A stretch of DNA of 40,433 bases from a virus, in the IMG/VR virus record IMGVR_UViG_3300030361_000020. The stretch is one strand, 5' to 3'. The position numbers and the translations under genes are program-made. Below, piece after piece: positions 1 through 40,433 of this stretch. Under the pieces are notes generated by a model that saw nothing but the letters and a program-made list of their open reading frames with translations, had not been told where the DNA came from and ran no database searches. How positions within the stretch are numbered: position 1 is the stretch's first letter; each line of letters opens with the position of its first letter.

Positions 1-127
1 CGATCTTGGTGGTGATATATCGGCAGAGGTACAAGCAAGTCAAAATCTTGATGCTTGGGGTGAAAAGGCTGATTCAATATCTAAGTCTGTTGATATTACA
101 GCCAGCGCAACAGAGAAGCTTGTTGGC
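1..127. repeat. Left copy of the 127-bp exact terminal overlap
   Basis: cgatcttggtggtgatatatcggcag...gagaagcttgttggc is identical to 40307..40433. It lies inside the tape-measure ORF. Confidence 0.95.
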
Positions 128-1660
128 ATTAACACAAAGATGCTTGATGCGCTAAAAACGGTTCAATCTGGAATTACCGGAGCGTCTGGAATTATCGCTA
201 GAGATAACACTGGCGCAAGCGTTAATGTCGGCAATCTAGGCATAATGAGCAACTTATTCACTGACAACAAGATTGGTGGATTGCTTATGAAGGGCTTTGA
301 TATTTTCAACAAAGTAACCTTCAACTTCCTTGGTAGCCTAACTAGCGGACTATTCAAGTCTCTAGGTAGTATTCTTGGAGGTAAGTCAAAGGTAACTGAC
401 GAAGGTATTAGAATTATTGGCGGTAGAATTGAGGATCTAACCGAAAATATCACCGTTCAAGCGTTCCAATCCATCAAATACAAGAAATGGAAATTTGGCA
501 GCACTAAACGCAAAACCAAATATCAAGGGCTTAGTAGCGCAGTAGAAAATCAATTCTCTCTCGTTTTTGACTCAATCATTGATTCGGTTGCGTCAGGCGC
601 GGAGCTTTTAGGTATCAGCCAAAAAGAGATCGACGACGCAATTAGCGGTTTCGTCGTTGGTACAACAAAGCTATCACTCAAAGGGCTAAGCAGAGCTAGC
701 CAGCAAAAAGAGATCGAAGCATACTTTAGCCGAGTGTTTAATGGATTAGCATTAAGAGTCATTCCTTTCATTGGAGAATTTCAGCAAGCAGGGGAAGAAC
801 TCGGCGAGACGCTATCAAGAGTTGCCACTCAAGTCTCCATCATGGAATTTGCGTCTGAAAGACTTGGTATAACCATTGCTAGCAAGTTTAACGATCCTAA
901 AGCTTTTGCCATGGCTGCTGATAACATTTCAATGCTAACCGGCGGCGTTGAGAAGTTTGCGGAAAAAACCGGAAGCTTTGTTAACTCGTTTGCTAGCGAT
1001 GCAACAAAAATCAGCATTTATCAGGACTCACTATCTAAGTCTCTGTCAGAAGTTGGTTTGCAGCTACCAAAAACTGCCAATGGAATGTGGCAGTTAATGA
1101 GTAGTTTAAATGCATCAACAGAATCAGGACAAGCTCAAATAGCGGCATTGCTTAACCTTACCGACGAGGCTAGTGCGTATTATGAATTACTAGAAAGCGC
1201 ATCAAATCGATACAGAGAGGCAGCTCTTGGTATTTACGAGGTTAACGAAGCTGCAAGACAGGTTAGCCTGAACGCAGCGCTTACATCTGCTAGAATGGGT
1301 GATATGTCTCTAGCAGAAGGTCTTGATTTATCATCTATAGCGCCTAATCAATCTGATTTTTCTAGCTTGCTTGATTTTCAATTAGCTCAAGCTGATACGT
1401 CAAGAAAACTACTAGAGCTTGCTGATATTACTGAGGGTCAACTAACGGTTGAAGACAAGCAACTTGCTGAATTAGAAAAGATAAGAGAGGCACTTTCTGG
1501 TGAGTCAAAGCAAAACACAGAGGAGTCAATGCAAGCTATGCAAGAGCTTAAATATGAAATTGAAAACCTAAGTAGAAATACTGGTAGAATTCAAAATGAA
1601 ATGAGCGAGTATCTTGAAAAGATAGCTAACGGCACAATAAGAGTTAGGGTTGAATCGTAA
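1..1660 (+). CDS. Tape measure protein, 3' part (continues from 38796..40433 across the circular junction)
   Basis: The frame with codons at 2,5,8... is open from base 1 to TAA 1658-1660. It is in phase with the open frame 38796..40433 once the overlap is merged (3171 nt, 1056 aa). Track ORF 140..1660 is only its first internal Met. The product is Ala/Gly/Ser/Leu/Glu-rich with a coiled-coil C-terminus, and the gene follows the G/GT chaperone pair. Confidence 0.85.
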   Translation, partial: DLGGDISAEVQASQNLDAWGEKADSISKSVDITASATEKLVGINTKMLDALKTVQSGITGASGIIARDNTGASVNVGNLGIMSNLFTDNKIGGLLMKGFDIFNKVTFNFLGSLTSGLFKSLGSILGGKSKVTDEGIRIIGGRIEDLTENITVQAFQSIKYKKWKFGSTKRKTKYQGLSSAVENQFSLVFDSIIDSVASGAELLGISQKEIDDAISGFVVGTTKLSLKGLSRASQQKEIEAYFSRVFNGLALRVIPFIGEFQQAGEELGETLSRVATQVSIMEFASERLGITIASKFNDPKAFAMAADNISMLTGGVEKFAEKTGSFVNSFASDATKISIYQDSLSKSLSEVGLQLPKTANGMWQLMSSLNASTESGQAQIAALLNLTDEASAYYELLESASNRYREAALGIYEVNEAARQVSLNAALTSARMGDMSLAEGLDLSSIAPNQSDFSSLLDFQLAQADTSRKLLELADITEGQLTVEDKQLAELEKIREALSGESKQNTEESMQAMQELKYEIENLSRNTGRIQNEMSEYLEKIANGTIRVRVES

Positions 1661-3387
1661 TGACAATTAGCTTAACTATACCAGTGGAGGTTACTGATAG
1701 TTCATTAACCTACTCTGATATACCAGAACCCGATGCGTCACTTGGTGAGGAATCATGGCAAGACGAGTCCACTAGAACTGTTTACGGTGATTTCGTTTTA
1801 CCTACTGGTTACGGTCGTCTTCATCATATAATGCAGAACGATTATGGCGAGTTTTATCTCATCGTTCAGGCGTTTCCTGGCACTGATTATCAGATTGCAA
1901 AATACGACGCGAATTACAATTTTCTTTACCTATATGGAAACTTTGCCGACATAACAGGAATCGATCCTAATGCGACTCCAGAAGGAATTGCAAATAATGG
2001 AGATACTGTTTACGTCTTCTGGAAAACTGGACTTCCAAAAGCAATTTACAGGCAGGTTATAAACGACATAGGAAGGGAGGGTGGAATTCCTTTAAGTGTT
2101 GTTACAAGTCTTGTTGAGCTCACAAACATGCCGGTAGAGGTTGAAGAAGCATCAAAGTCATACTTTACCGTATCATCCGGCAATATTTTTGTTTTATTTA
2201 GTGATAACTACTCTGGTGATGATTATGCTGAGATAATGCTTTACAGGATTAACTTATCTGGCGGTTTAGTATCATCTATTGGGACTGGTGTATTTGCTGG
2301 TAATGCGCAATATCTTTCATCAAACAGGGATGGTGGGATATTGGCTACCATATCGACAGAATACTCTACAGAGCAAACAGACTTCATTGAGTACAACGTA
2401 GACCTAGTTCCCAATCACCTTGGTAGCGTAAAGTTTTCTAAATATCCAAACAATCCAAATCGAATTACTTCATATTTCAACGGGGCTATAACTTGGATTG
2501 AGAATAGCAAACTTAGCGCAGTAACAAATGCTGAGTTTACAGTCCTTTCAAGAAGCCTTATAAATGCAGGTTCTTATAAGATTGGTGACGAGGTTATTAG
2601 AGAAAGCAGCCACAGAAGGTACAGGTGCTTAGTTGATGAGACGTTTAGCGACCCACTCTTAACTGCAACCGGTGACGCTCTAGCAGAATGGATAGACATC
2701 GGACCAACAAACAAGTGGGCGATATTTGACGGAAAGGTAAAGAACAAAACCAAGTCAACAACTGATTTTACTTTAGATGTTGTTTCGAGTGTAATTTTTG
2801 ATAACGTTTCATTTTTTGGTGTTGTTGGCGTGGAAAGCATCAGTGTAGAGGTTATTTACGGTGGAGAAATCATCTATGACGAAACAAAGGGATTTATAGA
2901 TTTATCTTCAATTGTCGATCACTACAGCTATGCATTTTATCAGTTAATATTTGCCAATGACGGCATTTTTAAAGATATACCGCCATATATAGGCTCAACA
3001 ATAAGGGTTACGATTACTGGTACTGGCTCTGGCATTGAGGTTGGTGCCATGTTGTTTGGTATGTCAAAGTCAATGGGTGTAACCTGCGTTAACACCAAGT
3101 CAAACACCATAGATTACTCAGACGTTGAATATGACGTTTTTGGCGAGCTAAGTGAAGTTGAAAGGCCTGTTGTTTCATACAATACATATGAGATAGATAT
3201 ACCAAAGCCTTTGGCTCAATCCGTAGAGAGAAGATTGAGATCATCAAGGGGTGTTGATTGCGTATGGGTTGGAGATATCGGAGATAATCAGGATTTGATA
3301 ACATATGGTCGATATGAGAGATCTCCAGTTACATACTCAAACCCGTCTGTTGTAAGTTATTCAGTTAAAGTAAGAGGTTCAATATAG
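1660..3387 (+). CDS. Tail tip / distal tail (host-specificity-type) protein
   Basis: 575-aa ORF whose ATG overlaps the tape-measure stop (TAATG). It sits between the tape measure and the fibre. The C-terminal half carries GPTNKWAIFDG, which I recall from siphophage tail-tip proteins. Family not verified. Confidence 0.45.
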   Translation: MTISLTIPVEVTDSSLTYSDIPEPDASLGEESWQDESTRTVYGDFVLPTGYGRLHHIMQNDYGEFYLIVQAFPGTDYQIAKYDANYNFLYLYGNFADITGIDPNATPEGIANNGDTVYVFWKTGLPKAIYRQVINDIGREGGIPLSVVTSLVELTNMPVEVEEASKSYFTVSSGNIFVLFSDNYSGDDYAEIMLYRINLSGGLVSSIGTGVFAGNAQYLSSNRDGGILATISTEYSTEQTDFIEYNVDLVPNHLGSVKFSKYPNNPNRITSYFNGAITWIENSKLSAVTNAEFTVLSRSLINAGSYKIGDEVIRESSHRRYRCLVDETFSDPLLTATGDALAEWIDIGPTNKWAIFDGKVKNKTKSTTDFTLDVVSSVIFDNVSFFGVVGVESISVEVIYGGEIIYDETKGFIDLSSIVDHYSYAFYQLIFANDGIFKDIPPYIGSTIRVTITGTGSGIEVGAMLFGMSKSMGVTCVNTKSNTIDYSDVEYDVFGELSEVERPVVSYNTYEIDIPKPLAQSVERRLRSSRGVDCVWVGDIGDNQDLITYGRYERSPVTYSNPSVVSYSVKVRGSI

Positions 3388-4862
3388 TGGCAATCACAAT
3401 TAGAAAGCTAACGCCGTATGCAGGGGAAGTTGCCATACCAGGGCAGCAGCCTGCCGTTTTCTCTGCAAATATGCAGAACCAGCTAACATACGAAAAAAAC
3501 CTTGCGTTAGAGGTAAATGATACTGTTGATGATATTAACCAATCAGCACTAGATATAGAGCAAAATGCAGCTACAGCAGAGCAAGCCGCAATTGATGCAA
3601 CTGCGGCCGCTGGAAACAATAACTACCAAGGCGTTTGGCAAAGTGGAACGTCTTCTGCTTCATCGTCTGGTGAGACGTGGCAATTTAATGGTGGTTATTA
3701 CGTTTCGCTTCAGTCAACATCTTTAGACCCAAATGATGACGGAATTAACTGGAGGAGAGTTGTAGATCAATCTCAGATTGATGAGCGAATTTTTGCAACC
3801 CCTATAAATAACTCATGGAATGGTTTTTTTGACCCAAAACACCAATCAAGACTTCCGTCTCCTAATGGCTATCCAGATACACTAGGAACCACATACAATG
3901 ATGGTGATGAATGGTCTCTTGATAACTTCGCAAGCGGCGGCTCTATTACAAGTAGCGATAATGGTATTGCTTTTACTGTTGGTGTATACAAGACTTTCAC
4001 TTACACAAGTGAGCAACTTGCTCTAATTGATGAATCAAAAGTACCTGTTTATGTTGTTGATGAAACTGGAAATGGCCATTTTATTACCAATTCAACAAGC
4101 GGAGTAAATATAACAAAGGTCGATTCGGTAACTTTAAAGGTTGAATTGACCAGTGCTATTTTCTCAACGCTTGGGATTTCTAAAGTTTGGTGGTTTTTTG
4201 TTACTGAGTCAAAAGGTAGAGTTCTAGATCTCAGCCCGGCATCAGTTGTTTATGATGTCTATGGTTTTTATTCAGATGATAAGGTTTTTTCTTACAAAGA
4301 TAGAGCAAAGATTGTTAACTCATCTGGAGAGATTGAGGAGTACGAGTGGTACTCAAACGTTGAATCATTATCTGGTAGAGATCCTCTAAATACAGCAAAC
4401 CGTCGACCAGGTTGGTCAGACACCACTAAGCCATATTATTGGAAGCCATACACCACGAAAATCGCGGGTGAAACCATGGCTTGGGATGATGACAACCTTC
4501 CAGAGATTATGATGGTAGGTGCTGGTCAACAGGTATCAGCCCTGACTTACCACACTTTAGCGGCGGCAAAACCACAATGGATAGATGGTGGTAATCCAAA
4601 CCTGTTGAACATTCCTGATCGTCAAGGCCGATTTACTCGCGCTGCAGATGGTACAACATGGATAGCTGGCGAAACGCATGAAGATCAAAATAAACAACAT
4701 TCACATTCTTGGGGCTTTGGTTCAGCGCCAGAAAATTCTACCGGTGCGGGTAACAATGCTTCTACAGGTCCAACTGGAACATCAACAGTTACTACTACGA
4801 CTGAGGGTGGTAGCGAAGCAATGCCTAAAGGTTATATAGAATGGAAGGGTTACGCGCTATGA
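3387..4862 (+). CDS. Tail fibre protein with tail-collar-type C-terminal domain
   Basis: GTG start overlaps the previous stop (TAGTG), with AAGAGG upstream. The N-terminus is Ala-rich and helical. NIPDRQGRFTRAADG...QHSHSW resembles the phage tail-collar fibre domain. The distal end is Gly/Thr/Ser-rich. Confidence 0.75.
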   Translation: MAITIRKLTPYAGEVAIPGQQPAVFSANMQNQLTYEKNLALEVNDTVDDINQSALDIEQNAATAEQAAIDATAAAGNNNYQGVWQSGTSSASSSGETWQFNGGYYVSLQSTSLDPNDDGINWRRVVDQSQIDERIFATPINNSWNGFFDPKHQSRLPSPNGYPDTLGTTYNDGDEWSLDNFASGGSITSSDNGIAFTVGVYKTFTYTSEQLALIDESKVPVYVVDETGNGHFITNSTSGVNITKVDSVTLKVELTSAIFSTLGISKVWWFFVTESKGRVLDLSPASVVYDVYGFYSDDKVFSYKDRAKIVNSSGEIEEYEWYSNVESLSGRDPLNTANRRPGWSDTTKPYYWKPYTTKIAGETMAWDDDNLPEIMMVGAGQQVSALTYHTLAAAKPQWIDGGNPNLLNIPDRQGRFTRAADGTTWIAGETHEDQNKQHSHSWGFGSAPENSTGAGNNASTGPTGTSTVTTTTEGGSEAMPKGYIEWKGYAL

Positions 4863-5605
4863 TTACTAATTACTACGTTTATGACAAGACAACACTAGAA
4901 GTCGATCATCAACCTAAAAAGCTAATCAGACAATCAGAAATGGATGAGCTTCCAATTGCAGCTTTGCTTACGGAACCATTGAAACCTGAACATGGAAAGG
5001 CTGTTTTAGTTTGCGATTTTGACGAGTATGGTCGTCCGCAATCAACGGAATACATCCCAGACTTTCGTGGTGAGACAATTTACAACAAGCTTGACCAATC
5101 AAAGTCAGAAGTCGTTAATGAACTCGGTGATATCAAACAAGGTTGGACGCTAAAAACAGCACCATCGAAATACCATACGTTTAGCGATGAACTAGATGAT
5201 TGGGAATTGTCACCAGAAAGCGAACGGCGCCTTTTGTCGGATGCGATCTCTAATGAATCAAATCACATTGATGACTTATCGTCATCCGTAGCAAGCAAAT
5301 GGAGTAGATTCGCAGAAGAATATGAAATTGCGGAAGCTCAAGCGAAAGCATTCAAAGAAGCTGGCTATCAAGGTGAATGTGGCGCTTACGTTGCATCCTA
5401 TGCAGAGCCGGAAGGTATCAGCAATCAACAAGCTACGGACATTATACTTGCTCAGGCAGATTCATTGCGCGCACTTCAATTGCAACTGAGAGAGCAACGT
5501 ATGCGCAAGCGTCTGTTGTTGGACTGTGAAACGGTAGAAGAAGTGCAAGCCCTTTCTCAAGAGATTCAATCTAATATTAAAGCTTTAGGTGAAATGTATG
5601 AGTAA
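4859..5605 (+). CDS. Tail fibre assembly/chaperone-like protein
   Basis: ATGA overlap with the fibre gene, so start 4859 is preferred over track start 4841. It lies directly after the fibre. The C-terminal half resembles DUF4376-type fibre-assembly proteins (recollection, unverified). Confidence 0.4.
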   Translation: MITNYYVYDKTTLEVDHQPKKLIRQSEMDELPIAALLTEPLKPEHGKAVLVCDFDEYGRPQSTEYIPDFRGETIYNKLDQSKSEVVNELGDIKQGWTLKTAPSKYHTFSDELDDWELSPESERRLLSDAISNESNHIDDLSSSVASKWSRFAEEYEIAEAQAKAFKEAGYQGECGAYVASYAEPEGISNQQATDIILAQADSLRALQLQLREQRMRKRLLLDCETVEEVQALSQEIQSNIKALGEMYE

Positions 5606-6044
5606 CGTTTACTTGGCGCTATATAAAGGCAGAAAAAAGAATGGCGGAGTAAAAGGATCGATTTATCGCTTTTTTGATTGGCTAATACGCACCTCAACTA
5701 AAGGCCAGTTCTCTCACTCAGAGCTAGTCATTGACGTTGGTGCTGGTTACTATGACTGTTACTCGTCATCCAATCGTGATGGTGGCGTTCGTATTAAGCG
5801 CATGAAGCTGCCATCAAGCAAATGGCAATTGGTCAAGCTTGATATAAAAGCCGATACCGTAGAGGCTTACTATCAAAAAACCAAGAGTCAGAAATATGAT
5901 TTGTTTGGTGCGATATCTTCGACCATTCCATTTTACCAATCAAAAGAAAGGCAGTTTTGCAGTGAGTGGTGTTTTAACGCAATAACAGGAAAGGATTCTG
6001 GTTGGAGATTCAGCCCTAATGACCTGTATGAAATATATAAATAA
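5598..6044 (+). CDS. Permuted papain-fold (NlpC/P60, YiiX/YaeF-like) hydrolase
   Basis: ATG 5598 overlaps the previous gene by 8 nt. His precedes Cys (QFSHSEL ... RQFCSEWCFNA), as in permuted NlpC/P60 hydrolases common in prophages. Confidence 0.5.
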   Translation: MSNVYLALYKGRKKNGGVKGSIYRFFDWLIRTSTKGQFSHSELVIDVGAGYYDCYSSSNRDGGVRIKRMKLPSSKWQLVKLDIKADTVEAYYQKTKSQKYDLFGAISSTIPFYQSKERQFCSEWCFNAITGKDSGWRFSPNDLYEIYK

Positions 6045-6178
6045 AGCTAAAGCTAGCGCGTTAACATCGAACAAATATAGATTGCGCGAACTAATGCATA
6101 TCTTCAAAGTGGATTAGTTTGCTTTCTTGCTGATACAATAACTTTGGGCTTAATGTTTTATATTTGAGAAGGTGTTAC

Positions 6179-6358
6179 ATGAGTTTAGATCCCACACTTG
6201 CGGCGGCTTTATACAAGCTTGGCAGTTTTGCTATTAAAGAGCTAATTGACTTAGCTGTCGACACGCTAGAAGGTCGTGATGATAACGACGTAAATTCGGA
6301 TGACGCACAGGCAGTTAAAAAGGTAACTGCTAAGGTTGCTGATAATGGAAGTGAGTAA
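6179..6358 (+). CDS. Hypothetical small acidic protein
   Basis: ATG 6179 is preceded by GAGAAGGTG (track start 6164 is TTG). No hydrophobic segment. Confidence 0.5.
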   Translation: MSLDPTLAAALYKLGSFAIKELIDLAVDTLEGRDDNDVNSDDAQAVKKVTAKVADNGSE

Positions 6359-6590
6359 AGGTGCAATTGCGCTATCAATCGCAAGTTTCGCTTTAATCCC
6401 AACTATTGGGTACGTGTTCGCTCAAGGGCAGTCAAGCCAAGTTCAGGCGCAATTAGTTAACAGCATGGATAAGCTAGATGAAACAATGGTCAAACTTAAC
6501 AACACTGTTAACACAATCAGCTTAGACGTTGGCAAGATGGAAGTGAGACTATCACGCGCTGAGAGTGACATTGAAGAGTTGAAACGATAA
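6345..6590 (+). CDS. Membrane-anchored coiled-coil protein (holin- or i-spanin-like topology)
   Basis: ATG 6345 overlaps the previous gene. An N-terminal hydrophobic stretch (AIALSIASFALIPTIGYVF) is followed by a heptad-rich tail, and a strong terminator follows the gene. Confidence 0.55.
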   Translation: MEVSKGAIALSIASFALIPTIGYVFAQGQSSQVQAQLVNSMDKLDETMVKLNNTVNTISLDVGKMEVRLSRAESDIEELKR

Positions 6591-6613
6591 GGGGCGCAAT
6601 GCCCCTTTTTTTT
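6591..6613 (+). terminator. Intrinsic terminator between convergent genes
   Basis: GGGGC-gcaat-GCCCC followed by T8. It lies between the + gene ending at 6590 and the - gene ending at 6612. Confidence 0.8.
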
Positions 6614-7601
6614 AATAGTTAATCTTAACGTTAGCAATCTCGCAGTTATGGATTGCCATGACGACATCTTTTGCTTTATCTTCACTAAGTCCTAAGGCCA
6701 TTAGCGACTCTTTAGCAGCTTTGCGAATCTCACCAATATGTCGCTTATTCGCCTCGCGCGCTTCCTGCTCTTTTCGCTGGCGATCTTGTTCATCTTTCTG
6801 GCGTTGAATTTCTGCCTGTCTCGCTCTCTCTGCTGCCTCTTCCGCATCGCGCTTCGCCTTCTCTTCTGCAAGTTTGCGCTGACGTTCGTTTTCTTCTTCC
6901 TGAGCCTTGCGTCGCTCCTCTGCTGCAATGGCATCACGCTTGGCTTGCTCTTCTCGCTGAATGGCTTCTTGACGTTCACGCTCTAAGCGCTCCTCTCGTT
7001 CCTTAGCTTCTTTTTCGGCTTGAAGTCTAGCTTGTTCAGCGATTTGCTTTTCACGCTCAATTCTTGCTTTTTCTTCCGCTTCTTTGCGTTGGCGCTCTGC
7101 GTCTTCTTCGGCTTTGCGCTTTTCTTCTAGTTCACGGTCATACTTCTCATTGAGCAGTAAAGCAATTTCGTGATCCGATTCGACTTGCTGGCGTAGCTTT
7201 TCGGCCTCTTCTGCTAGTCGCTTTTCCTCCTCGATACGCTTGATTTCATTGTCAATTGCGTCAACCTCTGCATTGACATCTTTGCGGATTCCATCCAAGC
7301 CTGAATCGAGGATTTTCTTGTTATCCTTTAGTGCCTGAATCGTGTCTAGTTGAGGCTGGATTTCAGCGGTGACACTTGCAATAAGTGGTTTAATGTATTC
7401 TTCATTGATAGCTGTTTTTGCCTTGGTTGCCTTGAAAGCGTTGGAGCGAATCTTTTTGCGACCTGATACAGTATCAAGATTACCTCCATCAAGAGACATA
7501 ACACGCTCTCGCACATCCTCAATTAGCCTTTCAACTCCGCTTTTATCAGATAAAACTGCAAGTGCGTTTTCTTTCTCAATTACTACTAGTTCGTTGCTCA
7601 T
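6612..7601 (-). CDS. Coiled-coil protein with DUF1351-like N-terminus and a long Glu/Arg/Lys-rich helical region
   Basis: 329-aa ORF, last gene of the minus operon. The N-terminal 110 aa resemble DUF1351 proteins found next to phage recombinases (recollection). Residues about 122-300 are almost only E/R/K/A/Q. Confidence 0.6.
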   Translation of the reverse strand: MSNELVVIEKENALAVLSDKSGVERLIEDVRERVMSLDGGNLDTVSGRKKIRSNAFKATKAKTAINEEYIKPLIASVTAEIQPQLDTIQALKDNKKILDSGLDGIRKDVNAEVDAIDNEIKRIEEEKRLAEEAEKLRQQVESDHEIALLLNEKYDRELEEKRKAEEDAERQRKEAEEKARIEREKQIAEQARLQAEKEAKEREERLERERQEAIQREEQAKRDAIAAEERRKAQEEENERQRKLAEEKAKRDAEEAAERARQAEIQRQKDEQDRQRKEQEAREANKRHIGEIRKAAKESLMALGLSEDKAKDVVMAIHNCEIANVKINY

Positions 7602-7648
7602 ATCTTCATTCCTTGTTAGTGGGCGACATAAGCCGCCCGTTTGGTTGG

Positions 7649-8224
7649 TTAAAAATCGAAGTTGTCGACAGATGGTTGTGAGCTGTAATCGCCCTGTGCA
7701 CCGCCCTGATTGCGCTCATCAATATCTTTCATGGTTTCATCGAGCATTGGGATTTTTTTTGCCGGATCGCCATTGGTTTTCTCTTTGTAAGTCTGTAATG
7801 TTTGACCATCAAAGATTGCGCGAAGTTGGAAGTCATAACCGTCAGAACCATCATTCTTTGTGTAAAGTCGCTTCTGTAGTGCAAGCCCTACTTGCTTCCC
7901 GCAAAATTCTTTAATCCAGAAATTTCCCTGTCCATCGTCAACAGGCATTGCTAGTTGACCAATCTGCAAAAGACCCATAATTGATTGAAGATGGTTGTAA
8001 CCGCCATTGATACGATCACCATTGGATTTTTCAAAGTAAATATTGATGTAGTTAGCTTGCAGGCCTTCATTGGTTTTCATTGAAAACTCAACACCTTTCG
8101 ATCCAGAGCCAGCCGTAATCGCCTTAGCTTGAATCTCTCCAACATAACAGCCTGACTCACTAACGAAATCACCACCACCAGCTTTCTGAGCTGCTTCCTT
8201 GTCAAAAGTCATAAAGTTGTTCAT
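7649..8224 (-). CDS. DUF669-like single-strand DNA-binding-type protein with acidic-aromatic C-terminal tip
   Basis: ATG 8224 lies right after the upstream stop (TAAAATG); the track start 8245 is an alternative. The product ends ...SSQPSVDNFDF, like the SSB tip DDDIPF. It sits beside the Sak4-like ATPase, as in known Sak4 modules. Confidence 0.5.
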   Translation of the reverse strand: MNNFMTFDKEAAQKAGGGDFVSESGCYVGEIQAKAITAGSGSKGVEFSMKTNEGLQANYINIYFEKSNGDRINGGYNHLQSIMGLLQIGQLAMPVDDGQGNFWIKEFCGKQVGLALQKRLYTKNDGSDGYDFQLRAIFDGQTLQTYKEKTNGDPAKKIPMLDETMKDIDERNQGGAQGDYSSQPSVDNFDF

Positions 8225-8225
8225 T

Positions 8226-8873
8226 TTATACCCATCCATAATCAATAATTGCTTGGTTTACTAAGTTTAAATCGTTCTCAATCTTTTCAGATTCGAACAT
8301 GTCTTCTGGAGTTTTTACGCAGTCCATACCGCTGCACTTTGTTGTGAAATAGTGGTGTCCGTCCTGACAATGGCATCGCAAAACGATACTAAACAATCCC
8401 TCAAGTACAACCTTCTCACGAATCATTTTACCCGTTGTTTTCGCTTTAATTTCCCCTTGCTCATTTGTTTCTGTATGGAACATAAAGTAAATAATCGTTC
8501 CGCACTCAAGGCTTGCAGCAAAGTCAACGAGATCAATAAATGACTTTGCCATGTCCGTGAACTTCTTGAATCCAGTCTCGTTAGAGCGGCGTAGTTCTTC
8601 ATTAAGCATGATGTACTGAGCATCGTCGATCACTACGTATTTTTTACCAACCTTACTGGCAGCTCCTATCACCTTCTTAATTGCGTTGTAATCATCGGTG
8701 CGAACTATTGAGCCAGTCTTTGACTCATTATCCCACTTCGACCAGTCGCTAGACTTAAAAGGCAATGGCTTTGCTTTTGGCTGAACAAGAAAGCAATCAC
8801 TTGCATTTAGGTTTTTTAGGGATCTGGTTTTGCCAGTGCCACTGTCACCAATAACCATTACTGGAACACTCAT
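8226..8873 (-). CDS. P-loop ATPase, Sak4/AAA_24-like recombination protein
   Basis: Walker A MVIGDSGTGKT at the N-terminus and a Walker B-like YVVIDDA. Size is about 215 aa. It is adjacent to the SSB-like gene. Confidence 0.55.
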   Translation of the reverse strand: MSVPVMVIGDSGTGKTRSLKNLNASDCFLVQPKAKPLPFKSSDWSKWDNESKTGSIVRTDDYNAIKKVIGAASKVGKKYVVIDDAQYIMLNEELRRSNETGFKKFTDMAKSFIDLVDFAASLECGTIIYFMFHTETNEQGEIKAKTTGKMIREKVVLEGLFSIVLRCHCQDGHHYFTTKCSGMDCVKTPEDMFESEKIENDLNLVNQAIIDYGWV

Positions 8874-8884
8874 TACTAACCCCG

Positions 8885-9028
8885 TTACTTTTTGTTTTTC
8901 TTTTTATATTCAGAATCTACCGCTTTCTTAAATAACTCTTCGGCGTAGTTCTGCTTTAGCTTTCCGCCTTTTATAGACATAAGCTTTTTGTTTGTATCTT
9001 CAGAAATTGGAAAACGTATTGTTGCCAT
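8885..9028 (-). CDS. Ribbon-helix-helix (Arc/CopG-like) small regulator; 47 aa, not in track
   Basis: ATG 9028 is preceded by GAAGGAGG with a 4-nt spacer. The product is MATIRFPISEDTNKKLMSIKGGKLKQNYAEELFKKAVDSEYKKKNKK, with a beta-strand then helices. It is the first gene of the minus operon, next to the divergent promoters. Confidence 0.55.
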   Translation of the reverse strand: MATIRFPISEDTNKKLMSIKGGKLKQNYAEELFKKAVDSEYKKKNKK

Positions 9029-9055
9029 AAAACCTCCTTCGCTTTCGATGAGTTA

Positions 9056-9084
9056 AATTTAATACCTAATGAGAAATAAATCAA
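9056..9084 (-). promoter_or_regulatory. Candidate sigma70-type promoter for the minus-strand recombination operon
   Basis: On the minus strand, TTGATT-N17-TAAATT. The -10 overlaps a perfect 10-bp palindrome, TTAAATTTAA (9053-9062). Confidence 0.4.
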
Positions 9085-9108
9085 CCATTTTTTTGGATTA
9101 TTTTTTGG

Positions 9109-9137
9109 TTGACATACCCCTATCTTTATACAACAAT
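9109..9137 (+). promoter_or_regulatory. Candidate early rightward promoter
   Basis: TTGACA-N17-AACAAT, preceded by two T-tracts (TTTTTTGGAT and TTTTTTGGTT) acting like an UP element. It lies 23 nt upstream of ATG 9160. Confidence 0.5.
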
Positions 9138-9159
9138 TAATCACAACTAAGGGGTGAAT

Positions 9160-9336
9160 ATGATCAAGCAAAAGCCACAGCCATTAAAACTAAGATACAG
9201 AGACGATAATCACATGAAGGAAATTATCCAAACGCTTTCAAAGTCAAACAAGGTTACAAACATCAAAGTTACAGATGGTTACGTAACTTACGACCAATTA
9301 ACTTTTGTTGAGGATAAAGAATATGAGCAAGAGTGA
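9160..9336 (+). CDS. Hypothetical protein
   Basis: ATG 9160 follows AAGGGG (track start 9154 is GTG). First gene of the rightward block. Confidence 0.6.
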   Translation: MIKQKPQPLKLRYRDDNHMKEIIQTLSKSNKVTNIKVTDGYVTYDQLTFVEDKEYEQE

Positions 9337-9538
9337 CTCAGAGATAGCGCTCGGTATAGTTGCAAAGCGTTTTAATATCCTTCCTCCATTAACTGAAAAA
9401 GATGTAATGGATAAGATTGATGAGATAGAAAAGAGAGCAATCAAAAACCTTCCAGCAAAGACTAGAAGAGAGATTGACGGAATGAGTCAAGAAGAGATTA
9501 TGGAGAAGTTCTATAGCCGAGGTGACAAGCTTGACTAA
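9323..9538 (+). CDS. Hypothetical protein
   Basis: ATG 9323 is preceded by GAGGA (track start 9305 is TTG). Confidence 0.6.
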   Translation: MSKSDSEIALGIVAKRFNILPPLTEKDVMDKIDEIEKRAIKNLPAKTRREIDGMSQEEIMEKFYSRGDKLD

Positions 9539-9552
9539 GCAAGGGTTAAAAT

Positions 9553-9714
9553 ATGATTAACGAAAAGAAATTCCTAGAGCAAATAGGGTTTGCACTATCA
9601 ATGCTAGATAGCGGCGATCCAGAATACAAGCTATGCGCTTTAGACTTAATAGAGAAAGAAGTTGAAGCGCAAAAGCAGATTATCAAAGAGAAAATGGAGA
9701 TGGAAAAGCAATGA
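9553..9714 (+). CDS. Hypothetical protein; 53 aa, not in track
   Basis: ATG 9553 follows AAGGG. The stop overlaps the next start (ATGA at 9711-9714). Confidence 0.5.
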   Translation: MINEKKFLEQIGFALSMLDSGDPEYKLCALDLIEKEVEAQKQIIKEKMEMEKQ

Positions 9715-10115
9715 ATTACGAAATAGCAACAAATTATATGCTAAATGCGCGATTGGCAGAATTGATTGGAATGAAAGTTGCCGATGTTGATGATGCGCCT
9801 TTTAATTTCTCATTTGATAATGTAACTCCACTAGAAAGATACAATAATTATAGGGAAAGATACCCCGATACAGTTTGGTGCTTAAAGGATGGAGAGCCAT
9901 GGGAACAATATGTTTTTACGTCAGATTGGAATCAAACAATGCCATTAGCGGTTGAACACAAAATTTATCACCAAGAGTGCAATGGGTTGTGGGATTGTGG
10001 TTACTCGTCTGGCGGTGGAATGTTTGCAACTCAAACGCATTATGTTGCTAGCGACAAAAATCCATTACGCGCAATCGTAATATGTCTAATTAAGGTACTG
10101 GAGAGCAAGAAGTGA
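9711..10115 (+). CDS. Hypothetical protein (possibly a phage ABA-sandwich/DUF2591-like domain)
   Basis: 134-aa ORF. The N-terminal LNARLAELIGMKV resembles the start of DUF2591-type phage proteins. Weak recollection only. Confidence 0.6.
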   Translation: MNYEIATNYMLNARLAELIGMKVADVDDAPFNFSFDNVTPLERYNNYRERYPDTVWCLKDGEPWEQYVFTSDWNQTMPLAVEHKIYHQECNGLWDCGYSSGGGMFATQTHYVASDKNPLRAIVICLIKVLESKK

Positions 10116-10633
10116 AAAGGCCAAACTTAATTACATCCGAACGCATACCGATGTCGATCCCAAAGAAAAAGCGCGCTCAGCTTATCCGAATCCAGCAGGA
10201 AAAAGCAAGAAAGCAGCTCAAGCATTTTTATCTGACTTGGGAGCCGCAAACCATGAAGTTTGTGACGCCATACAATGCCAGCGCGCAAAAGTGCGCAATG
10301 ACTCAAGGATTTGCTGACGTGCTAAAGCGACTTGAGGTTAACTGGAGAATTCACTGCTACATTTTGGCAAGAGAGAAAAACGGAAAGAATCGCCTTGAAT
10401 GCCAGACTATCGACATCGACACGCCTTGCAAGCATGACGATATATCACAACTAGCAGCTGATATTCACTGGAACATGATCGAAGAGTTTAGAAAAAGTAA
10501 CCGCGCTGACAACTTCGTTACCGCGGCGTGGATCGCAAACATGAAAGATGATGTGCCAGAGGATTTGGCTTATAAGATATTCGAAGATTGCGGAGCTTGG
10601 GAAATAAACGCAGATTGGGAGGAAGATCAATGA
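10112..10633 (+). CDS. Hypothetical protein
   Basis: GTG start overlaps the previous stop (GTGA). ATG 10151 is an alternative start. Confidence 0.6.
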   Translation: MKRPNLITSERIPMSIPKKKRAQLIRIQQEKARKQLKHFYLTWEPQTMKFVTPYNASAQKCAMTQGFADVLKRLEVNWRIHCYILAREKNGKNRLECQTIDIDTPCKHDDISQLAADIHWNMIEEFRKSNRADNFVTAAWIANMKDDVPEDLAYKIFEDCGAWEINADWEEDQ

Positions 10634-10656
10634 AATAATTTATCATAAAAAACATT

Positions 10657-10893
10657 GTGCAGCATTTGGTTTCTTTAGGTCTTGATGAAAACAATGCTGA
10701 GTGGTGCGCTATGCAAGGTTGGAATTATTACCAGAAGCAAATTAGTAACAGTCGCGACCCTTTTAAAGACGCTTGCGATTACGCAGCACTTAGAGCGTTA
10801 GAAAGAAGCTTGTCATTTAATTACAAGCCACCAAAAGCAAAGTCAAGACCTAGGACGAAAAAACCACAAGAAGCATTTAACTTTGGAGGTTAA
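10657..10893 (+). CDS. Hypothetical protein
   Basis: 78-aa ORF with a GTG start, closely packed with its neighbours. Confidence 0.5.
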   Translation: MQHLVSLGLDENNAEWCAMQGWNYYQKQISNSRDPFKDACDYAALRALERSLSFNYKPPKAKSRPRTKKPQEAFNFGG

Positions 10894-10895
10894 AG

Positions 10896-11483
10896 TTGTC
10901 GAACAGTAGAAGAAAGTGCGCTCAATGCAAAAAGTTCTTTCCTGCCGATAGCGGTCTAATTCGTGGGCCGCAATTCTTCTGCACTAACGAACACTTAATC
11001 GAATACGCATCAAAGAACGCGAAGAAGCTAGCAGAAAAAGGTCGGGAAATCAAAGCTAAGTCTGAACGCAAAGAGCTAAAAGAACGCAAGGATAAACTAA
11101 AGTCTCGATCTCAATGGCTTGCAGATGCTCAGCGATGGTTTAATAAATTCATTCGCTTGAGGGATGCGGGAGAGCCATGTATTAGCTGCGGAAGGAATAC
11201 AGGCGCAAAGATGAATGCAGGACATTATCGAAGCGTAGGGAGCTGTCCTGAGCTTAGGTTTGAAGAATTAAACTGCCACCTTCAGTGTGAGCATTGTAAT
11301 TCATACAAATCAGGAAACATCGAGCATTACAGGCCATCACTAATTAGAAAGATTGGCGAGTCTAAAGTTGAATGGATAGAAGGTCCGCATAAACCAAAGA
11401 AGTACACAATTGACGATATAAAGGAAATAATCTCAAAGTACAAATTGAGGTGCAAAGAAATGGAGAAAAGCAATGGGAACTAA
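10896..11483 (+). CDS. ninG: NinG/Rap-type structure-specific (recombination) endonuclease
   Basis: TTG start is 6 nt after GGAGG. It has the N-terminal Cys pair RRKCAQCKKFF, a basic coiled linker, then CISCG...AGHYRS...PELRFEELNCHLQCEHCNSYKSGN, which matches the lambda NinG pattern. Confidence 0.8.
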   Translation: MSNSRRKCAQCKKFFPADSGLIRGPQFFCTNEHLIEYASKNAKKLAEKGREIKAKSERKELKERKDKLKSRSQWLADAQRWFNKFIRLRDAGEPCISCGRNTGAKMNAGHYRSVGSCPELRFEELNCHLQCEHCNSYKSGNIEHYRPSLIRKIGESKVEWIEGPHKPKKYTIDDIKEIISKYKLRCKEMEKSNGN

Positions 11484-11793
11484 AAAATTCGATCACATAA
11501 AGCTATCAGAACAACTAAACCAACTAAAGCACACGCACACAATGAAGGAGGCTGGAAAGCTTCTAGGTCTAACTAGAGGACAGGTTTCATACATATGCAC
11601 ATCAAACGGAATTAGCTTCAGGCCAGAAGGAAAACCAAACTGGAACCAAATTCTTGAGGAGTCCGACATTCCTATTATCAGACAGCTTATTGCAGAGGGG
11701 TTTAAGACAAAGGTTATTGCAAGCAAGTTTGATTGCACTACAGACCTAATCAGAAGTATAAAATCAGGAAGGGCTTGGGGTCATGTTCAGTGA
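11473..11793 (+). CDS. DNA-binding protein with two HTH-type segments
   Basis: HTMKEAGKLLGLTRGQVSYIC and KVIASKFDCTTDLIRSIKSGRAWGHV both fit the HTH pattern (the second ends in the typical W-x-H-V). Confidence 0.6.
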   Translation: MGTKKFDHIKLSEQLNQLKHTHTMKEAGKLLGLTRGQVSYICTSNGISFRPEGKPNWNQILEESDIPIIRQLIAEGFKTKVIASKFDCTTDLIRSIKSGRAWGHVQ

Positions 11794-11998
11794 TGATGCA
11801 TACAACGCTCTGAACGCAGTCGCAAGACAGTGCAATAAAGAGCTAAAGCAATGTGAGAAAAACGACATATCCGGCAAGAAGTCTGTAACCGAAAAGTGGC
11901 ATCAAAAGATAGCTGGACTCGGATTTACGAAAACCGACTTACTTCACGAGGTCGGATGTATAAACGGGATACTCACAAACAGACGTAACATGTATTAG
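11783..11998 (+). CDS. Hypothetical protein
   Basis: 71-aa ORF overlapping the previous gene by 11 nt and followed by a terminator. Confidence 0.55.
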   Translation: MFSDDAYNALNAVARQCNKELKQCEKNDISGKKSVTEKWHQKIAGLGFTKTDLLHEVGCINGILTNRRNMY

Positions 11999-12019
11999 GG
12001 CGCTTTGGCGCTCTTTTTT
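11998..12019 (+). terminator. Intrinsic terminator
   Basis: GGGCGC-tttg-GCGCTC (one G-U pair) followed by T6. Confidence 0.7.
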
Positions 12020-12118
12020 ATTTCCTATCAATTGTTAATTATTAATAGGCACAAACGATTATCTTTAGTCAATAAATAGCTAGATAATAAACGCATCGAA
12101 AGAGCAGGAGATAAATCG

Positions 12119-12334
12119 ATGATTTATGAAGATAAAATTAAGGTAAGAAAAAATGATTTAAACAATTCACTAGAGACAACTCTTACCGGTCAAAGTGGTT
12201 ATTCTGAAGATATTGGCGCATTTATGTTGAATGACGATCTAATGGTAATTTGCACTGGAGATGATGGACCTAACTACATGACAAAACAACAGGCTATGGA
12301 AATGTTCAATTTGATGGAGAAACCCGGTGTTTGA
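12119..12334 (+). CDS. Hypothetical protein
   Basis: ATG is preceded by AGCAGGAGA. 71 aa. Confidence 0.6.
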   Translation: MIYEDKIKVRKNDLNNSLETTLTGQSGYSEDIGAFMLNDDLMVICTGDDGPNYMTKQQAMEMFNLMEKPGV

Positions 12335-12476
12335 AGCGGAAATCGTAAACGGAAAGCCAGTGGTTCTTCACCTTGGCGAGTTAATAGAAAAAGGATTTAA
12401 CTACTTAGCCGAAGCGCAAGAGCGAGCGGATGAGTTAAACGAGGAGAATGGATATGAACCTGCTAGCAACGAATAA
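12327..12476 (+). CDS. Possible small ORF; 49 aa, GTG start, not in track
   Basis: GTG 12327 lies 6 nt after GGAGA and fills the gap between genes. It overlaps the next gene by 23 nt, so it is weak. Confidence 0.3.
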   Translation: MFEAEIVNGKPVVLHLGELIEKGFNYLAEAQERADELNEENGYEPASNE

Positions 12477-13101
12477 CCAACCGTTAACAATGAGCAGTCG
12501 CGAGATTGCGAAAGTGGTTAACTCTCGTCACTCAGATGTTTGCACATCAATTCAAAGGTTGATGGCAAAAGATGTGATTTCTGAGTACACGGCAGTGCCG
12601 TACACCCATGAACAAAATAAGCAGACATACTACGAGTATTTTGTTTGCCAGCGTGATAGTTACATCATCGTTGCTCAATTATCACCAGAGTTCACAGCCG
12701 CGCTTGTTGATAGATGGCAAGAGCTTGAAAAAAACCAAGCTCCGCAAATACCACAAACCTACGCTGAGGCGCTACAGCTAGCAGCAGACCAAGCCAAGCA
12801 GCTTGAACTAGCAGCGCCAAAAGTCGCCTTTGTGGATAACTTGGTTGATAGATCTGCTTTAATGAACGCCTCACAAGTGGCTCAGAAGCATAAAAAATCT
12901 GCGGTTTGGCTTAACAAGATACTTGATGAGCTAAAGGTGTATAACAAAGCAGTTAAGCGTGGACGAGTGTTTCAGCAATGGTTTATCGATAAAGGTCTTG
13001 GTGAAATGAAGCAAACTGACCTTGGATACTCACAAGCAATGTTCACTAACGCTGGTGAGGTTTGGATTAACGAAAAACTGTATAGCGAAGGGTTGGTATG
13101 A
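12454..13101 (+). CDS. Antirepressor-type protein: Rha N-terminal domain plus KilAC/ANT C-terminal domain
   Basis: The second ATG (12454) has GAGGAG 7 nt upstream. MSSREIAKVVNSRHSDVCTSIQRLM matches the Rha domain start. YAEALQLAADQAKQLE..APKVAFVDNLVDRSALMNASQVAQ matches the KilAC/ANT pattern. Confidence 0.7.
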   Translation: MNLLATNNQPLTMSSREIAKVVNSRHSDVCTSIQRLMAKDVISEYTAVPYTHEQNKQTYYEYFVCQRDSYIIVAQLSPEFTAALVDRWQELEKNQAPQIPQTYAEALQLAADQAKQLELAAPKVAFVDNLVDRSALMNASQVAQKHKKSAVWLNKILDELKVYNKAVKRGRVFQQWFIDKGLGEMKQTDLGYSQAMFTNAGEVWINEKLYSEGLV

Positions 13102-13460
13102 ACAGCTTAGAAAAGATAGCAAAACGAATTTCTGAAATTAGCGACGAGATATCGCAATTGAAATCACAACGAGAGACTAACCTTGAAAAATGCCACGGCT
13201 CTGAAGATGATGATTTTCAAGAGGACTGGATGAAAAGGATTGAGTCCGGTGAATTTCAGTTAACAAATTGCCTAAAGGCTTGTTATTTGGAGGTTAAGGT
13301 TAGCGGTGGTGTTAATGGGTTTGATTTTGATGAGGCTATTCATATGTACGGATGTAAAAACTGCATTGGGGCGTATGAAGCAAAGAGCAAGATCGGACTA
13401 CTAAAACAAGAGCGCGGGCGGCTAGTTGGAAATATAACAAAAATTGGACGGAAGATTTAA
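13098..13460 (+). CDS. Hypothetical protein
   Basis: ATGA overlap with the previous gene. 120 aa with a coiled N-terminus. Confidence 0.6.
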   Translation: MNSLEKIAKRISEISDEISQLKSQRETNLEKCHGSEDDDFQEDWMKRIESGEFQLTNCLKACYLEVKVSGGVNGFDFDEAIHMYGCKNCIGAYEAKSKIGLLKQERGRLVGNITKIGRKI

Positions 13461-13462
13461 CA

Positions 13463-13609
13463 ATGAAACTATCACCAACAACAAAAGCAAAGAACCAGCG
13501 CCGCCAAATGTTCCACCAGCAGCGCAAGAAGTGCCGCAAGTGCAAAGAGTGTAGCTGCAAAGACTTCAAGAAAGAGCTGCAAATCGCAATATCAATCTAT
13601 CAGGAGTAA
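13463..13609 (+). CDS. Basic Cys-rich micro-protein; 48 aa, not in track
   Basis: ATG lies 2 nt after the previous stop. The product is MKLSPTTKAKNQRRQMFHQQRKKCRKCKECSCKDFKKELQIAISIYQE. The stop is 2 nt before the next GTG start. The antisense track ORF 13336..13569 is its shadow. Confidence 0.5.
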   Translation: MKLSPTTKAKNQRRQMFHQQRKKCRKCKECSCKDFKKELQIAISIYQE

Positions 13610-13611
13610 TT

Positions 13612-13794
13612 GTGAAAAACACAGAATTTAAACACGTTATCAACAAGAAATCACCAGAGCTACGACGAATCAGGACTAGCATAGAGAAGTTCGGCTACTA
13701 CTGGGTTAATCAATCCCAAAAGCGAAAAGTAACCGGGTGGGAGGTTAAAGGTGATGATGTAATTTTAACTGGCGTTATTGTTTCGCCATTGTAG
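13612..13794 (+). CDS. Hypothetical protein
   Basis: GTG start is preceded by CAGGAG. 60 aa. Confidence 0.5.
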   Translation: MKNTEFKHVINKKSPELRRIRTSIEKFGYYWVNQSQKRKVTGWEVKGDDVILTGVIVSPL

Positions 13795-13804
13795 GAGAAT
13801 AAAA

Positions 13805-14185
13805 ATGCATTTAAATGGAGAAGTAATTTCAGAAGAGCAAGCCAAACGAGAGTTTAAACTTCGCGCAGACGCTATCAACTCAGAGCAATACAAAGAGCTT
13901 GCTAGCTGGCTGTTTAAGCACCGCAACAGCTCACTTAAAATCGGCGTCATCATGTCGAAAATGGACAAAGGAAAAAAGCAGGTGATTGCCATGATCGCCT
14001 ACCTCAGAAAGAAAGGCTTTGATATTGAAAACAAGGCCAACTGCAACGCCGGAGAGTCAGCAAACTATCGCATGATTGGTTTTACTAAGGATTCAATGTC
14101 ATTCATTAGTGCAAACGGCAAAGGCAGAAAGCGACCTTTTGAATACCCAAAACTAAACCCACTGATTGAAAGCGTTTTTCGATAA
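13805..14185 (+). CDS. Hypothetical protein
   Basis: ATG 13805 is preceded by TAGGAGA (track start 13778 overlaps the previous gene). Confidence 0.6.
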   Translation: MHLNGEVISEEQAKREFKLRADAINSEQYKELASWLFKHRNSSLKIGVIMSKMDKGKKQVIAMIAYLRKKGFDIENKANCNAGESANYRMIGFTKDSMSFISANGKGRKRPFEYPKLNPLIESVFR

Positions 14186-14200
14186 CAAGGAGATACAGCA

Positions 14201-14554
14201 ATGATTGAGACATTTTTAATAATGACATCCATTCACTTGGATAACAGCTACGACTACAACGAGACTAACCCGGGCATTATTATCGGTTACGAGCAGGTTT
14301 ATGCAGGTTGCTACAGAAACTCATTTGATAAAACCTCATGTCTACTAGGGTATGGGGTTGAGCTAGAGTTGACTGAAAAGTTATCCGTAGGCGCTTTAGC
14401 TGGTGGTATTACTGGCTATGAATACAAATGGACAAAGGAAGGCGTAACAGCCTTCGTAACGCCATACGTGAGCTATGAGTACATGAAAGGTCATAAGCCA
14501 ACCGCAGCTCTAGCTGACAACGCAATTGCGTTTGGATATAGGATTGAGTTTTAA
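14201..14554 (+). CDS. Beta-rich protein resembling small outer-membrane barrel proteins but lacking a signal peptide
   Basis: AAGGAGA lies upstream of the ATG. Alternating hydrophobic/aromatic strands are present, along with YNETNPG and a C-terminal AFGYRIEF (an OMP-type terminal Phe signature). An in-frame TAA 15 nt upstream excludes a longer N-terminus. Confidence 0.5.
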   Translation: MIETFLIMTSIHLDNSYDYNETNPGIIIGYEQVYAGCYRNSFDKTSCLLGYGVELELTEKLSVGALAGGITGYEYKWTKEGVTAFVTPYVSYEYMKGHKPTAALADNAIAFGYRIEF

Positions 14555-14571
14555 TTAACGAAATAGAAACT

Positions 14572-14595
14572 GGCGCATTAATTTGCGTCTTTTTT
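14572..14595 (+). terminator. Intrinsic terminator
   Basis: GGCGCA-ttaatt-TGCGTC (one G-U pair) followed by T6. Confidence 0.7.
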
Positions 14596-14598
14596 ATG

Positions 14599-14626
14599 TT
14601 GAAATAAAATCACTTTAATATATAAT
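14599..14626 (+). promoter_or_regulatory. Candidate promoter
   Basis: TTGAAA-N16-TATAAT immediately after the terminator T-run. It lies 31 nt upstream of ATG 14658. Confidence 0.6.
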
Positions 14627-14657
14627 GATAATCAAACAAATAAAGGAGACATTCATA

Positions 14658-14915
14658 ATGATGCTAAACAAAATGGCAGAGTGGCGAGAGAGCTCTTTGC
14701 ATGATGCAGCAAAAAAAGGAATTAGCATTGAGTTCAATGTTATTGCTGTTTATTCAAGCACCTATCGCAGCTTCTTTATATCGGCAGACATTGACGGTAA
14801 AGGTGGTATTTTTATTTCTAGCCAAAGGCAGGAAAAGAGGGGGTTTAAAACTCTCGATGCGGTTAAACGAGCACTTAACTCTGTAGGTATTCACCACTTT
14901 CAAGTTCTAGGATAA
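14658..14915 (+). CDS. Hypothetical protein (single-gene unit between a terminator-promoter cassette and a hairpin)
   Basis: ATG 14658 is 9 nt after AAGGAG. Track start 14625 would lie inside the -10 box. Confidence 0.6.
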   Translation: MMLNKMAEWRESSLHDAAKKGISIEFNVIAVYSSTYRSFFISADIDGKGGIFISSQRQEKRGFKTLDAVKRALNSVGIHHFQVLG

Positions 14916-14920
14916 AAAAA

Positions 14921-14939
14921 GCCTCGCGGCCAACGAGGC
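14921..14939 (+). other. GC-rich hairpin upstream of the replication initiator gene (weak terminator or structural element)
   Basis: GCCTCG-cggccaa-CGAGGC. It is preceded by A7 and has no good T-run after it. Confidence 0.4.
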
Positions 14940-14966
14940 AGTTTAATCTTATACCAAGGAAATTAT

Positions 14967-15707
14967 ATGTTACACGGCTGGATAAAGCTACATAGAAGCA
15001 TTCTTGATAATTGGGTTGCATCAGAGCCTGAATCTCTAGCTGTCTGGGTTAGGCTTTTATCTGAGGCTAACCACAAGGAAACAAAGAAACGATTTAACGG
15101 ATCGCTAGTTACGATTGGAAGGGGTCAAGTGGTGTTTGGCCTAAACGCTTTCAGCGAAAAGTCAGGAGTATCAATATCAAAGCTACGCCGCATACTTTCA
15201 GAGCTAGAAAGCGACGGAATGATTAACAGGCAAATAACAAGCAAATACTCATTAATTACAATAACTTGCTTTGATAAATACCAAGACGACAGCAGTCAAA
15301 AAACAAGCGAGTCGCAAGCTGGTAACAATGAAATCACAAGCGAGTCGCAACACCGTAAGAATGTAAAGAATGTAAAGAATGTAAAGAATGTAAAGATAAA
15401 AGATTTATTCGATGCTGAGCGCATCATACCGATATGGAATTCTTTAGGTTGCAAACAGCACAAAGGGCTCACTCAGGCAGCAGAAAAATCTCTTGGAAGG
15501 ACTTATAAAGAATATTGCAGCTCCGTAAAAGAGCCTAAAAAACCTAAGGAGCTCAATGATTGGCTTGAGTCATACCTACTAAAAGGCTTTGGTGGTTGGA
15601 TGACAGATCACCACAGAGAAATTGGGGACGGTAGCTGGGCAGCGGATTTAGAGTTTGCTGTTAGGTTTTCTACTTACGATAAAATTAAAAATACGGTCAC
15701 ATCATGA
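14967..15707 (+). CDS. Replication initiator / replisome organiser (winged-helix N-terminus, lambda O-like role)
   Basis: The N-terminal GWIKLHRSILDNW...LAVWVRLLSEANHKE...GQVVFGLNAFSEKSGVSISKLRRILSELESDGMI is typical of phage replication initiator N-domains. It lies directly upstream of dnaB with an ATGA overlap, and it contains internal DNA repeats. Confidence 0.6.
   Translation: MLHGWIKLHRSILDNWVASEPESLAVWVRLLSEANHKETKKRFNGSLVTIGRGQVVFGLNAFSEKSGVSISKLRRILSELESDGMINRQITSKYSLITITCFDKYQDDSSQKTSESQAGNNEITSESQHRKNVKNVKNVKNVKIKDLFDAERIIPIWNSLGCKQHKGLTQAAEKSLGRTYKEYCSSVKEPKKPKELNDWLESYLLKGFGGWMTDHHREIGDGSWAADLEFAVRFSTYDKIKNTVTS
15303..15350 (+). repeat. 15-bp direct repeat pair (ACAAGCGAGTCGCAA) spaced 33 bp apart
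   Basis: Exact copies at 15303-15317 and 15336-15350, inside the initiator gene. Confidence 0.9.
15355..15398 (+). repeat. Tandem 9-bp repeat (GTAAAGAAT), about 5 units; candidate iterons
   Basis: GTAAGAAT, then GTAAAGAAT x3, then GTAAAGATA, followed by an A/T-rich stretch. It encodes KNVKNVKNVKNVK in the inter-domain linker of the initiator. Confidence 0.9.
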
Positions 15708-17077
15708 TTGAAGAACAAAAGAATCACTATGAGTCTGAGCAGTCCGTACTTGGCGGGCTAATGTTGGTTGGCGATCTTACTGCTGATTCTTGTCAAAGAG
15801 TGTTTAGCATTCTTAAGTCAAATTCATTTTACGCGAGACACCATCAGTTAATATTTAATCAACTAAAAAAAATGCACCACAATGGTGAGCATGTTGATGC
15901 CATTTCTGTTGACGCCGCTCTTAGTAGAGCTGGTATTTCTGATGATGTTGGTGGCTTTGCTTATTTAATGGATTTGTGCAAGGTAGCCAATGTTAGTAAT
16001 TACGTGGCGCATGCAAAGATTGTTAGGGAATCCGCAATATCAAGAGTTATTAATGCAAAGCTTAACGACGCAATAGCTATGGTTAATGAAAATGACGGAA
16101 GAACTGTTTATGAAAAGGTTGGAGACCTTGAGAGTATGATAAGTGCAGTTCTTGATAGGTCAATAAAGAACGATACTTCTGGTCTTGTCCATGCATCTGA
16201 TATTTGTGATAGATGGTCAAAGGAGCTTGAAGATAGATTTGAAAACCCAGAGGCTCAATCTGGATATTCAACAGGAATCAAAGACCTAGACAAAATACTA
16301 AACCCAAAACTAATAAGAAAGGGTTCATTAGTTGTCGTTGGTGCTAGGCCGAAGATGGGTAAAACAGCACTACTTGGTAGTCTGACTAAACAGTTTGCTT
16401 TAGAGCACAAAAAGGCAACCGCAGTATTTTCTCTTGAGATGCCAAGTGACCAAATCATGGAAAGAATGCTTTGTGAAAGGGCTAATGTTAATGGGAATAT
16501 TTTTTACCAAGGTTCAGATAATGACTCTGACTTTGCAAGGGTGTCAGCGGCAATGGGTGAATATGTTAACTCTAAACTTTACATGGATGACACTCCAGCA
16601 ATCACTATTCAGCATATACAGAGAGAATCAAGAAAACTATCAAAGATTGATGATGTTGGGCTTATAGCTGTAGATTACCTAACCCTAATGGAAGCGGAAA
16701 AGGCAGACAGAAATGACTTAGCTTACGGGAAAATAACCAAGGCTCTAAAGAATCTGGCAAAAGAGCTTAATTGTGTTGTTTTGCTTCTAACGCAGCTAAA
16801 CCGCTCTCTTGAATCGAGACCAAACAAAAGGCCGATGCCTAGCGATTCAAGAGATACCGGTCAAATTGAGCAAGATTGTGATTTATGGATCGGTTTGTAT
16901 CGACATGCAGTCTATGATGACAATGTAATTCAAGAAGAAAAAGGACTTACTGAGGTTATAGTAAGACTAAATAGACACGGAGACACTGGAACCGCATATT
17001 TAAATCTGAAGAATGGCTATTTCGTGGAAGGGCATAAGCCAACAATTAGCCAGGGAATAGTTGATGATGAATATTAA
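15704..17077 (+). CDS. dnaB: Replicative DNA helicase DnaB
   Basis: 457 aa. The N-terminal EQSVLGGLM, Walker A GARPKMGKTA, and IAVDYLTLM and LTQLNRSLE motifs match the DnaB family. Confidence 0.9.
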   Translation: MIEEQKNHYESEQSVLGGLMLVGDLTADSCQRVFSILKSNSFYARHHQLIFNQLKKMHHNGEHVDAISVDAALSRAGISDDVGGFAYLMDLCKVANVSNYVAHAKIVRESAISRVINAKLNDAIAMVNENDGRTVYEKVGDLESMISAVLDRSIKNDTSGLVHASDICDRWSKELEDRFENPEAQSGYSTGIKDLDKILNPKLIRKGSLVVVGARPKMGKTALLGSLTKQFALEHKKATAVFSLEMPSDQIMERMLCERANVNGNIFYQGSDNDSDFARVSAAMGEYVNSKLYMDDTPAITIQHIQRESRKLSKIDDVGLIAVDYLTLMEAEKADRNDLAYGKITKALKNLAKELNCVVLLLTQLNRSLESRPNKRPMPSDSRDTGQIEQDCDLWIGLYRHAVYDDNVIQEEKGLTEVIVRLNRHGDTGTAYLNLKNGYFVEGHKPTISQGIVDDEY

Positions 17078-17096
17078 TGCCAAAAAGGAAAATAAA

Positions 17097-17630
17097 ATGA
17101 ACCTAGTACAACTACAAAACAAAATTCACGAACAAAACAAATCAGTAGGCTGGTGGGATGAGCCTAGAGATTTTTCAACTATCACTAACCTTGGTATTTC
17201 TGAGCTATCAGAGGGGCTTGAGGGTGATAGAAAGAGCCTAATGGATGACAAGCTAAAGCATTACCCTATGTCGGTCGTAGAGCTTGGAGACTTCGTTATA
17301 CGCACAATGGATTATCTCGGCAGTGTTGGGAATGAGTTTTACCCGCTAATCGTAAACGTTAACGAAAAATACCGAGAAGGTGATTTTCAGTTCAACCTTG
17401 CTCTGTGCTCATGGCTGATAACTCAAGCCTGGAACATGAAAGAAATCCAGAACGATGACTTTATCTACAAAGTGTCACTTCGCGCCGCCGTTATCGTTGC
17501 AATCCGAATGATTGGCGATATGGGTTACGACTGGGAGAAGATTGTCTTAGAGAAAGTCGAGTTTAACCGAACGCGTCCAGACCACCAGCGAGAGAATCGT
17601 CAAGGTGAGACTGGTCAGAAGAAGTATTAG
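17097..17630 (+). CDS. MazG-like nucleoside triphosphate pyrophosphohydrolase
   Basis: ATG 17097 follows AAGGAA (track start 17061 overlaps dnaB). ISELSEGLEGDRK (ExxE), VELGDFVIRTMDYL (E..D) and the C-terminal EKVEFNRTRP fit the all-alpha MazG pattern. Confidence 0.55.
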   Translation: MNLVQLQNKIHEQNKSVGWWDEPRDFSTITNLGISELSEGLEGDRKSLMDDKLKHYPMSVVELGDFVIRTMDYLGSVGNEFYPLIVNVNEKYREGDFQFNLALCSWLITQAWNMKEIQNDDFIYKVSLRAAVIVAIRMIGDMGYDWEKIVLEKVEFNRTRPDHQRENRQGETGQKKY

Positions 17631-17642
17631 GGGGAAATAGAA

Positions 17643-18128
17643 ATGAGTGAATTAAAGCCTTGCCCGTTTTGTGGGGATGAAGAGCCAGTGATAATTAGAC
17701 TTGCTGGTTCTTTTGTGTGCGGATGCCCAACATGTGAAGCGGAAGTGAGAGTGGACACTAATGAAACGTCTACAACTTGCAAAGTGCAAAAGTGCAAAAT
17801 TAAATGCATTGAACTATGGAATAAACGAACAGAATCTTTGGAGTTAGAGCGCCTAACCGCCATAAAATCCGACAGAGAAAGCGCAGTAAAGCTTATGAGC
17901 AAGTCATGGCGACATATCGCTGACACTGATAGCAAACTAATTACGCGCTATGTCGAAATGGCTGAAAGGCAATTTAAAGCCAAGGATGGTGAGATTGAAC
18001 GACTAGCTGCCATAATAACTCAAAAAGCAACACGATGTGATGAGCTATACGAAGCACTAGAAAAGGTACTAGACATTAACGCAATGCCAAGTGAGCTAAA
18101 AAGTCGCGTGAAGATGCTAGTAAGTTGA
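17643..18128 (+). CDS. Lar-like (restriction alleviation family) zinc-ribbon domain fused to a coiled-coil C-terminus
   Basis: LKPCPFCG...CGCPTCEAEV...CIELWNKR matches the Lar-family N-terminal pattern. Residues about 60-161 are predicted helical/coiled. Confidence 0.55.
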   Translation: MSELKPCPFCGDEEPVIIRLAGSFVCGCPTCEAEVRVDTNETSTTCKVQKCKIKCIELWNKRTESLELERLTAIKSDRESAVKLMSKSWRHIADTDSKLITRYVEMAERQFKAKDGEIERLAAIITQKATRCDELYEALEKVLDINAMPSELKSRVKMLVS

Positions 18129-18166
18129 TGGCAAGGATTAAGGGTGAGAGTAACTAGGTATCTAAT

Positions 18167-18379
18167 ATGGCATTTACAGTTAAAGATGTTCCTATTTGGT
18201 TTTGGTTTGAGCTTTCAAGAAATGGGAATCAATACATTAAAATCTCAAAAGGCAGAACGGGAAATCACTCGCTGTGCGTGAGGAAGGGAGAAAGTTTAGC
18301 TTGGAATATGTCAAACCAAAGTCATGTTAGATTAATTCCAAGCCAAGGGAAACCAAGGTTAAGGTATTGCCATGGCTGA
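18167..18379 (+). CDS. Hypothetical protein
   Basis: 70-aa ORF. The next gene's start overlaps its end. Confidence 0.5.
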   Translation: MAFTVKDVPIWFWFELSRNGNQYIKISKGRTGNHSLCVRKGESLAWNMSNQSHVRLIPSQGKPRLRYCHG

Positions 18380-18824
18380 AGAGGGATTAATTAGAGCTAA
18401 CACTATCGTAGAAGACTTACAGGCTTTTGTTAGCAAGGTTCATGACCATTTTGACCACAGCACTTCAAATATAAACTGGAAGATAACGGACAGGCGCTCA
18501 CTGTCCGCTAACTCTCAAGTATGGGTTTGGGCTAAGCAGATTGCAGAAAGTCAGGGCGAGGACGTAAAGACAGCATACGCAAGAATGAAACGCGATCATG
18601 GCCTTCCCATAATCCTCTCTGACACTGAGCATGGACCGTTAGTTGACTGGATGTTGAAGCAGTTTAGGTTTTACCAAAGAACCGATGACCAGCAGCTAAA
18701 GATTATTGATGCTATCGAGATAACAAGAAAATTCTCGACAAGGCAGCACAATAACTTCAGAGACTCGGTTCAGGCGTTCTACAATGCCAACGGGTTTAAT
18801 CTTCAATACATGGATAAGGAGTAA
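18372..18824 (+). CDS. NinB/Orf-like recombination mediator (tentative)
   Basis: The size (150 aa) and the pattern ITDRRSLSANSQVWVWAKQIA ... FSTRQHNNFRDSVQAFYNANGFNL parallel lambda NinB (RSLDQNRKLW ... STSRM..EFAELLELIQAF). Confidence 0.45.
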   Translation: MAEEGLIRANTIVEDLQAFVSKVHDHFDHSTSNINWKITDRRSLSANSQVWVWAKQIAESQGEDVKTAYARMKRDHGLPIILSDTEHGPLVDWMLKQFRFYQRTDDQQLKIIDAIEITRKFSTRQHNNFRDSVQAFYNANGFNLQYMDKE

Positions 18825-18826
18825 AA

Positions 18827-19219
18827 ATGAACCTACCAAAAGTTAAATTAATCCGCTCTTACCTAAAGTGCGCGACATACGGTTTCATCGAGTTTGACGA
18901 GCGAGTTCTTCACACGCTGGAACTTCCAGACTTCGATAACGACAATAACATTTCATGTATTCCAGAAGGTATTTATCTGTGTAGATGGATAAAGTCGCCT
19001 AACTTGGGTTGGTGTTATGAAGTTGTTGATGTGTTTGGACGTACTTACGTTCGCATTCATTCTGGTAACTTCACTCGCCAGATTCGCGGCTGCATCTTAG
19101 TTGGCGACAGTCACAAGGATATCGACAAAGACGGCATTCCAGATGTGACTAACTCAGTCAATACGCTCAAGTGGATGTACGATAAGCTCGGTGATGAGTT
19201 CTACATTCAGATTTGTTGA
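18827..19219 (+). CDS. DUF5675-family protein
   Basis: TYGFIEFDERVLHTLELP...CIPEGIYLC...VFGRTYVRIHSGNFTRQIRGCILVG matches the DUF5675 pattern as I recall it. Confidence 0.6.
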   Translation: MNLPKVKLIRSYLKCATYGFIEFDERVLHTLELPDFDNDNNISCIPEGIYLCRWIKSPNLGWCYEVVDVFGRTYVRIHSGNFTRQIRGCILVGDSHKDIDKDGIPDVTNSVNTLKWMYDKLGDEFYIQIC

Positions 19220-19240
19220 CGATCGTCACAAAATGAAACT

Positions 19241-19264
19241 GGCAGTGTAAATACTGCCTTTTTT
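19241..19264 (+). terminator. Intrinsic terminator
   Basis: GGCAGT-gtaaat-ACTGCC followed by T6. Confidence 0.8.
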
Positions 19265-19268
19265 ATGC

Positions 19269-19297
19269 TTGAATATCTGCGATTGTCGTAGTATATT
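19269..19297 (+). promoter_or_regulatory. Candidate promoter
   Basis: TTGAAT-N17-TATATT directly after the terminator. It lies 32 nt upstream of ATG 19330. Confidence 0.6.
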
Positions 19298-19329
19298 TAA
19301 TCCATACCAACGAGATATAGGGATTTAAA

Positions 19330-19536
19330 ATGAAAAAATTAATTAAGCAAGTGTCTGAGAAGTTCAACGGCAAAATCACTTCAGATGACACAGTTAATTT
19401 TTCATTCGGTGAAGATGATTACTGCCTAACTGATGGCACCTTGTATGCAGTGCTTGAAGACGGAACTTTCCTTCCTGGATTCAAAAAAGTGAGAGGATTA
19501 TTGGCTGTTGAACATTTTGTTGCGGAGCGTGCTTAA
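19330..19536 (+). CDS. Hypothetical protein
   Basis: 68-aa ORF. TAGGGA lies upstream, and the stop overlaps the next start (TAATG). Confidence 0.6.
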   Translation: MKKLIKQVSEKFNGKITSDDTVNFSFGEDDYCLTDGTLYAVLEDGTFLPGFKKVRGLLAVEHFVAERA

Positions 19537-19826
19537 TGACTAATAGATTTTTAAACTTATACCTTGAAATCCTCCTTGAGCACTGGAGGGTTCAGGTTTT
19601 CGTTTACCTTGCTTTGTTATGGGCGATTGTCTTTTCTTTATTATCGTCAAATAATGAAATTAAACTAAGCGTATCGGTAATTATTGCAGCGTCTTGCGTT
19701 TTGTCACTCAAAGCATTGTCGGCAGTAATTTTACTTATGAAAACGTATTGGATAATCAAGAAATGCAATGATGGAAGCAATTACTTTCTTGATGTTTACA
19801 GAGAGTGGACTGGGAGATATTTTTGA
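19536..19826 (+). CDS. Two-TM membrane protein (holin-like topology)
   Basis: Hydrophobic segments VFVYLALLWAIVFSLL and VSVIIAASCVLSLKALSAVILLM, with a charged C-terminal tail. Confidence 0.6.
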   Translation: MTNRFLNLYLEILLEHWRVQVFVYLALLWAIVFSLLSSNNEIKLSVSVIIAASCVLSLKALSAVILLMKTYWIIKKCNDGSNYFLDVYREWTGRYF

Positions 19827-19978
19827 TGGGTAATCACATTAAAGGAAATTGGTTTACATCGGTATTCAGGCTTTTATTTATGAGCAATGGCGAGCTTGAG
19901 AGAATTATTGAAAGCGAAAATTACCGAGCTACAACGCGAAGAAATGCAGAGAATGAACTGTCACGGAGAATTTCATAA
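19826..19978 (+). CDS. Hypothetical protein; 50 aa, not in track
   Basis: TGATG overlap with the previous gene, and the stop abuts the next ATG (TAAATG). Confidence 0.45.
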   Translation: MGNHIKGNWFTSVFRLLFMSNGELERIIESENYRATTRRNAENELSRRIS

Positions 19979-20152
19979 ATGACCCCGTCACAAAGAGCAA
20001 AAGAGCTAGGCTGTCGTAGCTTGGCTCAGGTTATCAAGGTGTCGCAAGTTCCAGAGCGCACTTTGCACGATTGGTTTAAAAACTACCCAAATCGATTTGA
20101 TATGGCTTGCGTTTACACGCGCGAGGTTAAATATGGAAATGGAGTTAAATAA
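19979..20152 (+). CDS. Small HTH DNA-binding protein; 57 aa, not in track
   Basis: MTPSQRAKELGCRSLAQVIKVSQVPERTLHDWFKN fits the HTH pattern. The gene is tightly coupled to its neighbours. Confidence 0.5.
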   Translation: MTPSQRAKELGCRSLAQVIKVSQVPERTLHDWFKNYPNRFDMACVYTREVKYGNGVK

Positions 20153-20153
20153 A

Positions 20154-20645
20154 ATGAAGAAATTCAGCATAGTAAAAATACTAACGTTTGGGTGCATGTT
20201 TTATTCCGCTCTGGCGTTTGTGTTGATGGCGATAGGGATAAGTAAAGCATCGGCCAATGAGGTTAATCAATGGCAGGTAGAAATCATAGATAGCGGTGAA
20301 AGTGTTGGCGTTTATTATGGAGATAGCATCAAGCTGATTAACTCAGGTATGATTATCAATAATGACGACTTGATCTGCATGGTTAACCCTGACATTAAAA
20401 CCAAAAATCTACTTAAGTTTAACGATGAAACTGTGATGTTTGATTTGAGCTGCAACGATAACAACTTAGTGTTCACACCCAGCAGTGCCTATGACTATCT
20501 CATTGCGTCGGATGTAATGAGAGAGGCTTATACGCTAGATGTTCACAGCGCATCAAACGAGCTTCTTGTTAGTGTTCCTATGATTGGTTATCACGCTGCA
20601 TCAAAAGAGGCGATGATGAACAACTACTGGAGTGATCAGCAATGA
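20154..20645 (+). CDS. Secreted protein with a Sec signal peptide
   Basis: The start at ATG 20154 gives MKKFSIVKILTFGCMFYSALAFVLMAIGISKASA/NE, with a basic n-region, a hydrophobic core and an ASA cleavage motif. Track start 20097 adds 19 unlikely residues. Confidence 0.6.
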   Translation: MKKFSIVKILTFGCMFYSALAFVLMAIGISKASANEVNQWQVEIIDSGESVGVYYGDSIKLINSGMIINNDDLICMVNPDIKTKNLLKFNDETVMFDLSCNDNNLVFTPSSAYDYLIASDVMREAYTLDVHSASNELLVSVPMIGYHAASKEAMMNNYWSDQQ

Positions 20646-20890
20646 CTTTTTACGTGCACAGGAAGGCAAACATTAAGCGTGAGCCGCTATACTCAATGTG
20701 TGATATTCAAGAGCGCGTTGGTTATGGCGAGAAAAGCATTAGAAAAGCAATCGCAGCTTTAGGCGTACAATCCTCTGGTGATGGCATTGCAAGCCATGGG
20801 AGGCTAAACATAGCTCTGTCTGACGTAAATAGAATCGAATCGTGGTTGAAAGAGAATATAAGCAAGAGGGCAAATCAAAACTTGCAATAA
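20642..20890 (+). CDS. Small DNA-binding-like protein
   Basis: ATGA overlap with the previous gene. YSMCDIQERVGYGEKSIRKAIAALG looks like an HTH. Confidence 0.55.
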   Translation: MTFYVHRKANIKREPLYSMCDIQERVGYGEKSIRKAIAALGVQSSGDGIASHGRLNIALSDVNRIESWLKENISKRANQNLQ

Positions 20891-20988
20891 AGTAAGTTAT
20901 GGGTTAAGTTTAAATCTCTCCATCGCTGTATTTATGTATCTTTAATTTTACTACCTTGTTGTTAGAAGTTGCTTTTCCTTCAAGTTAA

Positions 20989-21016
20989 AGACCGCCTAAT
21001 TTGGTGGTCTTTTTTT
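20989..21016 (+). terminator. Intrinsic terminator
   Basis: AGACCGCC-taattt-GGTGGTCT (one G-U pair) followed by T6. Confidence 0.75.
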
Positions 21017-21020
21017 ATGT

Positions 21021-21032
21021 GTGGTGTATAAT
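21021..21032 (+). promoter_or_regulatory. Candidate -10 element (perfect TATAAT, no good -35) driving the short non-coding unit
   Basis: TGTGTGGTGTATAAT. It is nearly identical to the segment at 21124-21136. Confidence 0.45.
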
Positions 21033-21038
21033 ATCAAC

Positions 21039-21117
21039 TCGCTCGATGATTCCCATTAACAGTGTGAATGAAATAGACATTGAGCGAACTAGCCCTGGCC
21101 TTGTGTTGGGGCTTTTT
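21039..21117 (+). ncRNA. Candidate small RNA (about 80 nt) bracketed by a promoter and an intrinsic terminator
   Basis: The predicted start is about 7 nt after the TATAAT. A 10-bp stem pairs 21039-21048 with 21078-21087 (29-nt loop). A hairpin, AGCCCT...GGGGCT (21091-21113), follows and its last paired U opens TTTTTATTTT. No SD-led ORF lies within these bounds. Confidence 0.4.
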
Positions 21118-21124
21118 ATTTTCT

Positions 21125-21136
21125 GTGTGGTATAAT
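21125..21136 (+). promoter_or_regulatory. Extended -10 promoter for the lipoprotein gene
   Basis: TGgTATAAT (TG at 21128-21129, TATAAT at 21131-21136). It lies 28 nt upstream of ATG 21165. Confidence 0.55.
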
Positions 21137-21164
21137 TTACCATCAATAAACGGAGAGTAAACCA

Positions 21165-21764
21165 ATGAAGAAATATCTAATCGCATCTTGCGTGTCAGTA
21201 TTGGCGCTATCTGGCTGTAAGAGCACAATTGAAGGTTTGCTAACTTCTGGTGCAGAGAAGGCGCAAGAGCAAGTATTTGCCATGCAGCATCAAGAAGAGT
21301 TCACGCTAAAGGCTACGGCTGAATTCAAAGAGAAAGGCTATGCTGTTTGCTTGACTAACGGCGAGGCTATCGCGTCGATTGATGAGCTTAATGAACACGG
21401 TTCAGCTATCGGAACTAGCGTTAACGGAGTGGTAACTACTCGCGTTAAGAATGGCTATCTAATCGTGCGAACACCACAAAGCGAAACTCACGTTAAATTC
21501 GAGCCTGATGCAAATGCCTATTCCGGCGGTAGCTATGTAGAAGTGCGTGAAACCGATGTGTACCTATGGGGCATTCGACACCCTATCGACTGTATCACTC
21601 AAAAAGTAGAGCGTGACCTTGCTGATATGGAGTATGGCGCTAATAAATTCGACCAACCAGTCAAGGCAAGCAAAATCAAAACTCTCGTTAATGAGCAAAT
21701 GGAAATTTTAGGTCGAGATAAGGTTTACGAGCTTGAGGTTCATTCTGAAAGGAGTAATTTGTGA
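21165..21764 (+). CDS. Lipoprotein
   Basis: MKKYLIASCVSVLALSGC has a lipobox (LSGC) after a signal sequence. ACGGAGAG lies upstream. Confidence 0.75.
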   Translation: MKKYLIASCVSVLALSGCKSTIEGLLTSGAEKAQEQVFAMQHQEEFTLKATAEFKEKGYAVCLTNGEAIASIDELNEHGSAIGTSVNGVVTTRVKNGYLIVRTPQSETHVKFEPDANAYSGGSYVEVRETDVYLWGIRHPIDCITQKVERDLADMEYGANKFDQPVKASKIKTLVNEQMEILGRDKVYELEVHSERSNL

Positions 21765-21955
21765 CTGTTTACTTTATTATTATATTCTGTTTTACGTGCG
21801 TTATTCTTGCGCTAACACCTGTAGCTACCGTTCGCATTAGTAGAGGCTATCTTCATGATAAGCCTCGTTGCAAAGATGCATTGCCCACAAATTCACTGTC
21901 TCGGGATGACTTTGTTGGTGGAATGATTAGCATGCTTAAAAGCGAAATCGGCTAA
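21761..21955 (+). CDS. Small membrane protein
   Basis: GTGA overlap with the previous gene. N-terminal TM segment VYFIIIFCFTCVILALTPVA. Confidence 0.5.
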   Translation: MTVYFIIIFCFTCVILALTPVATVRISRGYLHDKPRCKDALPTNSLSRDDFVGGMISMLKSEIG

Positions 21956-21973
21956 TAAAACAAAACTAAAACT

Positions 21974-21996
21974 AGCGGCCAATTGGTCGCTTTTTT
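21974..21996 (+). terminator. Intrinsic terminator
   Basis: AGCGGCC-aatt-GGTCGCT (one G-U pair) followed by T6. Confidence 0.75.
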
Positions 21997-22002
21997 ATTA
22001 TC

Positions 22003-22011
22003 TGGTAAAAT
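22003..22011 (+). promoter_or_regulatory. Extended -10-like element upstream of terS
   Basis: TGgTAAAAT begins 6 nt after the terminator T-run. The layout matches 21125-21136. Confidence 0.4.
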
Positions 22012-22034
22012 AACCTAGTGTTTTAATTGGATGA

Positions 22035-22484
22035 ATGTGTATGAGTAAGAAACTAACAGACAAGCAGGAGGCGTTTTGCAAAGAGTATCTTATTGACCTT
22101 AACGCCACTAAAGCAGCATCAAGAGCTGGATACAGCGAAAAGACCGCACAGGAGCAAGGATCGCGTTTGTTATCAAATGTTATGATCCAAGATAGATTAG
22201 CGGAATTAAAGGCAGACAGAGAGAAAAGGCTTCAAATTGACGCTGATTGGGTTCTTAAGCAGGCTGTAAAGGTTCATGAGAGGTGTATGCAGGCTGAGCC
22301 TGTAATCGTCGGTGGAGAGCCAACAGGAGAGTATAAGTTTGATTCTTCTGGAGCCAATAAAGCTTTAGAGCTTGTAGGTAAACATGTGAATATTCAAGCG
22401 TGGAAAGATAAGGTTGAATCAACTGTCACTCATAAGACCGATGAGCCTCTATCTGTGCGCCTATCTGGTGGCTCTAAGCGATGA
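22035..22484 (+). CDS. terS: Terminase small subunit (Terminase_2-type)
   Basis: KLTDKQEAFCKEYLIDLNATKAASRAGYSEKTAQEQGSRLLSN is the hallmark N-terminal HTH of this family. ATG 22041 is an alternative start. Confidence 0.8.
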   Translation: MCMSKKLTDKQEAFCKEYLIDLNATKAASRAGYSEKTAQEQGSRLLSNVMIQDRLAELKADREKRLQIDADWVLKQAVKVHERCMQAEPVIVGGEPTGEYKFDSSGANKALELVGKHVNIQAWKDKVESTVTHKTDEPLSVRLSGGSKR

Positions 22485-24043
22485 TTAATCACGAGATAGC
22501 AAAGAGCTATCTAGGTAGAATTGATGAGCTGACGTTTGATGAGTTAGCTGACGCCATGACATACAAATGGTTTCGGATGAATACGCTTTATCACATCAAA
22601 GATAAGAACGGTAAAAAGGTTCTGTTTAAAGCTAACGCTGAACAGGAGAGCTTTTATATAAATCAGCATTGCCGAGATATTATCCTAAAAGCACGTCAGC
22701 TAGGCTTTACCACGTGGAAGATGATAAGCGATCTTGATGACTGTCTATTTACTCCAGACTTCGCCGCTGGCTGTATATGTCACAACCTTGAAGACGCGAA
22801 GGACATATTCAGGAATAAGATTAAGTTTGCTTACCAGAACATAACGCAAGAGCAGCGAGAGCTAATTGCTGAGCTTGGCTATGATCTGCCAGTGCCAATC
22901 AATGACAAAGATAACGGCTACGTATTCAATAACGGCTCATCAATAAAAGTGTCCGTTTCGTATCGTGGCGGCACTCTTCAATCTCTTCATGTATCCGAAT
23001 TCGGTAAGATATGTAAAAAGTACCCAGAAAAGGCGAAAGAGATTGTTACTGGTGCGTTTGAGTCAGTAGCCGCTGGCAATACTATAACCATCGAATCAAC
23101 TGCTGAGGGTCGCGAGGGTTACTTTTATGAATACTGCAAGGAAGCAGAGCGCAGGCAAAAACTTGGTGACTCTCTTTCTGTTCTTGATTTTAATTTCCAT
23201 TTCTTCCCCTGGTATCTGAATGGCGATTATGCGATTGAGCCGAACAGGTCTATTAGTGATGAGCTTACAGCTTACTTTGATGGACTTGAATCTAGGCTTG
23301 GTATTGAGATAAGCGAGAAGCAAAGGGCTTGGTACGCTGCCAAGGAATCAGATCTGGGTGAGGATATGAAGCGCGAGTATCCATCAACACCGAAAGAGGC
23401 GTTTGAGCAATCGCTCGAAGGCGCTTATTATGCTCGACAATTCACTAAGATTTACAAAGAGGGTCGGATTTGTGAAGGGTTCAATAATAAAGAGAAAGTA
23501 AATACGGCTTGGGACTTGGGTGTTGGTGACTCAACTGCAATATGGTTCTATCAAAAGATTAACAATGAAATCCATCTTATCGACTATTACGAGAATTCTG
23601 GTGAGGGCTTAGATCATTACTTTGGAGTGTTAAAGAAAAAGGGCTACGACTACGGTCGCCATTATGGGCCTCACGATATAGACAACCGAAGTTTTGAGAA
23701 TGGCGGGAGAACAAGAAAGCAGATAGCCGCTGATGGCTTCGATATTGACGGGCATAGATACAAGGTTAAGTTTCAGACAGTTCCTAGACTTTCTATTGAT
23801 GACGGAATACAGCACGTCAGGAAGATATTGGACAGGTGCGTATTCGATAAGGATAAATGCGAACATGGCGTTAAGTGCTTAGAGTCATACCGTAAAGAGT
23901 GGAATGATAAATTAGGATGCTATCGTGACAGACCACTTCACGACTGGGCCTCCCATGGAGCTGACGCTTTCAGATACATGGCGATAATGGAAAACAAACC
24001 AGAAGTTAGCAAAAATCCGATTAAATTCGGCGGCTACCAATAA
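22481..24043 (+). CDS. terL: Terminase large subunit
   Basis: ATGA overlap with terS. It has the deviant Walker A ILKARQLGFTTW, the ATPase motif IESTAEGREGYFY, and the nuclease motifs WDLGVGDSTAIWFYQ and ASHGADAFRY. Confidence 0.9.
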   Translation: MINHEIAKSYLGRIDELTFDELADAMTYKWFRMNTLYHIKDKNGKKVLFKANAEQESFYINQHCRDIILKARQLGFTTWKMISDLDDCLFTPDFAAGCICHNLEDAKDIFRNKIKFAYQNITQEQRELIAELGYDLPVPINDKDNGYVFNNGSSIKVSVSYRGGTLQSLHVSEFGKICKKYPEKAKEIVTGAFESVAAGNTITIESTAEGREGYFYEYCKEAERRQKLGDSLSVLDFNFHFFPWYLNGDYAIEPNRSISDELTAYFDGLESRLGIEISEKQRAWYAAKESDLGEDMKREYPSTPKEAFEQSLEGAYYARQFTKIYKEGRICEGFNNKEKVNTAWDLGVGDSTAIWFYQKINNEIHLIDYYENSGEGLDHYFGVLKKKGYDYGRHYGPHDIDNRSFENGGRTRKQIAADGFDIDGHRYKVKFQTVPRLSIDDGIQHVRKILDRCVFDKDKCEHGVKCLESYRKEWNDKLGCYRDRPLHDWASHGADAFRYMAIMENKPEVSKNPIKFGGYQ

Positions 24044-24046
24044 GAA

Positions 24047-24072
24047 AACCCCTCAAGCGAGGGGTTGGTTTT
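24047..24072. terminator. Bidirectional intrinsic terminator between terL and the convergent minus operon
   Basis: AACCCCTC-aagc-GAGGGGTT, followed by GGTTTTAT on + and TTTTCTTA on -. Confidence 0.75.
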
Positions 24073-24250
24073 ATATGTTTCTTCCAATTTCACGACATTT
24101 ATCATAAAAACAATTATGCCATATTACGCAATTCTTTTTGTGGTGACGGTAAGGGTTGTCTTTAATTCTGTGTTTATATACGCTAATATTCATTCCTATC
24201 ACAACCTTCTTTATTGCCATTTCTTCTGCAAGCTTTTTAATTTTATCCAC
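24071..24250 (-). CDS. Small Cys/His-rich protein; 59 aa, not in track
   Basis: GTG 24250 lies 5 nt after AGGGTG and 2 nt after the upstream stop. The product is (M)DKIKKLAEEMAIKKVVIGMNISVYKHRIKDNPYRHHKKNCVIWHNCFYDKCREIGRNI. It replaces the antisense track ORF 24065..24475. Confidence 0.45.
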   Translation of the reverse strand: MDKIKKLAEEMAIKKVVIGMNISVYKHRIKDNPYRHHKKNCVIWHNCFYDKCREIGRNI

Positions 24251-24252
24251 AA

Positions 24253-24501
24253 TTACACCCTCGCCGACAATTTTCCATTTAACCTTTCCTTAAGCGTCAG
24301 TTTTCTCTCTGCTAACGCCTCTTTGTTTTCGATTGGAACAATTCTTAACGCACACGTATCAAATTTGGATTGGCGCTCATTCATCAATACTAGCCCTTCC
24401 TTTAGTGCATCATCTTCATTTCTAGCATCAAGCTCATACACATCAAATCCATTGCTTGAAACGTGCCAACCGTGAATAACAGCTATAAATCTCACAATCA
24501 C
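24253..24501 (-). CDS. Hypothetical protein
   Basis: 82-aa ORF with a GTG start overlapping the upstream stop. GTG 24495 has better spacing to GGAGG and is an alternative start. Confidence 0.6.
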   Translation of the reverse strand: MIVRFIAVIHGWHVSSNGFDVYELDARNEDDALKEGLVLMNERQSKFDTCALRIVPIENKEALAERKLTLKERLNGKLSARV

Positions 24502-25160
24502 ACCTCCAGCTCAACTTCAACGCATTTCCATTCGCTAGGCTTCAATATCGACGCGATCAACTCATCCCTTGATGCATAGTGCTGAGTGGTTAGACTGTTT
24601 CCATTTGCGCCAATCCAGCGCTTTTCCTTGCGTGGCTTGATGCGAGTTTGGGTGTTCTCATCCATGTACCACCAGCTATTATGCCATGTCACATCGTCAC
24701 CATAGTAAGGGACGCATTCCGCCCACGAATCATCTCCTTTGTATTGCACTTCTCCACCGTTTAATGCGTGCAGCACTACTTCTTTGTGCTTTGGTAGGCA
24801 AATGAAGTATTCATTCATGTACCAATCAGGAAACCCATTTACTTTAATCCACTTGTCGTCATACTTAGCAAAAACAACCAAGCCCATATCGTCAACCTTG
24901 GCCTTAATCATTTCAGCGTGCGGGTGTTTGTTTGTCATTGCTGTTTCCTTTAGGCTTACTAGTTCGTTGATTCTGCTTTCTGGCATTAACCCCCGCCTTT
25001 CCCATACATCATGTTTGTCATTGCACAAAAGTGAAAGCCAATCTCCATCTTCTTTTTTATACCAACTTGCGTAATGCTGTTCCGTCTCTGGCCCAAAAAA
25101 CTGCGCATCTTTTGGTTGAGGTGATAGTGATTGCTCTGGTTTAGTTATGTGGTTAGTCAT
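24498..25160 (-). CDS. Trp-rich hypothetical protein
   Basis: 220 aa. GGAG lies 7 nt upstream of ATG 25160. The product has many W/Y/H residues. Confidence 0.7.
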   Translation of the reverse strand: MTNHITKPEQSLSPQPKDAQFFGPETEQHYASWYKKEDGDWLSLLCNDKHDVWERRGLMPESRINELVSLKETAMTNKHPHAEMIKAKVDDMGLVVFAKYDDKWIKVNGFPDWYMNEYFICLPKHKEVVLHALNGGEVQYKGDDSWAECVPYYGDDVTWHNSWWYMDENTQTRIKPRKEKRWIGANGNSLTTQHYASRDELIASILKPSEWKCVEVELEV

Positions 25161-25161
25161 T

Positions 25162-25560
25162 TTATTTCTCCAATAGCTCTGGGTTTTGGTGAATATTGCC
25201 GATTACTTCTATCATGTACAGCTCATGCAAATTGGGCTTTCTGCCAAAATACTGCTTAACTCCTGCTGCAACAAATGAGCAATAAGTAGTAGAGAATTTA
25301 ACCTCACCAATGCATCGAGTCATAGCTGCGCCACTTCTAACCCTACACTTAACAACATCCCCCTCATAAATCTCAGCGCCGTTTTTGTCTTTTAATCCGG
25401 TGTATTGCATTAACTTAGCATCTTCGATACTTGTCGATACGTCTGTACCATTCTCGAAATATACTTCGTCATGCATCCAGTCGATGGTGCACACGTTGTC
25501 AATCTCAATACCGTTACGAAATGCAGTATTGATACCACGAAGCTTAATTTCTCTACTCAT
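25162..25560 (-). CDS. YopX-family protein
   Basis: ATG 25560 follows GGAGAG. LMQYTGLKDKNGAEIYEGDVV and the C-terminal IEVIGNIHQNPELLE are hallmark YopX motifs. Confidence 0.75.
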   Translation of the reverse strand: MSREIKLRGINTAFRNGIEIDNVCTIDWMHDEVYFENGTDVSTSIEDAKLMQYTGLKDKNGAEIYEGDVVKCRVRSGAAMTRCIGEVKFSTTYCSFVAAGVKQYFGRKPNLHELYMIEVIGNIHQNPELLEK

Positions 25561-25612
25561 TTCACTCTCCATTATCAATTTTATTGTGTGTATTTAGTGT
25601 TAGCTTGCGATT

Positions 25613-25641
25613 AATATAAACTTGACATTGGTTAATTGCAA
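25613..25641 (-). promoter_or_regulatory. Candidate leftward promoter of island 1
   Basis: On the minus strand, TTGCAA-N17-TATATT. It overlaps the rightward promoter. Confidence 0.5.
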
Positions 25642-25650
25642 GTCAATAAT
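25622..25650 (+). promoter_or_regulatory. Candidate rightward promoter of island 1
   Basis: TTGACA-N17-AATAAT. TTGAC (25622-25626) and GTCAA (25642-25646) form 5-bp inverted arms across the spacer. Confidence 0.55.
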
Positions 25651-25682
25651 GGAATTAATTTAAACAAAGAGGAAAAGCAATA

Positions 25683-25898
25683 ATGCAGATAAACTTTAAG
25701 TCTATTGAGGTTTGTACACTAAAGGATGCGTATGAGCTTCGAGGTGGTAACAAGACGGCTCTTGCTAATGAGCTTGGATTGACGCGCAATACACTTCGGT
25801 CTCATTTGGACTGTGGTGGTCATCAATTGCTATCTGTCGAGTACGCGCTTGACGGAAGTTTTAGCTTTAAGTACATCAACAAAGGGTGGGTGAAGTAA
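25683..25898 (+). CDS. Cro-like small HTH regulator
   Basis: 71 aa. GNKTALANELGLTRNTLRSHL fits an HTH. AGAGGAAAA lies upstream. First gene after the divergent promoters. Confidence 0.6.
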   Translation: MQINFKSIEVCTLKDAYELRGGNKTALANELGLTRNTLRSHLDCGGHQLLSVEYALDGSFSFKYINKGWVK

Positions 25899-25978
25899 TG
25901 GACAAACTAATCGCAACCGCGCTCGGACTAACAATGTTCGTTACTGTTATAGCTGGTGTTTATATGGGAGGGTTTTGA
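25898..25978 (+). CDS. 26-aa hydrophobic micro-protein (single TM); not in track
   Basis: TAATG overlap upstream, and TGAATG abuts the next gene. The product is MDKLIATALGLTMFVTVIAGVYMGGF. Confidence 0.45.
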   Translation: MDKLIATALGLTMFVTVIAGVYMGGF

Positions 25979-26191
25979 ATGAGCAAGCGAATGAGCAACA
26001 AGAAGGTTAAGCAGATGATTTGTGACCAGCTGGTTGATCTTGATAACTCGATTCTAATAAAAGCTTGGTTTGAGAATGGGAAGTTAAGGGGAGTTTTTGG
26101 TTTTCCTTGGGGAAGAAGTACCGCGTTCGTCAAGCATGGAAGAGTCTCACCACTAACCGCCAATCAACTAAAAGGAATTAGCAATGGATGA
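25979..26191 (+). CDS. Hypothetical basic protein
   Basis: 70-aa ORF tightly coupled on both sides. Confidence 0.6.
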   Translation: MSKRMSNKKVKQMICDQLVDLDNSILIKAWFENGKLRGVFGFPWGRSTAFVKHGRVSPLTANQLKGISNG

Positions 26192-26510
26192 TTCGAAGAT
26201 TTATTTAAGCCTCGCGGTTAACGAAGATGGCCAGTTGGTTCCATGTGACCAGTATGGGCGTGAAGTGTACGGCATTATGAGCATGAGCTATACGTCGGAG
26301 CTGGATAGTATTTCAGACTTGTCGATTAAAGCCATATTGCATGACTTCGGCACTGATGAGGTTGTTGGTGGTAGATATATACGAACTGGCACTATCGAAA
26401 CAATGCAGCAACGCGCTCTAACTGAAAGCGAAGTGCTTTCGATGAATAATCATCTAATAGAGCGATTTGATAGAAACCTGGCAGATATGAAGAGAAAGGC
26501 GGCGTTATGA
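26184..26510 (+). CDS. Hypothetical protein
   Basis: 108-aa ORF overlapping the previous gene by 8 nt. Confidence 0.65.
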   Translation: MDDSKIYLSLAVNEDGQLVPCDQYGREVYGIMSMSYTSELDSISDLSIKAILHDFGTDEVVGGRYIRTGTIETMQQRALTESEVLSMNNHLIERFDRNLADMKRKAAL

Positions 26511-26674
26511 TAATTCAAAATGAAAAGGTAGGGGGTATTTGCTTAATCTCTGCGGTTGGGCGTAACTACCAGGCCACCTTACAGTCTGTTGGTGATGCAG
26601 AGCGCATCGTAATCAACGGCAAAGTAAAATCAAGGCGCGTATTGCGTGAGATATTGAAGGAGATGAGAGGTTAG
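26507..26674 (+). CDS. Hypothetical protein; 55 aa, not in track
   Basis: ATGA overlap with the previous gene. The stop lies 1 nt before the next ATG. Confidence 0.5.
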   Translation: MIIQNEKVGGICLISAVGRNYQATLQSVGDAERIVINGKVKSRRVLREILKEMRG

Positions 26675-26675
26675 C

Positions 26676-26903
26676 ATGGACGCATTATTACTTACCCTAC
26701 TTAACTTATGGTTAATTTGCATTTCTGTAATTATTTACCTTGTGGTTGATTACGTAATCGAAATGGCGGGGTTTATTATCAAAAAGCGCAGCGCTCCAGA
26801 CTGCTGCATGTGTGGAGCTAGCGATCCCACTCAATGCTCGAATCACCAATACCTATCTCAGCTAGATTGGTTTGAGAGTAATTTTCGCCCATTAATAAAG
26901 TAA
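26676..26903 (+). CDS. Membrane protein with a Cys-rich C-terminal segment
   Basis: N-terminal TM segment LLTLLNLWLICISVIIYLVV, then CCMCGASDPTQC. Confidence 0.6.
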   Translation: MDALLLTLLNLWLICISVIIYLVVDYVIEMAGFIIKKRSAPDCCMCGASDPTQCSNHQYLSQLDWFESNFRPLIK

Positions 26904-26911
26904 TCAAACCA

Positions 26912-26938
26912 AACCCTGCCTGATATAATGGCGGGGTT
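26912..26938 (+). terminator. Intrinsic terminator closing island 1, with an extended -10 box in its loop
   Basis: AACCCTGCC-tgatataat-GGCGGGGTT, then TATTCTATTT. The loop reads TGaTATAAT (26921-26929), 27 nt upstream of ATG 26956. Confidence 0.6.
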
Positions 26939-26955
26939 TATTCTATTTGGTGGTA

Positions 26956-28104
26956 ATGATGACCGATTACACACAAAAGCAACAAAGGCGAGCAGTTACG
27001 ATTCAGCAGCTTGCTAACAGCATTATTCAAGAGCAAGTCGATAAGATAATGATTGGTGGCGTAATGTCCGCTATTAACTCTTATCTAAATGAAAAAGGAA
27101 TGTCAGAAACTCGCTTTCAATTGAATCAACTCAAGAAGGCGATCGACCAGATTATCACAGAGCAAATGCTTGGTGGGTTTGGTGAAGTCACCGACATTAT
27201 GGAAGAGTTCGCAGTTAAGGAGTCGACGTTTGCTTATTCAGCTTTGGCGGCATCAGGTGCGCCACTTGTAGATGAGTTAAGAAAACCAGCGCGTGATATG
27301 GTTATTGATTACATCGCTCAGTCAGTAATGGATGTTCCTTCAGGTGATAAAGTTCAAGCTGGTTTGTGGCAGGACTATGTCAATAATTACACAGACTCGC
27401 AATCAAAGAGCATTAACCAGCTAGTGCAAAATGAATGGTATCGAGGCTTTCAAGAGGGAAAGATTCCGAGTAAAAGCCAACTGACAAAGCGCGTTAAATC
27501 ATACCTGCAAAATACATCAAAAAACCAGGCAGAGGCCTTGGTTATTACCGGGCTGTCTCACTACTCGCAAAAAGCAAGTGAGGCGTTCAGGGATGATAAC
27601 CTTGATGTGATTGATAGAGAGTACCCGATAATCACGTTTGACACTGGAACGACGGTTACATGCCTTTCTATTGGTTCGAAATATGGAATTAAAGGCTGGT
27701 CTGTAGGTAAGTCACCGATTGGATACCCGCCATATCATTACCGCTGCAGAACGCGCATTGGCTACATGACCAAGGGGCAAAAAGAGCCGTTCGGTGAAAT
27801 GAATGTTCTATCGGGAAAGAAAGGAGAAGATGCAAAAGAGGAATTCACAGAGCGCGATAAAAACAGGCGCACAGCTTACCGAGTTAAATACCGTGGCCGT
27901 CGTGACTTGTCGTTATTCAACCCAGAGCAACTAGACGCAGCTACGCCTATTGCAAAGATACTGCTAGACCAGCCAGACTGGTTTATTAAGCAATCTCTAG
28001 GCAAAAAAGTAGGACAGGCATTTATTGATGGTAAAGTTGACCTTACCAACCTAACCGACAGAAACCTCATGCCAAAGACGATTGATGAAATTGGCATTGA
28101 ATAG
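26956..28104 (+). CDS. Head morphogenesis protein (SPP1 gp7 / Mu F-like)
   Basis: ATG 26956 (track start 26947 is TTG). GYPPYHYRCRTRIGY matches the PPxHxxCRC signature of the Mu F family. Confidence 0.7.
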   Translation: MMTDYTQKQQRRAVTIQQLANSIIQEQVDKIMIGGVMSAINSYLNEKGMSETRFQLNQLKKAIDQIITEQMLGGFGEVTDIMEEFAVKESTFAYSALAASGAPLVDELRKPARDMVIDYIAQSVMDVPSGDKVQAGLWQDYVNNYTDSQSKSINQLVQNEWYRGFQEGKIPSKSQLTKRVKSYLQNTSKNQAEALVITGLSHYSQKASEAFRDDNLDVIDREYPIITFDTGTTVTCLSIGSKYGIKGWSVGKSPIGYPPYHYRCRTRIGYMTKGQKEPFGEMNVLSGKKGEDAKEEFTERDKNRRTAYRVKYRGRRDLSLFNPEQLDAATPIAKILLDQPDWFIKQSLGKKVGQAFIDGKVDLTNLTDRNLMPKTIDEIGIE

Positions 28105-28131
28105 TTACAACTAACTGAAAGGAAAACCAAG

Positions 28132-28512
28132 ATGAACGATAAATCTATCGAGAAAGAAATTAAAGAAAAGAAACTAACCGCGCCGAGAATTACGCCAGAA
28201 CACATTGAATCAGTGATTTTCTCAGAGCACTACTTTACAGCAAGGGAGGGAGGCTTAGGCGCTTACAAGATGAACGGCGACGTATACGTGGGAGACATGC
28301 CGACCAAATTTAGCGATACTGCGCTATCGTGCCTAACATTTTGCGTTTTAGTTCTTCGCAATGGGTTCACGGTTGTCGGTGAATCCGCTTGCGCTTCGCC
28401 GGAGAACTTCGATCCCGAACTTGGGCGCAAAATTGCGCGAGATAACGCAAAAAATAAAATCTGGATGCTTGAAGGGTATAGCCTTAAACAGAAGCTTCAT
28501 GATGAAAAGTGA
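28132..28512 (+). CDS. N4 Gp49 / Sf6 gp66-family protein
   Basis: ITPEHIESVI...CLTFCVLVLRNGFTVVGESACASPENFDPELGRKIARDNAKNKIWMLEGYSLKQKL matches the Phage_gp49_66 pattern. Confidence 0.65.
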   Translation: MNDKSIEKEIKEKKLTAPRITPEHIESVIFSEHYFTAREGGLGAYKMNGDVYVGDMPTKFSDTALSCLTFCVLVLRNGFTVVGESACASPENFDPELGRKIARDNAKNKIWMLEGYSLKQKLHDEK

Positions 28513-28589
28513 AATAGCAAGCAAACTAAAAGGAGAGCCCTGACGGAATGATAACCTTCGTTCCCGTTGGATTCAGAGAATAAAACAAA

Positions 28590-28612
28590 GCCTCACATAG
28601 TGGGGCATTTTT
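28590..28612 (+). terminator. Intrinsic terminator
   Basis: GCCTCA-catag-TGGGGC (one G-U pair), then ATTTTTAT. Confidence 0.6.
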
Positions 28613-28683
28613 ATGCTTTGATATTTACAATGCAATGATAATGCGCTATTGTCTTATTGTTCATTTAAAACAAAGAGGTGAAA

Positions 28684-28929
28684 ATGGAAGAGGTTAAATC
28701 ACAACAAGAGGCTGAGTTCTTCAAAAACTCGGACAAGAAGAAGTACATTATTGAGCGAAATGACGAGACTGGGCAGTATAAGATTAAATACACACTAGTC
28801 GGCATGGTTCCGATAACGCTATTCACAGCTCGCGGACAAGCTCGGTGGTTCAAGAGTTTGGATAAGCTAATTACAATGATGATACTTAAAGGCGTCGAAG
28901 ATTTCGACATTAAACTAAACATCAAATAG
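28684..28929 (+). CDS. Hypothetical protein
   Basis: ATG 28684 follows AGAGGTG. A possible TTTACA-N17-TATTGT promoter lies at 28624-28652. Confidence 0.6.
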   Translation: MEEVKSQQEAEFFKNSDKKKYIIERNDETGQYKIKYTLVGMVPITLFTARGQARWFKSLDKLITMMILKGVEDFDIKLNIK

Positions 28930-28946
28930 CAAGTTGGAGCAACAAG

Positions 28947-29636
28947 ATGACTAAAGAAACAGGATACACAACAAAGCCGATTGAGCTGCCGTTATCGACT
29001 GAGAAAGAGTATGTGCTGGTTGATGTTAGTGGCTACACTCATGCATCAATTGTGAATCATAAGTTAATAAATAGATTTTCCCTTAAGAATCCATTTGAAC
29101 TTGATTACGTTGTTAATGGTGGCGATGGAATGATTGAAGGAGAATGGGTTATTACTAAGGAGGGTGAGCTTGAGTTCTTCCACGAAGTAATCCGCAACGT
29201 CCATCTAAAAACCGAAACGCCAGAAGAGAAAGAGGTGTTTTATGGCATGGAGAACAATTCGGAATCGCCTAATGGTTCGTGGTGGGATGGAGAAGGATTA
29301 CCTCCTGTTGGTGCTGAGTGTGAGTTTCAGTACCCAGAAGGAAGATGGAACGCTGGCTACTACCACGGTAAAACAAAATCAGGAAAATTAAATCTTTATA
29401 TAATTGAGTATAAAGATGGAGAAGTCGTTACCCTTGGTGGGCTAACAAAATTCCGACCAATTGAAACGCCAGAGCAAAAGGAAGAGCGTGAGCGCTTAGA
29501 GGCTGGAAAAGAGCTTTATGAGTTGTATATGTCGAATTGGGATACGGCTTATATTTCGTGGGATGGTCTTGATAATAAAAACAAGAGTGCATTTTTGTCT
29601 ATTGTAGAAAAGACAGGCTACCGCAAAAATGCCTAA
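28947..29636 (+). CDS. Hypothetical protein
   Basis: 229-aa ORF with TTGGAGCAA upstream. The C-terminal tail ...IVEKTGYRK resembles a recurrent phage C-terminal module. Confidence 0.7.
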   Translation: MTKETGYTTKPIELPLSTEKEYVLVDVSGYTHASIVNHKLINRFSLKNPFELDYVVNGGDGMIEGEWVITKEGELEFFHEVIRNVHLKTETPEEKEVFYGMENNSESPNGSWWDGEGLPPVGAECEFQYPEGRWNAGYYHGKTKSGKLNLYIIEYKDGEVVTLGGLTKFRPIETPEQKEERERLEAGKELYELYMSNWDTAYISWDGLDNKNKSAFLSIVEKTGYRKNA

Positions 29637-29838
29637 GCCAGAAATGACCAACGCAAGGATGTGTGAGATTGCATCCTTGCGGGTCAGAAATCAACATCTC
29701 GAACAGTTAGTTAAAGACAAAGATAAGCTACTTCGACGCGCTTATAGAGAGCTAGAAACTCTATCGACTCAATATGGCGACAATAGTAGCAAAGGTTTAA
29801 TAGAAAGAATAAAGCAAGAGGTTGGTGATAATGTCTAA
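29629..29838 (+). CDS. Hypothetical coiled-coil protein
   Basis: 69-aa ORF overlapping both neighbours. Confidence 0.55.
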   Translation: MPKPEMTNARMCEIASLRVRNQHLEQLVKDKDKLLRRAYRELETLSTQYGDNSSKGLIERIKQEVGDNV

Positions 29839-30352
29839 TGACCTATGGAGAACCCCTACAGAAGTGTTTAACATGCTTAATCGTGAGTTTAATTTTATTG
29901 CTGATATGGCAAGCTCTCACGAAAATGCACTTTGTGCACTGCATTACACGGAAGAGGATAATAGCCTTGGCTTTGATTGGTCTAAGTGTCCAGCACTACA
30001 ATCAAACAAGCTGGCGTACGTTTGGGTAAATCCGCCATACTCCAATCCAAAACCGTGGGTTATTCAGGCTACTACTGCGCAGCGGGCTGGGCTTGGCGTT
30101 GTTATGCTGCTTAACTCTGATCACAGCGTTGGCTGGTTTAAAGAGGCACTTCCTTATGTTAGCGAGATAAGAAACATAGTAACCGACGGCACTAAGATTC
30201 AAGGATCTACGACTGGCCGAATTGGTTTTCTTGATGAGAATGGAGAGCCTCAAAATGCAAACTCTAAACCGCAAACAATCCTAGTCTTCAGTCCGTTTAA
30301 GATTGGAACGCAGCAAACAACTTACATTCCAAAGTCATACTTTTATAAATAG
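29831..30352 (+). CDS. DNA N6-adenine methyltransferase (phage Dam family)
   Basis: ATG 29831. DLWRTPTEVFNMLNREFNFIADMAS ... YVWVNPPYS carries the NPPY catalytic motif, and the layout is that of the phage Dam family. Confidence 0.8.
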   Translation: MSNDLWRTPTEVFNMLNREFNFIADMASSHENALCALHYTEEDNSLGFDWSKCPALQSNKLAYVWVNPPYSNPKPWVIQATTAQRAGLGVVMLLNSDHSVGWFKEALPYVSEIRNIVTDGTKIQGSTTGRIGFLDENGEPQNANSKPQTILVFSPFKIGTQQTTYIPKSYFYK

Positions 30353-30360
30353 GTAGAAAA

Positions 30361-31119
30361 ATGAAAAAATACAATACATATCAAGAAGCGAAGATTGAAA
30401 ATAAAAATGATGAAATAGCAACAAATGGAATCGAATTCGCCACCGCAAGATGCTTAAACCTTAGTCATGCATTCAAGTGGAAGATCTGCAATCCTAAAGA
30501 TCACTGCATGACTGTAGAGAAGTTTCTAGCTGATGGTCATAAGTTTGTTGATTGCGATTGCCATACTGGTACGGATGGTGTAGTTAGAGTTGTCGGATCT
30601 GATTATCCAGTAAGCGATGCAAACCTTAGGATTGGCAGCGATCGAAATAGATACATCCTACGCGCCGCAGCGCTAGAGAAAGACAACGCAGATGACCTAG
30701 ACGGCGAAAGCGTAACGGAGTCAGAGATTATCGATTTATCATTAAGTGAAACATTCGACGTAATGCCTAAAGACAACGAAGCGGCAGAGGCTAAGGCGAT
30801 GGCTGAGCATTCACCAAAACGCACAAAAGAAGAGTGTGTGAAGGTTGAGTTTGAACATGCTTGGCAAGCAGTGAAGGCATTTGAAGAAGGTGAGGAGCTT
30901 TTTGTTGAGAACCCGCTTGTATCATCAAGCAAGTATTTAGTTGCTGAGTTTTCATCGCTGAAGTGCGTCGACAAGCTTTACCGCAAAGTAGTCACAGAAC
31001 TAACAGAGCGCGAAGCGTTTATTGAAGCTGCCTGCAAAGTTGTACCAACAACAGCCGAAGAGGACATTAAGGTAATAGGCAAAATGTTCGACTCTGGCAA
31101 GTTCAAGCTATCCGAATAA
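30361..31119 (+). CDS. Hypothetical acidic protein
   Basis: 252-aa ORF followed by a strong terminator. Confidence 0.7.
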   Translation: MKKYNTYQEAKIENKNDEIATNGIEFATARCLNLSHAFKWKICNPKDHCMTVEKFLADGHKFVDCDCHTGTDGVVRVVGSDYPVSDANLRIGSDRNRYILRAAALEKDNADDLDGESVTESEIIDLSLSETFDVMPKDNEAAEAKAMAEHSPKRTKEECVKVEFEHAWQAVKAFEEGEELFVENPLVSSSKYLVAEFSSLKCVDKLYRKVVTELTEREAFIEAACKVVPTTAEEDIKVIGKMFDSGKFKLSE

Positions 31120-31142
31120 CCACTAATTCCACAAACTCTCAA

Positions 31143-31179
31143 CCCCTGTTAGAATATAGAAAACTAACAGGGGTTTTTT
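31143..31179 (+). terminator. Strong intrinsic terminator abutting the portal start codon
   Basis: CCCCTGTTAG-aatatagaaaa-CTAACAGGGG followed by T6. ATG 31180 follows directly. Confidence 0.85.
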
Positions 31180-32643
31180 ATGCCACTCAATACAACACAA
31201 GAGCCAGCTTTAAGTTACTTGGCCGAAAGAATTAAAGACGTTCGCACTGTCTGTATGGGTAGTGCGTTCGTAAAAGATGAATCTCTCAGGTTTCTGCCTA
31301 ATCCAGTTAACAAGACGGACGATAGGTCTGACGAGTATCGATCATACCTTCAAGGGGCGCTGCTTGATGATTGGGCGCGCCTAACCCAAAAGACAATGCT
31401 CGGCAAGATGAATCTATCCGAGACTGAGATTGATTTGCCATCCATGAGTTACGTGCAAAACAATATCGACGGTGACGGAATGTCATTGGGTGGATGGCTG
31501 CAAAACTCTGCCAAGTCGATTCTTGAGGCTAAATACGAATGCTGGCTTATCGACTATCGTGGGCTTGCGTCGCTTGACGTCGATAATATTTCCAAGGAAG
31601 ACGCTGAGAAGATTAACCCACGACCACTTCTAAAGAGATTCAAACGCGAGCAGATTGTCAAAGAACCATACTACAGAATGGTCAATGGCAAAAAGCAATT
31701 AGCTTTCATCATGTTTAACGAGTCAACCGAGAAGTTTAACCCGAAACAAGCAACGCGAGTTAAGGTTGATTCGTATCTAGTTCTTGCTTTGGATGATGAT
31801 GGTAACTACTACCAGCAAAGAGTAGTAAACGGTGCGCAAAGTGAACCCCAATACATTCTAAAGAATGGGCAACCTCTGAAATCAATCCCTCTAATTTTTG
31901 CGTCTGACGAAGAGATAGGAACCGAATTGCCAACTGAGCTAGGCTTTCTTTCTGGCATTGTTGATATTGTTTTAACCAAGTATCAAAACTCAGCCAACAA
32001 ATCACGCTTCCTTAAAAAGAAAGTCCCAACCGACATTTTGTTTACTGGTGCTGATGACGGCATTAGTGAAGATTGGCAGAATGCGTTTAACCTTCTTAAT
32101 GGTGGTAGTGAAAATCAGGGTGCTGAATTTAAACTTGGCGGTCTGAATGTCATACCTGGCGAGCAAGCTAAATTCGAGTCTGTTTCGTCTGTTGGCACGT
32201 TAGACGACTACTTTAAAGAAGATGAATCACTAGAAAACCGAGCTCGTCAATTAGGCGCTGTAATTGCACCCAACGAGGCTGTAAAAAAGACGGCTACTGA
32301 GTCATTAATTGACGAAGCTACACGTAACGCTGTAATGCTTCCATTAGTTGCTAGCCTTGAAGATTCTATTAAATGGGTTGTCGCTTACTTTGCTCTATTC
32401 ACATCAAGTGCAGTGAGTGAAGATAATATTGCTGAATATCAATCTAACGTTGACTTTACTATCGATCGAAGCTTTGCAGTTAAGAAGGTTACCGTTGAAG
32501 AAGCTAGATTTATGTTTGAATTGTTTGGGTTCCCTGCACTGACTGGTAGCTCAGATAATCCAGAACAAGCGGCGTTAGATGCCTTCACTAAATGGCTGGA
32601 ATCGAACGGATACGGAAACATTCGCTTGCTAATTGACGCATAA
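31180..32643 (+). CDS. Portal protein (DUF4055-type)
   Basis: 487 aa. The N-terminal third (SYLAERIKDVRTVCMGSAFVK...YLQGALLDDWARLTQKTMLGKM...IDGDGMSLGGW) resembles DUF4055 portals. The gene sits just upstream of scaffold and capsid. Confidence 0.7.
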   Translation: MPLNTTQEPALSYLAERIKDVRTVCMGSAFVKDESLRFLPNPVNKTDDRSDEYRSYLQGALLDDWARLTQKTMLGKMNLSETEIDLPSMSYVQNNIDGDGMSLGGWLQNSAKSILEAKYECWLIDYRGLASLDVDNISKEDAEKINPRPLLKRFKREQIVKEPYYRMVNGKKQLAFIMFNESTEKFNPKQATRVKVDSYLVLALDDDGNYYQQRVVNGAQSEPQYILKNGQPLKSIPLIFASDEEIGTELPTELGFLSGIVDIVLTKYQNSANKSRFLKKKVPTDILFTGADDGISEDWQNAFNLLNGGSENQGAEFKLGGLNVIPGEQAKFESVSSVGTLDDYFKEDESLENRARQLGAVIAPNEAVKKTATESLIDEATRNAVMLPLVASLEDSIKWVVAYFALFTSSAVSEDNIAEYQSNVDFTIDRSFAVKKVTVEEARFMFELFGFPALTGSSDNPEQAALDAFTKWLESNGYGNIRLLIDA

Positions 32644-32680
32644 TTTTGTAATCGATTAATAAAACGGTATAATTGCTTAT

Positions 32681-32700
32681 GCGGTTGTGCCGCTTTTATT
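32681..32700 (+). terminator. Weak intrinsic terminator after the portal gene
   Basis: GCGG-ttgtg-CCGC, then TTTTATTTTT. TTGTAA-N16-TATAAT (32646-32673) lies just upstream. Confidence 0.45.
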
Positions 32701-32726
32701 TTTAACTAATTGAGGGTTGTGCCCAA

Positions 32727-33416
32727 ATGCTTGTATTAACAAAAGAGCAATACGAAGGTTTGCCAGATTACGCTAAAGAAGGTTTTGCATTGGTCGGTGA
32801 TCAATACTTACCTGTCAAAGATGCAGCTTTAAAAAAACTAGCTGACGATCTAGACAAAGAGCGTGACACACTGAAGGAGCAATTAAGCTCATTTCAGGCT
32901 GACGAACAAAAGAAAATCGAAGAGGCGGCAGAGAAGGCGCGCAAAGAAGCGATTGAGGAAGCAGCCAAAGGTGGTGGCGAGGAACTAGAAAAACTCCTAG
33001 CTCAGCAACTTGAGGAAGCTAAATCAAAACTAAATGAAGAATGGGAAGGAAAACTAACCTCTCAATCTGAAAAGCTAAACGCTTTGCGACTTGATGCTAA
33101 AAAAGGTCTTATTGATTCGATCATTGCTCAGTCAGGCGTAACAGAAAAAGGCAAAGGCGCAATGCGCGTATTGCTTGAGAATTACGTAGACGTAGATGAA
33201 GAAGCTAACCAGATTTTTAAACTTTCTGATGGTAAGGTTTCAGAATACAAGCGCGACGAATTTGTTGAAAATGTAATCAAAAAAGATGAGCTATTTGCGG
33301 CTTTGATTAAGCCTGATGTCGTGGTTTCTCAAACATCTAGTGGAAGTGAAACACCAACGCAATCAAAGCAAAGTGTAGCTACATCAACCTATTTAAATAT
33401 GGCTACTCAAAACTAA
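32727..33416 (+). CDS. Scaffolding protein
   Basis: Acidic, Ala/Glu/Lys-rich coiled coil of 229 aa, located between portal and capsid. Confidence 0.7.
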   Translation: MLVLTKEQYEGLPDYAKEGFALVGDQYLPVKDAALKKLADDLDKERDTLKEQLSSFQADEQKKIEEAAEKARKEAIEEAAKGGGEELEKLLAQQLEEAKSKLNEEWEGKLTSQSEKLNALRLDAKKGLIDSIIAQSGVTEKGKGAMRVLLENYVDVDEEANQIFKLSDGKVSEYKRDEFVENVIKKDELFAALIKPDVVVSQTSSGSETPTQSKQSVATSTYLNMATQN

Positions 33417-33429
33417 GGAAACTTAAAAG

Positions 33430-34446
33430 ATGGCACAAATCCAACTTGCGGATATTTTTCAAAAGCCGGAATTTACTCGCGGCGTCCAAGAGCGCCAAAT
33501 CAATAAAAACGCCTTTATTCAATCTGGTGTAATGGCTCCAAATGCAGACTTGATGGCGGCATGTAATGGTACGTCTGCTGCTGGTGAAGTAACAGACATT
33601 GCGCCGCTAACAATGAATGAGCCTACTTACGGCACAGACAACCCTGCTGATATTATCACGGCTGATAAGCTTGGCACTCGTCAGCACAAATGGCGTCGAG
33701 CAACTCGAACTAAAGCATGGTCTGCAATGAACCTAGCTCAAGGCATGGCGTTTGTCGATCCGATGACTGGTGTAATGAACCAAGTAGGTGACTACTGGAC
33801 AACTGACAACCAGCGTCGCCTAATCAACTCGTGCGTAGGCCTATACAACCTTAACGCTGCAGGTACTGGCGACTTGATCGAAGACGTTGCCACTGATGAT
33901 GCTGGCGCAGTAACTGTTGATGAACGCGCAAGTGCTAACAACTTCCTTAAAGCACTTGAGCTTAAAGGTGATATGGACGGCATTGCTGCTGTTGGTATCC
34001 ACTCTACAGTTTACTACGGCTTGCGTCGCCTTCGTCACCTAGTTGAGCAATACGATGAAGTGACAGATTCAACTTTCTTCACTTTCGAAGGTAAGCGCGT
34101 AATTGTTGATGACGGCCTTCCAGCGGTTTCTGGTACTAATCGTGTTAAATTCACTTCAATCCTGTTTGGTGCTGGCGCAGTTGCATCTGGTGAAGGAAAT
34201 CCGCCTAACATCATTCCTGCTGAGTACGACCGCGAAGCTAAAGCAGGTAACGGTACAGGTCAGGATACGTACATCACTCGCCGTACTGATATTATCATGC
34301 CTCTTGGTTTCTCGTTCAAAGGTGAGCCTGGTACTGGCATCGCCGGTCAGTTTGCTACCTACGCAGAGCTTCAAGATGCTGCGAACTGGGAGCAAATCTG
34401 GGATTCTAAGAACGTGCCACTTAGCTTTTTGGTGACCAACGGATAA
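33430..34446 (+). CDS. Major capsid protein
   Basis: 338 aa, directly after the scaffold gene, with AAGGAAAC upstream. Assigned from synteny and size. Confidence 0.7.
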   Translation: MAQIQLADIFQKPEFTRGVQERQINKNAFIQSGVMAPNADLMAACNGTSAAGEVTDIAPLTMNEPTYGTDNPADIITADKLGTRQHKWRRATRTKAWSAMNLAQGMAFVDPMTGVMNQVGDYWTTDNQRRLINSCVGLYNLNAAGTGDLIEDVATDDAGAVTVDERASANNFLKALELKGDMDGIAAVGIHSTVYYGLRRLRHLVEQYDEVTDSTFFTFEGKRVIVDDGLPAVSGTNRVKFTSILFGAGAVASGEGNPPNIIPAEYDREAKAGNGTGQDTYITRRTDIIMPLGFSFKGEPGTGIAGQFATYAELQDAANWEQIWDSKNVPLSFLVTNG

Positions 34447-34457
34447 GGCGGTGATTA

Positions 34458-34709
34458 ATGGCAGCTAAAAAAACAGGCAAAGAGCTTCGCGAAGAAGCTC
34501 TAGCCAAAATCAATAAACTGGAAGGCGAGCTAAAGGAAGCTAAGCAAGAGTACTCAGAGATTCTTTCAGAGCATCCATACGAAACCACCAAGCAGCTAAC
34601 GCCGCACGAAATTCGCTTAAAGATGCGAAAAACTGGCGTAGATGATGCCGATAAAAAGGCTCAAGAAAAGCTCACTGAAGTGAAAGAGAAAACCGCCCAA
34701 AAGGGCTAA
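34458..34709 (+). CDS. Hypothetical charged helical protein
   Basis: 83-aa ORF following the capsid gene. A terminator follows it. Confidence 0.6.
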   Translation: MAAKKTGKELREEALAKINKLEGELKEAKQEYSEILSEHPYETTKQLTPHEIRLKMRKTGVDDADKKAQEKLTEVKEKTAQKG

Positions 34710-34714
34710 TCAAT

Positions 34715-34740
34715 AAGCCCCTTGATTGGGGCTTTATTTT
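34715..34740 (+). terminator. Intrinsic terminator after the capsid block
   Basis: AAGCCCC-ttgatt-GGGGCTT, then TATTTTT. Confidence 0.75.
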
Positions 34741-34752
34741 TAGGTGGCATTA

Positions 34753-34986
34753 ATGAGTGTTTACAATTCGCAAATTGAGCGATCTTTTGGTTACAGGACA
34801 AGAGAGATAACTATTTCGCCTGATACTGGCGTTTCTGTAGCTGTTGAAATAGCTGTCGGTTCATCTTGGGTTGCCGTTGATGGCTCCCCATTTACCACGC
34901 CAAAAACAATCATTGGCACTGGTTTAACAATGAGATTTACGCCAACTGGTGGCAATTTCTTTTTGACTGATGGTGAATCGTTATGA
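34753..34986 (+). CDS. Hypothetical structural-module protein
   Basis: ATG 34753 follows AGGTGG (track start 34744 is GTG). Confidence 0.55.
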   Translation: MSVYNSQIERSFGYRTREITISPDTGVSVAVEIAVGSSWVAVDGSPFTTPKTIIGTGLTMRFTPTGGNFFLTDGESL

Positions 34987-35576
34987 CAGATTCAGTAAGA
35001 ATGCAGCTCCTTGAAGAAAGAATGACTTACGGAGCTGGCGCTTACACTGCCCAGCCATATGGCGAAGTAAACAAAAAGCGCGGACTTCAGTGGGAAGCGT
35101 CAAGGACGGTGCTCGCCTCAAGCGTCGGTGACAAGTTTTATTCAATAATCAAAGTTGGAAGCAAGGACGTCGATTTAAAAGCAAGGGTTCTTGGTGCAAC
35201 TGGTGGCGGTGTGATTGGCCGAGCTTATCGAATTACTGAGTCAGATGTTACACTTGGAACACCTGACAAGTGGTACAATTACAATTCAAAAATTACATCA
35301 CAGCCAGAATCTGAGCTTTATGCTGGTAATGAAATAACTTTCGTTACACCGGTTGCCAGTTTAGCCATTGAGGCAAATAAACTTCACGCTGATGTGTTCG
35401 CAATCACTAACATTCAGAATCAAGGTAAGGGGTTTACGCCCACGCCGCTTGGTGGCAATCATATTTTAGCTCCTGGCGATTACATTCTTCTTGAGTTAGA
35501 GTCATTTGACGCAAGTCAGACTATAGCCGCCAAGCTAGATATTTATGAAGGCGGTCTTGATTTTTACCCTGAATAA
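34983..35576 (+). CDS. Hypothetical structural-module protein
   Basis: ATGA overlap with the previous gene. 197 aa. Confidence 0.65.
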   Translation: MTDSVRMQLLEERMTYGAGAYTAQPYGEVNKKRGLQWEASRTVLASSVGDKFYSIIKVGSKDVDLKARVLGATGGGVIGRAYRITESDVTLGTPDKWYNYNSKITSQPESELYAGNEITFVTPVASLAIEANKLHADVFAITNIQNQGKGFTPTPLGGNHILAPGDYILLELESFDASQTIAAKLDIYEGGLDFYPE

Positions 35577-35587
35577 AAGGCGCAATA

Positions 35588-36079
35588 ATGGCATTTATAG
35601 TTGAAGATAACACGGGTCTATCTAACTCAAACGCATACATTGACGTGCAATTCTTGCGTGACTACTGCTTGATTGTTGGTTATGACGTTACAGCCAAAAC
35701 AGACGCAGAACTAGAGCCTGTTATTAGTCGCGTGACGCTTGCTTATATCGACGTTGAGTATAACTTCTCTGGCGCAGTGTTAAATGCTGACCAAGCGCTA
35801 AAACTACCAACTGACGAAGTGTTGATTAACGACAAAATTCGACGCGCAGTAGCTGAGGCTTGTATCGTTGCGCTGAAAGGCTCGCTATTCCCTGAGCCGT
35901 CTAACGACGCGAAGATTAAAAAGACTCGCACTAAGCTTGATGTTATCGAAGAAGAGATTGAATACACATCTGGCATTGATAACAACGAAGGAAGTCCGAC
36001 ACCTGTAACTGATTCGCTATTGCTGCCATACCTAGCCACTGTCTCTTCCGGCGTTATTGGAACAGTGCAGGTATGGTAG
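35588..36079 (+). CDS. Head-tail adaptor (gp6 / DnaT-like connector family)
   Basis: The N-terminal AFIVEDNTGLSNSNAYIDVQFLRDY follows the common adaptor pattern (v-e-d-G-t-G-l-x-n-A-n-s-Y). Position fits. Confidence 0.55.
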   Translation: MAFIVEDNTGLSNSNAYIDVQFLRDYCLIVGYDVTAKTDAELEPVISRVTLAYIDVEYNFSGAVLNADQALKLPTDEVLINDKIRRAVAEACIVALKGSLFPEPSNDAKIKKTRTKLDVIEEEIEYTSGIDNNEGSPTPVTDSLLLPYLATVSSGVIGTVQVW

Positions 36080-36456
36080 ATTACACGCGATTACAAGGTA
36101 TTGCTGATAGGCTTATAGCTAACGCTGATGATTCAGGTGTAAATCGATCTGTTTATACTCCTGCTATTGATGGTGGTGGTTATGATAACAACGGCAATCC
36201 ATTGCCAGCACAACCAAGAGTTGATATTTTTGGCTCAGCGTCACCTCTATTCAGCTACAAGCAAGATGAAATCGACGGCGATGTGGTTCGTTCTACGGAT
36301 GCCTATATTTTATTTTCGCCTGATGATAAAGATGAAGTAATTAAGATAGGCATGCTTTACGACGTAAACGGTAAAACCTATCGAGTTCAGGACTTGCAAG
36401 GTATTACATCAAATGGCGGCGTTAAGGTTTATCAGAAGCTGCAATTGAGGGCTTGA
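36073..36456 (+). CDS. Head-closure / connector protein (by position)
   Basis: 127-aa ORF overlapping the adaptor gene by 7 nt. Confidence 0.5.
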   Translation: MVDYTRLQGIADRLIANADDSGVNRSVYTPAIDGGGYDNNGNPLPAQPRVDIFGSASPLFSYKQDEIDGDVVRSTDAYILFSPDDKDEVIKIGMLYDVNGKTYRVQDLQGITSNGGVKVYQKLQLRA

Positions 36457-36457
36457 T

Positions 36458-36850
36458 ATGGCGAGTCAGTTTGATGCACTTTCAAAAAAGTACATGGACA
36501 GAATGAAGTTTGTTGCAAAGACTTCTAGCATTCAACTTGGCAATGAGATTGTATCTTTAACCCCTGTAGATAGCGGAATCGCTAGGGCATCATGGTCTGG
36601 AGCAATAGGCGCTCCATTGTCAATATCATCTCCATCCACGTCAAGAAATCCATCAATTGAGTTTGAGATTTCGCTTAAACAGCTTGGTATTGGTGATGTT
36701 GTTTATTTTACCAACCCTCAGCCTTACATAGTTAGGTTAGAATATGGTTGGTCAGCAAAAGCGCCAAGAGGAATGGTTAGGCGGTCTGTTGCTAGATGGG
36801 AGCAGATAGTAGACCAAAAAACTAGAGATTCTTTTAGGGTTATAAAATGA
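36458..36850 (+). CDS. HK97 gp10-like tail-completion/neck protein
   Basis: VAKTSSIQLGNEIVSLTPVDSGIARASW resembles the gp10 family motif (P-v-D-T-G-x-L-r-x-S). Confidence 0.55.
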   Translation: MASQFDALSKKYMDRMKFVAKTSSIQLGNEIVSLTPVDSGIARASWSGAIGAPLSISSPSTSRNPSIEFEISLKQLGIGDVVYFTNPQPYIVRLEYGWSAKAPRGMVRRSVARWEQIVDQKTRDSFRVIK

Positions 36851-37275
36851 TTCATTTTGAAATTCAAAAGGCATTAACATCAATAGGAAGATCCCTAGCA
36901 AATGAGCTTGGTTATGATCTTGTTGTTAATGGCTATGGTGATAGCGGCGAATACTCTATAGACCCTTCAAAATCTTTTGTTAGGGTTGATGTTTTATGGA
37001 ATGAGAAATCAAGAACCAATTTAGACGACAATTGCGGAGGTCTTGCAAACCACCCTCTTCAAGTAATGATAATGACCTCAAAATCTCATGGTGAAGAAGA
37101 TGGAGAGAATATTTCTTATAGAGCAGCAGTAGGGATCTCTGTCGCTAAAGACAAATTCCCAGAAGGGTTAATGATAGGACCATCTAGAGTGTTTAAAACA
37201 TTTCCATCACCATTGCTATTTGAAGATGGTCATATAGGGTACGCATTGACGGTTCAAGTAGAAAGCATAGAGTAA
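36847..37275 (+). CDS. Tail terminator-type protein (by position)
   Basis: ATGA overlap with the previous gene. 142 aa, last gene before the tail tube. Confidence 0.45.
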   Translation: MIHFEIQKALTSIGRSLANELGYDLVVNGYGDSGEYSIDPSKSFVRVDVLWNEKSRTNLDDNCGGLANHPLQVMIMTSKSHGEEDGENISYRAAVGISVAKDKFPEGLMIGPSRVFKTFPSPLLFEDGHIGYALTVQVESIE

Positions 37276-37334
37276 TTTCGCTATAAGAAAATATAGCTGT
37301 ATAATAGCAGTGCCAACCTATAGGAGATTTATTT

Positions 37335-37796
37335 ATGGCAAAAGAAACAAGTACCGGAGTTAAGGTTTCGTGTGTGCAGGGCGAGCCAGCAACTTTCGAT
37401 CAGCTTGGTTTTGAGGCTCTTACCTTTACTCAAATCAAGCAAGTAACAAACATCCCAACCTTTGGCCCAGAGATTCAGGTTGTAACATCCGAGCCGCTAG
37501 AGACCGGTATTACAGAAAAGTTTATCGGCTTTGTTAACTACGGCTCAACGTCAATCGAGGCTGATCTTGATGATGAAGATGCTGGTCAGGCGCTAGCTCT
37601 AAATGCTTGCACTCCAGGTGACGCATCTTTCGGGGCTTCATTCAGCTTTAAGATTGAGTACGCATCTGGCGCCGTTCGATACTTTGTTGGTAAGTTCTTC
37701 TCAGCAAACGAAACTCCGGGCTCTGCAAACTCAATGATTGGTACTGCTATGAACTTAGAGATTAACTCTAAAATTCTAAAAGTAGCCGCAGCTTAA
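37335..37796 (+). CDS. Major tail (tube) protein
   Basis: 153 aa with TAGGAGA upstream. A perfect TATAAT lies at 37300-37305. The gene directly precedes the chaperone and tape-measure genes. Confidence 0.7.
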   Translation: MAKETSTGVKVSCVQGEPATFDQLGFEALTFTQIKQVTNIPTFGPEIQVVTSEPLETGITEKFIGFVNYGSTSIEADLDDEDAGQALALNACTPGDASFGASFSFKIEYASGAVRYFVGKFFSANETPGSANSMIGTAMNLEINSKILKVAAA

Positions 37797-37802
37797 CAAA
37801 TT

Positions 37803-37860
37803 GGCCGTTTCGCTCGTACAGCGATTAACTAGACTCATCCACTAGACGGCCTTTATTTTA
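37803..37860 (+). terminator. Possible compound hairpin terminator after the tube gene
   Basis: Outer arms GGCCGT...ACGGCC with an inner CGCT-cgtac-AGCG, then TTTATTTTA. Confidence 0.4.
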
Positions 37861-37889
37861 TGGATGATTTCAATTGATGAGGAAATTAA

Positions 37890-38315
37890 ATGAACTTAAT
37901 TCAAGTAGACAAGCAATACACTCCAGATGAGCCGCAGTTTATCCACCTTGAAGATTTTGAAGGTGAAAAGGAGTACGACCAATCAGGTGAGCCAGTTGGG
38001 TTTTACGCTATGGGCGCTGAATCTGATGCCGCTAAGAAGTTTGCAGAAAAGCAAATGAATAAAGCTCGCATCGAGTACAAGAAAAACAAAAAAGAAAAGT
38101 CACTATCAATTGATGACGTGATCGACGAGCAGGCAAAAAGATTTGAGGCTTTGCTTACTGGGTGGTCTGGTTTTTGGGCTGATGAAGAAAAGGGCGAGAA
38201 GCTCGATTTTAACCATGAAAACATCATGCTCGTACTAAAGCACCCGAAGCTAAACCGATATAGAGTGCAACTCGAAAATTTTACCTCAAATCCTCTCAAT
38301 TATACGAAGAAATAA
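37890..38315 (+). CDS. Tail assembly chaperone (gpG-like)
   Basis: 141-aa acidic protein between the tube and tape-measure genes. It contains the slippery site near its 3' end. Confidence 0.7.
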   Translation: MNLIQVDKQYTPDEPQFIHLEDFEGEKEYDQSGEPVGFYAMGAESDAAKKFAEKQMNKARIEYKKNKKEKSLSIDDVIDEQAKRFEALLTGWSGFWADEEKGEKLDFNHENIMLVLKHPKLNRYRVQLENFTSNPLNYTKK

Positions 38316-38737
38316 GAAAAGATTGCATTCTTTACGCATCCCATCTTGGATGGCTTCACGCAAAGCCTAAAGGATGGGATTTGCCAAGAATTGAGAGAAT
38401 GAGAGGCGACCCGTCAACTGTTCTTCCAGAATGTGACAGACTTATTGCCATTCACTTCAACTCTTTGGGTAGGTGTCAAAGGTCAGACTATGGGCTAAAA
38501 GAGATTAGCTGGGTTGAAATTAACTCTTACATTAATGCAAACAAGGTCGAATTATCTAGGTTTGACTTGCTCTTAATAAGAGAGATGTCATTGGCTTACA
38601 TTTCAAACAGGTCTGATGACAACCCAAACAAATCACCGCCATACATTAGAGATCTTACCGTTGAAGAGGCCATTGCTAGGGAAATGGTAATTGAAAGAAT
38701 GATTGAAGAGGATGAGCGAAAAATGAAAAGCCCTTGA
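37890..38737 (+). CDS. Tail assembly chaperone frameshift fusion (gpGT-like), -1 shift at 38276-38282
   Basis: The -1 frame is open from 38264 to TGA 38735-38737 and overlaps the end of the G ORF. Track ORF 38381..38737 is its TTG-initiated remnant. The predicted fusion is 131 + 151 = 282 aa. Confidence 0.6.
38276..38282 (+). promoter_or_regulatory. Programmed -1 ribosomal frameshift slippery heptamer A_AAT_TTT
   Basis: In the zero frame the sequence reads GA[A AAT TTT] ACC, which fits X_XXY_YYZ. After the slip both tRNAs re-pair on AAA and TTT. Confidence 0.55.
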
Positions 38738-38751
38738 TAGTGGGCTTTTTT
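38726..38751 (+). terminator. Intrinsic terminator between the chaperone and tape-measure genes
   Basis: AAAGCCC-ttgatagt-GGGCTTT with T7. The hairpin overlaps the GT stop codon. Confidence 0.65.
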
Positions 38752-38795
38752 TGTATTTTTAATTTAAAATAAAGCCATGTTTAAAGGGGTAGATT

Positions 38796-40433
38796 ATGGC
38801 AGACATAGCTAAACTAGGCTTTAAGGTTGACACTTCAGGGTTATCAAAAGGCACTAAAGAGCTAGATAAGTTCAATAAGTCAGGCAATCAAGCTGAATCA
38901 TCAACTGGCAAGTTGAGCATGGCGATCGGCGGTATGTCAAAAGCCGCTGGCGTTGCTGGAGCTGCAATAGCTGCCACTGCTGGCGTGTTATCTGCGTATG
39001 TTTATCAGCTTGGTCGGTCAAGACGAGAGCTTGAGGCTAACGCTAGGCTAGCTGGTGATACAGTTGAAAACTTTCAGTCTCAGGAGTTCGCATATAGGCA
39101 GTTTGGGCTTACCGTTGATAACGTAACTGACATATTCAAAGATGCGCGTGAAAGAATTGGCGAATTTGTAAAGGGAATGTCGGGCGGTCTTGATGATTTC
39201 GGCACTGTGATGGGGTGGTCAAAGGAGCGAACCAAGCAATTTGCAATGGAGCTTACAGGACTTTCAGGTCAAGATGCGTTGCAGGTTATTGTTAGTCAAA
39301 TGGAAATGGCAGGAGCATCCGCTAACGAGATGAGTTGGGCGCTTGAGGGTTTAGGCTCAGAAGCAACCAGAATGATTCCAGCTCTAGAGAATAATGGTAA
39401 TGCAATTAGAAGCCTAACGGATGAGTATTCATCTTTTAATGACGTTTTTAAGCTTGATGAAGCAGAGATAGATAATTACGCAAGGCTAACTAAGAACTTT
39501 GACCTATTCTTAGCTACCGCTGAGAACGGAATGACAAAAGTTATAGCGCCACTCGCTGGACATATGGCTGATTTAGCTATAGCAACAACGCACTTCCTAA
39601 GTTCTCTACAAGAAGGAACCGAGGCAAACGTCGCCTCTGAGCTGGTTGATATTAACGAGCAAATATCAACACTTAATAAGGCAATAGAAGATAACGCAAC
39701 CGCATCAGGGAGAGCAAAAAACGCTTTACTTGGCTTTACTGATGGAACAAGCACAGATAACAACTTCATGAGGGAGCAGATTGAGCTTTTAAAGCAAAGG
39801 CGAGCAATTTTGATGGAGCAGCTCTCGCAAATGAGGACTGGAACTTCTGGGCTAATTGATACGTCAGCTCCATTCGAAATGGAAATCACTTCATCAAATA
39901 ATTTACGAAATGTTATTGTATCAAACAGCGAGGCAATGATAGAGGCTCAAAAGGCATGGGATAAAATGCTTAAAGAAGGCACTTTAGGCATGACAGAGTA
40001 CGTCGACACCTCTACAGAGATCGCAAAGAAAGCTCAAAAGGCATGGGATGAAATGAGAGAGTCTGGAACTCTTGGAGTTACAAGTTTCGTTGATACTTCA
40101 GGAATGATGGAAGATCAATTCATAGAGGCATCCAACGGAGCCATATCTCTTCTTTCATCTATACAAAGGCTTTCTGATGAAGGATCTAGCGCATACAAAG
40201 ACCTAGAACGTGCGATAATGGCGGTCAACATCGCACAGTCTGCCGTTAGTGGAAATATCGCAGGTGCGGTTGCGTCAAGCATTGGCTTGCTAATGTCTCT
40301 TGATAACGATCTTGGTGGTGATATATCGGCAGAGGTACAAGCAAGTCAAAATCTTGATGCTTGGGGTGAAAAGGCTGATTCAATATCTAAGTCTGTTGAT
40401 ATTACAGCCAGCGCAACAGAGAAGCTTGTTGGC
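38796..40433 (+). CDS. Tape measure protein, 5' part (open to the window end, continues at base 1)
   Basis: ATG 38796 follows AAAGGGG. I translated the first ~140 codons and 39945-40100, and both are stop-free. The track lists no + ORF here, and frame phasing fits an open frame to 40433 (546 codons); the rest was not read codon by codon. The N-terminus is MADIAKLGFKVDTSGLSKGTKELDKF.. with a hydrophobic AAGVAGAAIAATAGVL segment, and DIFKDARERIGEFVKG is typical of tape-measure proteins. Absent from the track because it has no stop in the window. Confidence 0.85.
   Translation, partial: MADIAKLGFKVDTSGLSKGTKELDKFNKSGNQAESSTGKLSMAIGGMSKAAGVAGAAIAATAGVLSAYVYQLGRSRRELEANARLAGDTVENFQSQEFAYRQFGLTVDNVTDIFKDARERIGEFVKGMSGGLDDFGTVMGWSKERTKQFAMELTGLSGQDALQVIVSQMEMAGASANEMSWALEGLGSEATRMIPALENNGNAIRSLTDEYSSFNDVFKLDEAEIDNYARLTKNFDLFLATAENGMTKVIAPLAGHMADLAIATTHFLSSLQEGTEANVASELVDINEQISTLNKAIEDNATASGRAKNALLGFTDGTSTDNNFMREQIELLKQRRAILMEQLSQMRTGTSGLIDTSAPFEMEITSSNNLRNVIVSNSEAMIEAQKAWDKMLKEGTLGMTEYVDTSTEIAKKAQKAWDEMRESGTLGVTSFVDTSGMMEDQFIEASNGAISLLSSIQRLSDEGSSAYKDLERAIMAVNIAQSAVSGNIAGAVASSIGLLMSLDNDLGGDISAEVQASQNLDAWGEKADSISKSVDITASATEKLVG
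39945..40100 (+). repeat. Tandem 87-bp (29-aa) duplication inside the tape-measure gene
   Basis: AQKAWDKMLKEGTLGMTEYVDTS and AQKAWDEMRESGTLGVTSFVDTS. A 17-nt exact match, GCTCAAAAGGCATGGGA, occurs at 39945 and 40032. Confidence 0.8.
40307..40433. repeat. Right copy of the 127-bp exact terminal overlap
   Basis: Identical to 1..127 by direct comparison. Confidence 0.95.

Follow-up and report, generated by a model that had tools for sequence, protein, structure and literature searches.

The gap between the gene for an 82-aa orphan protein (20642..20890) and a lipoprotein gene (21165-21764), both on the plus strand of this phage, raises the question of whether it gives rise to an RNA of its own or is a scar of recombination. 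The initial annotation of the same 40,433-nt stretch of DNA (hereafter the window) had described here a short unit bracketed by a promoter and a terminator and had proposed a phage small RNA (sRNA). We found the layout to be compatible with an sRNA of 80-85 nt and found nothing that refutes it, but the unit belongs to no Rfam family and has no homologue in any collection. The reading that we prefer, though with rather less than even confidence, is that of a lineage-specific non-coding mini transcription unit and candidate trans-acting phage sRNA; a recombination scar is its main rival. The gap is not the largest intergenic one, as had been stated, since by the ORF list 8874-9304 and 38738-39475 are longer.

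The window derives from a siphovirus-like phage of marine Gammaproteobacteria, whose TerL is ~60% identical to those of Pseudoalteromonas phages BS5 and HS2, Shewanella phage 3/49 and Vibrio phage P23, and by exact-protein look-up this phage has also been assembled in at least 24 further data sets. The window itself is a JGI metagenome contig of 40,433 nt in rotated form. Its plus-strand genes run in the order anti-repressor, DnaD-like loader, DnaB-like helicase, Lar, NinB, DUF5675, small accessory genes, terS and terL. No integrase, CI-type repressor or Q/N-type antiterminator was detected among the phage proteins examined, and ARAGORN reported no tRNA or tmRNA anywhere in the window. Strong intrinsic terminators with a promoter-like site immediately 3' recur along the plus strand (14572 followed by 14599, 19241 followed by 19269, and the three terminators T1, T2 and T3 described below), so that the genome looks like a string of independent sigma-70-type units.

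The upstream neighbor of the unit, the 82-aa gene, closes the preceding transcription unit. Its product matched only itself among 5.8e9 proteins and, in a full HMMER search, among 1.8e9 representatives, and had no Pfam or PHROG match. A single-sequence AF2 model of low confidence (pLDDT 69) gave weak Foldseek matches to RacA, GlnR, TnrA, BldC and TorI (E ≥ 0.04), from which the protein is possibly a small MerR-type winged-HTH DNA-binding protein. Neither this protein nor the 170-aa and 57-aa proteins encoded upstream matched an antiterminator in Pfam or PHROG. Downstream lies an accessory cassette (21165..21955, plus strand) that encodes a 199-aa lipoprotein (lipobox LSGC) and an overlapping 64-aa membrane protein. 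The lipoprotein is likewise an orphan, with a self-match only among 5.8 billion proteins, and the cassette proteins had no Pfam or PHROG matches. The cassette is followed by a third terminator and promoter (T3 and P3) and, directly 3' of these, by terS (22035/22041-22484).

Between the 82-aa gene and the lipoprotein gene we found the five parts that had been claimed, in the claimed order (T1, P1, SL1, T2, P2) and each within 2 nt of where they had been placed. The first part, the intrinsic terminator T1 (20987..21016, plus strand), has a stem at 20987-21012 of 10 pairs (one G-U) around a 6-nt loop, followed by T7, and is predicted to terminate the upstream unit (dG -15.7 kcal/mol; z -6.7). On the minus strand the same hairpin has no T-run after it. 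A perfect TATAAT (P1) follows at 21027-21032 on the plus strand. The stem-loop SL1 (21039..21087, plus strand) has the 10-bp stem originally described, with 21039-21048 pairing with 21078-21087 through one G-U pair (21045/21081) and enclosing a 29-nt loop. Next comes a GC hairpin at 21091-21113, in which 9 pairs, three of them G-U, lead into TTTTTATTTT; with its tail it forms the predicted intrinsic terminator T2 (21091..21123, plus strand), which is also the terminator part of the second copy of a junction module described below. With a dG of -12.0 (z -2.6) and an interrupted U-tract, T2 is weaker than both other terminators; it ends ~80 nt after P1 and lies 52 nt 5' of the lipoprotein start codon on the same strand.

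The last part, P2 (TGGTATAAT), is an extended -10 promoter sequence (TGgTATAAT, 21128..21136, plus strand). Its proposed service to the lipoprotein cassette is supported by its likeness to the terS promoter module of a relative (locus L013), and the 5' UTR that would begin at P2 is unstructured with a good SD. The two promoter segments had been called near-identical. They do have TGTGTGGT(GT)ATAAT in common, a segment with no other site in the window within 2 mismatches, but they are not equivalent, as P1 is not an extended -10 promoter, its TG being shifted by one base. Consistent with a non-coding unit, the ORF list bears out the absence of an SD-led ORF between P1 and T2. The strand opposite the unit holds spurious minus-strand ORFs only, and both flanking genes are on the plus strand. 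The predicted non-coding transcript would span 21037..21121 (plus strand; ~80-85 nt) if transcription starts 5-9 nt past the -10 element and ends in the U-tract.

How good a promoter P1 would be is the weakest link of the sRNA argument. The best -35 candidates match at 3/6 positions with spacings of 16-20 bp, and a two-hexamer scan does not report P1; because it has neither a -35 element nor TG at -15/-14, P1 would be a -10-only promoter. Among 13 aligned modules of this type it is the sole one without TG at -15/-14 (GGTG-TATAAT), the TG being at -14/-13 instead, and relative to P2 it has an extra 2-nt GT within a TG repeat. In extended -10 promoters, loss of the TG in the absence of a -35 element should weaken the promoter strongly, costing much of its activity. 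On the other side, 6 of the 8 plus-strand copies of TATAAT in the window are intergenic, against ~14% of the sequence, and the five of these other than P1 each stand shortly before a gene; this concentration makes it unlikely that the perfect TATAAT at P1 is idle. Judged by its sequence, P1 is therefore a plausible promoter, and the weakest among the three look-alike copies. The hexamers found 5' of the -10 elements are TTGGTG at 20 bp for P1 and TTGGGG at 19 bp for P2. At a second intergenic site of the window (~37298), TG likewise directly abuts TATAAT.

The initial annotation had called for a folding analysis, and here the SL1 stem proved much more stable than its shuffles (z -4.15 to -4.54). 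SL1 folds with a dG of -15.9, compared with -6.3 to -6.5 for dinucleotide shuffles, of which only 0-1 in 200 folded as well. The predicted structure comprises the 10-bp basal stem with its one G-U pair, an 8-nt asymmetric internal loop (GAAAUAGA) and a weak upper stem, formed as the 29-nt loop folds on into an irregular helix (4+4 bp) with a small apical loop. By our own estimate, the chance of a 10-bp stem with at most one G-U pair arising within the 58-nt interval already set by the other features is ~0.002. The whole 84-nt RNA (21039-21122) has a dG of -27.7 (z -3.4), whereas the 90-nt minus-strand stretch over SL1 and T2 folds worse (dG -21.2; z -2.5). SL1, T1 and T2 contain one, one and three G-U pairs, respectively, and since each of these would be a C-A mismatch on the opposite strand, the structures are those of a plus-strand RNA. 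SL1 and T2 are separated by a linker of just ACU, and the 5' end of the RNA is paired in the stem.

From these elements we propose that host sigma-70 RNA polymerase would start at P1, acting as a -10-only promoter, at ~21037-21041, transcribe the irregular hairpin SL1 and stop at T2, which would yield a discrete RNA of ~80-85 nt. Such an RNA would most likely be trans-acting and use the exposed top of SL1 for base pairing, by the apical AUUCCCAUUAACA and/or the internal loop GAAAUAGA, and its target may be a host mRNA or a phage mRNA. Within the phage, SL1 nucleotides 21049-21061 (AUUCCCAUUAACA) are perfectly complementary over 13 nt to 16486-16498 on the plus strand, inside the DnaB-like helicase CDS. 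In a shuffle test a match of this kind had P ~0.02 for plus-strand RNAs and ~0.05 for both strands, so the complementarity to the helicase mRNA is marginally above chance and is taken as a lead rather than a result. RNAduplex predictions against 65 phage translation-initiation regions gave none better than shuffles. T2 has the 9-bp stem and long U-tail (UUUUUAUUUU) of an Hfq-class terminator; the A/U-rich single-stranded site beside the terminator and the accessible seed of that class are absent, given the ACU linker and the paired 5' end.

We then looked for relatives of the RNA. In Rfam 15 (E ≤ 10) no family reached its gathering threshold over the unit; the best scores there were those of ncr1175 (21.3 bits against a threshold of 60) and Trp_leader (15.9 against 41), and the strongest nearby match, to Phe_leader (27.8 against 55), ends at T1. 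Searches by blastn with the 1.2-kb region and with the 93-nt unit returned terminator-sized chance matches only among 50,697 phage genomes. In IMG/VR, a pattern of both stem arms separated by a gap of variable length matched one unrelated locus (L001), by chance, 18- and 19-mers taken from the loop region of SL1 matched nothing, and an exact 26-mer was found in none of 185,579 GTDB species genomes. When a covariance model built from this one sequence was applied to 68 sources (386 kb of related loci), its sole matches were terminators in BS5 and HS2, and the unit was absent from the loci collected by TerS from IMG/VR, metagenomes and genomes. Neither k-mer search nor covariance model found SL1 a second time in the window, and the aligned copies of this phage show no difference from the window over the gap or over the kilobases on either side. 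The stretch between two terminators in BS5 and HS2 was considered as an analogous mini-unit and dropped; it is not counted here because an SD-led ORF runs through it.

While the body of the candidate RNA is confined to this lineage, the junctions that bracket it are not. Across loci encoding TerS relatives (IMG/VR, metagenomes, genomes), we identified a module consisting of a terminator hairpin, a T-run, 2-22 nt and TGnTAnAAT upstream of terS in related marine siphoviruses. It stands directly 5' of terS in Shewanella phage 3/49 and in loci L012, L013, L037, L039-41, L048, L049 and L059/60, and one small ORF before terS in BS5 and HS2. In the alignment of the 13 modules the hairpin sequences vary freely, and the T-run, the TG and TAnAAT are conserved. 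This phage carries the module three times in tandem, including T3/P3 before terS, and the 58 nt that separate copies 1 and 2 make up the body of the candidate RNA. T3 and P3 (21974..22011, plus strand) consist of a 7-bp hairpin (21974-21991), a T-run and TGgTAAAAT (P3, TGGTAAAAT, 22003-22011), directly upstream of terS, and by sequence look like the counterpart of the conserved terS-upstream module of L012, L013, L037, BS5, HS2 and Shewanella 3/49. Over 41 nt, which include the downstream TTTACC, P2 and the L013 terS module are 78% identical, and P3 looks like a P2/L013-type module with a ~7-nt deletion. This likeness of P2 and P3 to the conserved terS promoter module indicates that the module architecture is in functional use. 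Copies 1 and 2 (M1 and M2) share TGTGTGG, which the relatives' modules do not have, and the terminators T1 and T2 are completely different in sequence. Synteny with the closest relatives (TerS 76-88% identical) starts only at the module and terS, with nothing upstream shared, which marks the site as a mosaic joint at which cassettes are exchanged. The equivalent slot in L012 and L013 contains a promoter, a 135-nt structured leader ending in U7, genes for tRNA-Ser and tRNA-Arg, and two small ORFs. The initial annotation had left out the triplication of the module, the lack of a TG and a -35 element at P1, and the absence of an A/U-rich linker of the Hfq type.

Several observations speak for an sRNA at this site: the five ordered elements, the z-score of SL1, the plus-strand G-U pairs, the lack of an SD-led ORF and the intergenic placement of TATAAT, together with the sister modules in use, the many independent units of the genome, the tRNA genes in the L012/L013 slot and the helicase complementarity. 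Others speak against it, namely a P1 without -35 and TG, the missing homologues, aligned copies that are invariant, ends unlike those of Hfq-class RNAs, and the lack of a target among phage translation-initiation regions. A more specific version of the proposal, in which the sRNA gene was recently born de novo from tandem module duplication at the mosaic joint and its RNA would pair with the helicase mRNA or a host envelope mRNA, appears quite improbable to us. If true, it would provide the lineage with a private post-transcriptional switch, for example one that damps replication as packaging begins.

The explanation that competes most directly with an sRNA is a recombination scar or empty cassette, left when the module was duplicated during insertion or loss of accessory cassettes at the boundary with terS. 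P1 would then be a crippled copy of P2, T1 and T2 would form a double terminator that insulates the downstream units, and the 58-nt filling would be functionless. We consider this unlikely on balance, yet by a good measure the most serious of the alternatives. It accounts for the three tandem modules and for the TGTGTGG common to M1 and M2 and absent in relatives, for the resemblance of P2 to the L013 terS promoter and of P3 to a version deleted by ~7 nt, and for the slippage-type 2-nt insertion that destroys the extended -10 element in P1 relative to P2. It also fits a mosaic joint at which synteny begins exactly at the module and terS, and a slot whose whole content is lineage-specific. What it leaves unexplained is the 10-bp stem, with a fold z of -4.2 to -4.5 and the small chance expectation estimated above, as well as the intact TATAAT, a hexamer that is here largely confined to intergenic sites upstream of genes; moreover, a recent duplication should leave similar hairpins, and those of T1 and T2 share no likeness. 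An RNA could also be made at this locus and act in cis. P1 and P2 would then be tandem promoters of the lipoprotein cassette and SL1 with T2 an attenuator or stability element, the amount of read-through at T2 setting lipoprotein expression under some condition. The short distance from T2 to the lipoprotein start codon (52 nt, same strand) suits such a leader, the weakness of T2 relative to T1 and T3 (dG -12.0, three G-U pairs, interrupted U-tract) makes partial read-through plausible, and a fold of the full intergenic region lets the U-tract/P2 region pair with the lipoprotein SD region. No antiterminator pairing with the 5' arm of T2 is evident, however, the MFE structure dominates, and Rfam has no riboswitch or leader family near threshold. 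The unstructured leader from P2, with its good SD, means in addition that a second upstream promoter is not needed, and we regard the cis-acting leader as improbable.

A late checkpoint of the lambdoid PR'-tR' type, in which P1 would be constitutive and transcription would stop at T2 to give a short RNA like 6S or StxS until a phage antiterminator permits read-through of T2 and T3 into terS and the late genes, is suggested by the position of the unit at the end of a nin-like region (NinB, Lar) and immediately upstream of terS/terL. PR'-tR' is typified by a terminator that comes directly after the promoter (PMC7547250; bioRxiv 10.1101/2024.10.31.621285), a terminator-spanning ORF that starts in the short RNA is also present in lambda (orf-64; bioRxiv 10.1101/2024.10.31.621285), and a predicted small DNA-binding protein is encoded just upstream. 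We nonetheless judge this explanation very unlikely. Neighboring proteins include no Q-, N- or other antiterminator family, the downstream genes have extended -10 promoters of their own, with the P3 type conserved before terS, and relatives with the conserved terS promoter have no terminator between it and terS; P1 looks weak rather than strong, and the genome consists of many terminator-delimited units, each with its own promoter. We would give less credence still to an element acting at the DNA level, the 10-bp inverted repeat being a binding site for a protein, such as the 82-aa MerR-like protein, or a recombination site. The repeat does lie at about +1 to +49 of P1, next to the gene for an orphan protein with a weak MerR/excisionase-like fold, and the distances of the hexamers upstream of P1 and P2 (TTGGTG and TTGGGG at 20 and 19 bp) resemble the overlong spacers of MerR-type promoters. 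But a centre-to-centre distance of 39 bp is atypical for half-sites, at one arm position the RNA has a valid G-U pair where the DNA has a G-T mismatch, neither arm has a second copy elsewhere in the window, and the fold assignment of the 82-aa protein comes from a low-confidence single-sequence model. That the locus is instead a small protein gene is scarcely credible: the 29-aa ATG ORF at 21046-21135 (MIPINSVNEIDIERTSPGLVLGLFIFCVV) has its ATG 7-10 nt from the inferred transcription start and encodes a hydrophobic C-terminus, but it has no Shine-Dalgarno sequence, its ATG is paired inside the SL1 stem, and the 12-residue hydrophobic tail, too short for a membrane span, is merely translated terminator and U-tract. 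Since this ORF crosses T2 and stops inside the -10 box of P2, the terminated transcript would have no stop codon.

Taken as an sRNA, the unit can be compared with stand-alone phage RNAs. Lambda LPR1/PreS is a stand-alone trans-acting phage sRNA of ~88 nt that ends at tL2a (bioRxiv 10.1101/2024.10.31.621285), and the prophage Pas sRNAs of E. coli are stand-alone, trans-acting and equipped with their own terminator (bioRxiv 10.64898/2026.05.13.724894). The candidate is like them a short non-coding unit in a phage accessory region, with a GC-rich hairpin and U-tail, no ORF and a similar size; unlike them it has a stem-buried 5' end and no A/U-rich linker, and there is no homology in sequence or structure. 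Lambda 6S RNA (194 nt) and StxS of Stx phages are short PR'-tR' transcripts (PMC7547250). Here the likeness lies in an intrinsic terminator very close behind the promoter, with accessory and late genes just downstream, in an ORF that spans the terminator as lambda orf-64 does, and in a by-product RNA that could moonlight as an sRNA. The candidate differs in that no Q-type antiterminator was found, its downstream genes have their own conserved promoters and P1 looks weak. By analogy, the unit may thus work like stand-alone phage sRNAs or short PR' transcripts, and it is a member of none of these by sequence or structure.

Phage cis-antisense RNAs, such as lambda oop (77 nt) and P22 sar, overlap a gene that is encoded on the other strand. 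The unit resembles them in size, promoter-to-terminator layout and stem-loop, but no gene lies opposite the candidate, which is wholly intergenic. Unlike the cis-acting put-type antiterminator RNA of HK022, with its paired stem-loops that follow early promoters and occur in more than one copy, it has a single 5' stem-loop and no second SL1. Morons are accessory cassettes with their own promoter and terminator in phage late regions, and their layout is exactly matched by the neighboring unit of P2, the lipoprotein gene, the 64-aa gene and T3; the candidate uses the same type of slot and the same junction modules, but its cassette has no protein-coding cargo.

If real, the candidate would be an orphan RNA with no relative, of an already known kind of phage sRNA, and an sRNA from an uncultured marine phage would join a small set that comes mainly from coliphages and Vibrio phages. 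It would also be a clean example of how an sRNA gene originates, as duplicated terminator/promoter junctions automatically make a short transcription unit. If the unit is merely a scar, the finding is an ordinary one. The more solid by-product of this work is the conserved terS-upstream module, whose tandem triplication marks a joint of accessory-cassette exchange and which is useful for annotating promoters and cassette boundaries in this phage group.

We found that terS, which encodes TerS, is directly preceded in related marine siphoviruses by a conserved junction module consisting, in order, of a terminator hairpin of free sequence, a T-run and an extended -10 element (TGnTAnAAT). The window phage carries this module three times (20987-21032, 21091-21136 and 21974-22011). 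Among loci of other phages bearing TerS relatives, it was located in L009 (3218-3286), L011 (3386-3455), L012 (3286-3352), L013 (3918-3984) and L037 (1136-1202), and it was also present in L039, L041, L048, L049 and L059. In the closest relatives, the module and the TerS N-terminal domain appear to move jointly as one mosaic unit.

Hexamers of the -10 type were also found within or abutting terminator-like hairpins elsewhere in the window (26912-26940, 32665-32692 and 37280-37305) and in L009 (2691-2714). One example is AACCCTGCC-TGATATAAT-GGCGGGGTT, in which the hairpin loop contains an extended -10, and this placement suggests very compact terminator/promoter overlaps. Across the whole window, TATAAT occurred 8 times on the plus strand and 6 times on the minus strand, below the Markov expectation of 11-15 per strand; 6 of the 8 plus-strand copies were intergenic, as against ~14% of the window.

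In two of the closest relatives, the slot preceding terS holds cargo (L012 2107-2447; L013 2333-2671) comprising a promoter, TTGCAA-17-TATAAT, with its spacer inside a hairpin, a highly structured 135-nt leader ending in U7, and then genes for tRNA-Ser(GCU) and tRNA-Arg(UCU). Just upstream of this set lies a gene for an 81-aa helix-turn-helix (HTH) protein.

The candidate sRNA of the window phage is surrounded by accessory genes, including those at 20133-20645 and 21761-21955. The 170-aa product has a signal peptide, the 64-aa product has an N-terminal membrane helix and a third envelope-type product is a 199-aa lipoprotein, and from these sequence features all three are predicted to be destined for the envelope. 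The 170-aa and 64-aa proteins were without a Pfam or PHROG family. The lipoprotein and the 82-aa protein (20642-20890) were orphans when searched against a large protein database, the 82-aa protein being a complete orphan. A single-sequence AF2 model of the 82-aa protein (pLDDT 69) weakly resembled MerR-type winged-HTH + helix proteins (RacA, GlnR/TnrA, BldC and TorI). MerR-type promoters have overlong spacers, and the spacing upstream of the -10 in the first two promoter-like sites, with TTGGTG at 20 bp (P1) and TTGGGG at 19 bp (P2), recalls such promoters by analogy.

One part of SL1, the stem-loop in the 5′ part of the predicted sRNA, was complementary at 21047-21061 to three plus-strand coding sites: 16486-16498 (13 nt), 18221-18231 (11 nt) and 13310-13319 (10 nt). 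Since the peptides encoded at all three contain Asn-Gly, shared codon content may explain these complementarities.

In Pseudoalteromonas phage BS5, an annotated 181-aa CDS (L009 1704-2249; 35893-36438 of the BS5 record) spans a hairpin at L009 1819-1847 that, with its T-run, looks like a strong terminator, and HS2 is 97% identical to BS5 over this region. The annotated start of the CDS may be wrong, or else the hairpin could serve as an attenuator within the gene. On the minus strand of the window, a small ORF of ~47 aa (~8897-9040; beginning MATIRFPISEDT...) adjoins a divergent promoter region, TTGACA-17-AACAAT (9109-9137). Its N-terminus, judged by eye only, is ribbon-helix-helix-like, and its product may be an Arc/Mnt-type regulator.

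Follow-up and report, generated by a model that had tools for sequence, protein, structure and literature searches.

A probable accessory block of two divergent gene clusters at the variable terL–MuF junction of a marine Vibrio-type siphophage

The window (the whole stretch of 40,433 nucleotides analysed) represents the complete circular genome (~40.3 kb, 127-bp terminal overlap) of a marine Vibrio-type siphophage, in which ten small and mostly uncharacterised genes form a 2.9-kb block at the junction of terL, encoding the large terminase, and a MuF-like head-morphogenesis gene. The block is, in our view, likely to be non-virion accessory cargo of a terL–MuF recombination hotspot, organised as two back-to-back operons. 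Its layout runs from terL through a hairpin, four minus-strand genes, a divergent spacer, six plus-strand genes and a second hairpin to the MuF-like gene (Table 1).

All ten ORFs of the first-pass annotation exist with the same coordinates and strands, with start and stop codons that abut or overlap all through both operons, and nine were also called by independent gene callers on identical metagenome contigs; the tenth, encoding a 26-aa membrane peptide, is supported by conservation in contig L035. Purifying selection in comparison with L035, and a GC skew that reverses sign across the minus-strand genes, argue that the genes are real. The GC content of the island equals that of the genome (0.413 vs 0.416), so there is no compositional hint of recent foreign origin.

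Table 1. Features of the terL–MuF interval and its flanks, in window coordinates.
Feature	Position	Strand	Remarks
terL (large terminase), left conserved flank	22481..24043	+	PHROG 2472/26724
Bidirectional terminator-like hairpin, terL/minus-operon convergence	24047..24066	.	8-bp GC-rich stem, both strands
m59, 59-aa basic Cys/His-containing protein, last minus-operon gene	24071..24250	-	ORF; called on identical contigs
m82, 82-aa protein, highly conserved small family	24253..24501	-	phrog_15668, E 7e-27
m220, 220-aa Trp-rich protein	24498..25160	-	phrog_27352
YopX-family protein, first minus-operon gene	25162..25560	-	PF09643; TIGR01671
Divergent control region (putative)	25561..25682	.	122 bp; read from sequence
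Leftward promoter-like site, TTGCAA-17-TATATT	25613..25641	-	9/12 match
Rightward sigma-70-like promoter (predicted), TTGACA-17-AATAAT	25622..25650	+	11/12 match, best in 7.5-kb scan
HTH71, 71-aa Fis-type HTH protein, first plus-operon gene, candidate regulator	25683..25898	+	HTH_8; phrog_35933
26-aa single-pass membrane peptide	25898..25978	+	Kyte-Doolittle 19-residue maximum 2.05
p70, 70-aa basic protein	25979..26191	+	homologues in Vibrio phages
p108, 108-aa acidic protein, nearly orphan	26184..26510	+	two real homologues
p55, 55-aa basic protein	26507..26674	+	homologue in L035
p75, 75-aa protein, N-terminal transmembrane helix and Cys-rich tail	26676..26903	+	Kyte-Doolittle maximum 2.56; 5 Cys
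Perfect 16-nt direct repeat AATGGCGGGGTTTATT, left copy	26762..26777	+	right copy 26927-26942
Hairpin closing plus operon, before MuF start	26911..26939	+	-16.8 kcal/mol, z -3.5
MuF-like head-morphogenesis gene, right conserved flank	26947..28104	+	phrog_241, E 2e-36

Variability of the terL–MuF junction

The junction was compared among Vibrio phage 230E39-1 and 17 IMG/VR contigs with related terL genes (62-72% identical to that of the window, which is also ~60% identical to terL of Pseudoalteromonas phages BS5/HS2). Ten relatives have the order terL then MuF, with gaps that range from ~5 bp to 2.7 kb and contain unrelated ORFs. The gap is no more than ~45 bp in L007, L011 and L013, and the two genes are directly consecutive in 230E39-1, consistent with the expectation that they are adjacent, or nearly so, elsewhere. 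Some relatives have 0.2-0.85 kb of unrelated small ORFs between terL and MuF, and in L010 the junction extends over 2.7 kb, with a cluster of minus-strand genes, one of them encoding a different HTH protein, ahead of a plus cluster. The MuF-like protein of the window is 24-35% identical to the products of MuF genes 3' of terL in relatives; none of the window's cargo was found in the terL–MuF gaps, in any of the 17 terL relatives as a whole, or in MuF relatives. The junction is a hotspot of hyper-variability, and the proposal of the first-pass annotation that a non-core block has been inserted between terL and the head gene is upheld, in that the site is empty or differently filled in relatives.

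The conserved position that would mark virion core genes was not found for the block genes in relatives with the same head module. Elsewhere, their homologues belong to early or non-essential regions, or to clusters of small genes between structural genes (in the Nahant collection, PVA1 and VBM1), so the block genes are not virion core genes; the m220, m59, HTH and p70 families occupy varied positions in Vibrio phages.

The block can be compared with the phage hotspots described at P2 old/tin and Z/fun (Rousset et al. 2022, PMC9122126; iLund4u survey, bioRxiv 10.1101/2024.10.15.618418). In both cases there is a fixed slot between conserved core genes, the content of which varies by genome, with transcription units delimited by orientation and terminators. 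By contrast with the P2 hotspots, which contain recognised defence systems, the block has no PADLOC or characterised-family match (PADLOC returned a sub-threshold HTH match, E 0.016, and nothing else among the block products), and its flanking core genes are terL and MuF.

Small-gene clusters in the head modules of marine Vibrio phages, i.e. Nahant 1.248.O, 1.007.O, 1.194.O and 1.216.O (PMC6029569) and PVA1, likewise have a minus cluster that converges on terL, portal or adaptor, followed by a divergent spacer and a plus operon of small genes. The unusual architecture implied by the first-pass annotation was thus overstated, the same layout being present in 1.194.O, PVA1, 1.248.O and 1.007.O. 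Certain families are common to the block and these clusters: m220 right after terL (its homologues are convergent just 3' of terL in 1.248.O, 1.007.O and L044/L045), m59 in the 1.194.O plus operon, and the HTH71 family, which heads the PVA1 plus operon as it does here; the gene sets are otherwise unrelated. The Nahant/PVA1 clusters are annotated as hypothetical proteins only, and a non-systematic look at the literature found no description of them as a class.

Products of the two operons

The first minus-operon product is clearly of the YopX family (77.2 bits against a cut-off of 22.4 for PF09643, and 66.8 against 41.3 for TIGR01671), the PDB relatives of which (2qyz, 2ox7, 2p84, 2i2l) are all uncharacterised; its closest homologue, from Vibrio phage VBM1 (59%), has a Rha-like regulator and a replication gene as neighbours. 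The m220 protein contains 11 Trp residues and comprises a disordered N-terminus of ~78 aa and a conserved C-terminal domain of ~145 aa, modelled with a pLDDT of ~90; its family occurs in 122 Vibrio phage records, with H79, H81 and C121 invariant in the alignment. Homologues of m82, which has a predicted beta-beta-alpha-beta structure, are present in Dickeya, Pseudomonas and Agrobacterium phages, and in Enterobacter/E. coli prophages, where they adjoin Ead/Ea22 between the recombination genes and xis-int, i.e. in the early-left region of the Enterobacter prophages. Fold searches with the m220 and m82 models gave no PDB match at E<=1e-3, and BFVD returned uncharacterised proteins only. The m59 protein contains 3 Cys and 4 His residues, and hypothetical proteins with which it shares 53-59% identity are encoded by ~40 Vibrio lentus phages.

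The adjacency of the m82 family to Ead/Ea22, and of the closest YopX gene to Rha and replication genes, ties the block to lambdoid early non-essential regions (ea/b with Ead/Ea22; nin), which similarly contain small genes of unknown function that growth does not require. Unlike in those regions, the block genes are displaced into the packaging/head module, with what appears to be a dedicated promoter pair.

In the plus operon, HTH71 was described in the first-pass annotation as Cro-like. The HTH assignment stands, but to the Fis-type HTH_8 family (27 bits, cut-off 22), the only family to pass in a Pfam search that gave no match to Cro/CI HTH families (P22_Cro, HTH_3, etc.); HTH71 may nevertheless function as a repressor of the Cro kind. 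An unannotated ORF of Vibrio phage PVA1 encodes a protein with 61% identity to HTH71, against 39-42% for the L035 counterpart and for Nahant proteins annotated 'DNA binding HTH domain'. In the window, in L035 and in PVA1 alike, a gene of this type heads a divergent cassette, and the cargo differs among the three.

Conservation in the rest of the plus operon is uneven. The membrane-peptide DNA is 93.6% identical to that of L035, with four of the five coding substitutions synonymous, and p70, which shares 55-61% identity with hypothetical proteins encoded by Vibrio phages VBM1, PvVp04_M and PP270, has identical ends and a replaced middle in L035. Among 5.8 billion clusters and 1.84 billion representatives searched, P0002 and P0038 are the only homologues of p108. 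Only L035 has a homologue of p55 (83% across the C-terminal 35 aa), with no match in the phage database; dN/dS between the window and L035 is ~0.09 for p108 and ~0.20 for p55. No match to p75 was found in Pfam, PHROG or the phage database, and none of the 50,697 phage records contains p108, p55, p75 or the membrane peptide.

The statement that only YopX and the HTH protein resemble known families is therefore correct for Pfam, but not more widely, since the 82-aa, 220-aa and HTH proteins belong to PHROGs 15668, 27352 and 35933, respectively, and there are homologues in Vibrio phages. The related suggestion that the content looks undescribed went too far, given that published Vibrio phages hold homologues of six of the ten block genes.

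Candidate promoters, hairpins and a proposed scheme of expression

The divergent region, reported as 104 bp in the first-pass annotation, measures 122 bp when YopX is taken to start at ATG 25560, which has a Shine-Dalgarno sequence before it. Its predicted rightward promoter is one of only two sites genome-wide with a match of at least 11/12, both of which are intergenic; the leftward site overlaps it, back to back. Around the promoter are short inverted and direct repeats (TTAATTGCA-N9-TGGAATTAA, and ATTAAT(A/T)TAAAC twice). The stretch around the leftward -10 (GCTTGCG..ATTAATAT[A/T]AAC) recurs in the spacer of L035, which has otherwise diverged, and comparable promoters precede the HTH gene in PVA1 (TTGACT-17-GATAAT) and L035. 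Promoter-like sites across the region are no more frequent than in shuffled sequence, so it is position and match quality that support the promoter call; no operator was definable from the three diverged spacers.

The hairpin after terL was found on both strands and is stable (folding energies of -16.2 and -13.5 kcal/mol, z -4.4 and -4.9, for the two strands), as anticipated for a bidirectional terminator. The hairpin proposed to terminate the plus operon, which the terminator scan missed owing to its 9-nt loop, is also real, but it has a weak T-tract (ATTCTATTT), and transcription of the plus operon may consequently continue into MuF. Since the spacer contains an 11/12 sigma-70 match and a hairpin lies at either end of the block, the earlier view that the block has promoters and boundaries of its own is plausible. 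Within the loop of the right-hand hairpin is an extended -10 (TGATATAAT, 26921-26929), ~20 nt 5' of the MuF start, which is likely ATG 26956/26959; TGNTATAAT occurs only twice in the genome, each time just upstream of a plus-strand gene, and MuF may have its own promoter. Plus-strand terminators are numerous in the genome, three of them just upstream of terS, raising the possibility of antitermination, in which case late transcripts may read through the terL hairpin. Given these terminators and the possible MuF promoter, the previously assumed location of the island inside a late operon is uncertain.

The right copy of the 16-nt direct repeat forms the right arm of the plus-operon hairpin; no perfect repeat of this length is expected from shuffled sequence, and the repeat is probably a recombination scar at the right boundary.

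It can be proposed that the overlapping sigma-70-type promoters fire the two back-to-back operons, which, the promoters being of this type, host RNA polymerase could transcribe unaided by phage late factors. The leftward operon (YopX, m220, m82, m59) would converge on terL and end at the common bidirectional hairpin. The most likely role of HTH71 is to bind the spacer common to both operons and to control how strongly, or in which direction, they are transcribed, self-regulation being suggested by the presence of an HTH protein as the first gene. Five small genes, apparently translationally coupled, follow HTH71, two of them encoding predicted membrane proteins. The products would most likely alter the host cell or its defences, or hinder competing phages, rather than build particles.

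Alternative explanations and wider significance

More specifically, it is possible, though we think it rather unlikely, that the block is an early-expressed counter-defence island, the small proteins of which neutralise host immune systems by anti-restriction or anti-abortive-infection activity. A variable hotspot cassette of small, fast-turning-over, orphan-like genes with host-type promoters would suit such a role, defence and anti-defence genes are over-represented in phage hotspots and accessory regions (bioRxiv 10.1101/2024.10.15.618418), and many anti-defence genes are reported in Nahant Vibrio phages (bioRxiv 10.1101/2024.06.14.598830). However, no characterised family was matched, the PDB and BFVD fold searches with m220 and m82 were uninformative, and the accessions/tags of the Nahant homologues were not found in those supplements of the latter study that were consulted. 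The anti-defence or exclusion roles raised in the first-pass annotation found no direct support in the PADLOC and fold searches.

A classical moron or superinfection-exclusion locus, expressed from the prophage for the benefit of the lysogen, with the two membrane proteins blocking incoming phage DNA, is improbable. Lambdoid morons (HK97/HK022-type) lie between late genes as units of promoter, gene and terminator (Juhala et al. 2000 and Cumby et al. 2012, both cited in bioRxiv 10.1101/2024.10.15.618418). The block resembles them in lying between two late genes that are adjacent in relatives, in being bounded by what appear to be its own promoter-like sites and hairpins, and in carrying cargo dispensable for particle building; the two small membrane proteins, and the m82 homologues in temperate Enterobacter prophages, are also in keeping with a moron. 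By contrast with the single gene of a moron, however, the block comprises two divergent operons totalling ten genes, one of which encodes a DNA-binding protein, and its GC content does not deviate from that of the genome. Prophage expression, which is central to the moron concept, is also unlikely, because no integrase or CI-type repressor was found among the larger ORFs of the complete circular genome (a minus block at 6.6-8.9 kb encodes SSB, Sak4 and one unknown protein), and a search of 185,579 species genomes with MuF as the query found no prophage copy. The prophage-moron reading is, therefore, weak.

There is similarly little likelihood that the plus operon belongs to the head-gene transcription unit, its promoter driving MuF onward, its products acting as assembly or packaging factors and HTH71 regulating morphogenesis genes. 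The strong hairpin after terL would sever MuF from upstream transcription, the hairpin before MuF has a weak T-tract, and HTH71-family genes occur inside the head modules of Nahant phages (1.216.O and relatives) and PVA1. Yet relatives in which terL is directly followed by MuF assemble heads without the block genes, the cargo differs entirely between cassettes, and a separate extended -10 directly precedes MuF.

Insertion of an autonomous mobile element (a transposon, homing-endonuclease cassette or satellite remnant) is highly improbable: the 16-nt repeat at the right boundary and the related cassettes at different junctions in unrelated phages could be so explained, but none of the ten products has a transposase, recombinase or nuclease domain, the repeat flanks 149 bp and not the island, there are no terminal inverted repeats, and cargo genes occur singly in other phages, as fits gene-by-gene recombination.

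We thus prefer the reading of the block as accessory cargo of the terL–MuF hotspot. It might be speculated, and this is a doubtful extension, that an HTH71-family protein with overlapping promoters constitutes a portable, self-regulated scaffold that swaps cargo gene by gene, the orphans including new counter-defence or exclusion proteins. The scaffold would stand behind terL in the window and behind the head-tail adaptor gene in PVA1, and would also be present in contig L035; the orphan cargo comprises p108, p55, p75 and the 26-aa membrane peptide. If such a scaffold exists, unrelated marine Vibrio phages would carry it repeatedly, at junctions of structural genes that vary from phage to phage. 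As it stands, the block is a real but ordinary case of the accessory-gene hotspots seen in many published phage genomes.

The terL–MuF junction and its phage

On the best-supported reading, a structural and comparative one, the 2.9-kb island between terL and the MuF-like gene is a cassette of accessory, non-virion genes occupying a hotspot; it has candidate host-type promoters, and a predicted DNA-binding protein heads one of its operons. The first-pass annotation had proposed a self-regulated accessory island of the moron, anti-defence or superinfection-exclusion kind; this interpretation is partly supported, as regards the accessory cassette, and no activity could be assigned to any product by family searches or by fold searches with m220 and m82.

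Variable accessory slots within structural modules are well known in phages. The gene order terL, MuF, portal, scaffold is kept in most of 17 IMG/VR contigs (terL 62-72% identical) with enough downstream sequence. The expectation that terL and MuF would adjoin elsewhere was borne out in some relatives: their alignments lie no more than ~45 bp apart in three contigs (L007, L011 and L013), and the annotated terminase, head morphogenesis and portal genes are directly consecutive in Vibrio phage 230E39-1, whose MuF is the nearest from a cultured phage (33% identity). In other terL relatives one to three small, unrelated ORFs occupy a junction gap of 0.2-0.85 kb, and in contig L010 the gap is 2.7 kb, its minus-strand cluster (which encodes a different small HTH protein) giving way to a plus-strand one. 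None of the ten island products is encoded in the relatives' terL–MuF gaps that were examined. Since these gaps differ in size and content, the junction is a recurrent variable slot, of which the island is one filling. The MuF and portal genes are adjacent in every relative examined, compared with 3.1 kb apart in the window, which thus has two filled slots. Against the same relatives terL (about 70% identity) is far better conserved than MuF (24-35%), placing the island at a mosaic joint. An autonomous mobile element was rejected, there being no recombinase and no repeats flanking the island.

Two further proteins occur in such slots of other contigs. The terL–MuF gap of four relatives encodes a conserved 57-77-aa protein (motif ELQPHIV...IRxLANGExYxGD...MIRLLA) that the window lacks. 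The other, of 142-148 aa with the start MTTI(A/V)Y..., is hotspot cargo in two different contigs; its start is reminiscent of the N-terminal threonine of the Ntn-hydrolase/HslV type, a candidate likeness.

The window is an entire metagenome contig (JGI 3300038544, Ga0246057_00005), and its exact 127-bp terminal overlap (1-127 and 40307-40433) indicates a circular assembly and a complete phage genome of ~40.3 kb. The same sequence occurs on ~22 contigs of other samples; the 11 loci fetched are 100% identical wherever they overlap 22000-31200, and are thus uninformative on polymorphism or natural knock-outs. Judged by terL, the nearest phages in culture are siphophages of Pseudoalteromonas, Shewanella and Vibrio (~58-62% identity). 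The host of the phage is probably a marine Vibrio. Megablast against 50,697 phage records matched only a terS fragment, MuF searches of species genomes and IMG/VR gave no near relative, and the portal search gave a single match (33%), so no closely related phage with an empty site was found. A search of the larger ORFs of the genome for an integrase or CI-type repressor found neither, and the phage may thus be virulent; no Rfam family or tRNA was found within the window.

Upstream of terS, a 199-aa ORF with no family match encodes, at its N-terminus, a lipoprotein signal and a lipobox (MKKYLIASCVSVLALSGC). Ahead of the ORF lie an extended -10 (TGGTATAAT at 21128) and two tandem terminators (20987, 21091), and after it a terminator at 21974, just upstream of terS. 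The region 21128-21991 looks like a self-contained promoter-gene-terminator unit, and the ORF product may be an exclusion lipoprotein.

Anatomy, coding status and control of the island

Coordinates of the island and of other features, as window positions unless a contig is named
Feature	Position	Strand	Details
Recombination block		minus	first in gene order; unknown 329 aa, SSB, Sak4
Early/replication region		plus	long; after recombination block; NinG, Ant-like, DnaD-like loader, DnaB
199-aa ORF	21165-21764		
terS, terL			after early/replication region; then island, then MuF-like gene
Bidirectional hairpin	24047-24066	both	after terL stop; GC-rich; terminator score both ways; -16.2 / -13.5 kcal/mol, z -4.4 / -4.9
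m59	24071-24250	minus	
m82	24253-24501	minus	
m220	24498-25160	minus	
YopX	25162-25560	minus	
TTGACA-17-AATAAT	25622-25650	plus	within divergent spacer; one of the genome's two matches of at least 11/12
Leftward promoter-like site	25641-25613	minus	9/12; overlaps rightward site back to back
Closing hairpin	26911-26939		-16.8 kcal/mol, z -3.5; 9-nt loop, poor T-tract
Second accessory block	28105-31179		~3 kb, after MuF-like gene, before portal; N4 gp49/Sf6 gp66 family, three small ORFs, Dam methylase, 252-aa ORF; terminator at 28590
Portal, scaffold, capsid, tail genes			after second accessory block
57-77-aa gap protein	L005 11548-11736; L010 8480-8713; L012 10912-11085; L014 3679-3864		directly before MuF in L014
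142-148-aa hotspot protein	L035 722-1150; L012 11082-11528		

All the elements listed by the first-pass annotation are present at the island. The stops and starts of its four minus-strand genes (m59, m82, m220 and YopX) abut or overlap, and GC skew is negative exactly across them. The divergent control region is likewise present; since GGAG precedes the ATG at 25560 it measures 122 bp (25561-25682), the 104 bp given previously holding only with an upstream TTG as the YopX start. The plus-strand genes, which are tightly coupled, encode in order HTH71, a 26-aa hydrophobic peptide, p70, p108, p55 and p75. The hairpin closing this operon was missed by the terminator scan because of its 9-nt loop and poor T-tract.

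That the small plus-strand ORFs are real genes is supported by their substitution pattern relative to the 2.2-kb contig L035, which holds the only diverged counterpart of this operon and on which these figures are based: pN is 0.19 and pS 0.72 for p108, pN 0.27 and pS 0.67 for p55, and four of five substitutions in the 26-aa membrane peptide are synonymous. Between the two p70 copies (window 25979-26191, L035 1506-1721) the first 16 and last 12 residues are identical and the middle is unrelated; as read from this alignment, the gene is mosaic within 70 codons. Exact-pattern DNA scans of IMG/VR and a JGI metagenome collection, using the conserved membrane-peptide region, gave no match to further copies of the cassette. 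A perfect 16-nt direct repeat, AATGGCGGGGTTTATT (26762-26777 and 26927-26942; 0 expected by chance), has one copy inside the p75 coding sequence, with the other forming the right arm of the closing hairpin, and is probably a recombination scar.

A scan for promoter-like sites found no excess over shuffled sequence. Sigma-70-like matches of at least 11/12 number two in the whole genome, both intergenic and just ahead of plus-strand genes. The rightward site in the divergent spacer has its -10 surrounded by short AT-rich repeats, inverted and direct, and the L035 spacer, though diverged elsewhere, shares the sequence around the leftward -10. As the two sites overlap, RNA polymerase binding at them would compete. 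No operator was definable from three diverged spacers (window, L035 and Vibrio phage PVA1), and none is claimed, because all that these have in common is short AT-rich repeats that are inconsistently spaced.

The loop of the closing hairpin holds an extended -10, TGATATAAT (26921-26929), about 20 nt before the MuF start; the genome has this sequence only twice, in each case with a plus-strand gene starting about 20-30 nt further on. Thus MuF may have its own promoter, which the terminator-like structure would overlap. Strong terminator-like hairpins on the plus strand are numerous in the genome, three of them in the kilobase before terS, so late transcription may rely on antitermination, in which case the hairpins would give the island no insulation against late read-through.

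Product families and their settings in other phages

Searches of the ten products with Pfam, NCBIfam, PHROGs and PADLOC returned only YopX, HTH and unnamed PHROGs, with nothing useful from the defence models of PADLOC or NCBIfam. YopX belongs to a large phage family with four solved structures, all uncharacterised, for which no functional study was found in the literature; the closest copy (59%) is that of Vibrio phage VBM1, where its neighbours are a Rha-like regulator and a replication gene. The predicted fold of m82 is beta-beta-alpha-beta (pLDDT 75), with no significant PDB match. It is a member of a highly conserved family of 78 aa, in which 22 columns are invariant, with homologues in Dickeya, Pseudomonas and Agrobacterium phages and in Enterobacter and E. 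coli lambdoid prophages. In these prophages it adjoins Ead/Ea22, with the recombination genes on one side and xis-int on the other, in what is classically the early non-essential region.

In the AlphaFold model of m220, residues 90-220 are predicted with confidence (pLDDT about 90) and those preceding them are disordered; the model has no PDB match, and its BFVD matches are uncharacterised Vibrio phage proteins only. The C-terminal ~145 aa of m220 define a family confined to Vibrio phages (122 records), whose domain has invariant His79, His81 and Cys121, in motifs H(K/P)HAEMIKAK and CLPKH, and a conserved C-terminal IEIEVEV; the invariant residues hint at a possible metal site. The m220 homologue lies on the opposite strand directly after terL, as in the window, in the Nahant phages 1.248.O and 1.007.O and contigs L044/L045, and elsewhere in other phages. 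Some 40 phages of Vibrio lentus have m59 homologues (53-59%); the one in 1.194.O belongs to a plus-strand small-gene operon diverging from a four-gene minus cluster that is convergent on the portal gene, i.e. the architecture of the island one gene further along.

With respect to the plus operon, an ORF of PVA1 that lacks annotation shares 61% identity with HTH71 and likewise heads a plus operon, where genes for a protein of 108 aa and for several small membrane proteins follow; this operon, with TTGACT-17-GATAAT in front, diverges from a three-gene minus cluster convergent on a head-tail adaptor gene. Thus in both PVA1 and the island the HTH gene comes first, opposite a divergent minus cluster, and L035 has the same HTH-first layout with partly different cargo. 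In five phages of the marine Nahant collection (1.216.O and relatives) the HTH homologue is internal to a co-directional accessory block after MuF, together with a DNA methylase. VBM1 and two further phages of V. parahaemolyticus encode p70 homologues (55-61%). For p108, a full HMMER profile search across 1.84 billion representative proteins yielded two genuine relatives and no more, and p55 and p75 have no homologues in the phage collection. Those Nahant homologues that could be named are not listed in the supplements to the Nahant anti-defence preprint that were searched.

The island compared with known accessory loci

The island resembles morons and hotspot islands in how it would work and in its position, and promoter-like and terminator-like features are apparent in its sequence; in composition, by contrast, it does not conform to a moron. 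As the genome yielded no lysogeny genes, expression from a prophage should not be presumed. The closest concrete parallels are clusters of small opposite-strand genes, themselves unstudied, in the head modules of published marine Vibrio phages (PMC6029569). From its layout, the positions of homologues in other phages and the cargo of better-studied hotspots, we infer that the island may be expressed early, may be autoregulated by the HTH protein, and may act in host takeover, counter-defence or exclusion.

The island leaves the understanding of phage genome organisation unchanged. If expressed early from its own promoters, the cassette would be a compact source of ten small phage proteins, including three near-orphans (p108, p55 and p75) and members of three widespread uncharacterised families (YopX, m82 and m220). 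It pins down a specific hotspot, terL–MuF, and a recurring HTH-headed divergent layout, which could guide the mining of marine phages for accessory functions; its value is thus modest, as a source of uncharacterised small proteins and a pointer to the HTH-headed cassette layout.
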